Assembly (NCBI GenBank): GCA_947476475.1
Contig: CANJQT010000001.1
Span: 3,570 to 67,569 of the forward strand
Direction of reading: 5' to 3'
DNA: 64,000 bases
Source of the DNA: Paracoccaceae bacterium
GTDB taxonomy: Bacteria > Pseudomonadota > Alphaproteobacteria > Rhodobacterales > Rhodobacteraceae
Part shown: positions 1-64,000 of the stretch, one piece after another
Numbering within the stretch: the first letter of the stretch is position 1
Layout: the number at the start of each line of letters is the position of its first letter
The notes under the pieces: model-generated
The model's input: only the letters and a program-made list of their open reading frames with translations
Databases searched by the model: none
Told to the model about the DNA's origin: nothing
Program-made: the position numbers and the translations under genes

Positions 1-614
1 TCTTCCAGACGCGGCCCGCTGCCGGGGCGGCCGTAATGCAGCACGTTCGGCGGCGCATGGAAGACCCGGCCAAGCCCATGTCCGCAGAAATCGCGTACCA
101 CCGACATGCGGTGGCCTTCGACATAGGACTGGATCGCATGGCCGATGTCGCCAAACGTATTGCCTGGCCTCACCGCCTCGATCCCCTTGAACAGCGCATC
201 ATGGGTGATCTGGATCAGCCGCTCGGCCTTCCTTGGCAGGGATCCTGCCACATACATGCGGCTTGTATCACCATACCAACCATCAACGATCACGGTCACG
301 TCGATGTTCAGAATGTCGCCATCCTTCAACACCTTCGCCCCCGGAATCCCGTGGCAGACCACATGATTGACGCTGATGCAGGACGCGTGCTGATAGCCGC
401 GATAGCCGATCGTGGCAGACTCTGCGCCCAGATGCGCCACTTCTTCGCGGATGAAATCATCCAGGGCTTCGGTCGTTGTGCCTGGCTCGACCAGCGCCGC
501 CACCCGGTCCAGAATGACCGCAGCAACCTGACCGGCCTTGTGCATGCCGGCAAAGTCGGCAGGCTCGTGTAATCTGATCCCGTCCTTGGTCAGACGGCCG
601 CGCGGTTCGTCCAC
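1..614 (-). CDS. map: Methionine aminopeptidase type I (3' end runs off the window)
   Basis: Reverse-strand translation from GTG at 614: MDEPRGRLTKDGIRLHEPADFAGMHKAGQVAA..., with the LNIDVT-type MetAP motif. The 36..572 + ORF is its antisense shadow. Confidence 0.9.
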   Translation of the reverse strand, partial: MDEPRGRLTKDGIRLHEPADFAGMHKAGQVAAVILDRVAALVEPGTTTEALDDFIREEVAHLGAESATIGYRGYQHASCISVNHVVCHGIPGAKVLKDGDILNIDVTVIVDGWYGDTSRMYVAGSLPRKAERLIQITHDALFKGIEAVRPGNTFGDIGHAIQSYVEGHRMSVVRDFCGHGLGRVFHAPPNVLHYGRPGSGPRLE

Positions 615-748
615 AGAGGGGCCCTTTCGATAATTCGCGCCTTAGATAGTGTCAAAAACCGCTGTTGGCCAGACCCGGCACCGCGCCGGGGCTTTTCGCA
701 GGCGACGAGCCGCCCTATAGCGTAGAAAACAGTCAGAAGGGGGACAAG

Positions 749-1480
749 ATGCGCAATCCCACCGCCGCGATCCTGATCATCGGGGACGAGATCCTTTCGG
801 GCCGCACCCGCGATGCGAACATGCATTACCTGGCGGGCGAACTGACGCGGATCGGCATTGACCTGCGCGAAGTGCGGGTGGTGTCGGATGAACACGCGGC
901 CATCGTGCGGGCGGTGAATGACCTGCGTGCCGCGCATGACCATTTGTTCACCTCGGGCGGGATCGGCCCCACCCATGACGACATTACCGCCGATGCGATT
1001 GCTGCGGCCTTCGGCCTGCCGCTAATGGTTCGCGATGACGCGCGCGCCATCCTTAAGGCTCATTATGATCGCGCGGGGCTTGAGCTGAACGAATCCCGCC
1101 TGCGCATGGCGCGCATTCCCGAAGGCGCACGGCTGATCGACAATCCAATCTCCTCGGCCCCCGGTTTCAGCCTTGGCAATGTCCATGTGATGGCCGGGGT
1201 GCCCAATATCTTTCAGGCGATGGTCGCTTCGCTTTTGCCGACACTGACCGGCGGCAAACCGCTTTTGTCGCAGACCCTGCGGGTGATGCGCGGCGAAGGG
1301 GTCATCGCGGCCGCGCTAGGGGCGCTGGCGGCGGAATTTTCGGACCTGTCGTTCGGGTCCTATCCGTTTGTCAACAACGGGGCCTACGGCACCAATCTGG
1401 TGGTGCGGGGGCAAGACCCGGCGCGGCTGGATCAGGCCATGATCCGCATGCAGGCGGAATTCGGGGAAAAGGCGGAATGA
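749..1480 (+). CDS. CinA-like molybdopterin-binding-domain protein (COG1058 type, no PncC domain)
   Basis: IIGDEILSGRTRDAN and TSGGIGPTHDDIT motifs. ATG 749 follows an AGGGGG SD. Confidence 0.85.
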   Translation: MRNPTAAILIIGDEILSGRTRDANMHYLAGELTRIGIDLREVRVVSDEHAAIVRAVNDLRAAHDHLFTSGGIGPTHDDITADAIAAAFGLPLMVRDDARAILKAHYDRAGLELNESRLRMARIPEGARLIDNPISSAPGFSLGNVHVMAGVPNIFQAMVASLLPTLTGGKPLLSQTLRVMRGEGVIAAALGALAAEFSDLSFGSYPFVNNGAYGTNLVVRGQDPARLDQAMIRMQAEFGEKAE

Positions 1481-2181
1481 CGGATCTGTTTCAGGCGCTG
1501 GAGGCAACGTGGCCCGCGGCCGCCAACCATAAGGCAGGTGGCTGGGTGGTGGGCGAGGGCAGAGGAGGCGGCAAGCGCGTCTCATCCGCCCAGGCCATAG
1601 GCCCAGACGCGCTTCAGACGATCAATGTGGCCGAGGCCGTTCATGCCCGCCTTGGCCAACCGGCGCTGTTTTTCCTGCGCCCGGGCCAAGAGGCGCTGGA
1701 CGAGGCCTTGGCGGGGAGGGGTTATGCCAAAGTCGATCCGGTGGTGATCTATCAGGCCCCGCTCAAGGCTCTTGCAGAAGCGCCGCCAGAGCGGCTGACG
1801 ACCTTTCCCATCTGGCCGCCGCTGGCGATCATGACAGAGCTGTGGGATGAGGGGCAGGTCGGCCCGGCCCGGCTGGCGGTGATGGACCGGGTCACAGGTC
1901 CGCGCACGGCAATTCTGGGCCGGATGGATGACCGTGCGGCGGGGGTAGTCTTTGTTGGCGTCGCGGGCGATGTGGCGATGCTGCACGCGCTGCATGTTGA
2001 TCCGGCCATGCGCCGCAAGGGACTGGCGCGTAATCTGGTGCGGGCAGCGGCCCATTGGGCGCAGGCGGCAGGTGCCAGCCATTTGGCGCTGGCGGTGACC
2101 GAGGCGAACCTGGCGGCAAACGCGCTTTACCGCGCCATGGGGATGGTCTGCGCCACACACTACCATTACCGCGCAAAATGA
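1477..2181 (+). CDS. GNAT family N-acetyltransferase
   Basis: LHVDPAMRRKGLA acetyl-CoA motif and NLAANALY; ATGA overlap with the upstream gene. Confidence 0.85.
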   Translation: MTDLFQALEATWPAAANHKAGGWVVGEGRGGGKRVSSAQAIGPDALQTINVAEAVHARLGQPALFFLRPGQEALDEALAGRGYAKVDPVVIYQAPLKALAEAPPERLTTFPIWPPLAIMTELWDEGQVGPARLAVMDRVTGPRTAILGRMDDRAAGVVFVGVAGDVAMLHALHVDPAMRRKGLARNLVRAAAHWAQAAGASHLALAVTEANLAANALYRAMGMVCATHYHYRAK

Positions 2182-3140
2182 AAGGTTCACGGCACCTTTG
2201 CCTGGGCTTCGTCCTTGCGACTGCAAATGCCGCGCAGGCCGATATCCAACTGCCGCTGCTGGCCGCAGGGGAACAAACCGCCACACAAAGCCAGCCAAAC
2301 GCTGATTATAACCTGCCCATCGGCCCATGGGAGGCGGGAAGCCTGCCTACCCTGTCGCTGATTGGCCCCCTGCAAAATGCGGCCTGGCGCCTTGCTGAAC
2401 AGGGGGCGGACACCCGCGATCTGATGACCCGATTGCGCGCGGACCTTGCCGCACAGGGCTTTCAGCCGATGTTCGCGTGCGCGACCGATGCCTGTGGCGG
2501 CTTCGATTTCCGGTATGAACTGGACCTGTTTCCCGAACCCGACATGCACGTCGATCTTGGTGATTTTCGCTATCTGTCGGCCGTGCGCGGCAAGGGCAGC
2601 AACGCCGAATATGTCGGCCTGATGGTCAGCCGCATCGGCGCCACCGGGTTCGTGCAGATGGTCCAGATCGGGCCAGCGACGGGCACGCCACTGCAGACCC
2701 GGCCAGCTTCACCGCTGGCGCCATCCTCTTCCCCTGCAAATGCCGCTTCGCCCTCTGAAACCAGCTTCGGGCAAATGCTTGCCGGGCAAGGCCATCTGGT
2801 TCTGGAGGGGCTGGAGTTTGCCTCCGGCGCGGCCGAACTTGCAAGTGCCCGGATTGTTCCTTCGCTGCAAGCCCTTGCCGATTATCTGAAGGCGGCACCT
2901 TCGACCCGGGTCATCATCGTCGGCCATACGGATGCGACGGGTGATCCCGCGGCCAACGTTGCGCTATCGCGTGCGCGCGCAGAGGCTGTCATGGCGCGGC
3001 TGGTGGGCGATTACGGTGTGGATGCGGCGCAACTTGCCGCCGATGGCGTAGGGGCACTGGCCCCGCTGACCACCAATCAGACCGATGAGGGACGCAAGAA
3101 AAACAGACGGGTCGAGGCGGTGCTGGCCTCGACCCGTTGA
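2178..3140 (+). CDS. Exported OmpA-family peptidoglycan-binding protein
   Basis: Signal peptide MKGSRHLCLGFVLATANAAQA; C-terminal VGHTDATG, NVALSRARA and NRRVE motifs; ATGA overlap. Confidence 0.85.
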   Translation: MKGSRHLCLGFVLATANAAQADIQLPLLAAGEQTATQSQPNADYNLPIGPWEAGSLPTLSLIGPLQNAAWRLAEQGADTRDLMTRLRADLAAQGFQPMFACATDACGGFDFRYELDLFPEPDMHVDLGDFRYLSAVRGKGSNAEYVGLMVSRIGATGFVQMVQIGPATGTPLQTRPASPLAPSSSPANAASPSETSFGQMLAGQGHLVLEGLEFASGAAELASARIVPSLQALADYLKAAPSTRVIIVGHTDATGDPAANVALSRARAEAVMARLVGDYGVDAAQLAADGVGALAPLTTNQTDEGRKKNRRVEAVLASTR

Positions 3141-3163
3141 TGGATCCGTTGGCAGACGTCTGA

Positions 3164-4069
3164 TTACCAGGCGTCCGGACCTTTTTCGGCAAAGGCTTCG
3201 GCCAGAAAGTCGATGAAGGCGCGAACTTTCGGCTGGGTGAAGCGGCCCGGCGGGTAAACCGCATAGATGCCCAGCGTTTCGACCGGCAGGTCGGGGATCG
3301 CCTCTTCGACAAGTCCCTGTTTCATCGCGTCTGCATAAAGGAACGACGGCAGGTAGGCGATGCCAAGACCGGAAATCGCGGCGTTCAGCAATGACTGGCC
3401 GTCATTGACCGTCAGCCAGCCTGCGGTGCGGACCTGGCGCTTTTCACCCGAAGGGGCGGTCAGCTTCCAGACGTTGCCCGACGCCTGATTCGAATAGTGC
3501 AGCAGCTTGTGCTCGTTCAGATCGTCGATCTTCTGCGGGCGGCCGTATTTCTGGAAATATCCGGCAGAACCGATCATCCGCTTGGCGGTGTCGGTAAGCT
3601 TGCGGGCCCGCAGGGTGCTGTCTTCAAGCTCGCCCACGCGGATGGCCATGTCGAACCCTTCGGAAATCAGTTCGACGTAGCGGTTGTTCAGCACCATGTT
3701 CACGGTGATGTCGGGATATTCCAGCAGGAAGTCCCCTAGGATCGGCGAAAGCAGATTCACGCCGAAGTCCGTCGCCACCGAGATGCGCAGCAGACCTGAC
3801 GGCGCCGACTGCATCGAAGTGACCAGTGCATCCGCTTCGCCGGCGTCATTCAAGACTCGGCGGGCGCGGTCATAATATGCCAGCCCGATCTCTGTCGGCG
3901 ACACGCGCCGGGTCGTCCGGTTCAACAGGCGCGCCCCCAGGCGTGCCTCAAGAGCGGAGACATGTTTCGATACGGCGGACTTGGAAATCCCCATCTTCTT
4001 CGCTGCGTCCGTAAACCCCCCTTGGTCTACGACTGTGGCGAAGGCCTCCATTTCTGTAAGTCGGTCCAT
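3164..4069 (-). CDS. LysR family transcriptional regulator
   Basis: MDRLTEMEAF...GGFTDAAKKMGISKSAVSKHVSALEARLGARLLNRTTR HTH followed by a substrate-binding domain. Confidence 0.92.
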   Translation of the reverse strand: MDRLTEMEAFATVVDQGGFTDAAKKMGISKSAVSKHVSALEARLGARLLNRTTRRVSPTEIGLAYYDRARRVLNDAGEADALVTSMQSAPSGLLRISVATDFGVNLLSPILGDFLLEYPDITVNMVLNNRYVELISEGFDMAIRVGELEDSTLRARKLTDTAKRMIGSAGYFQKYGRPQKIDDLNEHKLLHYSNQASGNVWKLTAPSGEKRQVRTAGWLTVNDGQSLLNAAISGLGIAYLPSFLYADAMKQGLVEEAIPDLPVETLGIYAVYPPGRFTQPKVRAFIDFLAEAFAEKGPDAW

Positions 4070-4160
4070 TGTGCACCCTGAATAGACATTGCCCGCCGTT
4101 GATCGGTATCTGCGCCAATTCAGGCAAGAATGCGGAAACGAACGGACAAGAGTTGGGTAT

Positions 4161-4206
4161 TGTTTGGAACCTATGTGCCCAATCAATGGCAGTGCGGTTC
4201 CAAACA
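4161..4206. repeat. Perfect 11-bp inverted repeat TGTTTGGAACC-N24-GGTTCCAAACA between divergent lysR and pgsA
   Basis: Arms at 4161-4171 and 4196-4206, read directly. Confidence 0.7.
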
Positions 4207-4278
4207 GTTGACACTGACCTTGCAACAAAACAGCGAAGGCCGCTTCCCACACGCAGAAGGAACCGCTAGGAATTCTGC

Positions 4279-4944
4279 ATGAAATGGACAATCCCAAACT
4301 GTCTGACAGTCCTGCGCCTGCTTGCTGCACCTGGCGTTGTGGTCATGTTTCTTTATTTTCACCGGCCCTGGGCGGACTGGTTTGCGCTGACACTTTTCGT
4401 CGGCGCCGCCATTACCGATTATTTTGACGGCTATCTGGCCCGCCTGTGGAAGCAGGAATCAAAATTCGGCGCGATGCTGGACCCGATTGCCGACAAGGCG
4501 ATGGTGGTCATCGCGATCATGGTGATCACCGGTTATAATGGGATGAACGCATGGCTGATCCTGCCCGCCACGGTGATCCTGTTCCGCGAGGTCTTCGTTT
4601 CCGGCCTGCGCGAATATCTGGGGGCAAGGGCCGGCCTGCTGAGCGTCACCAAGCTGGCCAAATGGAAAACCACGGCGCAGATGGTGGCGATTGCGGTGCT
4701 GTTCCTCGGCACCGGACTTGAATATCTGAACGGCGTGGCGATGCAGGGCATGACGCTGGAACAGTATTCCGAAGCGGTTGCTGCCGGTCTGGCAGATCCT
4801 ATCCGTGCCTGCGGCAAGCGTGATTGCGCCTCGCTGGCAAATGATGCCGGATTTGTGCTGCTCTGGTTTGCGGCAATCCTTACATTCCTCACCGGATGGG
4901 ATTATTTCAGGAAGGCACTGCCCCTCCTGAAAGATGATGCATGA
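4279..4944 (+). CDS. pgsA: CDP-diacylglycerol--glycerol-3-phosphate 3-phosphatidyltransferase
   Basis: TDYFDGYLAR...GAMLDPIADK CDP-alcohol phosphotransferase signature. Confidence 0.93.
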   Translation: MKWTIPNCLTVLRLLAAPGVVVMFLYFHRPWADWFALTLFVGAAITDYFDGYLARLWKQESKFGAMLDPIADKAMVVIAIMVITGYNGMNAWLILPATVILFREVFVSGLREYLGARAGLLSVTKLAKWKTTAQMVAIAVLFLGTGLEYLNGVAMQGMTLEQYSEAVAAGLADPIRACGKRDCASLANDAGFVLLWFAAILTFLTGWDYFRKALPLLKDDA

Positions 4945-5189
4945 TCGACCTTCTCTATTTCGCCTGGGTGCGTGAACGGATCGGCCTTCCGCGCGAACGG
5001 CTGGAAACCGGCGCCGCGACCGTGGCCGACCTGATCGAAGAACTGAAATTGCGCGAAGATCGCTATGCCGCCGCCTTTGCCGATCTGCGGGCACTGCGGG
5101 TGGCGGTGGATCAGGAACTGGCGGATTTTGATGCGCCGCTGGCAGGGGTGCGCGAACTGGCCTTCTTCCCGCCGATGACCGGAGGCTGA
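4941..5189 (+). CDS. moaD: Molybdopterin converting factor subunit 1
   Basis: LLYFAWVRERIG N-terminus, C-terminal FFPPMTGG. Confidence 0.93.
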   Translation: MIDLLYFAWVRERIGLPRERLETGAATVADLIEELKLREDRYAAAFADLRALRVAVDQELADFDAPLAGVRELAFFPPMTGG

Positions 5190-5191
5190 AG

Positions 5192-5644
5192 ATGCAGATC
5201 CGGGTTCAGGCTGATCCCTTCGATTATGGCGCCGAATGCGCCGCCTTCGCCGCACGTGCGGCAGGTCCGGGGTCCGGGGCGGGTGCTGTGGTGACTTTCC
5301 TTGGTCTGGTGCGCGACGATGGCGGACGCCTGTCGCGGATGGAGATAGAACATTATCCCGGCATGACCGAAAAGGCGCTTTCCGCCATCGCCACCGAAGC
5401 CGCCGGACGCTGGCCCCTGTCTGAGGTGCTGATCCTGCATCGCTTCGGCCCGCTTGCCCCTGGCGACGCGATCATGATGGTGGGCACCGCCTCGCGCCAC
5501 CGCGCAGCGGCGTTTCAGGCGGCAGACTTCCTTATGGACTACCTGAAATCCCGCGCACCCTTCTGGAAGAAGGAATTTGCTGCGGACGGCGCCGAATGGG
5601 TGGCCGCAAAGGACGAAGACGAAACCGCGCTGGGCCGCTGGTAG
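5192..5644 (+). CDS. moaE: Molybdopterin synthase catalytic subunit
   Basis: GAVVTFLGLVR, EHYPGMTEK, MDYLKSRAPFWKKE. Confidence 0.93.
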   Translation: MQIRVQADPFDYGAECAAFAARAAGPGSGAGAVVTFLGLVRDDGGRLSRMEIEHYPGMTEKALSAIATEAAGRWPLSEVLILHRFGPLAPGDAIMMVGTASRHRAAAFQAADFLMDYLKSRAPFWKKEFAADGAEWVAAKDEDETALGRW

Positions 5645-5646
5645 GA

Positions 5647-6003
5647 TCAGCCTTTGTTTTGCCGCTCAATATAGGCGCGCAACTCTTCCGCCTCGGCACG
5701 CGCATCGCGCAGCCCTTCCATGGCGGCACGCAGTTCTGCTTCGGTCTGGTTAAGGTGGCTGGTCAGCTCGCGCTCGCGCTGGTGAAAATAGGTGGTGGCC
5801 TCGTCGCGTGCTTCTTCGGCATCATGAAGATCGCGCGCCATCTGGTCCAGGTCGCTGATCTCGGCCTGCGTCACCCGCGTCAGCCGGTGGACAAGCCAGG
5901 ATGCAAACCAGCCCAGCCCGAAAGCGATGAAAAGCACGATGGTCATCGCTATGATGAATTCGGTCCGGTTCATGGTAATCCCTTGGTCCTGTGCTGTCGT
6001 CAA
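5647..6003 (-). CDS. Small membrane-anchored coiled-coil protein of unknown function
   Basis: N-terminal TM helix then heptad-rich region; overlaps the stop of the upstream OmpA/BON gene. Start could be the downstream MNRTEF. Confidence 0.7.
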   Translation of the reverse strand: MTTAQDQGITMNRTEFIIAMTIVLFIAFGLGWFASWLVHRLTRVTQAEISDLDQMARDLHDAEEARDEATTYFHQRERELTSHLNQTEAELRAAMEGLRDARAEAEELRAYIERQNKG

Positions 6004-7937
6004 TTGCCAGCCAGATTGGCGGGCTTCTTCTTGGGCCGCACGGTGTTGTCGTCTGGCGTCTGGACATTGATTGCTGATGCCGCCGCTTCGTCGCCTGTCT
6101 CGGCTGCTGACGATGGATTCAGCGGGCGGAATTCGATGCGCCGGTTGGTTTCACGGTTCTTTTCGGTGTCATTGGCCATGATCGGCTGGGTTTCACCATA
6201 GCCGCGGGCCGTCAGATTGCCGGTCAGAATGCGCCGCGACTGCAGCGCCACAATAACCGCACGCGCCCGTTGTTCGGACAGGGACAGGTTCATTTCTTCG
6301 CCACCCTGACTGTCAGTATGGCCCCCGATTTCCATCGGATAATCCGAACACAGCTTCATGATTTCGGCGATCTTGTCGATTGTCACCTTGGCCTCGGGCC
6401 TCAGCACCGCTTTGCCCGGCTCGAAGGTGATCTTTTGCGCCGCCGTCGCAGCAGAGATCCTGTCAACGCATTCCTTGTCCGACGGCAGAGCGGCAGTCTG
6501 GTCAAGGCTCTCCTCGTAGGTGACGACAATATCGTATTTTCCGTTCGCCCCCAGCTTGGCAGAAAGGATCCGCGCGATGACCGCCGAAGTTTCCTTCGAT
6601 CCGGTCTTGCCCACGACCTTCAGTGTGCCCGCGCGCACGGTAACGGCGCCGCTGTCCAGTTCGGACAAAGCCGCCAGTGCAACCAGAACCCGCATAGGCC
6701 AGCCATCCGGCACGCCTTCGTCCAGCCGCGTCGCTGTATGGACCGCGTCGGTTCCGAACCGGGCCCGCGCATAACTTTCAACGGCTTCACGGGTCAGTTC
6801 GTCACGCAGGCGGCCCGAAAGGTCAACCTTGCCGTCCTTTGAAAGCCGGGCGACGAACTCCATCTGATCCGATCCGCCCAGATCCCCGGCCGCCGCCTGA
6901 CTGGCTTTCAACGAAAAAACCTCGGGCAGATTCGATTCCAGTTCGCCCACCACATCATCGAAGTCGGCTTGCGCTACGTCCGGCCCTGCCATCAGGGCTA
7001 TGTCGGCATCCGAAAAGGTGATGGATCCGCTGCCAAGCTTTTCCACCGCGCCAAGCGCCATGACGACGGCATCGGCCCATTCCGGCGTCGGAACACCAAG
7101 TCCTACCGTGCAGGTTGCCTTGTCGCTGACGCCCGCAGCCGCTGCTGCTGCCAGAATCCGGCTGCCCGCCTTGTCGCTATCGGCGGAACAGGCATCAAAC
7201 CGCGCGCCATCCTGATCGATCAGGAACCGCAGCGTGAAAGGGGCGATGACCGGGCGCGGGGCCGAAATGTCCAGCATCAAGGCTAGGCCCTTGGGCGCGT
7301 CGCGCCGCAGTCTGGTTTCCAGCGCAAGCTTCTGTTCGGGGCTGTCGGTGATCGCCGTCACCTTCACCATGCCCGGCGTCACTGAAATCTTCGACCGCGG
7401 CAGCGATTTCAGCGCCGATTCGGCAAAGGCGACGGCGCTGTCCCAACCCGGCGGCACCGCATGGTCGGCGCTTTCCAGCATGTTGGTAAGCTGATCATCC
7501 TCGGCCAGGGCATCCAGATTTGCCAGAAGCTGATCGCGATCCATCGCGGTCGGTGCCAGACCGATCAGCGAAATGCCGTCGTCGTTGCGCAGGATTTCCA
7601 TCTTGAATTCCGGGTCGTTCAGCGGTGCGTGATCCGCCACCTGCATCGCATCCCGCAGTCGCGCCGAATCGACGACATTTCCCGCCACTGACAAGGCCCG
7701 AAAGCGCATGGCTTCGGTCGGGGCCGTGCCTGTCACAATCACCTGAAGCCCGTCGGCTTCGACCTCTGCCCAGCTGTGGCCTGCCTCTGCCAAAGCCCGC
7801 CGCACCCCAAGCTTCGAGAACCGTTCAATCGCGTGCGCCGTCCAGATCGACAGAATCAGACACAAAAGCCCGGTGCCGACAAAGACAGCGGGGCCGATGG
7901 CATTGGGCGGAAAATACTTTGGCAGCTCCAGCTTCAC
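6000..7937 (-). CDS. OmpA-family protein with N-terminal TM anchor and BON-like domains
   Basis: TM helix, repeated VTGTAP/LSGRL BON-like segments, C-terminal IGGHTDSQG, NLSLSEQRA and NRRIEF. Confidence 0.85.
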   Translation of the reverse strand: MKLELPKYFPPNAIGPAVFVGTGLLCLILSIWTAHAIERFSKLGVRRALAEAGHSWAEVEADGLQVIVTGTAPTEAMRFRALSVAGNVVDSARLRDAMQVADHAPLNDPEFKMEILRNDDGISLIGLAPTAMDRDQLLANLDALAEDDQLTNMLESADHAVPPGWDSAVAFAESALKSLPRSKISVTPGMVKVTAITDSPEQKLALETRLRRDAPKGLALMLDISAPRPVIAPFTLRFLIDQDGARFDACSADSDKAGSRILAAAAAAGVSDKATCTVGLGVPTPEWADAVVMALGAVEKLGSGSITFSDADIALMAGPDVAQADFDDVVGELESNLPEVFSLKASQAAAGDLGGSDQMEFVARLSKDGKVDLSGRLRDELTREAVESYARARFGTDAVHTATRLDEGVPDGWPMRVLVALAALSELDSGAVTVRAGTLKVVGKTGSKETSAVIARILSAKLGANGKYDIVVTYEESLDQTAALPSDKECVDRISAATAAQKITFEPGKAVLRPEAKVTIDKIAEIMKLCSDYPMEIGGHTDSQGGEEMNLSLSEQRARAVIVALQSRRILTGNLTARGYGETQPIMANDTEKNRETNRRIEFRPLNPSSAAETGDEAAASAINVQTPDDNTVRPKKKPANLAGN

Positions 7938-7996
7938 GAGGCGCGCACCCTTTCAATCATGCCGACCTCCTTAAGATGCCCGGTGGGTCGGATCAA

Positions 7997-8962
7997 TCAA
8001 AGGAGTGCGCTGACGGCAAGAAACAGCGCAGCGATCAGCCCGGTATCGCGGTTCGACCGGAAAATCCGCAGGCAATTGGCCGAATCGTCGATATCCAGCC
8101 GCTGCATCTGCCCGAACAGGTGCCAGCCCGCCGCCCACGGGGCGATCAGCGCCAGGCACAACTTCACCAGCCCCGCCTCTGGCAACAACGCCAGAAGAAT
8201 CGCTCCCGTCATCAGCAGCACCGTCAGAACCAGGAACAGGGCCAGCCATTTGCCCGTCGCCGCCCCGAACAGGCGCGCGGTCGAACGAACCCCGATCAGA
8301 ACATCATCTTCCTTGTCCTGATGGGCATAGATCGTGTCGTAAAACAGCGTCCATGCGATGCCTGCGGCGTAAAGCAAAACCGCCGGCAGATCGGGCCAAC
8401 CTGCATGGGCGGCATAGGCCACGATCACGCCCCAGTTGAACGCCAGCCCCAGAAACAGCTGCGGCCACCAAGTGAATCGCTTGGCATAGGGATAGATCGC
8501 GACCAGCCCCAGCGACGAAACCGCCAACAGAACCGTGCCCCAGTTGTAAGTCAGCAGCACCAGCCCGGCCAATGCCATCTGTGCAAACATCCAGATCACG
8601 GCTTGCCGGACGGTGACCTGCCCCGACGGGATAGGGCGCGCCCTGGTGCGGGCGACGGCGGCGTCAAAGTCGCGGTCGGTGATGTCATTCCAGGTGCAGC
8701 CCGCGCCGCGCATCAGCCACGCCCCGGCCGCGCATCCCACCGCGATCCACAGATCCCAAAGCCGCCAGCCATCCTGTGCCGCCGCCAGCGCCAGCCCCCA
8801 CCAGCACGGCAGCAGCAGCAGCCAGGTTCCAATCGGCCGGTCGGCCCGCGACAGGCGCAGAAAGGGGCGGGCGAAATCCGGGGCCAGCCTGTCCACCCAA
8901 TTGCCACTGACCGCGTCGGCCACCTGTCCTTCAGCCTCTGGCATTCGCGGATCGGGGGTCAT
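7997..8962 (-). CDS. ubiA: 4-hydroxybenzoate polyprenyltransferase
   Basis: RADRPIGTWLLLLP, WNDITDRDFD...RTRARPIPSG, YDTIYAHQDKEDD motifs. Confidence 0.93.
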   Translation of the reverse strand: MTPDPRMPEAEGQVADAVSGNWVDRLAPDFARPFLRLSRADRPIGTWLLLLPCWWGLALAAAQDGWRLWDLWIAVGCAAGAWLMRGAGCTWNDITDRDFDAAVARTRARPIPSGQVTVRQAVIWMFAQMALAGLVLLTYNWGTVLLAVSSLGLVAIYPYAKRFTWWPQLFLGLAFNWGVIVAYAAHAGWPDLPAVLLYAAGIAWTLFYDTIYAHQDKEDDVLIGVRSTARLFGAATGKWLALFLVLTVLLMTGAILLALLPEAGLVKLCLALIAPWAAGWHLFGQMQRLDIDDSANCLRIFRSNRDTGLIAALFLAVSALL

Positions 8963-8974
8963 AAGTTCGGCCTC

Positions 8975-9721
8975 ATGGCAGGTGCAAAGATCAGACTCTG
9001 TGTAGACCATCCGCTGGGCCCGGGGCAATCACTGCCCCTGACCGAAGCGCAGGCCCATTATCTTTTCGGCGTAATGCGGATCGGGGTGGGAACCGCGCTT
9101 CTGGTCTTCAATGGGCGGGATGGGGAATGGCGGGCCATGGTGACTGCCGCAGGCAAACGCGGCGGGGTTCTTGCGTGTGAGGAACAGACAAGGCCGCAGC
9201 TGGCCGCCCCCGACCTGTGGCTTTTGTTCGCACCCGTGAAAAAGGCGCGCACCGATTTCATCGTCGAAAAAGCGGTTGAACTGGGCGCCGCCCGGCTGAT
9301 CCCGGTCCAAAGCGATTTTACCAATGCCGAACGGATCCGCCCCGACAAGGCCGCCGCCCATGTGCGCGAGGCGGCGGAACAATGCGAAACCACCTTCCTG
9401 CCGGAAGTGGCCGCTCTGACCCCTTTGCCCCGGTTGCTGTCCGGCTGGGATCCGGCACGCCGGATCCTGTGGGCCGACGAATCCGCGGCGCGCGCTTCCG
9501 GGGGGGCGACATCGCCTGCGGCACTCTTTGCCAGCTTGGCACCGGGCGCATGGGCAATCCTGATCGGTCCCGAAGGCGGGTTCTCTGATAAAGAACGCGC
9601 GCACCTGCGCAGCCTGCCCTTCGTCGTACCCATAAGCCTTGGCCCGCGCATCCTGCGGGCCGAAACTGCCGCACTGGCGCTGATGACCCTGTGGCAGGCG
9701 CATCTGGGGGACTGGCGATGA
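8975..9721 (+). CDS. rsmE: 16S rRNA (m3U1498) methyltransferase
   Basis: HYLFGVMR, EKAVELG, EAAEQC, LIGPEGGFS, LGPRILRAETA. This is the C-terminal part of the 7625..9721 ORF call. Confidence 0.92.
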   Translation: MAGAKIRLCVDHPLGPGQSLPLTEAQAHYLFGVMRIGVGTALLVFNGRDGEWRAMVTAAGKRGGVLACEEQTRPQLAAPDLWLLFAPVKKARTDFIVEKAVELGAARLIPVQSDFTNAERIRPDKAAAHVREAAEQCETTFLPEVAALTPLPRLLSGWDPARRILWADESAARASGGATSPAALFASLAPGAWAILIGPEGGFSDKERAHLRSLPFVVPISLGPRILRAETAALALMTLWQAHLGDWR

Positions 9722-9761
9722 CCCGGTCAGCCGTGCCACGCGCCCCCCTGTGGGCAAGGTC

Positions 9762-10274
9762 ATGAGTTTCGTGCGCCCCGAGGCGCGCATTCTTCTGAAC
9801 CGCTGGAGCGAGATGGCCCTGGCCTTGTCGGTCGTGCTGGCCGGTCTGTGGCTGATCCGGATGGGCGGGTATTTCCTTGGCCCCGTTGGCGTGGCGCTCT
9901 GTGCGCTGGGTGGCGCCTGGGCGCTTCTGGCCCTGCGGCGGATCCGCTTCCAGCGCCCGGTCAGCGCCCCCGGCGTGGTCGAGGTGGACGAGGGACAGGT
10001 GGGTTATCTCGGTCCAACGTTCGGCGGCTATGTCAGTCTGCGTGAACTGGTCGAGGTGCGGATGATCCGTCTGCATGGTCAGCCGCACTGGCGGCTGAAG
10101 CAGGCGGATGGCCAGACGCTGTTGATCCCCGCCTCTGCCACCGGGGCTGACGGCCTCTTTGACGCCTTCGCCAGCCTGCCGGGCGCCAGTACGGCCGCTT
10201 TCGCCGCCGCCGTGGATCTGCGCGGCGATGCACAGATTGTCTGGCGCCACCCTGCGCGGGTGGCCTTGACTTGA
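9762..10274 (+). CDS. Conserved hypothetical membrane protein upstream of gshA
   Basis: Two TM helices then a beta-rich domain; fills the rsmE-gshA gap with host-like codon usage. Confidence 0.7.
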   Translation: MSFVRPEARILLNRWSEMALALSVVLAGLWLIRMGGYFLGPVGVALCALGGAWALLALRRIRFQRPVSAPGVVEVDEGQVGYLGPTFGGYVSLRELVEVRMIRLHGQPHWRLKQADGQTLLIPASATGADGLFDAFASLPGASTAAFAAAVDLRGDAQIVWRHPARVALT

Positions 10275-10332
10275 CGCGCGCGGGGCGGCACCTGTTGCAT
10301 CCCTGAACGCCCAGTCTAGATCGGAGCCTTGC

Positions 10333-11679
10333 ATGTCGATACCCCAGTCCGGTGGAGGCCCGATCGAACGGTTCGAACAGCTTGCCGAATATATGGAAAG
10401 CGGGTCCAAGCCGAAGCCCGAATGGCGCATCGGCACCGAACATGAAAAGTTCGGCTATCTGACCGATACCCTTGCCCCTGTGCCCTATGACGGCCCCCGC
10501 TCGATTCGCGCGCTGCTGGAGGGGCTGCGCGACCGTTTCGGCTGGACCCCGGTGATGGAGCAGGACCACATCATCGGACTCACCCGCAACGGCGCCAACG
10601 TCAGCCTTGAACCCGGCGGCCAGTTCGAACTGTCCGGCGCGCCGCTGGAAACCCTGCACGAGGTGCGCGCCGAGTTCGATCAGCATATGGCCGAGGTGAA
10701 AGAGGTGGCAGGGCCTTTGGGTATCCGCCACATGGGCCTTGGTGCCGCACCGATCTGGTCGCACGAAGACATGCCCCTGATGCCCAAGGGCCGCTACAAG
10801 CTCATGAACGACTATATGACTCGCGTCGGCACCCACGGTACCCAGATGATGCGCCGGACCTGCACGGTTCAGGTGAACCTCGATTTCGCCTCCGAAGCCG
10901 ACATGGTGAAAAAGCTGCGCGTCTCGCTGGCGCTGCAACCGGTGGCAACCGCGCTCTTCGCGTCATCGCCCTTCTTCGAGGGCAAACCCAATGGCCATAA
11001 GTCCTGGCGCTCGCGCATCTGGCGCGACCTCGATTCCAGCCGCACCGGCATGCTGCCCTTCGCCTTCGACGAAGGTATGGGCTTCCAGCGCTACGTCGAC
11101 TGGGTGCTGGATGTGCCCATGTACTTCGTCTACCGCGATGGCAAATACATCAACGCTTTGGGCCAGTCCTTCCGCGATTTCCTCAAGGGTCAGCTGCCCG
11201 CGTTGCCGGGCGAAAAACCCACGCTTTCAGACTGGGCCGATCACATGACCACCGTCTTCCCCGAAGCACGGGTTAAGAAATACATCGAAATGCGCGGGGC
11301 CGATGTGGGTGACAGCGATCATATCGGTGCCCTTCCGGCCTTCTGGGTCGGGCTCATGTATGACCAGACCGCCCTTGATGCCGCCTGGGATCTGGTCAAG
11401 GGCCTTGACGTTGAAACCCGCGAAGGCCTTCGGGTCGCAGCCTCGGTTTCGGCGCTTCAGGGCGAAGCCGGGGGCGTGAAGCTGGCCGATCTGGCCCGCG
11501 CCGCCGTTGGCCTGTCGCACGCCGGCCTTGCGGCACGCGGTCAGGGCGAAGAACGCCACCTTGCCCCCTTGGTCGAAAGCCTGAAGTCCGGCAAGGTGCA
11601 GGCCGACCGGTGGCTGGAACGCTACAAGGGCGACTGGCAGGGCGACCTTAGGCGCATCTATTCCGAAGCCGCCCTCTGA
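10333..11679 (+). CDS. gshA: Glutamate--cysteine ligase
   Basis: IGTEHEKF, SLEPGGQFELSG, MMRRTCTVQVNLD, FPEARVKKYIEMRGAD. Confidence 0.93.
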   Translation: MSIPQSGGGPIERFEQLAEYMESGSKPKPEWRIGTEHEKFGYLTDTLAPVPYDGPRSIRALLEGLRDRFGWTPVMEQDHIIGLTRNGANVSLEPGGQFELSGAPLETLHEVRAEFDQHMAEVKEVAGPLGIRHMGLGAAPIWSHEDMPLMPKGRYKLMNDYMTRVGTHGTQMMRRTCTVQVNLDFASEADMVKKLRVSLALQPVATALFASSPFFEGKPNGHKSWRSRIWRDLDSSRTGMLPFAFDEGMGFQRYVDWVLDVPMYFVYRDGKYINALGQSFRDFLKGQLPALPGEKPTLSDWADHMTTVFPEARVKKYIEMRGADVGDSDHIGALPAFWVGLMYDQTALDAAWDLVKGLDVETREGLRVAASVSALQGEAGGVKLADLARAAVGLSHAGLAARGQGEERHLAPLVESLKSGKVQADRWLERYKGDWQGDLRRIYSEAAL

Positions 11680-11698
11680 CCCTGCAGCTTGGCCGCGC

Positions 11699-12157
11699 CT
11701 ACCGGCGCGGCACGTATGGAATGCCCGATGGGATCAGGGGTCCGGCATCGCTGATCGGGTCGGGGCCAAAGGCGTTTGGCCCCACATCCCCGCGCCGCAC
11801 CGACCAGTAGAACAGGATGATCCAGCCGATCACCGGGATCAGCGCCAGCAGCCACCACCAGCCTGATCGGCCAACATCGTGCAACCGGCGCACCCAGACG
11901 GCAATCGACGGCAAAAGGACAGCCAGCGAAAACAACCCGTCCAACAGGCCCGGCCCACTGTTTCCCCAACCCATCCCTGCACTTGGTCCCATCATGCCTC
12001 CGCCAAAAACCACGCGGTCAACGATCTGCAAGGCGGCATGCATCAAGAAGGAAAACAGCGCGAACCACCAATATTCTGCCCGCCGCGCCCGCCCCGAAAA
12101 GGTGGCATATTTCGAAAAGACCGTGCGAACCGCTTCGGTAAACCCCATGTCGGCCAT
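11699..12157 (-). CDS. DUF805 family inner-membrane protein
   Basis: FSGRARRAEYWWF and VRRLHDVGRSGWW; C-terminal GPNAFGPDP. Confidence 0.88.
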   Translation of the reverse strand: MADMGFTEAVRTVFSKYATFSGRARRAEYWWFALFSFLMHAALQIVDRVVFGGGMMGPSAGMGWGNSGPGLLDGLFSLAVLLPSIAVWVRRLHDVGRSGWWWLLALIPVIGWIILFYWSVRRGDVGPNAFGPDPISDAGPLIPSGIPYVPRR

Positions 12158-12256
12158 CGTTGTGCTCCGCAGGTTGCAACTCGCGGTTATTCTGTCCCCC
12201 GCTTCGCGCAAAATACAATCGCAATCCTGCGGTTCCGCACTTTCGTTGTGGCACAA

Positions 12257-12303
12257 ATATCCCCGCCGGAGGCCGACCGGGACAAGGGGCCTCGATGGCC
12301 CCG
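12257..12303. repeat. Dispersed palindromic repeat, copy 1 (ATATCCCCGCCGGAGGC-N12-GGGGCCTCGAYGGCCCCG)
   Basis: Matches 15543-15589 with identical 12-nt spacing. Confidence 0.75.
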
Positions 12304-12402
12304 CGGACCGGGGTTTGCGCGCGCACGCGGCATCGTTTCCCGCTATTTCCGCCTGCGGACTGGATAAATCCGGTCGAAAGGCGCATATGGTGGGAAAGAA
12401 CA

Positions 12403-14181
12403 GTGGATGTGGCCAACGTGATCAAACGAATTCTGCCGGGATTGTCGGACTCTGATATCGGGCGTTTGATTTCGGAAAATATGCGGGGGCAGCTCAAGCA
12501 TTACCTGATCGCCATCCTGGCGATGGTGCTTGTCGCGGCGACCACCGCCGCAACGGCCTGGATCATGAAGGACATCGTCGATTCGATGACCAACCCGGAT
12601 GACCGGGTGCGGGTCTTTCTGGTCGCCGGTGCCGTGGCGCTGATCTTTTTTCTTAAGGGAATTGCGACATTCGTGCAGGTCGTGGCGCTGACACGGGCCG
12701 GAAACCGGATCGTAGCCACCCAGCAAAAGAAGCTTTACGCCAAACTTTTGCGCCAGGGCGTGTCCTTCTTCAACCTAACTGAATCATCAGACCTGCTGAT
12801 CCGGGTCACCCAGTCGGCCCAATCGGCGCGCACGATCATCGATATCATCGTGACATCGTTTGTGCGCGACCTGCTGACACTGATCGGCCTGATCGCGGTA
12901 ATGGTCTATCAGCAGCCAACCCTGACGGTGATTTCGCTGATGATCGGGCCGCTGGCCATGTTCGGCGTCCGCCTGATCTTGCGCAAGGTGCGCGCGATCA
13001 TGGCCCAGGAACTCGCTTCGCTGACCGAAATCATCAAGGTTGTGCAGGAAACTTCGGCCGGCATTCTGGTGGTAAAGGCCTTTTCCCTCGAAGAGCGGAT
13101 GGCCGACCGGATGAATTCCGCCGTCGGGCAGGTGGAAAAACGCTCCAATGCCATTGCCCGGCTTGAAGCGGTGACAAGCCCGTTGATGGATACTTTGTCG
13201 GGCGTGGCAATTGCGGCCGTGGTGGCGCTTAGTGCCGTGAATATCTTCAGTGACGCGCCGACCTCGGCGGGGCAGCTGATGTCGTTCGTGACGGCGCTGT
13301 TGATGGCCTATGAACCAGCCAAGCGCCTTTCGCGTATGCGGGTCAGCATCGAATCCAATCTGGTCGGCGTGCGGATGATGTTCGACACGCTCGACCGCAA
13401 GGAAACCATGACCGAGTCGGAAAACCCCGTCGACATCGGCAACGGACCCGGTGAAGTACGTTTTGAAGACGTGGCCTTCGCCTACAGCAACGGCCAGCCG
13501 GTGATCCGCGGGCTCAGCCTGATTTGCGAAGCGGGAAAGACAACTGCCCTCGTCGGCCCCTCGGGTGGCGGCAAATCGACGATCCTCAACCTGATCCTCC
13601 GGCTTTATGACCCGCAGTCCGGCGCGGTCCTGATTGATGGTGTGAAACTAAGCGACAGCAGTTTCAAATCGCTGCGCGACAAGATCTCGTTCGTGGGCCA
13701 GGGAACCTTCCTCTTTTCCGCCAACGTGATCGAAAACATCCGCGTCGGTCGTCCTGACGCAACCGATGACGAGGTGATCAACGCCGCCAAGGCCGCCAAT
13801 GCAAACGAGTTCATCGTGGCTTTGCCGCAGGGCTATCACACCCAGGTCGGTGAAAATGGCGTGTTCCTGTCCGGCGGGCAGAAACAGCGGCTGGCCATCG
13901 CCCGGGCAATCCTGAAGGACAGTCCGATTCTCTTGCTCGACGAGGCCACCAGCGCACTTGATTCCACATCCGAGGCCTTGGTTCAGGATGCAATCCATCA
14001 TCTGACGCGCGGCCGCACGACGATTGTGATCGCACACCGTCTCTCGACAGTGCTCGAGGCGGACAAGATCTGCGTGATCAAGAACGGCGCACTGGTCGAA
14101 GAAGGCAACACGCAGACATTGCTGGAAAAGGACGGCCTCTTCCGCCAGCTTTACGACCAGCAATTCCGCGGCGTGGATTAA
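12403..14181 (+). CDS. MsbA-like ABC exporter (fused TMD and NBD)
   Basis: Six TM segments, Walker A GPSGGGKST, LSGGQKQRLAIARA, LLLDEATSALD. GTG start is inferred. Confidence 0.88.
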   Translation: MDVANVIKRILPGLSDSDIGRLISENMRGQLKHYLIAILAMVLVAATTAATAWIMKDIVDSMTNPDDRVRVFLVAGAVALIFFLKGIATFVQVVALTRAGNRIVATQQKKLYAKLLRQGVSFFNLTESSDLLIRVTQSAQSARTIIDIIVTSFVRDLLTLIGLIAVMVYQQPTLTVISLMIGPLAMFGVRLILRKVRAIMAQELASLTEIIKVVQETSAGILVVKAFSLEERMADRMNSAVGQVEKRSNAIARLEAVTSPLMDTLSGVAIAAVVALSAVNIFSDAPTSAGQLMSFVTALLMAYEPAKRLSRMRVSIESNLVGVRMMFDTLDRKETMTESENPVDIGNGPGEVRFEDVAFAYSNGQPVIRGLSLICEAGKTTALVGPSGGGKSTILNLILRLYDPQSGAVLIDGVKLSDSSFKSLRDKISFVGQGTFLFSANVIENIRVGRPDATDDEVINAAKAANANEFIVALPQGYHTQVGENGVFLSGGQKQRLAIARAILKDSPILLLDEATSALDSTSEALVQDAIHHLTRGRTTIVIAHRLSTVLEADKICVIKNGALVEEGNTQTLLEKDGLFRQLYDQQFRGVD

Positions 14182-14285
14182 GGCCAGCCGCCTGCACGTG
14201 GACGGCGGCCCATCCTGATTGCGCCCCTGTTCCGTTCAGTCGTGAAATCGCTTATAGGAGCGGGCCTTGAAAGTCCGAAGGATCA

Positions 14286-15485
14286 ATGATGACCAACGCG
14301 CAACCCGCAGCACCGCTGGTGCCTGATGTTCACGCCATTCCGCGCAAGATCGCGGCGGATGGCAAGATGAACCTCGTGGGCCTGACCCGCGACGGAATGC
14401 GCGCGGCGCTGATTGCCGCAGGCACCCCCGAGCGTCAGGCGAAGATGCGGGTCGGGCAGGTCTGGCAATGGATCTACCATTGGGGCGTGCGCGATTTTTC
14501 CGCCATGACCAATCTTGCCAAGGACTACCGGCAGCTTCTGGCCGAAAATTTCACCATCACCCTGCCCGAAGTCGTCACCAGACAGATTTCTGCGGACGGA
14601 ACGCGCAAATATCTGGTGCGTATCGCCGGCGGGCACGAAGTCGAGGTTGTCTATATTCCCGAAGACTCCCGCGGGACTCTGTGCATCTCCAGCCAGGTTG
14701 GCTGCACCCTGACCTGTTCGTTCTGCCATACCGGCACCCAAAAGCTGGTCCGCAACCTTACGGCGGCGGAAATCGTCGGTCAGGTGATGCTGGCGCGCGA
14801 CGATCTGGGCGAATGGCCGGTGCAGGGCGCCCCCAAGGACGAGACGCGCCTGATTTCGAACGTCGTGCTGATGGGCATGGGCGAGCCGCTTTACAACTTC
14901 GACAATGTCCGCGACGCAATGAAGATCGTGATGGACAATGAGGGCATTGCGCTTGGCCGCCGCCGGATCACGCTGTCCACCTCCGGCGTCGTGCCTGAAA
15001 TCGCCCGTACAGCGACCGAAATCGGCTGTTTGCTGGCGGTGTCGTTCCACGCGACGACCGATGCGGTGCGCGACCAGTTGGTGCCGATCAACAAGAAGTG
15101 GAACATCGCCACCCTGCTGGACGCCTTGCGTGCCTATCCGGGCCTGTCGAATTCCGAACGCATCACCTTCGAATATGTGATGCTCGAAGGGGTGAACGAC
15201 AGCAAGGAGGACGCTTACCGTCTGGTCGAACTCCTGCGCGGCATTCCGGCCAAGGTGAACCTGATCCCCTTCAACGAATGGCCTGGAGCGCCTTACAAGC
15301 GCTCTTCCGGCAACCGGATACATACATTTGCAGACATCATCCACAATGCGGGCTACGCCAGCCCGATCCGCACCCCACGCGGCGAAGACATCATGGCCGC
15401 ATGCGGGCAACTGAAGTCGGCCACCGAACGGGCCCGCAAAAGCCGCGCAGAAATTGCCGCCGAAGCGGGACTCGGCAAGGTGTGA
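14286..15485 (+). CDS. rlmN: Dual-specificity 23S rRNA/tRNA m2A methyltransferase (radical SAM)
   Basis: [36 protein letters not shown]. Confidence 0.95.
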
Positions 15486-15489
15486 GCCA

Positions 15490-15600
15490 CTATAAGGGGG
15501 GCTATAAGGGGGGCTCTGCCCCGGTCCCGGATAACGTCCGGGATATCCCCGCCGGAGGCAAACCGCCTGTCGGGGCCTCGACGGCCCCGGTGCGCGGGGC
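15490..15600. repeat. Multi-hairpin intergenic element holding repeat copy 2 (15543-15589), preceded by an exact 12-bp tandem duplication CTATAAGGGGGG
   Basis: Hairpins GGGGC-TCT-GCCCC, CCCGGA-TAACG-TCCGGG and GGGGCC-TCGAC-GGCCCC between convergent rlmN and gltX. Confidence 0.7.
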
Positions 15601-15605
15601 CTGTT

Positions 15606-16928
15606 TCAGGATTTTGCGCGGACCTTTTGCAGCAAGGGCATCAGTTCGGCCATTTCCGGGCCGCTCGACTGGCCGGTCAGCGCATGGCGCAGCGGCATGA
15701 ACAGCGCCTTGCCCTTGCGCCCCGTCGCCTCTTTGACTTTCGCGGTCCACTCGGCCCAGGTCGTGTCGGAATAGGGCGGGGCTGGCAGCATCGCCATGGC
15801 TTCCGCCACAAAGGCGCGGTCTTCTTCGGCGATCAGCGGCTCGGCCCCGTCGCGGCAAAGCACCCACCAGGGGCCAAGATCATCCAGCGTGGTGATGTTC
15901 TTCGACGCCACCGCCCAGAACCGTTCCGCCATGCCGTCAGGCACGCCCAAGGCCGCGATCCGCTCCTTCACCGCCGCGAAAGGCAGGCGCTGGTTGCGTT
16001 CGCGGGTCAGGGGCCACAGGTCTTCGGCATCGAACTTGGTGGGGGCGGCGCCGAACTGCGACAGATCGAACCCGTCGGCGATCTCGTCAAGCGACAAGCG
16101 CAGTTCGACCGGCTGGGACGAACCCAGCCGCGCCATCAGGCTCAGAAGCGCCTCCTTGGCGACGCCCGCCGTGCGCAGGTCGCGCAACGACAAGGTGCCA
16201 AGCCGTTTCGACAGGCCTTCGCCCTGTGCGCCGGTCAGAAGCGAATGATGCGCAAAGGCGGGCGGGGTGCCGCCCATCGCCTGCATGATCTGGATCTGTG
16301 TCGCGGTATTGGTCACATGGTCGGCCCCGCGCACGATATGGGTCACCGCCATGTCCACGTCATCAACCGACGAGGCGAACGTATAAAGGATCTGGCCATC
16401 AGCCCGGATCAGCACCGGGTCGGACACCGACGCGGTGTCAATCGACACATCGCCCAGAATCCCATCGTTCCACTCGGTACGCTTCTGATCCAGCTGAAAG
16501 CGCCAGTAGCCTTCACGCTCTGCCCGCAGCGCATCCTTTTCCGCCGCAGTCAGCTTCAGCCCGGCGCGGTCATATACCGGCGGGCGGCCCATGTTCAGCA
16601 ACTTCTTGCGCTTGAGGTCCAGTTCGGTGGGCGATTCAAACACTTCGTACAGATGGCCGTCCTTGCGCAACGCCTCTGCGGCCTCGCGGTAGCGGTCGAT
16701 CCGCAGCGACTGCTTTTCGATCCGGTCCCAGGTCAGGCCCAGCCATTCCAGATCTTCCATGATCCCGTCGGCATATTCCTGTTTCGACCGTTCCTGGTCG
16801 GTATCATCCAGGCGCAGGATGAAGGTGCCGCCGGTCTTTTTGGCGATCAGATAGTTCATCAGCGCGGTGCGCAGGTTGCCCACGTGGATATATCCGGTGG
16901 GCGAGGGGGCAAAACGACAGACGGTCAT
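15606..16928 (-). CDS. gltX: Glutamate--tRNA ligase
   Basis: RFAPSPTGYIHVGN (HIGH motif), LRLDDTD, HIVRGADH, GLSKR (KMSKS-like). Confidence 0.93.
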   Translation of the reverse strand: MTVCRFAPSPTGYIHVGNLRTALMNYLIAKKTGGTFILRLDDTDQERSKQEYADGIMEDLEWLGLTWDRIEKQSLRIDRYREAAEALRKDGHLYEVFESPTELDLKRKKLLNMGRPPVYDRAGLKLTAAEKDALRAEREGYWRFQLDQKRTEWNDGILGDVSIDTASVSDPVLIRADGQILYTFASSVDDVDMAVTHIVRGADHVTNTATQIQIMQAMGGTPPAFAHHSLLTGAQGEGLSKRLGTLSLRDLRTAGVAKEALLSLMARLGSSQPVELRLSLDEIADGFDLSQFGAAPTKFDAEDLWPLTRERNQRLPFAAVKERIAALGVPDGMAERFWAVASKNITTLDDLGPWWVLCRDGAEPLIAEEDRAFVAEAMAMLPAPPYSDTTWAEWTAKVKEATGRKGKALFMPLRHALTGQSSGPEMAELMPLLQKVRAKS

Positions 16929-17004
16929 GGCGAAACTCCTGTTGGCCCCCTCTTTCACAGGGCGCGCATTTTGTCCATATGAGGCACTTGGACAGGAGCA
17001 TCAG

Positions 17005-17412
17005 ATGAATGACTGGCTGGGGCGCGCCGCGCCCGACCTTGAGGCGATCGAGATGCTGGCGCGCGCCACGCTGAACGACCTGCCCGCCCCCTTCGCCGAA
17101 GTGGGGCAAGGCATCCTGTTGCGCATCGCTGATTTCGCGCCCGAAGATCTCCTCGAGGATATGGGGGTTGATGATCCGTTCGAACTGACCGGCCTTTACG
17201 ATGGCATCCCGATGACCGAAAAATCCGTGATGGATGTGGTGGACCGCCCCGACACCATCTGGCTGTTCCGCCGCCCGATCCTTGATGAATGGTCCGAACG
17301 CGGCGACGTCACGCTGGGCCAGCTGGTCGGCCATGTGATGATTCACGAACTGGCCCACCACTTCGGCTGGACCGACGAACAGATCGCCGAAATCGACCGC
17401 TGGTGGGAATGA
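17005..17412 (+). CDS. Zincin-like metallopeptidase family protein (DUF1025 type)
   Basis: LTGLYDG, IWLFRRPIL, HELAHHFG (HExxH). Confidence 0.85.
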   Translation: MNDWLGRAAPDLEAIEMLARATLNDLPAPFAEVGQGILLRIADFAPEDLLEDMGVDDPFELTGLYDGIPMTEKSVMDVVDRPDTIWLFRRPILDEWSERGDVTLGQLVGHVMIHELAHHFGWTDEQIAEIDRWWE

Positions 17413-17445
17413 CGGGTCTGTGAAGTCCGGCCCGTCCGCAGGCGC

Positions 17446-17829
17446 TCAGCCGTTGTGATAGACCGCGATCTTGTTGCCGGTCGGGTCGCGTAGATAGGCG
17501 GCATACCAGTTCGGACCATAGGCCTTGCGTGGGCCGGGCGCACCTTCGTCGGTGGCGCCATGCGCCAGCGCAGTCATGTAGAACGCATCCACTTCGGCAG
17601 GCGAACGGGCGGGGAAAGACACCATCGTTCCGTTACCGGCTGTCGCCGCCTCGCCGTTGAAGGGGCTGACGATCCAGCAGACGAACCCTTCGCCGGTGCC
17701 GCCCGCCGAATAGGCCCGCCAGTCGTCAAAATCTGCATGGCCTGCCCAGCCGATGGTGGCCAGAACGGCGTCATAGAACGTGCGCGCCTTGCTGGTATCC
17801 TTTGCGCCAAGGGTGACGTAGGGTGACAT
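17446..17829 (-). CDS. VOC/glyoxalase family protein
   Basis: FYDAVLATIG, GNGTMVSF, DEGAPGPR, AYLRDPTGNKI. Confidence 0.88.
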   Translation of the reverse strand: MSPYVTLGAKDTSKARTFYDAVLATIGWAGHADFDDWRAYSAGGTGEGFVCWIVSPFNGEAATAGNGTMVSFPARSPAEVDAFYMTALAHGATDEGAPGPRKAYGPNWYAAYLRDPTGNKIAVYHNG

Positions 17830-17866
17830 GCCATGGTCCTTGCAGGGTTGATACGGTGACGGGCCT

Positions 17867-19531
17867 CTAAGTCTGTCCTTCATCGCGCCAGCGGTTGACG
17901 ATCGGATAGCGACGGTCAAGCCAGAAGGCCTTTCTCGTCAGGCGGATACCCGGGGCGGATTGGTACCGCTTCCATTCGGCCCCATACAGCAGCCCTTCTA
18001 CCTTCTTCACCGTGGCGCGGTCAAAGCATGCAGCCACGATTTCTGCCACTGATTGCTCTCCCTCGACCAGCCGTTCCAGAATCGCGTCCAGCACCGGATA
18101 GGGGGGCAGGCTATCTTCGTCTTTCTGATCGGCGCGCAGTTCGGCTGACGGTGGTTTGTCGATCACCCGCGGCGGAATTACCACGCCTTTCGGGCCTTTC
18201 ATCCAGTCGCGGTGGTGGTCGTTGCGCCAGCGGCAGGTGGTGAAGACGCGGGTCTTGTAAAGATCTTTCAACGGGTTATAGCCACCCGCCATGTCGCCAT
18301 AGATCGTGGCATAACCCACCGCCATTTCCGACTTGTTGCCGGTGGTCAGAAGCATTTCTCCGAACTTGTTTGACAGGGCCATCAGCAGCAGGCCACGCAG
18401 GCGCGACTGGATGTTTTCTTCGGCAATGCCCGGCTTTTGCCCGGCAAACAGCGGCTGCAACGCCGCCTCGACCGCATCGCGGGGGCCTTCGATCGGAACG
18501 GTGTCCAGACGGCAACCCAGGGCGCGTGCCACCGCTGCGGCATCTTCCAGCGAGTGGCCAGAGGTATATTCCGACGGCAACATCACGCAGCGCACGTTTT
18601 CGGGGCCAAGCGCATCGGCCGCAACCGCAGCCACCAGCGCCGAATCAATCCCGCCCGACAGACCCAGCAGCACTTTGGTCAGCCCGCTTTTCCCGACATA
18701 ATCGCGCAAGGATTCAACCATCGCGCGGTAATCCTGTTCCCATTCGTCGGGCAGCGGCTCAAGATCGGTGCGTACCGCACGCCAGCCTTGCGGGCCGCAG
18801 ATGAAATCCACATGGCGGATGCATTCGTCAAAGGCCGGCATTTGCGCGGCCAGTTCGATCCCGGGATTCAACACGAAACTGGCCCCGTCAAAGATCTGGT
18901 CATCCTGCGCCCCGACCATGTTCAGATAGACCAGCGGCAGCTTCGTCTCGATCACCCGGGACACCATCAGGGCCACGCGCCGGTCGTATTTGCTGCGGTA
19001 ATAGGGCGAACCGTTGGGAACCAGCAGAATCTCGGCTCCGGTTTCGGCCAGAGTTTCGGCCACATCCTCATGCCAAGCATCCTCGCACAGCGGCGAGCCG
19101 ATACGCACCGGCCCGATCCGGTAAGGACCGGACACGTCGCCCGGCGTAAACTGACGCACCTCGTCGAACACCGTGTCATTCGGCAGATGGTGCTTCAGAA
19201 CCCGTGCGACGATCTTGCCCTGCTCCATCACCCAGTAGGCGTTGTAAAGATGGTGGCCGTCCCACCATGGCCCGCCAATCCCCAGTGCCGGCCCATCTGC
19301 GCAGTCCTGCGCCAGCTGTTCCAGCGCGGCCATGGCTTCACGCCAGAAGGCCGGCTTCATGATCAGATCGCGGGTCTGATAGCCGGTGACGAACATTTCA
19401 GTCAGCGCCACCATGTCCGCCCCGGCATCGCGGCCTGCCTGCCATGCGGCGCGGGCCTTGGCGGCGTTGGCGGCAATCGCCCCCACCGTCGGGTTCATCT
19501 GCGCAAGGGTCAGGCGAAAGTTTTTGGTCAT
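17867..19531 (-). CDS. nadE: Glutamine-dependent NAD+ synthetase
   Basis: Nitrilase domain with E-K-C triad (TEMF, KHHLPN, LCED) plus GLSGGIDS, ENIQSRLRG and TTGNKSE. Confidence 0.95.
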   Translation of the reverse strand: MTKNFRLTLAQMNPTVGAIAANAAKARAAWQAGRDAGADMVALTEMFVTGYQTRDLIMKPAFWREAMAALEQLAQDCADGPALGIGGPWWDGHHLYNAYWVMEQGKIVARVLKHHLPNDTVFDEVRQFTPGDVSGPYRIGPVRIGSPLCEDAWHEDVAETLAETGAEILLVPNGSPYYRSKYDRRVALMVSRVIETKLPLVYLNMVGAQDDQIFDGASFVLNPGIELAAQMPAFDECIRHVDFICGPQGWRAVRTDLEPLPDEWEQDYRAMVESLRDYVGKSGLTKVLLGLSGGIDSALVAAVAADALGPENVRCVMLPSEYTSGHSLEDAAAVARALGCRLDTVPIEGPRDAVEAALQPLFAGQKPGIAEENIQSRLRGLLLMALSNKFGEMLLTTGNKSEMAVGYATIYGDMAGGYNPLKDLYKTRVFTTCRWRNDHHRDWMKGPKGVVIPPRVIDKPPSAELRADQKDEDSLPPYPVLDAILERLVEGEQSVAEIVAACFDRATVKKVEGLLYGAEWKRYQSAPGIRLTRKAFWLDRRYPIVNRWRDEGQT

Positions 19532-19712
19532 GTTCATCCCCGGTCTTGTGCCATTCTTATCAGACTGGCGGCCAAGGAAAAGGCTTGCGGCGGCGATGCG
19601 TGCATCGGCGGTAGCCGGCCGGGCGGCTGCGCGGCCGCCAGAGGCGCTTGTCAGCGCGGGCGCGGGGCGGCATAAGTTTTTGCGGTCGCAGGTCGCGGCC
19701 AGGAGGACGGTC

Positions 19713-21179
19713 ATGGTGCGGATGGTCAGGGTTTACATGTCTGCGGCGGCGGGCGCGCTGCTTTGCGCCGCGTCGGCCTTTGCGCAAGAGGTCGTGACCA
19801 AGCAGTATGACGATGGCGGCGTCTATGAAGGCACCTTCAAGGACGGCAAGCAACATGGGCGCGGCACCTACCGCCTGCCCAACGGCTATGTTTATGAAGG
19901 CGACTGGGTCGACGGCGAAATTCTTGGCCAGGGCAAGGCCATCTATCCCAATGGCTCGGTCTATGAAGGCCAGTTCAAAAAGGGCAAGCCAGACGGCAAG
20001 GGCAAGATCATCTATGCCGATGGCAGCAGCTACGAAGGCGACTGGGTGGCGGGCGAAATCACCGGTCAGGGGGTGGCGCACTATGCCAATGGCACCACCT
20101 ATACCGGCGCCTTCCGCAAGGCGCTGCACCATGGCAAGGGCGTGATGGAAACCGCCGAAGGCTATCGCTACGACGGCGACTGGGTGGACGGGGTCAAGGA
20201 AGGCAAGGGCAGAATCACCTATCCCGACGGCGCGGTCTATGACGGCCAGATGCTCAAGGGGCAGCGCGCCGGGCAGGGCAAGCTCACGCTGGCAGACGGG
20301 CTGACCTACGAGGGCAACTGGGCCGACGGCCAGATGAGCGGCCGGGGCAAGCTGACCCAGGCCAATGGCGATGTCTACGAAGGTACTCTGGTCGCGGGCA
20401 AACGCCAGGGTCAGGGCAAGGTCACCTATGCCAATGGCGATGTCTACGAGGGCGGGTTTGTCGCCGACAAGCGTTCGGGCAAGGGCACCTTCCGCGGCAA
20501 GGACGGCTATTTCTATGACGGCGACTGGCTGGAAGGCCAGATCAGCGGCATGGGCCGCGTCACCTATCCCGATGGCTCGGTCTACGAGGGCCAGTTCGCC
20601 CTTGATCAGGCCGACGGCAAGGGCAAGATCACCTATTCCGATGGCTCGACCTATGAAGGCGACTGGAAGGCAGGCGTGATCGAAGGGCAGGGCAAGGCGA
20701 CCTATGCCAACGGGCTGGTCTATGAGGGCGCGTTCCTGAAGGGCAAGAACCACGGCAAAGGCCGCATGACCTATCCCGACGGCTACAGCTATGACGGCGA
20801 CTGGAAGGACGGCCAGCGTGACGGGCAAGGCGTGGCCACCTATGCCGATGGCACGGTCTATACCGGCAGCTTCGTGAAGGGCCAACGCGAAGGGCAGGGC
20901 GAAATCGTCATGACGGACGGTTTCCGTTACAAGGGCGGCTGGAAGGCGGGCGCGATCGACGGGCAGGGGGTGGCCACCTATGCCAACGGCGATGTCTATG
21001 AAGGCCAGTTCCGCAATGGCCGCCGCCAAGGCCAGGGCACCATGCGCTACGCCACCGGCCAGACCGCCAGCGGCGACTGGACCGAAGGCGTTCTGACCCC
21101 CGCGCCGGGCGCCGTGGTGCCGGTTGTTCCGGCCCCCGCCGACGGGGCGACACCCCCCGCCGAAGGGGCGGACAACTAA
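19713..21179 (+). CDS. Exported MORN-repeat protein (18 full and 1 partial 23-aa repeats)
   Basis: Signal peptide, tandem YEGxW/FxxGxxxGxGxxxYxxG repeats, Pro/Ala-rich tail. Confidence 0.9.
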   Translation: MVRMVRVYMSAAAGALLCAASAFAQEVVTKQYDDGGVYEGTFKDGKQHGRGTYRLPNGYVYEGDWVDGEILGQGKAIYPNGSVYEGQFKKGKPDGKGKIIYADGSSYEGDWVAGEITGQGVAHYANGTTYTGAFRKALHHGKGVMETAEGYRYDGDWVDGVKEGKGRITYPDGAVYDGQMLKGQRAGQGKLTLADGLTYEGNWADGQMSGRGKLTQANGDVYEGTLVAGKRQGQGKVTYANGDVYEGGFVADKRSGKGTFRGKDGYFYDGDWLEGQISGMGRVTYPDGSVYEGQFALDQADGKGKITYSDGSTYEGDWKAGVIEGQGKATYANGLVYEGAFLKGKNHGKGRMTYPDGYSYDGDWKDGQRDGQGVATYADGTVYTGSFVKGQREGQGEIVMTDGFRYKGGWKAGAIDGQGVATYANGDVYEGQFRNGRRQGQGTMRYATGQTASGDWTEGVLTPAPGAVVPVVPAPADGATPPAEGADN

Positions 21180-21377
21180 GCGCGGGCGCGCCCTTCCCGC
21201 ACTCTGACTCGGGTAACCCTGAACTGCTGATCCGCAACCGGGCCTGGTTCGGGCAGTTTCCCGATCCGGCTGACGCTTGCGGTCCAGCCCAAGTCTGGTG
21301 GCCCAGTGACATCGCTCACCCTGCGCACTCAGATCGAAGCAAACGCTAAGCCGAACTGGCGCAACTCGCAGAGCCGG

Positions 21378-21392
21378 TTAAAATCCGGTTAA
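21378..21392. promoter_or_regulatory. Perfect CtrA-type box TTAA-N7-TTAA
   Basis: TTAA-AATCCGG-TTAA in an AT-rich patch, with further TTAA at 21402 and 21416. Confidence 0.6.
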
Positions 21393-21566
21393 TGAAAAAA
21401 GTTAATCATTTGATTTTAAATAGTTTTCATATTTGTCCGAGTTCGGACATTTCCAATCAGCCCACGCGGCCCAGATGACGGCTGGCCCACCCGCCCCCGG
21501 ACAATCCCGGTCGGGGCAGTGATTTTGCCCTTTCCCTTTCCCGCGGGCGACGTATATTCCGGCCTC

Positions 21567-21656
21567 ATGACGCAAAGCCTGCCCTTTTCCTCCTCCTGCT
21601 CCGGCGCCCCGCGTGCCCGGCTGCTTTGCGGCCTCCTGCTCCTTAGCAGCCTCTGA
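21567..21656 (+). CDS. leuA leader peptide (MTQSLPFSSSCSGAPRARLLCGLLLLSSL)
   Basis: 29-codon ORF with a Leu run near its 3' end, stopping 74 nt upstream of leuA. Too short for the supplied ORF track. Confidence 0.8.
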   Translation: MTQSLPFSSSCSGAPRARLLCGLLLLSSL

Positions 21657-21715
21657 GCGTGCCTGTCGGCGCGACCGCTCAGAGGTGACCTGCGCCAAGG
21701 CAAGCTGAGGAACAA
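21630..21715 (+). promoter_or_regulatory. Leucine-responsive attenuator structure upstream of leuA (LEU-element type)
   Basis: Stem CCTCTGAGCG (21650-59)/CGCTCAGAGG (21676-85) covers the leader stop codon. The Leu codons can pair with the downstream AGGCAAGCTGAGGA. No U-tract. Confidence 0.6.
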
Positions 21716-21730
21716 AAAAGAGACCGGACC

Positions 21731-23323
21731 ATGACCCAGAATATCAAGACGACCGCCCACGCTGAACAGGACCGCGTGGTGATTTTCGACACGACCCTGC
21801 GTGATGGCGAACAGTCGCCGGGCGCGACGATGACCCATACCGAAAAGCTGGAAATCGCTGAACTTCTGGACGAAATGGGCGTCGATGTCATCGAAGCCGG
21901 TTTTCCGATCGCCTCAGAAGGCGATTTCACCGCAGTCAGCGCTATTGCCAAACAGGCAAAGAACGCCACGATCTGCGGCCTCGCGCGCGCGAATTTCAAG
22001 GACATCGACCGCTGCTGGGAGGCGGTGAAACACGCGCGTTCGCCGCGCATTCACACGTTCATCGGCACCTCTCCCCTGCACCGCGCCATCCCCAATCTGG
22101 ATCAGGATCAGATGGCAGAGCGGATCCACGAGACGGTGACCCACGCCCGCAACCTGTGCGACAATGTGCAATGGTCGCCGATGGATGCGACGCGGACAGA
22201 ACATGATTACCTTTGCCGCGTGGTCGAGATTGCCATCAAGGCCGGGGCGACCACCATCAACATTCCCGATACGGTGGGCTATACCGCCCCCCGCGAAAGC
22301 GCCGATCTGATCCGTATGCTGCTGAATCGGGTGCCGGGCGCGGACACGGTGATCTTCGCCACCCATTGCCACAATGACCTTGGCATGGCGACCGCCAATG
22401 CGCTGGCTGCGGTCGAGGCCGGGGCGCGGCAGATCGAATGCACGATCAATGGGCTGGGCGAAAGGGCGGGCAATACCGCGCTTGAGGAAGTGGTGATGGC
22501 GCTGAAGGTCAGGAATGACATCATGCCCTTCCGCACCGGCATCGACACGACAAAGATCATGAACATCAGCCGCAAGGTTGCCACTGTTTCCGGCTTCCCG
22601 GTGCAGTTCAACAAGGCGATCGTCGGCAAGAACGCCTTCGCGCACGAAAGCGGCATCCATCAGGACGGGATGCTGAAGAACGCAGAAACGTTCGAGATCA
22701 TGCGCCCCTCGGACATCGGGCTGGCGGATACGTCGCTGGTGATGGGCAAGCATTCGGGCCGCGCGGCGCTGCGTGCCAAGCTGAAGGATCTGGGGGTCGA
22801 ACTGGCCGACAATCAGCTGAACGATGTCTTCGTCCGCTTCAAGGCTTTGGCCGACCGCAAGAAGGAAGTCTATGACGACGACCTGCTTGCCCTGATGAAG
22901 GATCAGGAAACCACCAGCGCCGAAGATACCTTGCAGGTCAAAAGGTTACGGGTGATCTGCGGCACTGAAGGCCCGCAGGAAGCCGAGCTGACCCTGACCA
23001 TCGACGGGATGGACCATTCGATAGACGCCACCGGCGACGGCCCGGTGGACGCGGCCTTCAACGCGGTCAAGATGCTGTATCCCCACAAGGCGCGGCTGCA
23101 GCTTTATCAGGTGCATGCGGTGACAGAGGGCACCGATGCACAGGCCACGGTTTCGGTGCGGATCGAAGAAGACGGGCGGATTGCCACTGGCCAGTCGGCC
23201 GATACCGATACGGTGGTGGCCAGCGTCAAGGCCTACGTCAACGCGCTGAACCGGCTGATCGTGCGGCGCACGAAATCGGCGCCGGGCGAGAACGTAAAGT
23301 CGGTCACCATGCGCGACGCCTGA
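21731..23323 (+). CDS. leuA: 2-isopropylmalate synthase
   Basis: FDTTLRDGEQSPG, HCHNDLGMA, GLGERAGN, AHESGIHQDG, plus a C-terminal regulatory domain. Confidence 0.95.
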   Translation: MTQNIKTTAHAEQDRVVIFDTTLRDGEQSPGATMTHTEKLEIAELLDEMGVDVIEAGFPIASEGDFTAVSAIAKQAKNATICGLARANFKDIDRCWEAVKHARSPRIHTFIGTSPLHRAIPNLDQDQMAERIHETVTHARNLCDNVQWSPMDATRTEHDYLCRVVEIAIKAGATTINIPDTVGYTAPRESADLIRMLLNRVPGADTVIFATHCHNDLGMATANALAAVEAGARQIECTINGLGERAGNTALEEVVMALKVRNDIMPFRTGIDTTKIMNISRKVATVSGFPVQFNKAIVGKNAFAHESGIHQDGMLKNAETFEIMRPSDIGLADTSLVMGKHSGRAALRAKLKDLGVELADNQLNDVFVRFKALADRKKEVYDDDLLALMKDQETTSAEDTLQVKRLRVICGTEGPQEAELTLTIDGMDHSIDATGDGPVDAAFNAVKMLYPHKARLQLYQVHAVTEGTDAQATVSVRIEEDGRIATGQSADTDTVVASVKAYVNALNRLIVRRTKSAPGENVKSVTMRDA

Positions 23324-23597
23324 AGGGCGGCTAACCCCCCGCGTTCGCTGGCTTAATCGGCCCGGCGGACGCTTTTTGCAACGTATGGCAAACGTATGGC
23401 TTTCGTCTGGTTTTACGACAGGCGGAGGGGTGGGAGTCTTGGCGTTAACCATTAGGTCCGCTCAGGTGGTCAGCGCTTTCGATCTGGGGGCAGGGCTGGT
23501 TTGCGCCAAGAGTGCAACTCGGCACGCTCTGGCGAGGTGGCTTCGATGGACACGACAGAAATGAACTTTTGCGCTATGTTCCACTTCCATAGATGAG

Positions 23598-24569
23598 ATG
23601 GGGGCAATCATGGTCGCAGCAAGCAATCTTCCTCAGCTAAATGGTCGTTGCATGACCTGTGGAGGTGGGATCGAGACGTGGTTGCAGTATGTTGACGGCT
23701 TCGAGTTACGGCACTTCTGTCTTTTCGAATTGCTGGATGACAAACGTGGTGTTGCCTGTCTGACCGACTATCAACGCAAGCTTGTCGAGGCGGCAATTGC
23801 GGAAGGGTTCGGCGTCATAAACGAGGGCCTGCACTATAGGGCCAGTCGTGATTGGGGCAAATTAATCGGCTATTCCCGCGAAGGACTAGAGGAAATAAAT
23901 ATTCGTGGGATCGAGTTCTACAAGAACTTCGCACGGGAATACGGCAGCCCTGAAACGCCCATGATCGTCGGGGGGGCTATTGGGCCAAGAGGCGATGCAT
24001 ACAATGTTGGCCGTACTCCGGATGCAGCGGAGGCAGAGGATTACCATTCCGAACAGATACTGACCTTCAAGAAGGCCGGAGCAGATTTGATAACCGCACT
24101 GACCATTTCTGCCACAGATGAAGCCATTGGCCTATCTCGCGCGGCCAAGGCGGCCGACATGCCAGTTGTAATATCGTTCTTTGTTGCAAAGGGCGGGAAA
24201 CTAAAAGGTGGGGAGACTTTGGAGGAGGCAATTGCAAAAGTCGACGCTGCAACCGACGCCAGTCCCGCTTACTATATGGTCAATTGCACGCATCCAACGG
24301 AATTCGAACCGGGCCTGACGACAGGTGGTTGGACCAACCGGTTAGGGGGCTTCATGCCAAACGCAGTTGCGATGGAAACGCTAGATCTCTGTAAGCTCGG
24401 GCATCTCGAAGACGGTGACCCCAAAGAACTCGGCGGACAGATGGCCAAACTTGCAGAGCGCTTCCCTCATATCAATGTCTGGGGCGGATGCTGTGGCACT
24501 GATGGTCGACATATTGGCCAAATTGCGAGACAGGTCGGTAAAGTTCGAAGGCAACATATTACAGTATAA
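23598..24569 (+). CDS. Homocysteine S-methyltransferase family protein (low GC)
   Basis: GGGIETWL, IGPRGDAY, MVNCTHP and GGCCGT Zn ligands. Hand-counted 60-mers give 48-57% GC, below the GC-rich flanking genes. Start may be ATG 23610. Confidence 0.85.
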   Translation: MGAIMVAASNLPQLNGRCMTCGGGIETWLQYVDGFELRHFCLFELLDDKRGVACLTDYQRKLVEAAIAEGFGVINEGLHYRASRDWGKLIGYSREGLEEINIRGIEFYKNFAREYGSPETPMIVGGAIGPRGDAYNVGRTPDAAEAEDYHSEQILTFKKAGADLITALTISATDEAIGLSRAAKAADMPVVISFFVAKGGKLKGGETLEEAIAKVDAATDASPAYYMVNCTHPTEFEPGLTTGGWTNRLGGFMPNAVAMETLDLCKLGHLEDGDPKELGGQMAKLAERFPHINVWGGCCGTDGRHIGQIARQVGKVRRQHITV

Positions 24570-24674
24570 GACCCGAAAACGGCATGTCCGCTTCGTACGC
24601 ATGTCGGCCCACCGGGCGTGGTGCTGCGGATTGATTGCCTCGGCGCGGTTGACGCGCGTCAAGGTCATCAGGCG

Positions 24675-24699
24675 GGAACCTGCTAACGTCGCGTGGGTT
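24675..24699 (+). promoter_or_regulatory. Possible EcfG/SigT general-stress promoter (GGAAC-N16-GGTT)
   Basis: One mismatch to GGAAC-N16/17-CGTT, just upstream of the SD of a small membrane-protein gene. Confidence 0.35.
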
Positions 24700-24717
24700 C
24701 ATTGAGGGGGTGCTGAA

Positions 24718-24930
24718 ATGGCCGAACCGGGTGTACGGCAAACTGAAGGTCAATGTCCTGACGGCGCGAAGAAGGGTGGCATCGGCTTTGGCCTTTTCCT
24801 GCTGCTGGTCGGCTGCGCCTTGCTGGCGGAAAGGCTGGGATGGTTGCCGCAGCGGCTTGACTGGCTTTTCCCGGTGATCCTGATTGCCTGGGGCGCCAGC
24901 GAGGTTTTTCAGCGCCTGCGCGGCAACTGA
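24718..24930 (+). CDS. Small two-TM membrane protein (LiaI/LiaF-like or DUF5668-like)
   Basis: GFGLFLLLVGCALLAERLGWL...WLFPVILIAWG; SD GAGGGG. Confidence 0.7.
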   Translation: MAEPGVRQTEGQCPDGAKKGGIGFGLFLLLVGCALLAERLGWLPQRLDWLFPVILIAWGASEVFQRLRGN

Positions 24931-24962
24931 TCTGTGGCAAGCCTCACACTGGTTGGTCGGCG

Positions 24963-27972
<3,010 letters not shown>

Positions 27973-27978
27973 GACGCG

Positions 27979-27999
27979 GGGGCGGGACAGTCCCGCCCC
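27979..27999 (+). terminator. GC-rich hairpin between mreB and mreC (possible mRNA-stabilising or attenuating stem)
   Basis: GGGGCGGGA-CAG-TCCCGCCCC, without a strong U-tract. Confidence 0.4.
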
Positions 28000-28018
28000 G
28001 TTCGCACAAGAGGCCGGC

Positions 28019-28945
28019 GTGGCAAGAGACCGCAACAGCGACATGGATTATCGCGGCCCGGTGCGCCGCGTGCTGGTGGCTGTTCTGGCGCTGGCGCTGG
28101 GCTTGCTGTTTCTGGTCTGGCGGATCGACAGCCCGCGGGTAGAGCGGTTCCGCAATGCCTTCATCGACCGGGTGGTGCCGTCGATGGATTGGGCGATGGC
28201 CCCGGTCACCCAACTGGCGGGGATGATAGACAGTTTTCAGGCCTATACCCGCATTTACGAGCAGAATCAGGAACTGCGGCGCGAGTTGCAGCAGATGAAG
28301 GCCTGGAAAGAGGCAGCCGTGCAGCTGGAGCAACAGAATGCGAAGCTGTTGGCGCAGAATCAGGTGCGGCTTGACCCAAAGCTGACCTCGGTTTCCGGGG
28401 TTGTGATGGCCGACAGCGGATCACCTTTCCGCCAGTCGGTGTTGCTGAACGTCGGCGCGCGGGACGGGATTGTCGATGGCTGGGCGGCGATGGACGGGCT
28501 GGGGCTGGTGGGGCGGATTTCGGGCGTGGCGCAGAACAGCGCGCGGCTGCTTCTGCTGACGGATGCGTCCAGCCGTATTCCGGTGACGATTCAGCCCTCG
28601 GGGCAGAAGGCGATGCTGTCGGGTGACAACAGCGCGGCACCGCCGCTGGAGTTTCTGGAATCGCCCGAACAGGTGCGCCCGGATGACCGGGTGATCTCGT
28701 CCGGGGATGGCGGGGTGTTTCCGGCGGGGATTCTGGTGGGCACCGTGGTGCAGACCAAGGACAAACGTTTCCGGGTGCGGCTGGCGGCGGACTATGACCG
28801 GCTGGATTTCGTCCGGGTGCTGCGCAGCCATCCCAGCGAGCAGATCGGCGGAGCCGGTGCTCTTATTGCGCCTCCGGGCCAGCCGCCGGTGCGGGGCTTT
28901 ACCTATCAATTGCCGCCGGCGGCAGAGGCGGATGGCGATGGTTGA
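28019..28945 (+). CDS. mreC: Rod shape-determining protein MreC
   Basis: TM helix, coiled coil (YEQNQELRRELQ), GLVGRIS, VISSGDGGVFPAG; operon position. Confidence 0.93.
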   Translation: MARDRNSDMDYRGPVRRVLVAVLALALGLLFLVWRIDSPRVERFRNAFIDRVVPSMDWAMAPVTQLAGMIDSFQAYTRIYEQNQELRRELQQMKAWKEAAVQLEQQNAKLLAQNQVRLDPKLTSVSGVVMADSGSPFRQSVLLNVGARDGIVDGWAAMDGLGLVGRISGVAQNSARLLLLTDASSRIPVTIQPSGQKAMLSGDNSAAPPLEFLESPEQVRPDDRVISSGDGGVFPAGILVGTVVQTKDKRFRVRLAADYDRLDFVRVLRSHPSEQIGGAGALIAPPGQPPVRGFTYQLPPAAEADGDG

Positions 28946-29534
28946 TCCACGCACTGCACGCCGTTGGGCATTTCAGTCGCTCTTTCTGGGGCTGGTGGTT
29001 CTGATCCTGTTCTTCCGGCTTTTGCCTTTGTCGATGGTGCCTGATGCCTGGCCCCTGCCGGCCGCGATGGTGGCCATCCTGCCCGACTGGCTTTTCCCCA
29101 ATGACTGGCCAGGACCGGACCTGTTGTTGTGCCTGACTGTCGTCTGGGTTCTGCGGCGGCCGGATTTCATGCCGGTTCTGGCGGTGGCGGCGGTGTTCCT
29201 GCTGGATGACTTTCTGACCATGCGGCCACCGGGCCTGTGGGCGCTGATCGTGCTGGTCGGCACGGAGTTTCTGCGCAAGCGGGAAACGGCGACGCGCGAT
29301 CTGCCTTTTGCCTGGGAATGGCTGATGGCCAGCGCGGTGATGGCGGGGATGGTGCTGGCTTACCGCTTTGCCCAGGCGCTGTTCATGATCCCGCAGGTCA
29401 GCTTCGGCCCGGTCCTGTTGCAGCTCCTGGCGACTGTGGCGGTCTATCCGGTGCTGGCGATTGCGTTGCAGCTGGCCTTCGGACTGCGGCGCGCGGCGCC
29501 GGGCGAAATTGACGCATTTGGGCAACGGCTATGA
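28938..29534 (+). CDS. mreD: Rod shape-determining protein MreD
   Basis: Hydrophobic, PDLLLCL...WVLRRP motif, between mreC and mrdA. Confidence 0.85.
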   Translation: MVDPRTARRWAFQSLFLGLVVLILFFRLLPLSMVPDAWPLPAAMVAILPDWLFPNDWPGPDLLLCLTVVWVLRRPDFMPVLAVAAVFLLDDFLTMRPPGLWALIVLVGTEFLRKRETATRDLPFAWEWLMASAVMAGMVLAYRFAQALFMIPQVSFGPVLLQLLATVAVYPVLAIALQLAFGLRRAAPGEIDAFGQRL

Positions 29535-31474
29535 GACGGCTGACGCGCAATGACAGCGATGCGGCCCGCAAGATCACCCGGCGGGCGATGTTGCTGGGGT
29601 CGATTCAGGGGGCGCTTGTCGGGGTGCTGGCGCTGAGAATGCGCTATTTGCAGGTGGAACAGGCCGATCAGTTCAAGCTGCTGGCGACCGAAAACGCCAT
29701 CAAGATCAGGCTTTTGCCGCCGGCGCGCGGTTTGATCCACGACCGCAAGGGCGTGGTCATCGCCGGGAATGAGCAAATCTACCGGGTGACGATCACCCGC
29801 GAGGATGCCGAGGATGTGCCGACGGTTCTGGCCGATCTGGCGCGGCTGATCGCCCTTTCGGACGACGAGATCGCCCGGCTGATGGCAGAGATCGACAAGC
29901 GCCCGCCGACCCTGCCTATCACGCTGGCGGACCGACTGAGTTGGGAGGAGTTTTCGCGGATCGCGGTGAATGAGCCCGCCCTGCCGGGTCTGACGACCGA
30001 GGTGGGCCTGTCACGCTTCTATCCGCGGGGCGGAGATTTTGCCCATGTGCTGGGCTATGTCGGCCCGGTCAGCGATTACGATCTGTCGAAAATTCAGGAT
30101 CCGGATCCGTTGTTGCAGATCCCGAAATTCCAGATTGGCAAGCTTGGAATGGAGGCCAAGCTGGAAGACCTGCTGCGCGGCAAGGCTGGCGCGCGGCGGA
30201 TAGAAGTGAATGTGACGGGCCGCGAAATGCGCGAGATCGAGCGACGGGAGGGCGATCCGGGCGCCATCGTGCGCACGACGCTGGATGCCCGGCTTCAGAA
30301 CTATGTGAAGGCGCGTCTGGGCGAGGAAAGTGCCGCCGCCGTGGTGCTGGACCTGACCGAGGGCGATGTTCTGGCCATCGCTTCGGCCCCGAGTTTTGAT
30401 CCGAATCTGTTCGTGCGCGGCATTTCCAATGCCGACTACAAGACCCTGACCGAAAATGACCACCGTCCGCTGGCCGACAAGACTGTGCAGGGTGCCTATC
30501 CGCCCGGTTCAACCTTCAAGCTGGTGACGGCGCTGGCTGCGCTGGAGGCCGGGGTTATCGGGCCGGGCGAGACGGTCTATTGCCCCGGCTACATGCAACT
30601 GGGAAATCGCAAGTTCCATTGCTGGAAGAAGGGCGGGCACGGGCAGGTCGATCTGGAATTCAGCCTCGAACAGTCCTGCGACGTTTTCTATTATGACGTG
30701 GCCCAGAGGGTGGGCATCGACAAGATCGCCGAGATGGCGCGGAAGCTGGGGCTGGGGGTCAAGCATGACCTGCCGATGTCGGCTGTGACCGAAGGCGTGG
30801 CCCCGTCCAAGGACTGGAAGAAGGAACGCTACGGCAAGGACTGGCAGATCGGCGATACGCTGAACAGCGCGATCGGTCAGGGATATGTGCTGGCCTCGCC
30901 GTTGCAGTTGGCGGTGCTGGCGGGGCGGGTGGCGACCGGACGGGCGATCGTGCCGCGGCTGGTGCGGGCGATCAACGACAAGGATGTGCCGTCGCCCGAG
31001 GCGCCGCCGCTTGAGATTGATCCCGCCCATCTGCAGCTGGTGCGCAACGGGATGGACCGTGTGATGAACGGCAAGCACGGCACGGCATCGGCCAGCCGGA
31101 CGGTGGACCCAACAGTTCTGATGGCGGGCAAGACCGGCACCAGTCAGGTGCGCAACATCTCGGTTGCGGAGCGGGCATCGGGCGTGGTCAAGAACGACGC
31201 TTTGCCGTGGGAAAGGCGCGACCACGCCTTGTTTGTCTGCTATGCGCCGGTTGAAGCGCCGCGCGTGGCGGTGGCCCTGATTGTGGAACATGGCGGCGGC
31301 GGATCGACTGCTGCCGCACCGATTGCCCGCGATATCCTGCTGCAGGCCCTTTACGATGGATTTCCGCCCCTGACCGCCTATCCCGAAGGCCAAAGGTCGC
31401 GGATCGAGGAGGAGCGCAAGTCGCTGCCGTTGGCGGCACCGGAAAGTTTCAGCAAGGCGAAGTCACGCGCATGA
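29531..31474 (+). CDS. mrdA: Penicillin-binding protein 2
   Basis: PARGLIHDR, PGSTFK (SxxK), SCD (SxD), KTGT. Confidence 0.95.
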   Translation: MRRLTRNDSDAARKITRRAMLLGSIQGALVGVLALRMRYLQVEQADQFKLLATENAIKIRLLPPARGLIHDRKGVVIAGNEQIYRVTITREDAEDVPTVLADLARLIALSDDEIARLMAEIDKRPPTLPITLADRLSWEEFSRIAVNEPALPGLTTEVGLSRFYPRGGDFAHVLGYVGPVSDYDLSKIQDPDPLLQIPKFQIGKLGMEAKLEDLLRGKAGARRIEVNVTGREMREIERREGDPGAIVRTTLDARLQNYVKARLGEESAAAVVLDLTEGDVLAIASAPSFDPNLFVRGISNADYKTLTENDHRPLADKTVQGAYPPGSTFKLVTALAALEAGVIGPGETVYCPGYMQLGNRKFHCWKKGGHGQVDLEFSLEQSCDVFYYDVAQRVGIDKIAEMARKLGLGVKHDLPMSAVTEGVAPSKDWKKERYGKDWQIGDTLNSAIGQGYVLASPLQLAVLAGRVATGRAIVPRLVRAINDKDVPSPEAPPLEIDPAHLQLVRNGMDRVMNGKHGTASASRTVDPTVLMAGKTGTSQVRNISVAERASGVVKNDALPWERRDHALFVCYAPVEAPRVAVALIVEHGGGGSTAAAPIARDILLQALYDGFPPLTAYPEGQRSRIEEERKSLPLAAPESFSKAKSRA

Positions 31475-31484
31475 GTGGTTGGGC

Positions 31485-32624
31485 ATGAGTTATCTTGACT
31501 ATAACCTTGGTGCGGTGCCGACCGGCTGGCGCAAGGTGCTTTACATCAACTGGGCGCTGGTCTTCCTGCTGATCGCGATTTCGTCGATTGGCTTCCTGAT
31601 GCTTTATTCGATTGCCGGGGGGCAGTTGGACACTTGGGCAGGGCCGCAGATCAAACGGTTTGGCGCCGGGATGCTGGGCATGTTCATCATTGCCTTTGTG
31701 CCGATCGGGTTTTGGCGCAACATGTCTGTGGTGGGCTATGTGCTGTCGGTGCTTTTGCTGGTGGCGGTCGAACTTGTCGGCACGGTCGGCATGGGCGCGC
31801 AGCGCTGGATCGAACTGGGGCCGGTGCGCTTCCAGCCCTCGGAGTTGATGAAGATCGCCTTGGTGCTGTTGCTGGCGGCCTATTACGATTGGCTGGATGT
31901 CCGGAAAGTTTCGCGCCCGTTGTGGGTGGCGATTCCGGTGGTGTTGATCCTGATCCCGACGGTTCTGGTGCTGAAGCAGCCGAACCTTGGCAATGCGATC
32001 CTGCTGTTGGCCACGGGCGGGGCGGTGATGATGGTGGCTGGGGTCAGTTTCTGGTATTTTGGAACGGTGATTGCGCTGGTGGTTGCGCTGGTCTTTGCGG
32101 TCTTGGAAAGCAAGGGCACCGACTGGCAGCTGATCGAGGATTACCAATTCAAGCGGATCGACACGTTCCTTGACCCCGAGGCGGATCCGCTTGGCGCGGG
32201 CTACAACATCATGCAGGCCAAGATTGCGCTGGGATCCGGCGGCTGGAGCGGCAAGGGTTTCATGCAGGGCACCCAGTCGCAACTGAATTTCCTGCCGGAA
32301 AAGCATACCGACTTCATCTTCAACACGCTGGCCGAGGAGTTCGGTTTTATCGGGGCCTTTTCGCTTTTGTGCCTTTATGTGTTGCTAATCTTCTTTTGCT
32401 TTTTGTCGGCAATGACCAACAAGGACCGGTTCGCGGGCCTGATGATCTACGGGATCGCCACTGCCTTTTTCCTGCTGATCGCCATCAACATGGGCATGGT
32501 GATGGGGCTGATGCCGGTGGTGGGGCTGCCGTTGCCGCTGGTTTCCTATGGCGGGTCGGCGATGATCATCCTGCTGGCCGGTTTCGGGCTGGTGCAAAGT
32601 GCCCATATCCACAGACCGAGGTAA
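31485..32624 (+). CDS. rodA: SEDS peptidoglycan polymerase RodA
   Basis: GAQRWIELG, FQPSELMK, LPEKHTDFIF, PLVSYGGS. Confidence 0.95.
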   Translation: MSYLDYNLGAVPTGWRKVLYINWALVFLLIAISSIGFLMLYSIAGGQLDTWAGPQIKRFGAGMLGMFIIAFVPIGFWRNMSVVGYVLSVLLLVAVELVGTVGMGAQRWIELGPVRFQPSELMKIALVLLLAAYYDWLDVRKVSRPLWVAIPVVLILIPTVLVLKQPNLGNAILLLATGGAVMMVAGVSFWYFGTVIALVVALVFAVLESKGTDWQLIEDYQFKRIDTFLDPEADPLGAGYNIMQAKIALGSGGWSGKGFMQGTQSQLNFLPEKHTDFIFNTLAEEFGFIGAFSLLCLYVLLIFFCFLSAMTNKDRFAGLMIYGIATAFFLLIAINMGMVMGLMPVVGLPLPLVSYGGSAMIILLAGFGLVQSAHIHRPR

Positions 32625-32626
32625 GA

Positions 32627-33565
32627 ATGACTGTCACCATCCATTTCGCTGCCGGCGTCGCCAACTGGGCCGAGTATGAGGCGCCTTTGCGTGCGGCGTT
32701 GGCGCGGGCCGGGATCGCGGCGAACCTGTCGGACCGCGCCGCTGATCCGGCGCATGTGGATTACATCATCTTCGCGCCGGGGGGCGTGATCAACGATTTC
32801 ACCCCCTATACCGGCTGCAAGGCGGTTCTGAGCCTGTGGGCGGGGGTCGAGAAATACATCAACAACCCAACCCTGACCCAGCCGCTGGCGCGGATGGTCA
32901 ATGATGAACTGACCGAGGGAATGGTGGAATATGTGGTCGGCCATGTGCTGCGCCACCATCTGGGGATGGATGCCCATATCCACGGGCAGGACGGGGTCTG
33001 GCGCAATACGATCCTGCCGCCACTGGCGCGGGAACGGACGGTGGCGGTGCTGGGGCTGGGAGAGTTGGGTGCCGCGTCGGCGCGGGCACTGGCGGCGCTG
33101 AATTTCCGGGTGCTGGGCTGGAGCCGGTCGGCCAAGGCGATCGAAGGGGTGGAATGCCATTCCGGCGATGAGGGGCTGGACCACGTCTTGTCGCAGGCCG
33201 AGATTGCCGTGCTGCTGATGCCGCTGACGGCTGAGACGACGAATGTGCTGGATGCGCGGCGGCTGGCCCTGATGCCGAAGGGCGCGGTGATCGTCAATCC
33301 GGGGCGCGGGCCGCTGATCGACGATGAGGCGCTGCTGGCGGCTTTGGACAGCGGCCAGATCGGCCATGCGACGCTGGATGTGTTCCGGGTGGAACCGCTG
33401 CCCAAGGATCATCCTTATTGGGCGCATCCCCGCGTCACCGTCACCCCGCATATCGCCGCCGACACAAGGGTGAAGAGCGCCTGCGAGGTGCTGGTGGAAA
33501 ATATCCGGCGCGGCGAGGCGGGTCTGCCACTGCTGCATCTGGTTGACCGCACGCGGGGTTATTGA
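32627..33565 (+). CDS. ghrA: Glyoxylate/hydroxypyruvate reductase A (D-2-hydroxyacid dehydrogenase)
   Basis: LGLGELG, VNPGRG, LDVFRVEPLP, TPHIAA. Confidence 0.85.
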   Translation: MTVTIHFAAGVANWAEYEAPLRAALARAGIAANLSDRAADPAHVDYIIFAPGGVINDFTPYTGCKAVLSLWAGVEKYINNPTLTQPLARMVNDELTEGMVEYVVGHVLRHHLGMDAHIHGQDGVWRNTILPPLARERTVAVLGLGELGAASARALAALNFRVLGWSRSAKAIEGVECHSGDEGLDHVLSQAEIAVLLMPLTAETTNVLDARRLALMPKGAVIVNPGRGPLIDDEALLAALDSGQIGHATLDVFRVEPLPKDHPYWAHPRVTVTPHIAADTRVKSACEVLVENIRRGEAGLPLLHLVDRTRGY

Positions 33566-33654
33566 GGCAGCCCCGGCGACTGGCCGGGTGCCCGGTTGAC
33601 AATCGGGGCCGTGCGGCTGGATGGTGCGCACCTTGCAAGACAGGACTGGATAAC

Positions 33655-34419
33655 ATGGATCTTCAACTGGCGGGCAGGCATGCCCTGATCACCGGCGGCA
33701 CGCGGGGCATTGGCCGCGCCATCGCCGAATGCTTCGCGGCAGAGGGGGCGCATGTGTCGGTCTGCGCCCGCACCCCGGCCCAGGTCGAGGAGACGGTGGC
33801 GGCCTTGCAGTCGCGTGGTGTGAGGGCCTTTGGCCGCGCGCTGGATGTGGGGGACGGCGCGGCGTTGGCGGCCTTCATTGTGGATGCGGCGGCCCATATG
33901 GGGCGGCTGGACGCGGTGGTGGCCAATACCAGCGCCATGGCCTCGGGCACCGGGATTGCCGATTTCGATGCGGCTTACCGCATCGACCTTCTTCACACCC
34001 GCAATGCCGCCGAGGCGGCGATGCCATTTCTGGAAAAGTCGGACGCAGGATCGGTGATCGCCATCTCATCCGTCTCGGGCTCTGAGGATTACGGTTATGA
34101 GGGCGTATCCTATGGCACGATGAAGGCGGCCTTGTTCTTCTACATGAAGTCTTTGGCCCGTCATCTGGCCCCGAAGGGCATCCGCGCCAATGTGGTATCG
34201 CCCGGCACCACCTATTTCCCCGGCGGCTATTGGAGCGATGTGGAAAGGGATGATCCGCAAGGCTTTGCCGAGGTGATTGCCGATAATCCTTTTGGCCGAA
34301 TGGCGGGGCCAGAGGAGGTTGCGCGGGCGGTGATCTTTCTGTCCAGCCCGGCGGCAAGTTTCATATCGGGCACCAATCTGGTGGTGGATGGCGCGCTGAC
34401 CACCCGCATCCAGACCTGA
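33655..34419 (+). CDS. Short-chain dehydrogenase/reductase
   Basis: TGGTRGIG, YGTMK (YxxxK), IRANVVSPG, VVDGA. Confidence 0.9.
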   Translation: MDLQLAGRHALITGGTRGIGRAIAECFAAEGAHVSVCARTPAQVEETVAALQSRGVRAFGRALDVGDGAALAAFIVDAAAHMGRLDAVVANTSAMASGTGIADFDAAYRIDLLHTRNAAEAAMPFLEKSDAGSVIAISSVSGSEDYGYEGVSYGTMKAALFFYMKSLARHLAPKGIRANVVSPGTTYFPGGYWSDVERDDPQGFAEVIADNPFGRMAGPEEVARAVIFLSSPAASFISGTNLVVDGALTTRIQT

Positions 34420-34444
34420 GCGGGCAAACCTTAGATTGCCGCCG

Positions 34445-34951
34445 TCAGATCGTTGCTTCGTGCGCCCATTGCAGAAGCGCCTGCCTTTGCCGGGGGCGGC
34501 AGAAGATGTCACCGGGATGGCAGTTGGCGCGGATCTGGCCGGCGTGGCGGGCGAAGGCGCGCCAACGACCGATCTGGATGCGATCGGTTTCGGGCAGGCG
34601 GCGGCCAAGGGTATAGCGGCAGTACCACTGGAACCAGCCGCGCGGGTCCGGCCCGTAGATCCAGCCCTTTTCGCGCCAGACCGACAGGGGTTGGCGGCTT
34701 TTCACGCCGAAATAGTTCAGTGTCGGATCGGGCTGCGCGCTGATCCGCGCGCCGTCGAACCATTCGGCGGGCAGCTCATCCCGGCAATCGTTGCAGTAGC
34801 GCCCTTCGAAGACGCCCATGCGCAGCATTTCGGCGGGGGTATAGAAGGGGCGGAAGTCGGCGGCGAAATCCTGCCCCATCGGCGCTTCCAGCCGGTAGCT
34901 GTAGCCGCTTTGCATGCGGTCGTTCACAGTGATGAGGCGGCCAGAGGTCAT
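34445..34951 (-). CDS. Conserved hypothetical protein rich in W/Y/R motifs
   Basis: EMLRMGVFEGRY, NYFGVKSRQ, DPRGWFQWYCRY.LGRR, RPRQRQALLQW look like a conserved family; no function can be assigned. Confidence 0.75.
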   Translation of the reverse strand: MTSGRLITVNDRMQSGYSYRLEAPMGQDFAADFRPFYTPAEMLRMGVFEGRYCNDCRDELPAEWFDGARISAQPDPTLNYFGVKSRQPLSVWREKGWIYGPDPRGWFQWYCRYTLGRRLPETDRIQIGRWRAFARHAGQIRANCHPGDIFCRPRQRQALLQWAHEATI

Positions 34952-35087
34952 GGGACGAACATAGGGGCAGCGCGGGCCGGAGAAAAGCCCGTACGGATCG
35001 CGGGTCTGTGGTAAAAAGCGGCTGATCTGCCGTATCCCATCGTATACCCTCTTGCCTCGCGCCCGGATTGTCGGCTAACCATGGCGC

Positions 35088-35258
35088 GTCAGAACCGGGA
35101 GAATCCGGTGGGGTCAACACCCCGACTGGTGCCGAAGGAGCAACCGCCCCGGTAAACTCTCAGGCGCAAGGACCGTTCTGGCAGCGGAACTCTGGAGAGA
35201 TCCTGTGAAAACGGGACGCCGAAGGGATAACGATCTCAGGCGGAAGGACAGAGGGGGC
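35088..35258 (+). ncRNA. Tandem glycine riboswitch (two aptamers)
   Basis: Two GGAGA...CCGAAGG...CTCAGG aptamer cores upstream of gcvT, followed by the hairpin GGACAGG-ATCAG-CCTGTCC. Confidence 0.95.
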
Positions 35259-35335
35259 ATCGAAGCGGACAGGATCAGCCTGTCCGGGAACGGTGCCGGA
35301 CCCAAGCGACCGGCGTTTGAGACAGGAGGGCGGCG

Positions 35336-36463
35336 ATGGCCGACCTGAAACGCACGGTTTTTTTTGATCTGCACGTTGAGCTTGGTGCCAAGATGGTGCC
35401 CTTCGCAGGCTATGAGATGCCTGTGCAGTACCCGATGGGCGTGATGAAGGAACATCTTCATACCCGCAGCGGAGCGGGGCTCTTCGATGTCAGCCATATG
35501 GGGCAGGTCATTCTGCGCCCGAAGTCGGGTCGCTATGAGGATGCGGCACTGGCGTTCGAGGCGTTGGTGCCGGTGGATGTGCTGGGGCTGGCGCAGGGAC
35601 GGCAGCGGTACGGGATGTTCACCAGTCAGGATGGCGGGATTCTGGATGATCTGATGTTCTCCAACCGGGGCGATCATCTGTTTGTTGTGGTGAATGCCGC
35701 CTGCAAGGATCAGGATATCGCGCATATGCGGGCCCATCTGTCGGCGACCTGCGAGGTTGTCGCGGTGACGGACCGGGCGCTGGTGGCGTTGCAGGGGCCG
35801 CGCGCCGAGGCGGCGCTGGAGGCGCTGGTGCCGGGTGTTGCGGCGATGAGGTTCATGGATGTGGCGATTCTGCCGTGGGGCGGGGTCGATCTGTGGATCT
35901 CGCGGTCTGGCTATACCGGCGAAGATGGCTACGAGATTTCGGTGCCCAAAGCGGTGGCGGTGGACTTCGCCCGCGCGCTTATGGCGCGGCCGGGGGTGGC
36001 CCCCGTCGGGTTGGGCGCGCGCGACAGCCTGCGGCTGGAGGCGGGCATGTGCCTTTACGGGCATGACATTGACGAAGGCACGAGCCCGGTCGAGGGTAAC
36101 CTGACCTGGGCGATCCAGAAGGCGCGCCGCGCAGGTGGCGCGCGGCAGGGCGGTTTTCCGGGGGCGGTCCGCATCCTGCGGGAACTGGCCGAGGGCCCGG
36201 CCCGCCGCCGGGTCGGCTTGCGGCCGGAAGGCCGCGCGCCAATGCGCGAAGGCACGCTTTTGTTCGCTGCTGCTGACGGAGGCGATGCGATCGGCCATAT
36301 CACCTCTGGCGGGTTTGGACCTTCGATCGAGGGGCCGATGGCGATGGGCTACTTGCCTGCCAGCCTTTTCGAAGGGATGATCGTTTATGGCGAGGTGCGC
36401 GGCAAACGCCTGCCGGCCGTGATCGCGCCTATGCCTTTCCACCCCACCTCTTACAAACGCTGA
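35336..36463 (+). CDS. gcvT: Glycine cleavage system T protein
   Basis: FAGYEMPVQY, LFDVSHMGQ, RSGYTGEDGYE, GARDSLRLEAG. Confidence 0.96.
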   Translation: MADLKRTVFFDLHVELGAKMVPFAGYEMPVQYPMGVMKEHLHTRSGAGLFDVSHMGQVILRPKSGRYEDAALAFEALVPVDVLGLAQGRQRYGMFTSQDGGILDDLMFSNRGDHLFVVVNAACKDQDIAHMRAHLSATCEVVAVTDRALVALQGPRAEAALEALVPGVAAMRFMDVAILPWGGVDLWISRSGYTGEDGYEISVPKAVAVDFARALMARPGVAPVGLGARDSLRLEAGMCLYGHDIDEGTSPVEGNLTWAIQKARRAGGARQGGFPGAVRILRELAEGPARRRVGLRPEGRAPMREGTLLFAAADGGDAIGHITSGGFGPSIEGPMAMGYLPASLFEGMIVYGEVRGKRLPAVIAPMPFHPTSYKR

Positions 36464-36478
36464 ACTCTCAGGGAGCTG

Positions 36479-36841
36479 ATGATGAAATATACCGAAGAAC
36501 ACGAATGGCTGCGCGTCGAGGGTGACCTTGTCGTGGTTGGCATCACCGAACATGCCGCCGAACAGCTGGGCGATGTGGTGTTCGTCGAACTGCCAGAGGT
36601 GGAGACGATGGTGGCCAAGGGCGACGATGCCGCGGTGATCGAAAGCGTCAAAGCAGCGTCCGACATTCTGGCGCCGCTGGATGGCGAGATCGTCGAAGTG
36701 AATGAAAAGCTGGTGGACAATCCGGGGCTGGTGAATGCCGATCCGATGGGTGCGGCCTGGTTCTTCAAGATGAAGATCGATGATCTGTCGGTGCTGGACG
36801 AATATATGGACGAAGACGCCTACAAAGAGCTGATCGGCTGA
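36479..36841 (+). CDS. gcvH: Glycine cleavage system H protein
   Basis: [18 protein letters not shown] with the lipoyl-lysine. Confidence 0.96.
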
Positions 36842-37128
36842 AGGTGACATGCCGTTGTCCCCTTTCAGAGGACCGGCAGGGAACGCGCCAGTGGCGCGTT
36901 ACCCGGTCCGATTGGCGCGGGCGCAAGACCGCGCCAAGGGGGTTTCCGCCTGCACCGAACGCCGGGGCAGGGGCTGGCCTTGCTTTGAGAGCACGGCCGG
37001 GACACCCCCGGCCGACCGCTGCGCACAGTGCGATGGCCCTGCGCTTGCCCAACCGAAAAATGACCGCAGTTGCCGGACGTGACCTTGGCCCGTCGCCTCT
37101 GACAGCAAAGCCCTTCAGGAGCTGACCC
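36842..37128. repeat. Palindrome-rich 287-bp spacer inside gcvTHP (REP/MITE-like)
   Basis: Hairpins AACGCGCCA-G-TGGCGCGTT, TTGGCGCGG-N8-CCGCGCCAA, CGGCCGGG-N5-CCCGGCCG. Confidence 0.5.
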
Positions 37129-39978
37129 ATGACGTACAAACCCACCGACTATCTGCCCTATGACTTCGCCAACCGCCGCCATATCGGCCCCTCGCCCGTC
37201 GAGATGGCCGAGATGTTCAAGGTGCTGGGCGTCAAGGATCTGGATGAACTGATCGACCAGACGATCCCGGCCAGTCTGCGGCAGGCAAAACCCTTGGACT
37301 TCGGCAAACCGAAGTCGGAACGCGAGCTTTTGTGGTTCATGCGGCAGGTGGCCAAGAAGAACAAGGTCTTCTCCTCGATGATCGGGCAGGGCTTTTACGG
37401 CACGGTGACGCCGCCGGCGATCCAGCGCAATATTCTGGAAAACCCGGCTTGGTATACCGCCTATACCCCCTATCAGCCCGAGATTTCGCAAGGACGGCTT
37501 GAGGCGCTGTTGAACTTCCAGACGATGGTCTGTGATTTGACCGGGCTTGAAATTGCCAATGCCTCGCTTCTGGACGAATCCACCGCGGCAGCCGAGGCGA
37601 TGACGATGGCGCAGCGGGTGGCCAAGTCGAAATCCGCGGCCTTTTTCGTCGATCAGGAATGCCACCCGCAGAATATCGCGGTGATGCAGACCCGTGCGGC
37701 GCCGTTGGGGATTGAAGTTGTGGTGGGCGATCCGCGTGAGATGGACGCGGCGAAATACTTTGCGGCGATCTTTCAGTATCCGGGCACCCATGGGCATCTG
37801 ATGGATTTCAGCGAGACCATCGCGGCGCTGCACGACAACGATGCCATCGGCATTGTCATCGCCGACCCGCTGGCGCTGACGATCCTGAAGGAACCGGGCG
37901 CGATGGGGGCCGATATTGCCGTGGGTTCCACCCAGCGGTTCGGTGTACCGATGGGTTATGGCGGGCCGTCGGCGGCCTACATGGCCTGCAAGGACAAGCA
38001 CAAGCGCGACATGCCGGGGCGGATTGTGGGCGTTTCGATCGACGCGCAGGGGGGGCGTGCCTACCGGCTTTCGCTGCAGACCCGCGAACAGCATATCCGC
38101 CGGGAAAAAGCCACATCGAACGTCTGCACCGCGCAGGCGCTTCTGGCGAACATGGCCAGTTTCTATGCGGTCTTTCACGGGCCGGAAGGGCTGAAAGCCA
38201 TCGCCCAGCGTATCCATCGCAAGACGGTGCGAGTGGCAAAGACGCTACAGGCGGCGGGCTTCAAGGTGGAGCCCAAGTATTTCTTCGATACGATCACGGT
38301 CGATGTCGGGCCGATGCAGCAGGTGATCCTGAAGGCCGCGAAGAAGGAACGGATCAATCTGAGGGTGGTGGGGACCACGAAGCTGGGCATCAGTCTGGAC
38401 GAGACCACGCGGCGCGAAACCGTGGAACGTTTGTGGCGCGCCTTCGGGATCGACAAGAAGGACAGCGATCTGACGCCGGATTACCGGGTGCCGGAGGCGC
38501 TGTTGCGCAAGTCCGACTATCTGGCGCATCCGGTCTTCCACATGAACCGGGCGGAAACCGAGATGATGCGCTACATGCGCCGTCTGGCGGACCGCGATCT
38601 GGCGCTGGACCGGGCGATGATCCCGCTGGGATCCTGCACGATGAAGCTGAATGCGGCGGCCGAGATGATGCCGATCACCTGGCCGGAATTCGCCAATATC
38701 CACCCGTTCGCGCCGCATGAGCAGACCGAGGGCTATCACGAGCTGGTCAAGGATCTTAGCGCCAAGCTGTGTCAGATCACCGGCTATGACGCGATGAGCC
38801 TGCAGCCCAATTCCGGCGCGCAGGGTGAATATGCGGGGCTTTTGACGATCATGGCCTATCACCGGTCGCGCGGGCAGGGCGGGCGCGATGTGTGCCTGAT
38901 TCCGGTGTCGGCGCATGGCACCAACCCGGCTTCGGCGCAGATGGTGGGCATGAAGGTGGTGGTGGTGAAGTCGCGTGACAACGGCGACATCGATCTGGAC
39001 GATTTCCGCGCCAAGGCGGAAGCGGCGGGCGATAATCTGGCCGCCTGCATGATCACCTATCCGTCGACCCACGGGGTGTTTGAAGAGACGGTAAAAGAGG
39101 TCTGCGCGGTCACCCACAAACATGGTGGTCAGGTCTATATCGACGGGGCCAACATGAATGCGATGGTGGGGCTGGTCCGTCCCGGTGATCTGGGCGGCGA
39201 TGTCAGCCACCTGAACCTTCACAAGACTTTCTGCATCCCGCATGGCGGCGGCGGCCCAGGCATGGGACCGATCGGGGTCAAGGCGCATTTGGCCCCGCAT
39301 CTGCCCGGCCACCCGGAAACCGGTGGCGCGCAGGGGCCGGTGTCGGCGGCACCTTATGGGTCGGCCTCGATTCTGCCGATCAGCTGGGCCTATATTCTGA
39401 TGATGGGCGGCGCGGGTCTGACGCAGGCGACGAAAGTGGCGATCCTAAACGCCAATTACATCGCCAAGCGGCTGGAAGGGGCCTTCCCGGTTCTGTTCAA
39501 GGGCGAAGGCGGGCGGGTGGCGCATGAGTGCATCCTTGACCCGCGCGCTTTTGCCGAAAGCGCACATGTGACGGTGGACGATATCGCCAAACGTCTGATC
39601 GACAACGGGTTCCACGCGCCGACCATGAGCTGGCCCGTTGCCGGCACGCTGATGGTGGAGCCTACCGAAAGCGAGACGAAGGCGGAACTGGACCGGTTCA
39701 TCACCGCGATGCTGTCGATCCGCGAAGAGATTGCCATGATCGAGCGGGGCGAGATGGACGCGGAAAACAATCCGCTGAAGCACGCGCCCCACACGGTCAG
39801 CGCATTGATCGGGGATTGGGACCGGCCCTATAGCCGCGAACAGGGCTGTTTCCCGCCCGGTGCTTTCCGGGTGGACAAATACTGGCCGCCGGTCGGACGG
39901 GTTGACAACGTTTATGGTGACCGCAACCTGGTTTGCATCTGCCCGCCCGTCGAAAGCTATATGGACGCGGCGGAATGA
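37129..39978 (+). CDS. gcvP: Glycine dehydrogenase (decarboxylating), P protein
   Basis: [45 protein letters not shown]. Confidence 0.97.
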
Positions 39979-40076
39979 TCTGAGGCGTATCCGCGCTGTT
40001 CCCAGGCTCCAGAACCGGGGGACGGTGTCGTACGCAAATTATGCGGCGGCGTTGGCTGGTCGTGGGGTGCAGTGGC

Positions 40077-40105
40077 TTGACATTCGCCGTTCCCCACGCC
40101 AGAAA
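40077..40105 (+). promoter_or_regulatory. Sigma70 promoter of the tRNA (TTGACA-N17-CAGAAA)
   Basis: Perfect -35 with 17-nt spacing, ending 12 nt before the tRNA. Confidence 0.6.
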
Positions 40106-40117
40106 CCGCAGCGGTGA

Positions 40118-40193
<76 letters not shown>

Positions 40194-40248
40194 AACAATC
40201 TTCATATGTTATTGATTTAGTTAGATAATAATGAAGAGAATGTTTTCT

Positions 40249-40270
40249 CTTCCCCCACCACTTCCCCCAA
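40249..40270. promoter_or_regulatory. Integrase arm-type sites, left arm (CTTCCCCCA x2, 12-bp period)
   Basis: Same motif and period as 47979-48000. Confidence 0.7.
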
Positions 40271-40546
40271 TAGGCTTTGGAAGGTCGCGGAATTTGGTGG
40301 AAGGTCAAACCTTTTTTGTTGCGATTTATGATGGGGCGATGACAGGGCCGGTCCTGATGGGAAAGCCGCCAGAGTTTCACCCACCCCCTTGCAGAATGAT
40401 TGCCCGTCGGCTGCCGTTTGCATTTTCCTGCTATCGGAAAACAATTCTACAGACGAAGGCGGTGCGCCGGTTGCACCCCATGAGCCGCTTCGCCAACCTT
40501 GGGGTAATCATAGGGTCGCCCAGCACCCGCTGATCCGCCGTTGTTT

Positions 40547-43500
40547 TCAGACGGCGAAGCGGCCCCCTTCGACAAGGCGGGCCTGTCCCAAGGCGGCGAG
40601 GCTTTCCAGCAAGGGTTGCACCGATGCGGCGCGACCGCGTTGGAAGTGGCGGGCCACCTGTTCGGGGGTGGCAGTGCCAAGGCCGGTCAGGGTGGCGCGA
40701 ACAGCGGCGATTTGGTCGGGCAGGGTTTTGGGCCACAGGGCCTTGGCGGTTGTTTCTGCCGGGCCAATGTCCATGGCGGTTTGTTCGCCCTTGGTAACGG
40801 TGCGGCCTGCGGGGTTTTGGTAGTCGGGGCGCAGCCAGCGGACCCGCCCGCGCGCTTCCTCGGCGGCGCGTTCCCGGTTCAGGTCCACCAGACGGTGCAG
40901 GATTTCGTCATCGGTCAGGTCGGCGGGCCAGCCGTAAGCCTCGGCCACGGCGGCATCAATCTGGTCGTGCAGGTCGCGCAGGATGCCGATTAACCCTTGG
41001 TCATAGATTTCCTTGTCCTTACCTTCGATCCGCTCCCCGGCCCGAAGTTTTTCAAGGACGTTATACATGGCGGTCAGGGTCAGCTTGGGGTGGGTTGTCT
41101 GTTGCGCCTTGCGGTGGGCGTCGAGTTGTTCACCCAAGGACCGCAGCCGGGCCTTGTGGGCTTCGGTGGGGTCGGGAAAGGGGAAGGGGTCGAAGCAAAG
41201 CGATTTGTTATAGCGCGGACGGTCCTCAAGGGTCCCGCCTGCGGAAAGTGCCCAAGCGACATGAAAACGTGACGAAAGCACAGACAAAGCCACGTCATCA
41301 TCTAAGGCGAACAATACAGTTGTGCTGTCCGCAACCGTATCAGATGCCAAAAAGACAAAGACGCGTTGCGAGGATGTCAGGGAAGTAACGATCATTCTCT
41401 GCAATCCCGAAAGAGCAGGCCTGAATGTGTTTCTGGGCTCACCATAAACCCACCAGTTCTCTCTGACTGACTTCCGGTTGTTTTCTTTGCGTTCGGGCCA
41501 TACCGTATCCATTAGATGCTGAAAAACGAGTGGGTGGTTCGTCCGCAATTCGGCAAGGGATAGTGCGCAAGCATCAATCGCTGTTTTCGGGTCCGCAGAC
41601 CTCTGAATGGCTATTCCGCCGATCCATGGCTTCAACAGTGCCTGAGAGCGTGGCTCAAGTTCTGCTATCTTTTCAGCATGAAACGGCGAAACAAGGAAAC
41701 CTTGCCCAGTGAGTTGATAGCCAACGCAACCCAGTCCACTGTTTGCTTTGAGTTCTGGCGCGCTGATAACGTCTGCTCCGATCCGCAAATCAGCGTAAAT
41801 CTTGCCCGTCTCGATGACAAACCGCACGGGCCTCCCCTCGGCCTCATCTTCACCCTTTCGTTCATCAGCCACAGCACCCAGCCGTCCGGTGGCCTTGCCC
41901 GCCTCGGCCACGGTCATGGCAATGCGCACGGCGGCACCGTCGCCTGCATCCACCCAAGGATGGTCGGGAATGGCAAAGATCAGCGACAGGGGCGTTTTGG
42001 GGTCGCTCAGATGCGGTTCCAGCACCTTGCGGTTAAAGGTCTGGCGCAGGGAATTGGTGGTGATGAAGCCAAAGCGCCTTGTGCCTTTGGCACGGGCCTT
42101 GTCGGTGGCTGGTTTCCAGCCCCGCGCAGCCAGCGCCGCCTTTTCCCACCAATACATAACGTAATCAGCGTTCTCAGGCACTTTCGGATAGACGGTCCTT
42201 AGTGCTTCAAGATAGCCATCATCATAAGACTGCCGTATGGTCCGAAGGCCAATAAAGGGCGGGTTGCCCACGATAAATTCGGCCTCGGGCCATTTGGCTG
42301 GCTGGGGTTTCAGGTACTCCAGCACCTGCACCCGCGCCTGCGGATCGGGCACCTGTTCGCCTGTGACCGGGTGGGTAAGGGTTGTCTGTCCATCCCAGCG
42401 GGTGACAGGTTTGCCGGTGCCGTCCAGCCGGGGTTTGGTGCCCACCCATGTCAGCACCGCATCGCGGTTTTCGATGTTCTTGAAGTCGCGCAGAACGGGT
42501 TCGGCGGGGGATGCCTTGCCATGGGTGCGGAAGTGCCATTGCAGATAGCCGATCCACAGCACCAGTTCGGCCACGGCGGCGGCCCATGGGTTCAGCTCCA
42601 GCCCAAGGAATTGGTGGGGGTCCACCGTATGGCCTGCCAGCGACAGGGCGGCCTGATCCTCGCCCAGATCAGCCAGAAGGGCGGTCACTTCGCCTTCAAG
42701 CCGCTTCATCAGTTCTAGGGCCACGTAAAGGAAGTTGCCCGACCCGCAGGCGGGGTCCAGCACGCGGATTTCGCAGAGTTTGGCGTGAAAGGCGCGGACG
42801 GTATCGCGTGCCTCATCCTCGCGCCCTTGGGCTGCCAAGGCGACTGCGGCGGCCTGCACGTCGCCCCAATCGGCGCGCAAGGGTTCGATGACGGTGGGCA
42901 CCACAAGGCGTTCGACATAGGCGCGGGGCGTGTAATGCGCGCCCAGCTTGTGGCGCTGTTTCTTGTCCAGCGCGCGTTCCAGAAGGGTGCCGAAGATGGA
43001 CGGTTCCACCTCGCGCCAGTCGCGGCTGGCGGCCTCGATCAGAAGCGACAGTTGCACATTGGTCAGGGGAAGGGCGTCGGCATCCCTGAACAGCCCGCCG
43101 TTGAAGCGTTTGAGGTCGGTGGTGAGGATGGCTGAAAAACCGCCGGTGTTCATGGTTTCCCACAGGGATTTGAGCGAGGGGGCCGCATGTTCGGGGTGGC
43201 CCCGCAGGCTTTTCAAGAGGCCAGAGAAACTGTCGCGCGGGATAAGGTCCACGTCTTCCGCGAACATGGTGAACAGGCAGCGCATCAGGAAGCGGGCCAC
43301 CGCCTCGGGTTCATGGCCCTGACCTTCGAAGGACCGGCCCAGTGCTGCCAAACGGTCGGCCACTTCGCGGGTGACTTCGGCGGCGATTTTGGACGGATCA
43401 AGTGCCTGCGGGTCGGTCCAGATCAACCGCAGCCGTTCACGGGTCTTTTCGTCCCGCAAGTCTTCCATGGTGATGCGGTAGCGGTTGCCATCGGGAAACT

Positions 43501-44020
43501 GGGTGTAACCTTGGCCCTGCCCGGTGAAATCGGCATAGACTTCGAAGACATGGCCCACGTCCACGATAATCAGGAAGGGCGGCCAGCCGTCGGCACGGGA
43601 AACCGCGCGGGCGTATCCGTCGGCCTGATTGCGGGCGCGCAGCATGGTGTCATCCCACCGCCGCGTGCCCCGTGCCCCATGACCCTTGCGGGTGGCGTTG
43701 GGCAGATCGGGCAGAAGGGTGGGTTGGGCATCATCGGCGGGCTGCGTGCCGCCCGTGCCTTGCTTGGCTTCCATGACGAAATGACCCGCGCGGTAAAGGT
43801 CGATGAAACCCCGCGTTTGAGCGTTGGTGTGAATGAAGGTCACGGGATGTTCAAAGCAATAGGAATTGGCGCGGGCGGCCTCAGTCGCGGGGGAGGGTCT
43901 GGGTAAACCCAGCACGTCGCAAAGTTCACTTGCGAAGGTCTGGAAGTTGGCGCGTTCGCTGCCACCAGAGGTCTGCCATCTTTGGATAAACTCTTCGACC
44001 TGCAAATTCCCGCCCGCCAT
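40547..44020 (-). CDS. MmeI-like Type IIL/IIG single-polypeptide restriction-modification enzyme (nuclease, m6A MTase, TRD)
   Basis: N-terminal FIDLY...MEAKQG PD-(D/E)xK nuclease, FNGGLF spacer, LDPACGSGNFL motif I, IVGNPPF motif IV, FDPFPFP after the TRD; 1157 aa, uninterrupted. Confidence 0.9.
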   Translation of the reverse strand: MAGGNLQVEEFIQRWQTSGGSERANFQTFASELCDVLGLPRPSPATEAARANSYCFEHPVTFIHTNAQTRGFIDLYRAGHFVMEAKQGTGGTQPADDAQPTLLPDLPNATRKGHGARGTRRWDDTMLRARNQADGYARAVSRADGWPPFLIIVDVGHVFEVYADFTGQGQGYTQFPDGNRYRITMEDLRDEKTRERLRLIWTDPQALDPSKIAAEVTREVADRLAALGRSFEGQGHEPEAVARFLMRCLFTMFAEDVDLIPRDSFSGLLKSLRGHPEHAAPSLKSLWETMNTGGFSAILTTDLKRFNGGLFRDADALPLTNVQLSLLIEAASRDWREVEPSIFGTLLERALDKKQRHKLGAHYTPRAYVERLVVPTVIEPLRADWGDVQAAAVALAAQGREDEARDTVRAFHAKLCEIRVLDPACGSGNFLYVALELMKRLEGEVTALLADLGEDQAALSLAGHTVDPHQFLGLELNPWAAAVAELVLWIGYLQWHFRTHGKASPAEPVLRDFKNIENRDAVLTWVGTKPRLDGTGKPVTRWDGQTTLTHPVTGEQVPDPQARVQVLEYLKPQPAKWPEAEFIVGNPPFIGLRTIRQSYDDGYLEALRTVYPKVPENADYVMYWWEKAALAARGWKPATDKARAKGTRRFGFITTNSLRQTFNRKVLEPHLSDPKTPLSLIFAIPDHPWVDAGDGAAVRIAMTVAEAGKATGRLGAVADERKGEDEAEGRPVRFVIETGKIYADLRIGADVISAPELKANSGLGCVGYQLTGQGFLVSPFHAEKIAELEPRSQALLKPWIGGIAIQRSADPKTAIDACALSLAELRTNHPLVFQHLMDTVWPERKENNRKSVRENWWVYGEPRNTFRPALSGLQRMIVTSLTSSQRVFVFLASDTVADSTTVLFALDDDVALSVLSSRFHVAWALSAGGTLEDRPRYNKSLCFDPFPFPDPTEAHKARLRSLGEQLDAHRKAQQTTHPKLTLTAMYNVLEKLRAGERIEGKDKEIYDQGLIGILRDLHDQIDAAVAEAYGWPADLTDDEILHRLVDLNRERAAEEARGRVRWLRPDYQNPAGRTVTKGEQTAMDIGPAETTAKALWPKTLPDQIAAVRATLTGLGTATPEQVARHFQRGRAASVQPLLESLAALGQARLVEGGRFAV

Positions 44021-44141
44021 ATCTATGCCGGTTCACTCTTGCACCTGTAGTTTCGTGAACGGAAGAGGCTTTGGCGGATTGAGAGTTAGTTCCCGGCCTC
44101 AGCTTGCGATTGTGTGCCAGGGTTGCGCAGATCGGCCCCTG

Positions 44142-44300
44142 TTATTTGCGCCGCAATAGTCGTCTTTGTCGCGCAGCCCTCTTGCGGCACCCTTCGCAGC
44201 AATAGTTCGCGTCAACGCGCCGAAAGCAGGGAATGGCTTCGCAGCACCACAGGCACCGCCAGCCACCGCGCACCGCCCTGTGCAGCAGAAACGGGCGCAT
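44142..44300 (-). CDS. Small Cys-rich Zn-ribbon-like protein (52 aa)
   Basis: MRPFLLHRAVRGGWRCLWCCEAIPCFRRVDANYCCEGCRKRAARQRRLLRRK: CxxC...YCxxxCR pattern with a basic tail. Below the ORF-track cutoff. Confidence 0.55.
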   Translation of the reverse strand: MRPFLLHRAVRGGWRCLWCCEAIPCFRRVDANYCCEGCRKRAARQRRLLRRK

Positions 44301-44856
44301 GTTACGCCTGAGAACAGTGGCTGATCAGGCGCAACCAGCTCCTGTAACGGCTGAAAACAACGGAAAGGTGAAGGCCGGATACGCCTTCTGTCAGAGATAC
44401 GCGCGCGTAATGGTCGCGGGGGGAGGTAGGAAAGTCTCTGGCGCTATGACCGCAGGGACCGCTTGGGAAGCCATCTCATAACGCTAACACAGGTTTTCCT
44501 CGCGCGCGTAATGGTCGCCGGGGGGGCTGAATCCCTACTTCAACAAACCCAAGGACCGACGTTCCTCTTCGCCTGGCATAAATCGCGACAAAAAAGGTTG
44601 GGGCTTGGGTCTGGCGTCTGAGGGGCGAATGGACGACGCCGTAAATACGGGCGTTATCGGCCTAAACAATCAAGAGATTCAACTTTTTCCGCCGCCGCCT
44701 GTTTCCGCCTATGCCGCCAGCCGACCAGCGCGGCAGAAACAAGCGCCTGCGACGGCTGAAAACAGCGGCTGATCAGCGCGACCAGCTCCTGCAATCACCC
44801 GCTTTTCAGGATGCAGCCGTTGAAAACAACGTCTGATCAACGGGACCACCAGCGCC
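44256..44856. repeat. Paralogous 80-90-bp segments (44256-44347, 44714-44794) plus a shorter third copy (44817-44856)
   Basis: Shared core TGARAACARYGKCTGATCA...ACCAGC(T)CC, aligned by eye. Confidence 0.7.
44400..44600 (+). other. Two tandem ~101-bp cos-like units, each starting with the exact 18-mer CGCGCGCGTAATGGTCGC
   Basis: The repeats at 44400 and 44501 are directly visible. Each is followed by G6-7...(AAAGTCT or AATCCCT)...GGACCG, the layout I recall from HK97-type cos regions (inference). Confidence 0.45.
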
Positions 44857-44957
44857 AGGATTTGCCACCCCAGAATGGCCTTTCATAGTTGACCGTCACA
44901 CCACCGCGTTCGTCGGTTTAAATCCACACTGCATCTTGAACGGGCGCGGGCATGGCT

Positions 44958-45095
44958 TCACCTTTGACTTTCTGGGGGCGAAAGGCGGGTCAAGCTGTTG
45001 ACCTTACCCGATCCGCGAAACCGGCCCGCCCCGCAACCCGCAGCCTTCCTGCCGATTGCCCGCTGTTTGATGCGCTGTGCCTTATCACTGCCCAT
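44958..45095 (-). CDS. Small basic hypothetical protein (45 aa) downstream of the initiator-like gene
   Basis: MGSDKAQRIKQRAIGRKAAGCGAGRFRGSGKVNSLTRLSPPESQR with a strong SD (AGGAGGT) upstream. Confidence 0.5.
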   Translation of the reverse strand: MGSDKAQRIKQRAIGRKAAGCGAGRFRGSGKVNSLTRLSPPESQR

Positions 45096-45122
45096 GTCGT
45101 CACCTCCTATGAGTGGTAAGTA

Positions 45123-45653
45123 TTAGTGTTCCATTTCAGAACCGAAGCCGGTGCCGAAAGTGGCGCTGACGGGTTCTGTAGCGGACCCAGATCGGGGCCT
45201 TCGGTTCTGTAGCGGACCCATGTCGAGTGGCGACGGTTCCGCTACAGAACCGCATTCTGTTTTTGGCTTCCAATATCGCCAGTCATTTGTTGCAGCCTGA
45301 TTGCCTTTGGCGGTGATTGTGGTTTTGGTCGTCAGCCGCCATTCATGTGCGCGTCGATGATACCAATGGCCGGGGGTGATCAAGACAAGGAAGCCCTTGT
45401 CCTGCAATTCGTCATAGGCGCGCTGGACCGTGGCCTTACCCAAGCCCAGCGCCTCTACCGCCTCGTTCATCGAAAGGCGAACCTGCCCATTATTGCTGCC
45501 GTTGAACCGGGTATGCACTTCGAGAAAGACTTTGACGGCAGCCCCCGAAAGGGACCGAAAAGCCGATGATTTCAGGAAGGCATACGGCATGGGCGCATAT
45601 TGCCCTTCCTCTGGGCGTTTGCCTGTCCGTCCGTTTGATCCGCGTCTAGCCAT
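45123..45653 (-). CDS. HTH-domain protein, putative replication initiator
   Basis: AFRSLSGAAVKVFLE...NNGQVRLSMNEAVEALGLGKATVQRAYDELQDKGFL winged HTH; the 3' end carries iteron-like repeats. Confidence 0.7.
   Translation of the reverse strand: MARRGSNGRTGKRPEEGQYAPMPYAFLKSSAFRSLSGAAVKVFLEVHTRFNGSNNGQVRLSMNEAVEALGLGKATVQRAYDELQDKGFLVLITPGHWYHRRAHEWRLTTKTTITAKGNQAATNDWRYWKPKTECGSVAEPSPLDMGPLQNRRPRSGSATEPVSATFGTGFGSEMEH
45128..45251. repeat. Four iteron-like repeats, consensus GGTTCTG-N4-GGA(A/C)C (putative ori)
   Basis: Copies at 45128-43 (inverted), 45172-89, 45203-20 (exact 18-mer pair) and 45235-51 (inverted). Confidence 0.7.
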
Positions 45654-45783
45654 GCAGGGTCTCCCCATAGGCCAGGAAGGCCACAAGGCGGGCTTGGGGT
45701 TCCGGCAGGCCATGGCGCGACATCAGGCGGCGCACGGGCGCTGGCGGGGGGCTGTGGCGGGTGTTTGAGGCGTTGGCGGTCAT
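45646..45783 (-). CDS. Small hypothetical protein (45 aa), translationally coupled
   Basis: MTANASNTRHSPPPAPVRRLMSRHGLPEPQARLVAFLAYGETLHG; ATGA overlap with the wHTH gene and overlap with the initiator-like gene start. Confidence 0.6.
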   Translation of the reverse strand: MTANASNTRHSPPPAPVRRLMSRHGLPEPQARLVAFLAYGETLHG

Positions 45784-46088
45784 GCTGCCACCTCCACGCT
45801 CAAGGTAACGCGTGTATGCAGCACATAGCGCGCATGATGGCCCGAGAATGCCCCGCCGTGTTCCTCGGTTTTCGTTTCGATGTCCAACCCGTGTTCGTGG
45901 CGCAGATCGAAAATGTAGGCGCTCCACCTCGGGCCGGGGTTATCAATAGGGGTGCAGCCTTTCGGCCCTGCCACCATCAGGCATTCCAATGCCCATCGGT
46001 CGCGCCCCTGCACGATAATCGTTCGCACTGTGCCGTCGCTTTGGTGGACGGCGAACCGGGCTTTGCCCCAGCGTCTTGTTATGTGCAT
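45780..46088 (-). CDS. Winged-helix-like DNA-binding protein
   Basis: GRDRWALECLMVAGPKGCTPIDNPGPRWSAYIFDLRHEHGLDIET...HGGAFSGHHARYVL. Confidence 0.7.
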   Translation of the reverse strand: MHITRRWGKARFAVHQSDGTVRTIIVQGRDRWALECLMVAGPKGCTPIDNPGPRWSAYIFDLRHEHGLDIETKTEEHGGAFSGHHARYVLHTRVTLSVEVAA

Positions 46089-46199
46089 ATGCTCATGCCT
46101 TTTGCGGCCTTGAGCAAACGCGGCTGATGCCCTAAACTCATCGTGCAACCGAATGAGATTAAAGCCGTCGCGCGTTCGCTCGTGCGGCGGTTTCTCATT

Positions 46200-46379
46200 T
46201 CAAGCACCTGCACGGCTGGCGAGCCAATCGGTGATTTTGCTTTCCGGCCATGCAACGGCCTTGCCTGTCAATCTTACCGGGCGCGGAAACAGGCCCTTGG
46301 CCATAAGGTCATAAATTGTGCTACGAGCTAGACCCGTCAGGTTTTCAACCGCCGCGCGGCGCAGGTGTCTATCTGCCAT
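46200..46379 (-). CDS. alpA: AlpA family regulator/excisionase
   Basis: LRRAAVENLTGLARSTIYDLMAKGLFPRPVRLTGKAVAWPESKITDWL. The frame is open upstream to an ATG at 46562 with a GGAGGT SD. Confidence 0.9.
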   Translation of the reverse strand: MADRHLRRAAVENLTGLARSTIYDLMAKGLFPRPVRLTGKAVAWPESKITDWLASRAGA

Positions 46380-46578
46380 CTTCATTTCCTTTTTCACGAT
46401 TGGTTTCATTGCAAAGCCTGTCAGCCGGAACGCGCCGTTGCCTTGATCGCCAACTGCATCGCGTCCAGCCGTTTGTGACTGCCTCACCCGGTTGCCCCGG
46501 GGCACTTCCTGCGCTTTTCCGGTGCTAAGCACCGTGACTTTCTTCGGGACTTTTTGTCCCATTCCACACCTCCAAAAC

Positions 46579-46613
46579 AAAAAAACCGCCAGAGCCTTTC
46601 GGCACATGGCGGT
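46579..46613 (-). terminator. Intrinsic terminator upstream of alpA
   Basis: ACCGCCA-(inner GCC-GAAA-GGC stem-loop)-TGGCGGT followed by a U-tract on the minus strand. Confidence 0.75.
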
Positions 46614-46702
46614 CCGCCCACCCGAGGATGAGCATCGCTATTTTCGAAAAGGAATCCGAGGGTTTGGCTTACCGCCCCCGCAGACACACATTTCCACCAA
46701 GC

Positions 46703-46731
46703 AAGATAGTTCTCTTTATGTTCTCCGTCAA
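46703..46731 (-). promoter_or_regulatory. Sigma70 promoter TTGACG-N17-TATCTT with an alphaproteobacterial LexA box (GAAC-N7-GAAC) in its spacer
   Basis: -35 at 46726-31, -10 at 46703-08; + strand GTTC-TCTTTAT-GTTC at 46709-46723. Confidence 0.8.
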
Positions 46732-46776
46732 GCCCAGTTGTTCCGTGCAGTGCCGCGCTGGAGGAAGATGGTTTCG

Positions 46777-47976
46777 TTATACAGTTAAAACAATTACTTG
46801 ATTGCGCTCTTGGGCCACAAACGCCGCCCAAGCCTCCATCATCTTGCGCCGTTTCTCAAACACATCACTCCGCGCATAGGCACGTTCCACCGAATCGCCG
46901 GTCAGATGGGCCAAGGCGGCTTCGGCCACTTCGCGCGGATAATTCGTGCGTTCTTGCGCCCATGTGCGGAAAGACGTGCGGAAGCCGTGAATGTCCGCCG
47001 CAAACCCCAGTTCCTTCACCAGCTTGGATAGCGTCATATCGGATAGCGGGCGGCCTTGCTTGGTGCCGGGGAATGCAAACCCGGTGCCATCACCCAGCGC
47101 CCGTGCATCGGCCAATATTTCCAGCGCGCGGAGGGAAAGCGGAACGCGGTGCGGGCGCTTCATCTTCATGCGCGCGGCAGGGATTTCCCAGACTTTGGCG
47201 GTCAGGTCAATTTCATCCCATACCGCTTCCCGCACTTCGCCGGATCGGGTGGCGGTCAGCACCAAAAACTCTATCGCCAGCTTGGTCGCCTGACCGGCCC
47301 CTGATGCTTTCACCGTTTCAAGGCAGCCCGCAACGTCCGCATAGGGCAGCGCCTTCCTGTGTGCCTGCCGCTTGGCGGTCTTGGGCAAAGCCTGTGCAAT
47401 GTTCTCTGCCGGGTTATCCTGCCGCCATCCTTGGGCGATGGCCCATTTCAACACGGTCCCAATGCGCTGGCGCACCCGTCGCGCGGTTTCGGCCTTTTCC
47501 GTCCAGATCGGGGACAGAACGGCCAGCACGTCTGCGGTGTTCACGTCCGTCACCTTCAACCGGGCCAGCTTCGGGAAAGCGTAGTTTTCCAATGAGGTGA
47601 TAAAATCCTGCGCGTGTTTGGGGCTGCGCCATGTCGGCTTGTGCAGTTCATGCACCTTTCGCGCAGCTTCCTCGAACGTCAGGACCGCCAAAGCCTCGCG
47701 TCGGGCTTGCAGCGGGTCGCCACCCGCGCGCGCCAGCTTGCGGTTTTCAAGGGCCACTGCGCGCGCCTCTGCGAGCGATACAAGCGAAGGCGAGCCTAAC
47801 CCAAGTTCGCTTCGCTTGCCCCGGATGATGATGCGCTGCACCCAGAACCGTGAACCGTTCGCGTCAACCCGCAGATAAAGGCCATGCCCGTCGAAATACT
47901 TCCCCGGCCCGGTCGCGTTCTTCACGGCCTGCGCGGTCAGCGCTTTTTCGGGCGTCCGGTTTAAATGCTGGGCCAT
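46777..47976 (-). CDS. int: P4-like tyrosine integrase with N-terminal arm-binding domain
   Basis: DGHGLYLRV...LGLGS.SLVSLAEAR arm domain; catalytic R (TATRSGE), HGFR, H (ALAH) and Y (ERAY) present. Confidence 0.95.
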   Translation of the reverse strand: MAQHLNRTPEKALTAQAVKNATGPGKYFDGHGLYLRVDANGSRFWVQRIIIRGKRSELGLGSPSLVSLAEARAVALENRKLARAGGDPLQARREALAVLTFEEAARKVHELHKPTWRSPKHAQDFITSLENYAFPKLARLKVTDVNTADVLAVLSPIWTEKAETARRVRQRIGTVLKWAIAQGWRQDNPAENIAQALPKTAKRQAHRKALPYADVAGCLETVKASGAGQATKLAIEFLVLTATRSGEVREAVWDEIDLTAKVWEIPAARMKMKRPHRVPLSLRALEILADARALGDGTGFAFPGTKQGRPLSDMTLSKLVKELGFAADIHGFRTSFRTWAQERTNYPREVAEAALAHLTGDSVERAYARSDVFEKRRKMMEAWAAFVAQERNQVIVLTV

Positions 47977-47978
47977 TT

Positions 47979-48013
47979 CTTCCCCCAATCCTTCCCCCAA
48001 TAAATGGGGGAAG
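47979..48013. promoter_or_regulatory. Integrase arm-type sites, right arm (CTTCCCCCAA x2 plus inverted TGGGGGAAG)
   Basis: 47979-88, 47991-48000 and inverted 48005-13, directly upstream of int. Confidence 0.7.
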
Positions 48014-48119
48014 TGAACGGACTATGGCGGAACATGGCGGCTATGGGAAGGGGTTATTTATTTGTAATTATGAGATAAAATGGAATGCACGGGAATGCCT
48101 TGGAACAGAAAATGGCAGA

Positions 48120-48135
48120 CCTCTGCTCCACCAAA
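48120..48135 (+). repeat. att core, displaced tRNA 3' fragment CCTCTGCTCCACCAAA
   Basis: Identical to 40180-40195. Confidence 0.92.
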
Positions 48136-48163
48136 TCCCTGAAATCGCGAACTTGTCGGCGGG

Positions 48164-49108
48164 TCAGAAACCGCGCCAGCCCCGAACTTTGGTGTAAAGG
48201 CTGGGCATGTAGCTGAAGGCCAGTAGGATTGCTGCCCGTTTCGGGGTTGCGCGCGCTTTCAACAGCACGTGCAGGTAACGCCGCGCCAGTCGCGGGCGGT
48301 TGGCAAGGATCAGGAAGGCGGCTGCGTTGCCGTAGTGTTTGGCCAGATCTTGCGTGCTGTGACCCGCGCGCCGCAGCTTGCCGGTGATGTAGACATAGCT
48401 TTGCCGGGACAGGCGAGTGTCGTGCGAGATATGGTCGTTGCCATCCGCGCGGCGGGGCTTGTAGCTGAAGATGTAAAGCGGCTGGGGGATGAAGCCGAAG
48501 TTGCCCTGCTGGGTCAGGCGCAGGGTGAAATCCCAGTCAACATTGTTGCGCAGCCGTTCGTCGAAGCGGCCGGCGGCGAGGACTGCGTCGCGGCGTAAAA
48601 GCATGGTGGGCATGTCGATGAAATTGCCTTGCAGGGTCGCCCGAAACAGATCGCCGCTCAGCGGGGTGCGGTGGACGGGTGGCAAGGTGCGGGCATCCGC
48701 CAGAGCGCGTTCCGCCTCTGACGTATCGGTATGGGCGACAGAGGCGGTGTAGACGCCGATCAGATCGGGACTGTCCTGCAAGACACGCATCTGACGTTCG
48801 AACCGGTCGAACAGGCTGACATCGTCGCTGTCATGGAAGGCAACGAAATCACCCTTCACCGCATCAAGGCCGGTGTTGCGCGCCGCGGCCGCGCCGCCGT
48901 TTTGGGCACGCCGCACGACGCGGATCCGCGGATCGTTGAGGCTGGCCATCGCGGCGGCAATATCCTCGGTCGAACAATCGTCAGCCACTATGATGTCGAG
49001 GTTCCGGTAGCTTTGTGCGCAGATGGAACCGACAGCCCGCTTGAGTTTTTCGGTCCGATTGTAGACCGGTACAATGACACTTATCAAAGGCTGATTGTTC
49101 ACGCTCAC
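48164..49108 (-). CDS. Glycosyltransferase family 2
   Basis: LISVIVPVYNR, VADDCSTED, GAAAARNTG, FHDSDD, DWDFTLRL. GTG start is inferred. Confidence 0.9.
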   Translation of the reverse strand: MSVNNQPLISVIVPVYNRTEKLKRAVGSICAQSYRNLDIIVADDCSTEDIAAAMASLNDPRIRVVRRAQNGGAAAARNTGLDAVKGDFVAFHDSDDVSLFDRFERQMRVLQDSPDLIGVYTASVAHTDTSEAERALADARTLPPVHRTPLSGDLFRATLQGNFIDMPTMLLRRDAVLAAGRFDERLRNNVDWDFTLRLTQQGNFGFIPQPLYIFSYKPRRADGNDHISHDTRLSRQSYVYITGKLRRAGHSTQDLAKHYGNAAAFLILANRPRLARRYLHVLLKARATPKRAAILLAFSYMPSLYTKVRGWRGF

Positions 49109-49249
49109 ATCTGTCCTCAAGGCCTGGTCCAGCTGCACCCAAGGCGATTTGTTTTTATACTTGGCACGATGCCGGCAACAAGGCAAGGTCGGCGCCAAAC
49201 AGGAAGGTGGTTGGTTTTCCGCCTTAAAAACCAGTGATTGCAGGTTCAG

Positions 49250-51124
49250 ATGCTTCGTTCCTATCGCCTTTTGTGGCAAATGTTGACGGGCCGTGAAAGG
49301 CGCCAGTTCGTGCAGGTCCTGGCCCTGACGATGGTCATGGGGCTTTTTGAAGTGGCAAGCGTCGCGGGCATTCTGCCGTTCATGGCGGTACTTGCACGGC
49401 CAGAGGTGACCACGACGCAACCGTTCATCATCGCTTTCGCTGATCTTTTCGGCCTGTCCACGCCGCAAAGTGTGACGATCGGGCTGGGGGCGATGGTCTT
49501 TTCCGTGATCTTGGTGGGTATGGTTGTGCGCACCTTTGTGACCTACCGGCAGATGCACTTTTGCCTGATGCGTGGGGCGGCGATTGCCGGGCGATTGCTG
49601 AAAGGCTATCTGGCGCAGCCCTATGTCTGGTTTCTTAGCCGCAATACATCTGAATTCGGGCAGATGATCTTGTCGGAAACCGATGTGGTGATGCGCGAAA
49701 GCATCCTGCCGTCAGTTGTGCTGATGTCGAATGTTGTGGTCACGGTGATGATTTCGCTGGTGATTTTTGTCGTTCAGCCTTGGGTGGCGGTTGGGGCGAC
49801 GGGCCTGTTGTGCCTGGTCTACTTTGTGGTGTTCCGCTTGTTGCGCAAACCGCTGGACCGGATCAGCAAGCGGCGTTTGCAGGCCAATCGCCAGCTGTTC
49901 CAGATTGTCCAAGAGGTGATGGGCGGCATCAAGGAAGTGAAAGTCATGGGGCTGGAAGCCCGCAGTTTTGCGCGCTTTGAGCCGCCGTCGCATGTCTTGG
50001 CGCGGCAGCAGACACTTGGCCAGGTGGTCAGCAAGTTGCCGCGCTTTGCGTTGGAGGCGGTGGTTTACGGCGGCTTCATCCTGACGGTGCTGATCCTGAT
50101 GCTGGTGCGGGGTGACGACATCACCACGCTTTTGCCACTGCTGGGGCTGATCGGCATGGCGGGGACCAAGCTGTTCCCGTCGCTTCAGCAGATCTTCGTG
50201 CAGATGAGCGCGCTGAGGGGCTCGCAGGCCTCTTTGGCCAAGTTGCACGGCGCGTTGCTTTCGTTGCCGGCGGTCCCTGCGCCCGGCCCCGCGCCCGAGC
50301 CGTTGCCCCTGCGCCAGGGGATCGAACTGAAGGATTTGCGCTTTCGCTTTCCGGGCGGCGAAAATGACACGTTGTCGGGTCTGTCAACGTGGATCCCCGC
50401 GCGATCGACACTGGGCATTGTCGGCGGGACCGGCGCTGGCAAGACATCGCTTGTCGATATTGTCCTGGGGCTTTTGACGCCTGATGCGGGCTTGATCCTG
50501 GTGGACGGCGTCGCGCTGACGCAGGACAGGATGCGCGCCTGGCAGAAGGGGGTCGGCTATGTGCCCCAGCAGATATTCCTGACCGACGATACGGTTGCCG
50601 CGAACATCGCTTACGGGATTGCGCCCGAACTTGTTGACTTGGGCGCGGTGGAACGGGCGGCACGAACCGCCAATCTGCATGACTTCGTGATCAGCGATTT
50701 GCCGCAAGGTTACCTGACAATCGTCGGCGAACGCGGTGTGAGGCTTTCGGGCGGGCAGCGACAGCGGATAGGGATTGCGCGTGCGCTTTATCACGACCCG
50801 GAAGTGCTGATCCTGGATGAGGCGACATCGGCGCTGGACAACACCACCGAGCGGGCGGTGATGGAAGCAGTTCAGGCGCTGGGCCATAAGAAGACCATCC
50901 TTATGATCGCGCACCGGCTGAGCACGGTGCAGGCCTGCGACAAGATCCTGATGCTTGAACGCGGGCAGATCGTGGCCGAGGGAACCTATCAGGAGCTGCT
51001 GGATGGCCACGAGGGATTCCGTCACATGGCTTTCGGGGCGAATGCCGGCCCCCACGCCGTTGTTGACGGCGCAGCCGAGGCTACGTCGGTACGGCCCGGT
51101 CGCCCGGCGCGTGCAACACCTTAG
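49250..51124 (+). CDS. ABC exporter (TMD and NBD), PglK-like glycan/lipid flippase candidate
   Basis: GGTGAGKTS, LSGGQRQRIGIARALY, LILDEATSALD; divergent from the GT2 gene. Confidence 0.85.
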   Translation: MLRSYRLLWQMLTGRERRQFVQVLALTMVMGLFEVASVAGILPFMAVLARPEVTTTQPFIIAFADLFGLSTPQSVTIGLGAMVFSVILVGMVVRTFVTYRQMHFCLMRGAAIAGRLLKGYLAQPYVWFLSRNTSEFGQMILSETDVVMRESILPSVVLMSNVVVTVMISLVIFVVQPWVAVGATGLLCLVYFVVFRLLRKPLDRISKRRLQANRQLFQIVQEVMGGIKEVKVMGLEARSFARFEPPSHVLARQQTLGQVVSKLPRFALEAVVYGGFILTVLILMLVRGDDITTLLPLLGLIGMAGTKLFPSLQQIFVQMSALRGSQASLAKLHGALLSLPAVPAPGPAPEPLPLRQGIELKDLRFRFPGGENDTLSGLSTWIPARSTLGIVGGTGAGKTSLVDIVLGLLTPDAGLILVDGVALTQDRMRAWQKGVGYVPQQIFLTDDTVAANIAYGIAPELVDLGAVERAARTANLHDFVISDLPQGYLTIVGERGVRLSGGQRQRIGIARALYHDPEVLILDEATSALDNTTERAVMEAVQALGHKKTILMIAHRLSTVQACDKILMLERGQIVAEGTYQELLDGHEGFRHMAFGANAGPHAVVDGAAEATSVRPGRPARATP

Positions 51125-51139
51125 GCAGAACCCGTGCGG

Positions 51140-51658
51140 TCAGTTGTCCTGTCGTACGATATCGACGATCAGCACATCGGATACGGTCTTGCCCATGATC
51201 CCGCGTGCCGTTTCGAACAGGGCCGTGCGCAAGACTTCCATGTTGTTGGCATTGGTATATGCCCCTTCGAAACCGCCTGAATTGGCATGGTCAAACAGCA
51301 CCTGCAGGAAGGAATCGCGCAGCTTCGGTTCTATCTGAAAGGCCTTTTCGCTTTGCCCGATGCCGACTTCGAGGCTGATCGAAAGAATGACCAGCGAGTG
51401 AACCGAGCCCTGTTCAACGACCGGAACGATGAACTGATTGTTCAGCTTCACATATTCCTTTGTGGTTTCACCCTCGCTCGTCTCTTCGCCGTCCGCGTCG
51501 CCCATATCGGCGCCGGCTTCGGTCTGCCCGTCTTGTGGCACCTCTCCGCAGGGGCCGGGCGCCGCCTGCCCCTCTGGGTCAGGGCGCAGGGCGATCCCAA
51601 GGCCAAGGCCCCCGCCAAGGCCGATCAGGGCAAGCACAAGCGGCAGAAGTTTGCGCAT
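51140..51658 (-). CDS. fliL: Flagellar basal body-associated FliL family protein
   Basis: TM helix, YVKLNNQFIVPVV, PKLRDSFLQVL, follows flgH. Confidence 0.8.
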   Translation of the reverse strand: MRKLLPLVLALIGLGGGLGLGIALRPDPEGQAAPGPCGEVPQDGQTEAGADMGDADGEETSEGETTKEYVKLNNQFIVPVVEQGSVHSLVILSISLEVGIGQSEKAFQIEPKLRDSFLQVLFDHANSGGFEGAYTNANNMEVLRTALFETARGIMGKTVSDVLIVDIVRQDN

Positions 51659-51670
51659 CACGACCTCTGC

Positions 51671-52393
51671 TTAATAGGGGAGGATGATGTCGGCGATCTG
51701 TTGGCCATAGCGCGGTTGCTGGACCGCACTGATCTGGCCGCGCCCGCCGTATGAAATCCGCGCCCCGGCGATCTTGTCATAGGGGATCTCGTTCTGGCGG
51801 GTGATGTCTTCGGGGCGAACGAAGCCGGACACCAGAAGCTCGCGGATTTCGAAATTGACCCGCACTTCTTGCGACCCCGAAATACGCAGCACCCCGTTTG
51901 GCAGCGCTTCGGTGATGGTCGCGGCCAGTCTGAGTGTCAGCTTTTCCTTGCGCTGCACTGACCCGTCGCCCTGATAGCTGGAACTGGATTTCGCGTTCAC
52001 CGCATCGGCGGTGCTGGCCCCATCGGGCAGCATCGTGTCCACCGCCTGCGGCGCACCAAGCAGGGACGGGATCCCCATCTTGTCGGACGAGGAGCGTTTT
52101 CGCCCGCTGGAGTTCGAGATTTCGGCCTTGTCATCAATTTCGATCACAACGGTCAGGATATCGCCGCGTTGGGCGGCCCGCCGGTCGCCCAGAAGCGAGG
52201 AACGCGCGCCCGACCAAAGCGATGCGGTTCCCGTCGGCCCGCTGCGGCTGCGGTAGGGCAGGCCTGCGCTGGTCATGGCGTAATATTCGTCGCCGTTTTC
52301 GGGCGCGCTGAAGGCAGGGGCCTTGCCGACCTCCTGCAACCGGGTGCAGGCGGCGAGTGCGGCAAGAAGCGCGAGTGTCAGAAATTGCTTCAC
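51671..52393 (-). CDS. flgH: Flagellar L-ring protein
   Basis: Lipobox ALAAC, SLLGDRRA...GDILTV, GSQEVRVN, ARISYGGRG. Confidence 0.92.
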   Translation of the reverse strand: MKQFLTLALLAALAACTRLQEVGKAPAFSAPENGDEYYAMTSAGLPYRSRSGPTGTASLWSGARSSLLGDRRAAQRGDILTVVIEIDDKAEISNSSGRKRSSSDKMGIPSLLGAPQAVDTMLPDGASTADAVNAKSSSSYQGDGSVQRKEKLTLRLAATITEALPNGVLRISGSQEVRVNFEIRELLVSGFVRPEDITRQNEIPYDKIAGARISYGGRGQISAVQQPRYGQQIADIILPY

Positions 52394-52406
52394 ATCGGTC
52401 ACTTTC

Positions 52407-52823
52407 TCAGGGTTGGACAAGCACGGTTCCGTCCGGGGCAATGGTGCCCGAAAGGCTGCTGCGCGAACTGGTGTTCATCACCCGGATCACGTCGCCGGTG
52501 CCGCCACGGGCCAGTGCGCGACCTTCTGCGGCAATCGTGACCCCGACGCTGCGATAGACGAGGGTGACCAACTGGTTGCGATCAACGCTGGCACTTGGGC
52601 CAAGCTGATCGGGCCGGATCGGGCGGCCCTGGTAAAGCGTCACCCGCGCCTCAAGCCCGATGACGGTGGCGGGGTCGCTGGCCGCACCGGGCAGCGCATT
52701 CGAAACCAGGCTGATATCTTCGGCCGACAGAACGCTGTGGGCGCGGATGGTGCGGGCCGCTACGATACTGTCGGCGAAGGCCGCAGGCGGGGGCAGCGCA
52801 AGAAGCAGCCAGAGCGCGCGCAT
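52407..52823 (-). CDS. flgA: Flagellar P-ring chaperone
   Basis: SAF domain, VDRNQLV, GRALARG.GDVIRVMN. Confidence 0.9.
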   Translation of the reverse strand: MRALWLLLALPPPAAFADSIVAARTIRAHSVLSAEDISLVSNALPGAASDPATVIGLEARVTLYQGRPIRPDQLGPSASVDRNQLVTLVYRSVGVTIAAEGRALARGGTGDVIRVMNTSSRSSLSGTIAPDGTVLVQP

Positions 52824-53608
52824 CAGCGGATCTGCGTGGTTGCGCCGAGCATCTGGTCGGCAGCGGTGATGACCTTGGCGTTCATCTCGTAGCCGCGCTG
52901 GGCTTCGATCAGGTCGGTGATTTCGCGCACGGCGTCGACGGAACTTCCTTCCAGAAAGAACTGGCGGAGGCTGCCCAGGCCATTTTCGCCCGGCGCCGCC
53001 ACCTGCGCCGGACCCGAGGCCGCGGTTTCCAGAAACAGGTTCGATCCGGTCGCCTGCAGGCCCTTTTCGTTGGTAAAGCCTGCCAGCGTGATCTGGCCAA
53101 GAAGTTGCGGGGTCACCTGGCCGTCAAAGCTGGCATAGATTTCCCCCGAGGGGTTGATGGTGATCAGTTTCGTTTCCTCTGGGATGGTGATGCCGGGGGC
53201 GACTGCGTAACCTTCAGAGGTAACAATCTGACCGTCGGGTGACCGTTTCAGCGCCCCATCGCGGGTGAATGCCGACTGGCCTGAAGGCAACGTCACCTCG
53301 AAATAGCCGGACCCTTCGATGGCGATATCCAGATCACCACCGGTCGAGGCGAGCGACCCCTGAGAGATGTTGACCGAAACCGCCGCGGCCCGGACCCCAA
53401 GCCCGAGTTGGATGCCGGTGGGCACCACGGTGCCGTCGGTGGCATTGATGGCACCGGGGCTGGTGATCTGCTGATAATGCAGGTCTGCGAATTCGGCGCG
53501 CCGGGCGTTGTAGCCGGTCGTCGACATGTTGGCGAGGTTGTTGGAAATGACCTCGACCCGCATTTGCTGGGCGCTCATTCCGGTGGCGGCGATCTGCAGG
53601 GCGCGCAT
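52823..53608 (-). CDS. flgG: Flagellar distal rod protein
   Basis: SNNLANMSTTGY, LEGSSVDAVREITDLIEAQRGYE. Confidence 0.95.
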   Translation of the reverse strand: MRALQIAATGMSAQQMRVEVISNNLANMSTTGYNARRAEFADLHYQQITSPGAINATDGTVVPTGIQLGLGVRAAAVSVNISQGSLASTGGDLDIAIEGSGYFEVTLPSGQSAFTRDGALKRSPDGQIVTSEGYAVAPGITIPEETKLITINPSGEIYASFDGQVTPQLLGQITLAGFTNEKGLQATGSNLFLETAASGPAQVAAPGENGLGSLRQFFLEGSSVDAVREITDLIEAQRGYEMNAKVITAADQMLGATTQIR

Positions 53609-53619
53609 GCTGGATTCTC

Positions 53620-54336
53620 CTAGCGGCCAAGGGTCTGGGTGACAGACCGGATGCGGTTGTCTTCGGCGTCAAGAAAGCCCTGACCCATTTCATAGGCGCG
53701 CTGGACGGCGATCATGCGGGTGATTTCTTCGACCGGGTTGACGTTTGATCCTTCGAGGAAGCCCTGAAAAACGCTGCCCCCTTCCATCGGTTGCGGGGCG
53801 GCGCGGGTCGAAAAGCGGGTGCCACCCACATGGGTCAGGTCAGTGGGGTCGGCAGGCAGGAACAGGCCGACCTGCGCAAGTGGCTGACCGGCCGCCGACA
53901 GGGTGCCATCCTGCGCCAGTTTCACCGGACCCGCCTCTGGCGGCACCGTGATCGGCCCGCCGCCTTCGTCCAGAAGGCGGAAGCCTTCTGCCGTCACCAC
54001 CTCGCCCTCGGGCGAACGGGTGAAGGAACCGGCGCGGGTCAGTTGGTTGCCATCGGGGGTCGCGATCTGGAAAAACCCCTCGCCCTCGATGGCGAAATCG
54101 AAAATGCCGCCGGTTTGTTGCAGCACGCCTTGCGCCAGATTGATCGCGCGACCTTCTGCCGATGCCATCGACAGCGATGGTTCCTGCCCGCCCAGATCGG
54201 CCACATGTTCGGCAAACAGGATCCCCTCGCGGCGAAAGCCGGTGGTGGACATGTTGGCGATGTTGTTGGCCACCGCCTGCATTTCCTGCATCAGGCCCGA
54301 CTGGCGGTTGAGGGTGGTGTAAAGGGCATTGTCCAT
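53620..54336 (-). CDS. flgF: Flagellar proximal rod protein
   Basis: VANNIANMSTTGFRRE, LEGSNVNPVEEIT; upstream of flgG. Confidence 0.9.
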   Translation of the reverse strand: MDNALYTTLNRQSGLMQEMQAVANNIANMSTTGFRREGILFAEHVADLGGQEPSLSMASAEGRAINLAQGVLQQTGGIFDFAIEGEGFFQIATPDGNQLTRAGSFTRSPEGEVVTAEGFRLLDEGGGPITVPPEAGPVKLAQDGTLSAAGQPLAQVGLFLPADPTDLTHVGGTRFSTRAAPQPMEGGSVFQGFLEGSNVNPVEEITRMIAVQRAYEMGQGFLDAEDNRIRSVTQTLGR

Positions 54337-54339
54337 GGC

Positions 54340-54609
54340 CTAGCTTCCCGCGATCAGGGGAATGATACGGTCGGTGAAGAAGGCGACCAGCGTCCCGGAC
54401 ATGAAGCTCATCGACACCCAGAAGACGACCATCATCGCGCCGACCTTGGGCACGAAGGTAAGGGTCATTTCCTGAATCGAGGTCAGCGCCTGAAACAGGC
54501 CAATCGCCAGGCCGGCGACCAGCGCCACAGCCAGCATCGGGGCCGAAATCGTGACGGCTATCCACAGCCCCTGACGGAGCGTGTCGAAGAACAAGACCTC
54601 GTGCATCAT
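54340..54609 (-). CDS. fliQ: Flagellar export protein
   Basis: GLFQALTSIQEMTLTFVPK. Confidence 0.93.
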   Translation of the reverse strand: MMHEVLFFDTLRQGLWIAVTISAPMLAVALVAGLAIGLFQALTSIQEMTLTFVPKVGAMMVVFWVSMSFMSGTLVAFFTDRIIPLIAGS

Positions 54610-54628
54610 CTGTCCTCACAATCCGTCT

Positions 54629-54919
54629 TCAGACCGGCATCCGCAGGATTTCCTGATAGGCTTCCACCACCTTGTCGCGCAGCGTCACCGCGGTTTCGAC
54701 CGCGAGTTGCGAAGTTGCCAGCGCCTGAACCAGCGCATTGGGGTCGGCAGACCCGGTCATCGCCGCCCGGGCGGTATCCTCCCCGGCCTTCAGCGTATCG
54801 GCGAAGCTGCCCAGCAGCGCGCCGAACCCGCCCCCCGCCGCATCCGCTTGTGGTGCCGGGGCGGTTGCGGGGCGGGCCTTGGCGTAGGTCAGAGAGGCGA
54901 GTGTGCTTCGCACGTCCAT
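54629..54919 (-). CDS. fliE: Flagellar hook-basal body protein
   Basis: LRDKVVEAYQEILRMPV. Confidence 0.93.
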   Translation of the reverse strand: MDVRSTLASLTYAKARPATAPAPQADAAGGGFGALLGSFADTLKAGEDTARAAMTGSADPNALVQALATSQLAVETAVTLRDKVVEAYQEILRMPV

Positions 54920-54932
54920 TCCGGATCACCCC

Positions 54933-55325
54933 CTATTTGCGCAAAAGATCGAGCAAGCTTTGCGACATTTGCCGGGCCTGATCGAACAGTTTGAGGTTCG
55001 CCTCGTAGCTGCGCTGCGCTTCGCGCGCGTCGGCAATTTCAACGACCATGTCGACGTTTGATCCGTCGTAATAGCCGTTGCCATTGGCCAGCGGATTGCC
55101 CGGATCGTAGATGCGGGTCAGGTCCGAAGGGTCGAGTTCGACATCGCCAAGCGCCACGCGACCGCTGCTTTTGCCGCCATCGACCACCGCCTCGAATGGC
55201 GCGGTCTTGCGGTGATAGCCGGGGGTATCGGCATTGGCGATATTTTCCGAAATATAGCGCAGGCGCATCGACTGCGCCTCCATCCCCGAGGAGGCGACCG
55301 AGAGGGTGCCGAGAAGTTCGCCCAT
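54933..55325 (-). CDS. flgC: Flagellar basal body rod protein
   Basis: SENIANADTPGY, YDPGNPLA, SYEANL. Confidence 0.93.
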   Translation of the reverse strand: MGELLGTLSVASSGMEAQSMRLRYISENIANADTPGYHRKTAPFEAVVDGGKSSGRVALGDVELDPSDLTRIYDPGNPLANGNGYYDGSNVDMVVEIADAREAQRSYEANLKLFDQARQMSQSLLDLLRK

Positions 55326-55336
55326 ATTTGCCCTCC

Positions 55337-55723
55337 TTACCGGCGACCAAGGCTGGTGCGCAAAAGGCCCAGCGAGGTGCGATAAATGGTCAGCGCCAGA
55401 TCATGATCCTGGCGCACACCAGCGGCGGCGAGCATTTCATTCTCGAGCGAGACGTTGTTGCCATTGGGCGACATATGGCCACTCGCACGGTCCGAAACGG
55501 CGGTCAGCATCTGGCCGGAAAAGCCGTTATGATGGCCGGGCCGGGTGGTGCGCAGTGGCAGTCCGGATGCGGCGAGGTAGCTGTCCTGAAAGGGTTGCGC
55601 GTCCCGGGCGTGGTAGCCGGGCGTATCGGCATTTGCGACATTCTGCGCGATGGCCGTCAGGCGGGCAGAGGCATTTGCTGCAAGGGCGGATGCCATTCCC
55701 AAAACCTCTGGTCTGTCAAACAT
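55337..55723 (-). CDS. flgB: Flagellar basal body rod protein
   Basis: NVANADTPGY, PNGNNVSLE.EM. Confidence 0.92.
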   Translation of the reverse strand: MFDRPEVLGMASALAANASARLTAIAQNVANADTPGYHARDAQPFQDSYLAASGLPLRTTRPGHHNGFSGQMLTAVSDRASGHMSPNGNNVSLENEMLAAAGVRQDHDLALTIYRTSLGLLRTSLGRR

Positions 55724-55744
55724 CGGGGCTTCTCCTCCGAACTC

Positions 55745-55759
55745 TCAATCAAGCTTTAA
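55745..55759. promoter_or_regulatory. Near-consensus CtrA box between divergent flgB and fliI
   Basis: TCAA-TCAAGCT-TTAA (one mismatch). Confidence 0.55.
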
Positions 55760-55805
55760 GAGTGATTCCTTTAGAAAGGGTAATGAGGAACAAAAGGAGG
55801 TCAGA

Positions 55806-57146
55806 ATGACCGAAGCCGCGTTCGATTTTCTGCGGGCAGAGATTGCCGATTGCCAGGTCGCACGCCCGCTGGCCCGGGTGACCGAGGTTGGGCGTGGGCT
55901 GTTGCGCATCATCGGGGCCGGGGCGGATTGGGGCATGGGCGACCGGGTTCTGGCAGGCACGGCACCCGCCGCGCTGGGCGGAGAGATCGTGGCGCTGGAC
56001 GGGCAAGGCGCGACGGTGCTGACCGACGAGGCACCAGAGGGCATCCGGCTGGGCGACCCGGTCGAACGTGCCGTGTCAGCCTGCATTGCCCCCCATGACA
56101 GTTGGCTGGGCCGGGTGATCGACCCGTTCGGGCGGCCGCTGGACGGGCGGCCGCTTATCCGTGGCACCTTTGCGCGGCCCTTGCGCGCGGCCCCGCCACC
56201 GCCTGCAGTTCGGCGGCGTCTGGGTGCGCGGTTGGAAACCGGGTTGCGGGTCTTCAACACCCTGCTGCCGTTGGTGCGCGGGCAAAGGATCGGCCTTTTT
56301 GCCGGGTCAGGTGTGGGCAAATCGACGCTTTTGTCGCAGTTCGCCCGACATGTCGCGGCGGATGTGATCGTCATTGCCCTGATCGGCGAACGCGGGCGCG
56401 AGCTGCGGGAATTCGTCGAGGATGTTCTGGGGCCGGACGGGATGGCGCGCAGCGTGGTGGTGGCGGCCACTTCAGACCAGTCGGCGCTAATCCGGCGGCG
56501 CTGCGCCTGGGCGGCGATGGCGGTGGCCGAACGGTTCCGTGATCAGGGAAAGCAGGTGCTGTTTCTGGCCGATTCGGTGACCCGGCTGGCCGAGGCCCAC
56601 CGCGAAGTGGCGCTGGCGGCGGGCGAGCCACCATCGTTGCGCGGCTATCCGCCCTCGACCGCGCATCTGATCATGGCGCTGGCGGAACGGGCGGGGCCGG
56701 GGCCAGAAGGGGCAGGGGATATTTCGGCGGTGTTTTCGGTGCTGGTGGCGGGGTCCGACATGGACGAGCCGGTGGCAGATATCCTGCGCGGGGTGCTGGA
56801 TGGCCATGTGGTGATGGACCGCGATATCGCCGAACGCGGGCGCTATCCGGCGATCAATCTGTTGCGGTCGGTGTCGCGATCGCTGCCCGCAGCGGCGGAC
56901 GAGGCCGAAAACCGGCTGATCGGCCGGGCGCGGCGGCTTCTGGGTGCCTACGACAGGGCGGAGATGATGATTCAGGCCGGGCTTTATGTTGCGGGGTCCG
57001 ATCCGCTGGTGGATGCAGCCATCAGAGTCTGGCCGCAGCTGGATGCCTTTCTGTCCGAGGCCGAGCCGGATGGGGTAGGGGCCAGCTTCGCCCGGTTGGC
57101 CGAGATATTGGCACGGTCAGAGGAGGGTCCTGCCTATCAGACGTAA
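55806..57146 (+). CDS. fliI: Flagellar export ATPase
   Basis: FAGSGVGKST, LIGERGRE, DSVTRLAEA, LDGHVVMDR.IA..GRYPAI. Confidence 0.94.
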   Translation: MTEAAFDFLRAEIADCQVARPLARVTEVGRGLLRIIGAGADWGMGDRVLAGTAPAALGGEIVALDGQGATVLTDEAPEGIRLGDPVERAVSACIAPHDSWLGRVIDPFGRPLDGRPLIRGTFARPLRAAPPPPAVRRRLGARLETGLRVFNTLLPLVRGQRIGLFAGSGVGKSTLLSQFARHVAADVIVIALIGERGRELREFVEDVLGPDGMARSVVVAATSDQSALIRRRCAWAAMAVAERFRDQGKQVLFLADSVTRLAEAHREVALAAGEPPSLRGYPPSTAHLIMALAERAGPGPEGAGDISAVFSVLVAGSDMDEPVADILRGVLDGHVVMDRDIAERGRYPAINLLRSVSRSLPAAADEAENRLIGRARRLLGAYDRAEMMIQAGLYVAGSDPLVDAAIRVWPQLDAFLSEAEPDGVGASFARLAEILARSEEGPAYQT

Positions 57147-57970
57147 CGCGACAGAACCGCGGGCGAGAGACCTTCGCGCTGCCGGGAGCGATCCAGAAGG
57201 CTGAGTGCCGTGGAATTGGTGTTGATCACGCCAGATTGCGCCTGCGACCGGACAAGGAAAAGCCTGATCAGCTTTTCGGCCTTTTCCGGGTCTTTGAACT
57301 GGCTGACATCCGGTGATCCGAACAAGCTTTCGGCGCGGGTTTTCAGGACGGCAAGCTGCTTGTCGATGTCGGCCCCGGCAAAGCTGGAGGGCAGGCCGAA
57401 GGCGGTTTGCAGAACCGACCGCAAGGGCGGTGAACCAAGGGCAGTGAACCATTTTCCATCGGGCGACAGCGTCTTTACAGCAATGGCGCCCAGCTCGCGG
57501 CGCGCATTCAGTGCCAGACGCATGTCGCCATTGGCCGAACCCACGGCGGCTTCGAACTTGCGGGTCTGATAGGCAGTCAGGATCTTGTCGGCGAAATCCG
57601 ACCTTTGGGTATTGGGGACCGGAAAATCGCCAAAGCCGAAGGCAGCGGAAAATTCCAGATAACGCTTGTCGGCCAGCCGGTTGCCGAGTGCGGACGGGTC
57701 GAATGTGCCGTCGGTAAGGATCTTTTTCAGGAAGGCCTTGTTCTTGATGTCGCCCTCAAGCCCGTAGGCGGTGAGGGCGACAGACAAAAGCCGGCGGTCC
57801 GCGATCAGATCCTCGGCCGTGGAAATCTGGCCGATCCGGTCGCGGAAATAGGCCTCGTCCCGTTGCAGGGCTGGGTCGGCGGCGAAGGCTTTTTTCTGTG
57901 CCGCCATCGTGCGGTTCAGAAGAGACCAAGCCCCGTAGCCGCCCGAAGGGACAACCGGTGCAAAACTCAT
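57137..57970 (-). CDS. DUF1217 family flagellar-cluster protein
   Basis: YFRDRIGQI..AEDLIADRRLL.VAL.AYGLE, DKRYLEF; typical position after flbT. Confidence 0.85.
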   Translation of the reverse strand: MSFAPVVPSGGYGAWSLLNRTMAAQKKAFAADPALQRDEAYFRDRIGQISTAEDLIADRRLLSVALTAYGLEGDIKNKAFLKKILTDGTFDPSALGNRLADKRYLEFSAAFGFGDFPVPNTQRSDFADKILTAYQTRKFEAAVGSANGDMRLALNARRELGAIAVKTLSPDGKWFTALGSPPLRSVLQTAFGLPSSFAGADIDKQLAVLKTRAESLFGSPDVSQFKDPEKAEKLIRLFLVRSQAQSGVINTNSTALSLLDRSRQREGLSPAVLSRYV

Positions 57971-58368
57971 GATCCGGTGGCCAGAAGGCGCGCCTCGCGC
58001 GGAAGCAGGGTGCGAAGTGCCTTGAGTGCCTGATAGAACTGGTCGTCCAGCAGTGCCTCGGTCACGGCGGCAAGCTGGGCGCGGCTGTCATGGTCGGTCA
58101 GCGCCAATGAAAGTTGTTCGACCCCGCGCATCAGTTGCAGCCGCGCCTCGTCAGGTTTGGCGTCGCCCGACAGGACCAACTGCGCGATGTAGCAAACGCG
58201 GCGCACGGGGGTATTCACTTCTTCGGGGTGGATGGCGTCGCGCAGGCGCAGGATGTTGGCGTTGGGGGTCAGGATTGCAAGTCGCGTGCGCTTGTCGCCG
58301 TTTTCGATCACCGCGCCATTGACCAGCACGCGTTCGTGGGGGGCAAGTTTCAGAACCAGTCCGCTCAT
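57967..58368 (-). CDS. flbT: Flagellin translation regulator FlbT
   Basis: LVLKLAPHERVLVNGAVIENG. Confidence 0.92.
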   Translation of the reverse strand: MSGLVLKLAPHERVLVNGAVIENGDKRTRLAILTPNANILRLRDAIHPEEVNTPVRRVCYIAQLVLSGDAKPDEARLQLMRGVEQLSLALTDHDSRAQLAAVTEALLDDQFYQALKALRTLLPREARLLATGS

Positions 58369-58739
58369 GTCCGGTCCTCCTCGGGGCGCAGGCCCCGCAT
58401 TACGGCGATATTCACATCAACCAACGCCTGCACCCCGCCGTGCCCGGCCAGCACCTTGCTAGATTGGGCGAGGGTGAATTCGGCCAGATAGAAGATCCGC
58501 GCCCGCAACGCCGGGAGCAACAGATTTGCTGGATCGGCAACGTCAGAAGCAAGTGCGATCCAGAGGGTACGGTTGTCGTGCAGCGCCTGGGCCAGGGCAC
58601 TGAAGGGGGCTTCGGGGGAAAGGGCGCTTTTCAGCAGCCGAGTGACGCGGGCAAATGCGTCATATTCAATGCTGCGTTCCGTTCTGGTCGGGGCAGCGCG
58701 GCCGGCATAGGCGGCCTTAGCCAAGAGTTGTGCGGTCAC
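58365..58739 (-). CDS. flaF: Flagellar regulator FlaF
   Basis: ALHDNRTLW...DVA..AN.L...LRARIFYLAEF. Confidence 0.92.
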   Translation of the reverse strand: MTAQLLAKAAYAGRAAPTRTERSIEYDAFARVTRLLKSALSPEAPFSALAQALHDNRTLWIALASDVADPANLLLPALRARIFYLAEFTLAQSSKVLAGHGGVQALVDVNIAVMRGLRPEEDRT

Positions 58740-58792
58740 TTCAGAACCTTCCGATGGCAATGTCAGGGGCGCGGCTTTGCCGCAGCGAGTGG

Positions 58793-58813
58793 GGGGCACC
58801 AGTCAGGTGCCCC
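58793..58813 (-). terminator. Hairpin between flagellin and flaF
   Basis: GGGGCACC-N5-GGTGCCCC just past the flagellin stop. Confidence 0.5.
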
Positions 58814-58822
58814 ACCGTTTCC

Positions 58823-60037
58823 TTACCCGCGGAACAGCGCCAGGATGTTCTGCGGTGCCTGGTTGGCGATCGACAGCGACTGGATGCCCAACTGCTGCTG
58901 GACCTGCAACGCCTGCAGACGGGCCGAGGCTTCTTCCATATCGGCATCCACCAGGGAACCGATACCGGCCTTCAGCGAATCCGAGAGCTGCTTGACGAAG
59001 GTGTTCTGGATGTCGATCCGGCTTTGGGCCGACCCGAATTCGGCGGCTGCGTTGATCCCGGTCTGGATCAGCGATTCGATATTGCCAAGCGCTGCTGCGG
59101 CGCCCGCCGCACTGGAAACGTTGATTGCAGACAGGGCCGACAGGCCGCCCGAACCGGCGTTCTTGAATTGGGCGCCAACAGTAAGATCGCGCGCGCTGGT
59201 GTTCGAGAAGGCCAGCGTGCCGGGCGTCCCACTGTCGTAGTTGATTGTCAGGCCGCTGATTCCAAGCGAGTCGATCGCATTCTTCAGTCCTACGGCGACG
59301 ATGTCGGACGGTGTGGTTGCCGCAGCATCGGCGGCGCTGACGGTATAGGTGGCGGTCTTGCCGCCAATCGTGACGCTCAGGCTGTCACCGGCGGCGAAAG
59401 CGTTGGCGCCAGAGGCGGCGATTTCTATCGTGCCGGTACCGGACGTGTTGTCCAGATTGAAGCCGGCTGTATCGCCATTTGCCGAAACGCCGGTAGAGGT
59501 GCCCAGCACGTTCTTGGCCGCATAGGCGCCGGTTGACAGGTTCTGGGCGTTGATCGCGATGGATGACGTAACCACGCTGCCGTTCGACTGGCGATCAAGC
59601 GAGGCAAGCACGTTCACAGTGGTCTGCGATCCGTCAACCAGGTTAAGCCCGTTAAACTGGGCCGCGCCAACCACCGTATTGATCTGCGAACGCAGAACGC
59701 CGATGTCGGTCTGGATCTTGGCGCGATCGACGTTCGATTCCTGGGCAGCGACGATCTTGCCCTTGATCTCGGTCATCAGGTCGGTGACGGTTTCGGCGGC
59801 CTTGCGGGCCACGGCCACGGTCGATTCCCCTAGCGAAAGGCTGTCAGAAATCCCCTTGAAGCTTTTCACATCCGATTCCATGACTTTGGAAATCGCCCAG
59901 ACCGCCGAATTGTCGCGCGCCGAGCCAACGCTTTTGCCGGTCGAAATCTCGTCCTGAGTCTTGTTCAGATTGGCGTTGATGCCGCGCAGCGTTTGCAGGG
60001 CGACCATCGAACTGGAGTTCGTCAGAATACTGGACAT
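58823..60037 (-). CDS. fliC: Flagellin
   Basis: MSSILTN...ARDNSAVWAI N-terminus; LVDADMEEASARLQALQVQQQL C-terminus. Confidence 0.95.
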   Translation of the reverse strand: MSSILTNSSSMVALQTLRGINANLNKTQDEISTGKSVGSARDNSAVWAISKVMESDVKSFKGISDSLSLGESTVAVARKAAETVTDLMTEIKGKIVAAQESNVDRAKIQTDIGVLRSQINTVVGAAQFNGLNLVDGSQTTVNVLASLDRQSNGSVVTSSIAINAQNLSTGAYAAKNVLGTSTGVSANGDTAGFNLDNTSGTGTIEIAASGANAFAAGDSLSVTIGGKTATYTVSAADAAATTPSDIVAVGLKNAIDSLGISGLTINYDSGTPGTLAFSNTSARDLTVGAQFKNAGSGGLSALSAINVSSAAGAAAALGNIESLIQTGINAAAEFGSAQSRIDIQNTFVKQLSDSLKAGIGSLVDADMEEASARLQALQVQQQLGIQSLSIANQAPQNILALFRG

Positions 60038-60189
60038 CGTCTTTCCTTCGCAGAAGGGGCGCTTTGCGCCCGACAAAGAGGAGCGCCGCAGTGCGGCGGT
60101 GACGGTTTTCTGACCGATGCGGGATGCGGCTTTTGCTGCTGCCCGCGCCACCCGGTTCAGGGTGCAGATCCGACCATCCCGCCCAAACC

Positions 60190-60204
60190 CTAAGTTTTCC
60201 CTAA
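60190..60204. promoter_or_regulatory. Degenerate CtrA-like box upstream of flagellin
   Basis: TTAG-N7-TTAG on the minus strand. Confidence 0.4.
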
Positions 60205-60243
60205 ACCTGCCGGATCAATGCGGAAAAGTTGATCCATCGCAGA

Positions 60244-60579
60244 TCATGCCCGCCTTTCGACCTTGCAGGTGAGGGCGCCATGATGGCTGGTGCGGCCGTC
60301 TGCCGCATAGGAGGTCAGCCCTTCATTCGCGGTACGGATCGCGGCCAGCCGCGTGATTGCTGCGCGCAATCCGTCCTGTACGGCGCGCAGCAGTCGATGG
60401 TTTTCGCTGGCCTGGGCCTGCAGCCCACGCAGCGCGGCCGCGTTCGCGCCTGCAAGCCGCGGCAGAACTGCCGCCTTGCGGTCAGCCAGACCCACCAGAC
60501 CATTCAGCTTTCCGGCCAGCAACAGCCCGCGTTCTTCTTGGAAAAGCGCGCGCAACTCTGTGAGGGGGTCATTGGCCAA
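60244..60579 (-). CDS. flgN: FlgN-like flagellar export chaperone
   Basis: Helical protein between flgJ and flagellin; TTG start. Confidence 0.65.
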   Translation of the reverse strand: MANDPLTELRALFQEERGLLLAGKLNGLVGLADRKAAVLPRLAGANAAALRGLQAQASENHRLLRAVQDGLRAAITRLAAIRTANEGLTSYAADGRTSHHGALTCKVERRA

Positions 60580-60589
60580 GGGTAGGATC

Positions 60590-60856
60590 CTACCGCGCCT
60601 TCAGCGCCGAAAAGATGCTTTCCGCCAGCCCGATTCCCCCGGAATGCGCCATGGCGCGGGCCTGCTCGCGCAGCAGAAAGGTGGAAAACTGTTCCTCGCC
60701 TGCACCACCACCGAATGAATCGCGCTGTGCGCCAGCGCCCATCGGCTTAAGCATTTCGGCCAGAAAACTGGCCTCAAGATCTTCGGCCGCCAGCCGAAGG
60801 GCCTGATCCCCCCGCGATGGGGAAAAGGGGAGCGGTACCACGGGCAGCAGATCCAT
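60590..60856 (-). CDS. flgJ: Rod-binding protein (short FlgJ)
   Basis: AAEDLEASFLAEMLK...SFGGGAGEEQF.TFL..EQA.AMA..GGIGLA; the C-terminal part of the 60590..61930 ORF call. Confidence 0.85.
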   Translation of the reverse strand: MDLLPVVPLPFSPSRGDQALRLAAEDLEASFLAEMLKPMGAGAQRDSFGGGAGEEQFSTFLLREQARAMAHSGGIGLAESIFSALKAR

Positions 60857-60965
60857 CCATCTTCTCCGATCAATGCATTTTGAGGCATTTGAACAGAAGG
60901 CGGTAAAGAAGCGGTAACCCGGCTTGGTCAATGTGCGGGGGCACAGGCAGAAGTCGTGGTGACAC

Positions 60966-62495
60966 ATGGAAGTTGCGGTAATTCCGTCGTTGCCCGGACC
61001 CGGTCCGGGGCTATTGAGGCCAGAAGTTGGTAAGGTGGGGGTGTCGGCCGATGCCGCACTGGGCTTTGGCGAGGCTTTTCTGGCGCTGGTTGAAACGACC
61101 GCGATAGACCCTTGCAGGGATGACGTCAGTGGTGAGCAGGATGCGGGCGAGGTGCCTGTGCAAGTGCCACCGATGTTTGCCGAAACCGCGTTGGTCTTGC
61201 CGGTGAACGCCCGGTGGCCCAATGGCACAGTTGCGGATGCTGAAAGCCCCGTGGCGCTGTTGCCGGTATCCTTTAGCGCCGCGGGGGGTAGCCCTGCGCA
61301 GGCAGCCACGCCGGAAGATCCGGTGCCAGAGCTGTGGCCGGACATGAAAAGGGGCAGCCAGATGCCGCTTCGATCCCAAGTGGGGCCGGAACCGCAGGCA
61401 GAACCGATCCAAACGCCGCCCAAGAGCACGCCACCGGCGACGGATTCGGACACCATAAAGGGGGCGGACAAGGCCGAAGCCTTGCCAGATCCGCAAAAGG
61501 CGGCTGTGCATGCGGAAATCCCACCCCCTTTCGCGCAAGAGTCACCGGGGAAATTGCGGAAGGGTGACTTTAACTGGCCCCGTCTACCGAATGGAAACCT
61601 GCCTGCGCACGAACGGGGGCAGGGTATTGTGCGTCGATCGCAGGCTTTTGGGCTTGATCGCCCGCACTGGCCGCACGAAGGGTTGCCGCCCGCTTGGCAG
61701 GCGTCGGGCACCGCACCGGACGGTGAAACGGAGGTCGCTGCGGTCATCGGCAGAGTGATGCAGGTGCTTCCGGATGCTTTGGCAGGGTCTGCCCCTGCTG
61801 TGGCGCAGGGCGAAGCGCGGCCAAAGAACGGGCAAGGTGCGCCGGTCTGGCGGGCTGAAGGTTCTGCCGCCCATCCGGCTGGGCTGTGGGACAGTCCCGC
61901 GCCCCGCCCCATGCACCCGGGTGCGCCCAAGGGTGTGGCGGAACTGCCGAACCCAGACGTTGCCGTCTTTTTGTCTGATCCGTTGCAGCCCTTTCCCGAG
62001 GCAAGGCCCGATGGCGGCGTGCAACCGGCCCATGGAACGGATCAGCCCGGCCCGCGCGGCTTTTGCCACAGCCTGCCCGCCAGCCTTCACAACCCGCACC
62101 CCATAGGCCTGCAACTGGCCAAAGAGATGCCGGTGACAGCGGGTCAGCAGGTGGAAATCACCCTTTCCCCCGAAGAGTTGGGAAAGGTGCGCATGACCTT
62201 GTCATCGGTCGATGGCGGGCTGACGATGCTTCTGGTGGCGGACCGCCCGGAAACGCTGGATCTGATGCGGCGCCACATTGACCAGCTTGCGCGGGACTTC
62301 CGCGACATGGGATTTGAGCTGCTGACCTTTGCCTTCGCCGATGGGCAGGGTGATCGCGCGCCTCCAGATCAGCCGCAGGCGCCGGACCCGCTGGCAGAGG
62401 CAGACCCGGTTTCTGCGCCCGGCCGATCCCGTATGCAGGTGATTGCCCCCACGCATTTTGCCACGCCGAATGACCGGCTTGATCTGCGCCTTTGA
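60966..62495 (+). CDS. fliK: Flagellar hook-length control protein
   Basis: Long Pro/Ala-rich region plus C-terminal ITLSPEELGKV...ETLDLMRRHIDQLARDF domain. Confidence 0.85.
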   Translation: MEVAVIPSLPGPGPGLLRPEVGKVGVSADAALGFGEAFLALVETTAIDPCRDDVSGEQDAGEVPVQVPPMFAETALVLPVNARWPNGTVADAESPVALLPVSFSAAGGSPAQAATPEDPVPELWPDMKRGSQMPLRSQVGPEPQAEPIQTPPKSTPPATDSDTIKGADKAEALPDPQKAAVHAEIPPPFAQESPGKLRKGDFNWPRLPNGNLPAHERGQGIVRRSQAFGLDRPHWPHEGLPPAWQASGTAPDGETEVAAVIGRVMQVLPDALAGSAPAVAQGEARPKNGQGAPVWRAEGSAAHPAGLWDSPAPRPMHPGAPKGVAELPNPDVAVFLSDPLQPFPEARPDGGVQPAHGTDQPGPRGFCHSLPASLHNPHPIGLQLAKEMPVTAGQQVEITLSPEELGKVRMTLSSVDGGLTMLLVADRPETLDLMRRHIDQLARDFRDMGFELLTFAFADGQGDRAPPDQPQAPDPLAEADPVSAPGRSRMQVIAPTHFATPNDRLDLRL

Positions 62496-62506
62496 AGGAG
62501 ACAGCG

Positions 62507-63178
62507 ATGACCGTCAGCGCCCCCCGCGAAGCTTTTCAGTCTGCCGCGCCTGCACTTGCGCCAAGGCCGGAGGCGGCGAAACCCTCGTCCGACTACCAGA
62601 TGTTTCTCAAGATGCTGACCACCCAGATGAAGAACCAGGATCCGCTGAACCCGATCGAATCGTCGGATTACGCGGTGCAACTGGCCACATTTTCCGGGGT
62701 CGAGCAGCAGGTGAGGACCAATGATCTTCTGACCGCCCTGACCGGACAGCTGGGGGCTGCTTCGATGGGGCAATATGCCGCCTGGGTCGGAATGGAAGCG
62801 CGCGCGGCAATGTCGGCCGCCTATGACGGCACACCGCTGACCCTGTATCCGGCGCCGGCGCAAGGGGCGGAACGGACGGTGCTGGTGGCTTATGATGCGC
62901 AAAACCGTGAGGTTATGCGGCAGGAAATTCCGGTTTCAGCCGATCCGGTACAATGGACGGGTCAGACCGCGACCGGCGGGCAGGTCCTGCCGGGCACCTA
63001 CACGTTCAAGCTGGAAAGCTATGTCGCAGGCGAAGTGAAAGCCTTGGACTTGGTCGAACTGTTTGGCAGGATCACCGAGGTGCGGCAGGAGGCTGGCGGG
63101 CCGGTGCTGGCCACGGCGGGTGGCGGATTGGTTGCCCCGGCTGCGGTCAAGGCGCTCAGGCCGGCCGCCACACCCTGA
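62507..63178 (+). CDS. flgD: Flagellar hook capping protein
   Basis: FLKMLTTQMKNQDPLNP, QLATFSGVEQ; SD AAGGAG. Confidence 0.92.
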   Translation: MTVSAPREAFQSAAPALAPRPEAAKPSSDYQMFLKMLTTQMKNQDPLNPIESSDYAVQLATFSGVEQQVRTNDLLTALTGQLGAASMGQYAAWVGMEARAAMSAAYDGTPLTLYPAPAQGAERTVLVAYDAQNREVMRQEIPVSADPVQWTGQTATGGQVLPGTYTFKLESYVAGEVKALDLVELFGRITEVRQEAGGPVLATAGGGLVAPAAVKALRPAATP

Positions 63179-63185
63179 GGGCGGG

Positions 63186-64000
63186 CTAAAGCTTCAGAAT
63201 CATCGCCAGCGCCGCCCCCGCCCCGGCACAAGCGAGGCCGATCAGGATCGTGCCCAGCGGCCAGCGGCGCGGGGCGGCTGCAGTTGCAGGTGCCGTCATC
63301 TGCCGGGTCAGAAGTGCCTCGGCGATCTGCGGCAGTTTGGGGCCGAACCGGCCCAGCACCTGCACGGTTTTCAGCAAGTCGCGCACCAGGGCCTGCGGCC
63401 CTATGTTGCGGCGGACGTAATCTTCGACCACCGGACGGGCCACCTGCCAGATGTTGACATGCGGGTCGAGTGAGCGGGCCACCCCTTCGACCACCACCAT
63501 CGTGCGTTGCAACAGGATCAGTTCGGTCCGGGTTTCCATGCCGAACCGCTGGGTCACCTCGAACAGGTAAGACAGCAGATTGGCCATCGATATCTGGTTG
63601 GCCTCCATCCCGGCGATCGGCTCGCCCACCGCGCGCAACGCACGGGCGAATTCGTGGATGTCGCGGTCGGCCGGCACATAGCCCGCTTCGAAATGCACCT
63701 CGGCCACGCGCACATAGTCGCGGCGGATGAAGCCCATGAGAATTTCGGCATAGACCCGGCGGGTATAGGCGTCGATCGCCCCCATGATCCCGAAATCATA
63801 GGCGATGATGTCACCATTGGCGGCCACCTTCAGGTTGCCCTGATGCATGTCAGCGTGAAAATAGCCGTCGCGCAGCGCATGGCTGAGGAACAGTTCCAGC
63901 ACCCGTGCGGCCAGTGCCGCACAATCGTGTCCAGCTGCCCGGATCGCCGCCACATCGCCAAAGGCTATCCCTTCGGCCCAGCCCATCGTCATCACCCGCC
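63186..64000 (-). CDS. ubiB: Ubiquinone biosynthesis kinase-like protein (5' part outside the window)
   Basis: GYFHADMHQGN, DFGIMG ABC1/UbiB motifs. Confidence 0.9.
   Translation of the reverse strand, partial: RVMTMGWAEGIAFGDVAAIRAAGHDCAALAARVLELFLSHALRDGYFHADMHQGNLKVAANGDIIAYDFGIMGAIDAYTRRVYAEILMGFIRRDYVRVAEVHFEAGYVPADRDIHEFARALRAVGEPIAGMEANQISMANLLSYLFEVTQRFGMETRTELILLQRTMVVVEGVARSLDPHVNIWQVARPVVEDYVRRNIGPQALVRDLLKTVQVLGRFGPKLPQIAEALLTRQMTAPATAAAPRRWPLGTILIGLACAGAGAALAMILKL

Follow-up and report, generated by a model that had tools for sequence, protein, structure and literature searches.

In related satellites, AlpA-type proteins are the trigger by which an integrated, silent island is excised and begins to replicate, and how this trigger is restrained and then let go has yet to be answered for PICI- and PICMI-like elements. 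In both Gram-negative PICIs and the PICMIs of Vibrio, excision requires AlpA expression, which by itself is enough to bring it about (PMC6092414; PMC10803314); int is constitutive in related satellites, where AlpA is a sufficient excision trigger, and a primase/replicase gene is mandatory in the PICMI model (PMC10803314). Transcription from the phage lambda promoter PR' terminates at tR', giving the short 6S RNA, except when Q has been loaded at PR'. Small RNAs of the DapZ/MicL 3'-UTR type have their own promoter after a coding region and share the terminator of the parental gene. In P. aeruginosa, the terminator of the PalpB-tB unit is read through by AlpA(PA0907) (PMC7969949; PMC9371919). 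In the immunity of satellite P4 (PLE leader, CI RNA, seqA/seqC), transcription of the early genes stops prematurely in the leader (PMC10111431), and the sgaDC promoter of SGI1 is repressed by host LexA (PMC9927553).

Here we describe the segment between int and alpA of an integrative island in a 64,000-nt stretch of DNA (the window, to which all plain coordinates refer). A putative host-repressor site and a terminated, structurally conserved leader stand before alpA, and the terminated leader recurs in three diverged islands, whose hosts are marine and freshwater Paracoccaceae.

The island and its genes

The island is 7.9 kb long and ends at tRNA-Ala(cgc) (40118-40193) and at a direct repeat of the tRNA 3' end (about 48113-48131). 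The minus strand carries every island gene, in the order int, a 400-nt gap, alpA, HTH_91, an O-like initiator, a repeat-rich stretch and, last, an MmeI-type restriction-modification gene of 1157 aa. The genes next to the leader are:

46777-48000, minus strand: tyrosine integrase gene (int) with P4-type arm, central and catalytic domains (Pfam Arm-DNA-bind_3, Phage_int_M, Phage_integrase; PHROG 1)
46200-46379, minus strand: alpA (PF05930), excisionase/regulator, first gene behind the terminator (Pfam 1.1e-18; PHROG 2790; PDB 8c3t)
45780-46148 (or 46088), minus strand: HTH_91 winged-helix gene (Pfam), part of the putatively gated operon
45123-45713 (or 45668), minus strand: O-like replication initiator gene (Pfam), part of the same operon

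The rest of the operon behind alpA (45123-46148, minus strand) belongs to PHROGs 678 and 345, replication initiation O-like. No primase or replicase gene was found between alpA and the MmeI-type gene, where only HTH_91, the O-like initiator and ORFs of fewer than 100 aa are located. As in PICIs and PICMIs, int and alpA are co-oriented at one island end. Because int lies directly upstream of the leader and reads in the same direction, int transcripts would also meet the leader terminator.

In many loci of close integrase relatives (L numbers), a gene overlapping the int stop codon (…GTGAGGATTGGnTAATG…) was observed: L002, L005-L007, L009, L010, L012, L014, L015, L018, L037 and L044. It resembles the "integrase-overlapping gene" of Vibrio PICMIs, and is absent from the window and from the two leader-bearing relatives described below.

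Promoter, leader RNA and terminator

An earlier reading made from the sequence alone (hereafter the sequence-only reading) had proposed a promoter-to-terminator leader in front of alpA, with a transcription start near 46696 and an intrinsic terminator with an inner GAAA loop. All of these features were recovered on the minus strand, and two other islands keep the same arrangement. They are as follows:

46726-46731, minus strand: -35 hexamer TTGACG (consensus scan)
46709-46723, minus strand: LexA box GAACATAAAGAGAAC, a perfect GAAC-N7-GAAC filling the promoter spacer (sequence motif)
46703-46708, minus strand: -10 hexamer TATCTT, with a 17-nt spacer to the -35 hexamer (consensus scan)
46646-46694, minus strand: hairpin H1, long and imperfect (RNAfold), whose basal part shows compensatory changes across the three homologues
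46616-46633, minus strand: hairpin H2, whose 3' arm ends in a conserved GGGUG (RNAfold), found in each of the three homologues, though the stem sequences differ
46579-46614, minus strand: intrinsic terminator, consisting of hairpin H3 (46614-46584), a T7 run (46585-46579) and GTTTT

The hexamers, spanning 46731-46703, predict a start site at about 46695-46697, in agreement with the start proposed earlier. This promoter is the sole sigma70-like match of the consensus scan in 45000-48500, and the match alone is not significant (1 found and 1.4 expected from shuffles). The RNA predicted from about 46696 is about 115 nt long and folds into three hairpins in the order H1-H2-H3 (RNAfold). H3 has a 9-bp outer stem (ACCGCCA / TGGCGG) and a 3-bp inner stem (GCC-GAAA-GGC). 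The energy of H3 alone is -20.4 kcal/mol, which was reached by 2 of 200 shuffles, and a separate terminator scan gave -19.3 kcal/mol and flagged the site as strong. By its predicted fold, a G+C-rich hairpin with a U-tract immediately behind it, H3 is a canonical intrinsic terminator. Strong terminator-like sites occur in this genome at 0.14 per kb per strand, thus about 0.06 would be expected in the int-alpA gap, and a terminator there is not expected by chance.

Other parts of the sequence-only reading fared less well. It had pointed to a CCTCGG motif occurring twice in the leader, and both copies are there (46661-46656 and 46627-46622); two copies of a hexamer in 118 nt are at the chance level for repeated hexamers, and a role of the repeats as operators or pairing sites was rejected since neither copy is conserved in the homologues. 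RNA refolding, proposed as a way to allow read-through, found no support, with the terminator fold favored by 14-29 kcal/mol over the best alternative folds. A built-in antiterminator was rejected as well because, with the 3' arm withheld, only weak alternative helices form, and these are not the same from one member to the next. The analogy drawn with P4 immunity does not hold as homology. In Rfam 15 (E<=10 in the window at 44000-49000, E<=5 in L268 and L263), no C4/CI, riboswitch, leader, put or EAR family was matched, and the only hits returned were at chance level in other places or came from miRNA models matching the hairpin. In a crude complementarity test, the leader did not form better duplexes with int RNA or with the RNA downstream than its shuffled versions did. 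The H1 region at 46646-46675 (minus strand), followed by UUCCUUUU, also scored as a weak terminator-like site (-12 kcal/mol), one that is not conserved in the homologues.

Homologous leaders in two other islands

Two homologues of the leader came to light on inspection of alpA upstream regions, one in L003 (Frigidibacter sp. RF13) and the other in L268 (Actibacterium pelagium JN33), each placed after int and before alpA. Their integrases are 84% and 55% identical, respectively, to that of the window. The three promoters share the -35 columns (TTGACG in the window, TTGCCA in Actibacterium, TTTCAG in RF13), the -10 columns (TATCTT, TATCTT and CATATT, in the same order) and the 17-nt spacing. The sequence-only reading had named structural conservation, to be judged by a covariance model, as a point on which its proposal would depend; the same three hairpins in the same order, together with the terminator, are indeed common to the window, RF13 and Actibacterium, the three known members. 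The fold of the Actibacterium leader has a z of -4.9 against shuffles. The terminators of the window, L003 and L268 are homologous, include an A-U to G-C compensatory pair, and range in strength from -19 to -32 kcal/mol. In the consensus structure, 88.6% of the pair cells are standard-paired vs. 40-50% with slid partners, and 10 pairs are compensatory with both sides changed vs. 0-3 in slid controls, covariation evidence that is weak because there are three sequences only and the structure was derived from those same sequences.

Between L003 and L268, the leader is 65% identical and its terminator block 83%, as compared to 58% for the Int proteins, 60% for HTH_91 and 68% for AlpA, which makes the RNA element at least as constrained as the neighboring genes. 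These identities, together with the pairing above, are taken as a sign of selection on the leader RNA. The window leader is 46-48% identical to the other two. As judged by alignment and predicted fold, the leader is a small homologous family of three members. In RF13 as well as in Actibacterium, 17-20 nt lie between the end of the T-run and the alpA ATG, and they contain nothing but a Shine-Dalgarno (SD) sequence (AAAGGAGG). A separate alpA promoter cannot fit into this gap, thus alpA in these islands would be reached only by read-through.

The backbones of the window and RF13 islands share about 76% DNA identity, yet 46824-46265 of the window is not alignable with L003 4177-4555. The non-alignable stretch runs from the end of int across the leader into alpA, of which it covers the 5' half. 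This block suggests that the leader and the DNA-reading half of alpA move together as one mosaic cassette, which fits a cis-regulatory link between them. The RF13 cassette is closer to that of Actibacterium than to that of the window, and resembles a swapped regulatory cassette.

The leader is rare. DNA similarity to it was absent from 60 related genomes, 80 integrase-related loci, and plasmid and phage collections. A search with its covariance model covered 16 genomes of the genus, 401 of the family and 401 of the class, and detected these three members and no others; as six candidates per genome were scored in the two large runs, more distant members could have escaped. The incidence of the family is thus given as 3 of about 800 sampled alphaproteobacterial genomes. 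A strict leader pattern matched only RF13 and Actibacterium, plus chance hits, among 185,579 species genomes, and had no matches in viral contigs, while the generic pattern GGCGGNNTTTTTGTTTTGGA returned only unrelated terminators and one in-gene coding motif from 185k genomes. A metagenome scan with peptide patterns from the HTH_91 alignment, which were poor patterns, gave one irrelevant match, and four metagenomic contigs encoding close AlpA relatives are all without the leader. A strong terminator within 400 nt upstream of alpA was found in 4 of 67 distinct regions, i.e., the three leader members and the unrelated L014, which is about the genomic background. A terminator before alpA is therefore a trait of the leader family and not of alpA islands generally.

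Other arrangements were observed upstream of alpA in further islands. Arrays of a near-palindromic repeat, AAACCGCYTAAGCGGTT, lie 100-250 nt upstream of alpA, after the upstream gene, in L009, L012, L014 and L015; these arrays are probably operator sites of a regulatory module different from that of the window. L097 and L099, another island type, have in common a GGCCCC...GGGGCC hairpin without a U-tract about 150 nt upstream of alpA.

LexA boxes

The direct repeat GTTC-N7-GTTC, or GAAC-N7-GAAC, is the alphaproteobacterial LexA motif (PMC3323433). GAAC-N7-GAAC occurs 148 times in this genome, and about 96 copies are expected from composition. A box of the GAACA type is located about 100 nt upstream of recA (C29:38197), two are immediately upstream of lexA (C103:4372 and 4383), and further GAAC-N7-GAAC boxes front a uvrD-like helicase gene and a radical-SAM repair gene. 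On this motif evidence, GAAC-N7-GAAC is the host genome's own SOS box type. Outside the window, a LexA-type box was also seen about 35 nt upstream of three paralogous genes of 96-98 aa (MEDTAFALPATPKQIAYARSLALKNQ...; C63:14556, C100:7459 and C132:1236), and an ORF neighboring the C132 paralogue may be related to a mobile element.

A box inside the spacer of a predicted core promoter was found in the window only. The RF13 box (GAACTTTATAGGAAC) lies upstream of the -35 hexamer, at about -58 to -44, abutting the int stop codon and outside the spacer. In the three-way alignment, the Actibacterium leader has no LexA box, and the promoter spacers of the window, RF13 and Actibacterium have no motif in common. 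LexA control is outside the conserved core because the Actibacterium copy is without the box. The SOS wiring thus seems to be an add-on, placed twice, to a conserved promoter-leader-terminator core. The sequence-only reading had described the leader as a second gate after LexA; the window promoter does have a host-type box, and the first of the two gates is not part of what the family has conserved.

Boxes of the GTTC-N7-GTTC or GAAC-N7-GAAC form with A+T-rich spacers were also observed 50-400 nt upstream of alpA in L012, L032, L085, L099 and L264, and the one in L099 is beside a CTTGAC -35. In unrelated alphaproteobacterial islands, such boxes lie upstream of alpA at about 7 of 61 loci, with about 1 expected. 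SOS wiring of alpA, as read from these motifs, may be recurrent across alphaproteobacterial islands.

The alpA start and a possible N-terminal extension

The canonical alpA start at 46379 has its own SD, AAAGGA. Two further features lie between it and the T-run:

46560-46573, minus strand: SD GGAGG (46573-46569) and ATG (46562) directly after the T-run, aligned with the alpA start of both homologues
46380-46562, minus strand: window-specific, stop-free segment of 183 nt that separates the leader from the canonical alpA start

ATG 46562 opens a 61-codon extension in frame with alpA (ORF 46200-46607), and the extended AlpA would be 120 aa long with a low-complexity N-terminus. It was claimed earlier that the terminator comes before any ORF, which holds only in part, given this good SD and in-frame ATG. 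No homologue of the extension was found in this genome or among 5.8 billion proteins, and neither leader homologue carries it. Its GC content by codon position (0.62/0.44/0.61) is coding-like, and does not settle coding vs. UTR. The 183-nt segment may thus be either a private N-terminal extension or a 5'-UTR. A weak promoter-like site, CTGACA-17-AATCGT, was read by eye inside the segment, and such a possible promoter of alpA's own would make the gate irrelevant in the window.

The island AlpA is 59 aa long, and its sole PDB relative is a 73-aa AlpA-family protein (8c3t). The AlpA of P. aeruginosa, an antiterminator, is much longer, has a 21Q-like fold and contacts DNA through residues 128-142. 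The possibility that the island AlpA is an antiterminator of that type was rejected, as the two belong to different protein families and share only the name.

Possible functions of the leader

On balance, we lean toward the leader being a cis-acting transcriptional attenuator for the activation operon (alpA, HTH_91 and the O-like initiator). A sigma70-type promoter just past int would make the structured leader of about 115 nt with H1 and H2, and the strong terminator immediately before the alpA ribosome-binding site would stop most polymerases, whether they come from the leader promoter or from int. Transcripts would mostly end at 46579-46585 and release a short RNA, and AlpA would be made by the read-through fraction only. 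The terminator would in this way hold the excision/replication switch low and shield alpA from int transcription. In the window, LexA in the promoter spacer would be the first lock, and appreciable AlpA would need SOS derepression and then a leak through the terminator. It is inferred from the sequence that the promoter is active, where transcription starts, that LexA binds, that transcripts terminate in vivo and how large a fraction reads through. Since the same layout is kept in two related islands, the leader probably throttles alpA; that AlpA suffices for excision in related satellites means that tight control of alpA would make sense. Nothing that would make the terminator conditional was found by Rfam, complementarity, alternative folds or the relationship of AlpA. 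Furthermore, H1 and H2 are conserved though a plain attenuator needs neither, which hints at a further function. As a bare terminator leaves this conservation unexplained, it keeps antitermination and a trans-acting sRNA alive as explanations.

A conditional antitermination switch in the style of lambda PR'-tR'/Q, a specific form of what the sequence-only reading proposed, is rather unlikely. The promoter, constitutively or after SOS, would yield the short RNA alone until a factor from a helper phage, a plasmid or the island's own HTH_91 or O-like genes loads at the promoter or at the H1/H2 RNA and renders polymerase resistant to the terminator, resulting in two-key logic or, if the factor is island-encoded, in positive feedback. 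Besides the conservation of H1 and H2 beyond the needs of a bare terminator, the strength of the terminator (-19 to -32 kcal/mol) counts for such a switch, since the basal leak may be small, as does the still unanswered question of how alpA in satellites is turned on by helpers (PMC10803314). A promoter followed by a terminator would also pass only factor-modified polymerase and stop int read-through. However, no candidate antiterminator was identified, the island AlpA is of the PF05930 excisionase type rather than 21Q-like, the three promoter spacers share no DNA element, and no Rfam match to put or other antitermination RNAs was obtained. It is correspondingly doubtful that AlpA, excision and replication need two keys, i.e., SOS derepression and an override of the terminator by phage, plasmid or island. 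The other explanation in which H1 and H2 would have a role, a stand-alone sRNA of about 115 nt and of the 3'-UTR type, is unlikely. It would have its own promoter, share the int terminator, act in trans on host or phage RNA and be SOS-induced in Frigidibacter, with any effect on alpA being secondary. The element has the standard anatomy of an sRNA, in which a promoter is followed by a folded body and by a terminator hairpin ending in a long U tail, a short RNA must arise if promoter and terminator both work, and the sequence is conserved above the flanking genes. Nevertheless, the three members have no conserved single-stranded seed in common, with the window only 46-48% identical to the others, complementarity to targets within the island is not above shuffled controls, and the element is extremely rare. 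The leader also co-segregates with the alpA 5' end as one cassette, suggesting a cis role.

Two further explanations would dispense with a dedicated leader function or add a ribosome to it. That H3 is an ordinary int terminator, with promoter- and LexA-like matches that are fortuitous or inconsequential, is improbable. H3 is the first terminator downstream of int, the promoter match alone is within shuffle expectation, and terminators upstream of alpA across islands occur at the background rate, all as this explanation would have it. It is at odds with the hexamer position and 17-nt spacing kept in three diverged islands, and with a perfect LexA box located exactly in the spacer, with a second box in RF13 (chance about 0.003 per 100 nt, composition-based); alpA in the homologues would, moreover, have no promoter at all. 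Very improbable is translation-coupled attenuation, in which a ribosome ending a leader ORF would occlude the 5' arm of the terminator and so allow read-through. A small ORF is present in all three leaders, and in L003 and L268 it ends at the TGA of a conserved GGGTGA, 2-4 nt before the terminator stem. Yet the window ORF (MCVCGGGKPNPRIPFRK) has its stop codon at 46641-46639, which leaves about 25 nt to the stem, and no start codon is preceded by an SD at the proper distance. Covariation is seen in the RNA pairs but the peptide sequences show no conservation, and open frames of 20-30 codons are expected by chance.

The window leader is predicted to control a mobile island that carries an MmeI-type restriction-modification (phage-defense) gene. 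If read-through is conditional, the leader would represent a new coupling of island mobility to DNA damage and a second signal, and a true two-key switch would be an undescribed activation logic for alphaproteobacterial satellites and mobilizable islands as well as a new leader RNA family. If the terminator is merely leaky, then it would be an ordinary expression damper of local interest only.

Comparison with known systems

The island resembles PICIs and PICMIs in its left end, where int is followed by a co-oriented alpA, and alpA is the controlled step in those satellites. Unlike them, the window island is without primase or packaging genes and has no known helper; no LexA box or terminated leader has been described for PICI/PICMI satellites. 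With the sgaDC promoter of SGI1, the window shares the wiring of activation genes to host SOS through a LexA site in the promoter. The host class, the LexA motif and the genes differ, no terminated leader has been described for SGI1, and in the leader family the LexA box is present in 2 of 3 members only and at different positions.

In its layout of a promoter, a short terminated RNA and then an operon, the locus is like lambda PR'-tR', and also like PalpB-tB of P. aeruginosa, where the upstream signal is likewise DNA damage. In contrast to both, no Q- or 21Q-like protein is linked to the leader, AlpA having been compared, and the spacers contain no common binding element; factor-dependent read-through of the leader terminator is hypothetical. 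The short RNA, arising from a promoter just past a coding region and ending at the terminator of the upstream gene, is reminiscent of DapZ and MicL. Unlike in these sRNAs, a gene lies directly behind the terminator and would depend on read-through, and no target in trans is indicated.

Finally, the island and satellite P4 are both mobile elements with a P4-type integrase and an alpA/vis-type gene. They differ in that the leader has no C4/CI homology and its transcript no complementary repeat pair. In the island, where the leader is upstream of alpA, a plain intrinsic terminator would do what RNA-RNA pairing does in P4.

Follow-up and report, generated by a model that had tools for sequence, protein, structure and literature searches.

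A candidate LexA operator in the promoter-like spacer between int and alpA of a small tRNA-Ala island in a Paracoccaceae bacterium

A 7.9-kb island in the 64-kb window (the whole 64,000-nucleotide stretch of Paracoccaceae DNA analysed here) carries, within a promoter-like sequence facing its alpA gene, a 15-bp direct repeat that in silico resembles an operator of the host LexA in both form and quality. We hold with modest confidence that this repeat is a real LexA operator of the host, situated in the spacer of the promoter between the integrase gene (int) and alpA. This reading is favoured because of the boxes on the SOS genes of the host, the score of the site (21.4 bits), the layout in which the box fills the spacer, the box retained in a sister island and the enrichment of boxes among islands with an HTH_91 gene. 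Since a very good match to a LexA site lies inside a promoter, DNA damage probably switches the island on. A strong terminator stands between the boxed promoter and the ribosome-binding site of alpA, and a second control step is therefore likely.

The island is located at the 3' end of tRNA-Ala(cgc) and is flanked by a 16-bp repeat, CCTCTGCTCCACCAAA, at 40180 and 48120. Homology with the sister island stops at 48136, matching the edge of attR. All genes of the island are on the minus strand, with int and alpA co-directional, and follow the order int, promoter with box, leader, alpA, HTH_91 gene, RepO-like gene, a repeat-rich stretch of ~1.1 kb with a Cys-rich ORF, and an MmeI-type gene. The features, in ascending coordinates, are as follows.

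About 40118–40195, plus strand: tRNA-Ala(cgc), including attL (CCTCTGCTCCACCAAA, 40180–40195)
40547–44020, minus strand: MmeI-family restriction-modification enzyme with four MmeI Pfam domains, the cargo
44142–44300, minus strand: small Cys-rich ORF (CxWC...CxxGCRKRAAR)
45123–45713, minus strand: RepO-like/HTH_36 gene with a weak RepO-like N-terminal domain (E = 1.8e-5)
45780–46088, minus strand: HTH_91 winged-helix gene (PF22324, 2.7e-37)
46200–46562, minus strand: alpA ORF, 120 aa from the ATG at 46562 (Pfam PF05930, 5.9e-18)
46574–46615, minus strand: intrinsic terminator with a GC-rich stem, a GAAA loop and U7-G-U4
46703–46731, minus strand: sigma-70-like promoter TTGACG-N17-TATCTT, with the box at spacer positions 3–17
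46709–46723, minus strand: candidate LexA operator, exact GAAC-ATAAAGA-GAAC, a GTTC-N7-GTTC direct repeat on the plus strand
46777–48000, minus strand: tyrosine integrase (int), P4-type, with arm, central and catalytic domains
48120–48135, plus strand: attR, a 16-bp repeat of the tRNA 3' end

The product of alpA matches a PHROG annotated as excisionase/transcriptional regulator. The replication module consists of the weak RepO-like N-terminal domain and iteron-like repeats; four of the latter, of the GGTTC-N7-GAACC type, are found at 45128–45252 in the 3' end of the RepO-like gene and may be the island origin. The Cys-rich ORF has no family match, and is regarded as a real gene because an ORF of the sister island (L071:4964-5227) is 59% identical to it. 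Noncoding repeats were also observed at 44266–44850, with three or four copies of ~30 nt containing CTGAAAACA(G/A)CGGCTGATCAG, and two 24-nt copies of CGCGCGCGTAATGGTCGC(G/C)GGGGG occur at 44400 and 44501.

The minus strand from 46731 to 46703 reads TTGACGGAGAACATAAAGAGAACTATCTT and is parsed as TTGACG, a 17-nt spacer and TATCTT. The spacer, GAGAACATAAAGAGAAC, has the composition GA-GAAC-ATAAAGA-GAAC, its final 15 nt being the box. The earlier note had described a TTGACG-N17-TATCTT promoter aimed at alpA with GAAC-ATAAAGA-GAAC in its spacer, and the sequence is exactly as first described. The promoter-like match agrees with the consensus at 9 of 12 positions, and a transcription start is predicted at about 46696. 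It is the sole sigma-70-like match on the minus strand in 40000–48300, an interval in which promoter-like matches are at the level of shuffled sequence (3 versus 2.2 +/- 1.7 expected). A role of the box as an integrase arm site was ruled out, attR being 1.4 kb distant. The window has a single further exact GTTC-N7-GTTC, at 28998–29012; since it lies inside a long ORF (28707–29534) and has a low score of 10.1 bits, it is probably due to chance.

The host genome encodes lexA and recA. Exact GTTC-N7-GTTC boxes lie just upstream of host recA, uvrA, lexA, imuA, uvrD and an mmcB-like gene, with two overlapping boxes in the case of lexA; the large gene after imuA is presumably dnaE2. GTTC-N7-GTTC is given as the established alphaproteobacterial SOS box in PMC9578287, which also tabulates the Caulobacter crescentus SOS box of da Rocha et al. 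2008. The identification of GTTC-N7-GTTC/GAAC-N7-GAAC as the alphaproteobacterial LexA site in the earlier note thus agrees with the literature and with the SOS genes of the host. The core and spacing of the Caulobacter-type box are identical to those of the island site, and the host's own SOS genes use the motif. Work on Rhodobacter sphaeroides and Rhizobium likewise bears on the alphaproteobacterial SOS box. Alphaproteobacterial SOS boxes are associated with DNA-repair genes, whereas the island site is on a mobile island.

The bare 8-base core is no commoner than chance. The window contains 2 copies versus about 1.5 expected, and the genome 148 copies versus about 161 expected from tetramer frequency, with no genome-wide enrichment of the N7 spacing over other spacings. 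The extended site, unlike the bare core, is significantly beyond chance. A 21-position matrix was trained on seven host boxes (recA, uvrA, lexA twice, imuA, uvrD and the mmcB-like gene). With this matrix the island site, ATAGTTCTCTTTATGTTCTCC, scores level with the imuA box and the first lexA box and ranks ninth in the 3.9-Mb genome and fourth among untrained sites. The runner-up in the window reaches 13.0 bits, 8 bits below the island site. The 13 best-scoring sites of the genome are all outside coding sequence, a distribution to be read in light of the preference of the matrix for T-rich spacers, and hence for intergenic DNA.

It is unlikely, in our estimation, that the repeat and the hexamers came together fortuitously in an AT-richer intergenic stretch and that LexA does not regulate the island. 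The chance frequency of the core and the shuffle-level number of promoter-like sites count against the LexA-operator reading and are what such a coincidence would predict, and a matrix built from T-rich intergenic sites would favour an intergenic sequence. The site nevertheless equals bona fide SOS boxes in score, and of the untrained sites in the 3.9 Mb just three others reach its level.

The arrangement of the site is also difficult to reconcile with coincidence, since the box fits the spacer exactly, as it does in three independent promoters of the host that lie outside the window (C63:14556, C100:7459 and C132:1236). Each of these consists of a -35 element (TTGCAT/TTGATT), 2 nt, the 15-bp box and a -10 element (TATATG/TATATA/TATATT). 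The boxes are in the opposite orientation to the island box, and the layout is otherwise the same. All three promoters precede paralogous genes of 96–98 aa without a known family, which adjoin an ArdA-type antirestriction gene and a 1456-aa methylase/helicase-like gene. These genes look like LexA-controlled genes of conjugative elements. The shared layout makes the box-filled spacer a recurrent promoter design on the mobile elements of this host, and LexA may therefore be a common entry point for them. High-scoring boxes were also seen upstream of a ribbon-helix-helix (CopG) gene (C35:30852) and of an HTH_17/MerR-like excisionase-type gene (C72:1866); these are candidates for further SOS-wired mobile-element genes.

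The int-alpA-HTH_91-Rep backbone is present in 40 of the 401 genomes of the order, as is the HTH_91 gene, and the island itself in 2 of the 16 genomes of the genus. Its sole close relative, the sister island (G365; L071 = G365:C21:35500-50000), occupies the same tRNA-Ala in another species of the same genus. The two share 76% identity in coding DNA and 83% in the int protein. The sister island is ~4.6 kb and has an XRE/cI-like HTH gene in place of the MmeI gene, indicating that the cargo slot after Rep is variable. BLASTN finds no match between the int-alpA spacers of the two islands. The sister spacer (~560 bp) nonetheless contains a perfect box, GAAC-TTTATAG-GAAC, which is oriented as in the island and placed immediately behind the stop codon of int. 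At the genome-wide rate, the chance of an exact box in this diverged spacer is ~0.02, which argues against a fortuitous match. The surroundings of the sister box weigh on the other side, as it directly adjoins the end of int and no promoter was recognised around it.

Across the wider set of relatives the box is patchy. The alpA-upstream regions of 49 non-redundant HTH_91 islands contain 8 exact boxes versus 1.4–2.4 expected, and of the ten spacings tested N7 occurs most often (8 versus 1–6 for the others). No box was found in L037–L039, which have an identical architecture, or in L065 and L020, and the 76 metagenomic loci with related integrases, some of which may come from hosts other than Alphaproteobacteria, contain one low-scoring box. 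The box was accordingly rejected as a general feature of the family; its patchy occurrence indicates that it is facultative, recurring in certain lineages. The scarcity of the box among most relatives fits a chance match and counts against the LexA-operator reading. Conservation in homologs, which the earlier note had proposed as a check, is thus found in the same-genus sister and a subset of HTH_91 islands, and is wanting in L037–L039 and nearly all of the metagenomic loci.

The same comparison bears on whether the repeat is instead the operator of an island-encoded protein, namely AlpA, the HTH_91 protein or the RepO-like protein. The iteron-like repeats at 45128–45252 also have GTTC/GAAC half-sites 7 nt apart, as expected if an island protein recognised both. 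They are inverted (GGTTC-N7-GAACC) rather than direct, however, and the alpA-upstream regions of HTH_91 islands show no enrichment of inverted N7 arrangements (2 and 0 versus 8 direct). Moreover, relatives with very different AlpA and HTH_91 proteins have the same LexA-type direct repeat. An operator for an island protein is therefore very improbable, and recognition by host LexA is the preferred reading of the repeat.

The region between the boxed promoter and alpA complicates a simple LexA switch. The U-tract of the terminator runs directly into the ribosome-binding site GGAGG (46573–46569), which is followed by N6 and the ATG at 46562. In the sister island (L055) a terminator with a 13-bp stem is found in the same position, with a conserved tail, TTTTTGTTTTGGA(A)AGGAGG, that leads into the alpA ATG. 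The U-tract and this ATG lie too close together to accommodate a promoter, and alpA of both islands would therefore have to be transcribed through the terminator, from the boxed promoter or from int. It follows that release of LexA alone may yield mostly short RNA. That the terminator would stop most transcripts of the promoter before alpA is a further point against the LexA-operator reading. A terminator directly upstream of the alpA start is confined to the island and its same-genus sister, and was rejected as a family-wide feature; L079 and L134 have two weaker terminator-like features further upstream of alpA.

These observations raise the alternative that the LexA-controlled promoter essentially makes a terminated RNA of ~120 nt, an SOS-induced small RNA or decoy leader, and that alpA needs a separate antitermination signal. 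Feedback by AlpA, a factor from a phage or plasmid, and read-through from int are candidates for such a signal. The canonical terminator (GC stem, GAAA loop, U7) abutting the ribosome-binding site and the lack of promoter room in the sister island are consistent with this explanation, as is the fact that a Pseudomonas aeruginosa protein named AlpA is an antiterminator (PMC7969949). That protein was rejected as a homologue of the island AlpA, however, since comparison with the P. aeruginosa AlpA structures gave no sequence match at E <= 0.1. An Rfam search of the island matched the tRNA alone and assigned the leader to no family, the leader sequence is not conserved between the two islands, and matches to the leader DNA in 400 genomes of the family are confined to the coding part of alpA. 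Nor does any stretch of the leader longer than 11 nt have a complement elsewhere in the island. P4-type RNA immunity or leader pairing was likewise rejected, the longest complementary match being 10 nt and the longest repeat 11 nt, which is the chance level in 8 kb. A promoter devoted to a terminated RNA thus seems distinctly unlikely.

A 17-codon mini-ORF, MCVCGGGKPNPRIPFRK, was observed in the leader (46638–46691, minus strand). It begins 4–5 nt past the predicted transcription start, ends ~20 nt before the hairpin, and could encode a leader peptide; it was not seen in the sister island. The translation start of alpA has three candidates, at 46562, 46409 and 46379. The AlpA domain spans residues 65–114, and the core shared with homologues, which are 67–69 aa long and cover the C-terminal half only, begins near the ATG at 46409. 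The N-terminal extension (46410–46562; 51–61 residues, in frame) starts behind the strong GGAGG ribosome-binding site, has no family match and is lacking in 63 homologues. Either an insertion specific to the lineage or an untranslated leader may account for it.

Under the preferred reading of the repeat as a host LexA operator, LexA bound to the spacer would block RNA polymerase in the undamaged cell. Following DNA damage, RecA-stimulated self-cleavage of LexA would free the promoter, and a transcript of ~120 nt would extend up to the terminator. The alpA, HTH_91 and RepO-like genes would be reached only by read-through or by transcripts rescued by antitermination. AlpA would then act with Int to excise the 7.9-kb island, and the products would probably drive replication as well. 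We infer the binding of LexA, the transcription start, induction by the SOS response and what AlpA and Rep do from the features described above. A stricter version of this scheme, which we regard as quite improbable, is a two-key switch in which damage alone gives the ~120-nt leader RNA, and the excision and replication genes need a second factor that overrides the terminator. The second factor could be AlpA, through positive feedback, or an antiterminator of an incoming phage, GTA or plasmid. If so, the island would act as a minimal hitch-hiker of Alphaproteobacteria, for which amplification of the restriction-modification cargo, or escape, would require damage and a helper at the same time.

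The earlier note had also proposed that the element has no recognisable repressor, uses host LexA as its switch, and is primed by the damage that induces helper prophages. The first proposal stands to the extent that no cI/XRE-type repressor was found among the island ORFs; the absence of a repressor is unproven because HTH_91, a DNA-binding protein, could be a regulator. The second is supported in silico by an operator-quality site in a promoter-like spacer facing alpA, and is incomplete insofar as the terminator intervenes. The helper prophage framing is not supported. The island does have PICI-type features, including int, an alpA-type regulator and a specific att site. However, no capsid, terminase, packaging, primase or helicase family was detected in any ORF of 40194–48119 (Pfam, PHROGs) and no helper link was found for the island, leaving a PICI or satellite reading unsupported.

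Host-LexA control of mobile elements is already known, and the island would add another case. Mobile-element promoters repressed by host LexA include CTXphi rstA, Bacillus phage GIL01, integron intI, coliphage 186 tum and SaPI operon I, and elements of this kind have reportedly been reviewed by Fornelos, Browning and Butala in 2016. In these systems, as proposed for the island, host LexA acts in place of a repressor of the element itself or beside one, at an operator that overlaps the promoter. Several LexA-controlled elements need a co-repressor, such as RstR or gp7; none was identified in the island. To our knowledge, none of these elements is an int-alpA tRNA island of Alphaproteobacteria. 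PMC9578287 also cites integrons and ICEs as users of host LexA. If confirmed, the present case would show that host LexA can directly control mobility in small int-alpA islands of marine Rhodobacterales-type Alphaproteobacteria as well, and would tie the copy number of a restriction-modification defence gene, and its spread, to the SOS response.

Proteins of the AlpA type serve in excision and activation (PMC6092414). In the E. coli PICI EcCICFT073, alpA is induced by helper phage independently of SOS (Fillol-Salom et al. 2018, PMC6092414), in accord with the contrast to characterised PICIs drawn in the earlier note. EcCICFT073 and the island both have int and alpA followed by replication genes. 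EcCICFT073 has divergent int and alpA and carries pri-rep and packaging genes, whereas in the island int and alpA are co-directional, packaging genes are lacking and a LexA box is present. If the LexA box is confirmed, the island would stand in simple contrast to E. coli PICIs, in which alpA does not respond to SOS.

The alpR-alpA system of P. aeruginosa is a damage-induced antitermination switch (PMC7969949, PMC9371919) and resembles the island, as read here, in its damage input, its small AlpA-named regulator and the intrinsic terminator in the controlled leader. The sensor in P. aeruginosa is the LexA-like AlpR and not LexA, however, and the terminator precedes the target genes and not alpA.

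Finally, SGI1 offers a model for the island. Binding of host LexA to the sgaDC promoter of SGI1, and induction of this promoter, have been demonstrated (Pons et al. 2022, PMC9927553). Both SGI1 and the island are integrative, non-self-transmissible elements with a host SOS operator, in the island a candidate one, on the promoter of activator or excision genes. DNA damage or incoming ssDNA wakes SGI1 and would do the same for the island. SGI1 is a gammaproteobacterial element of 43 kb with a palindromic box of the CTGT-N8-ACAG type and is mobilised by IncC plasmids, whereas the 7.9-kb island has the alphaproteobacterial direct repeat and a terminator in its leader.
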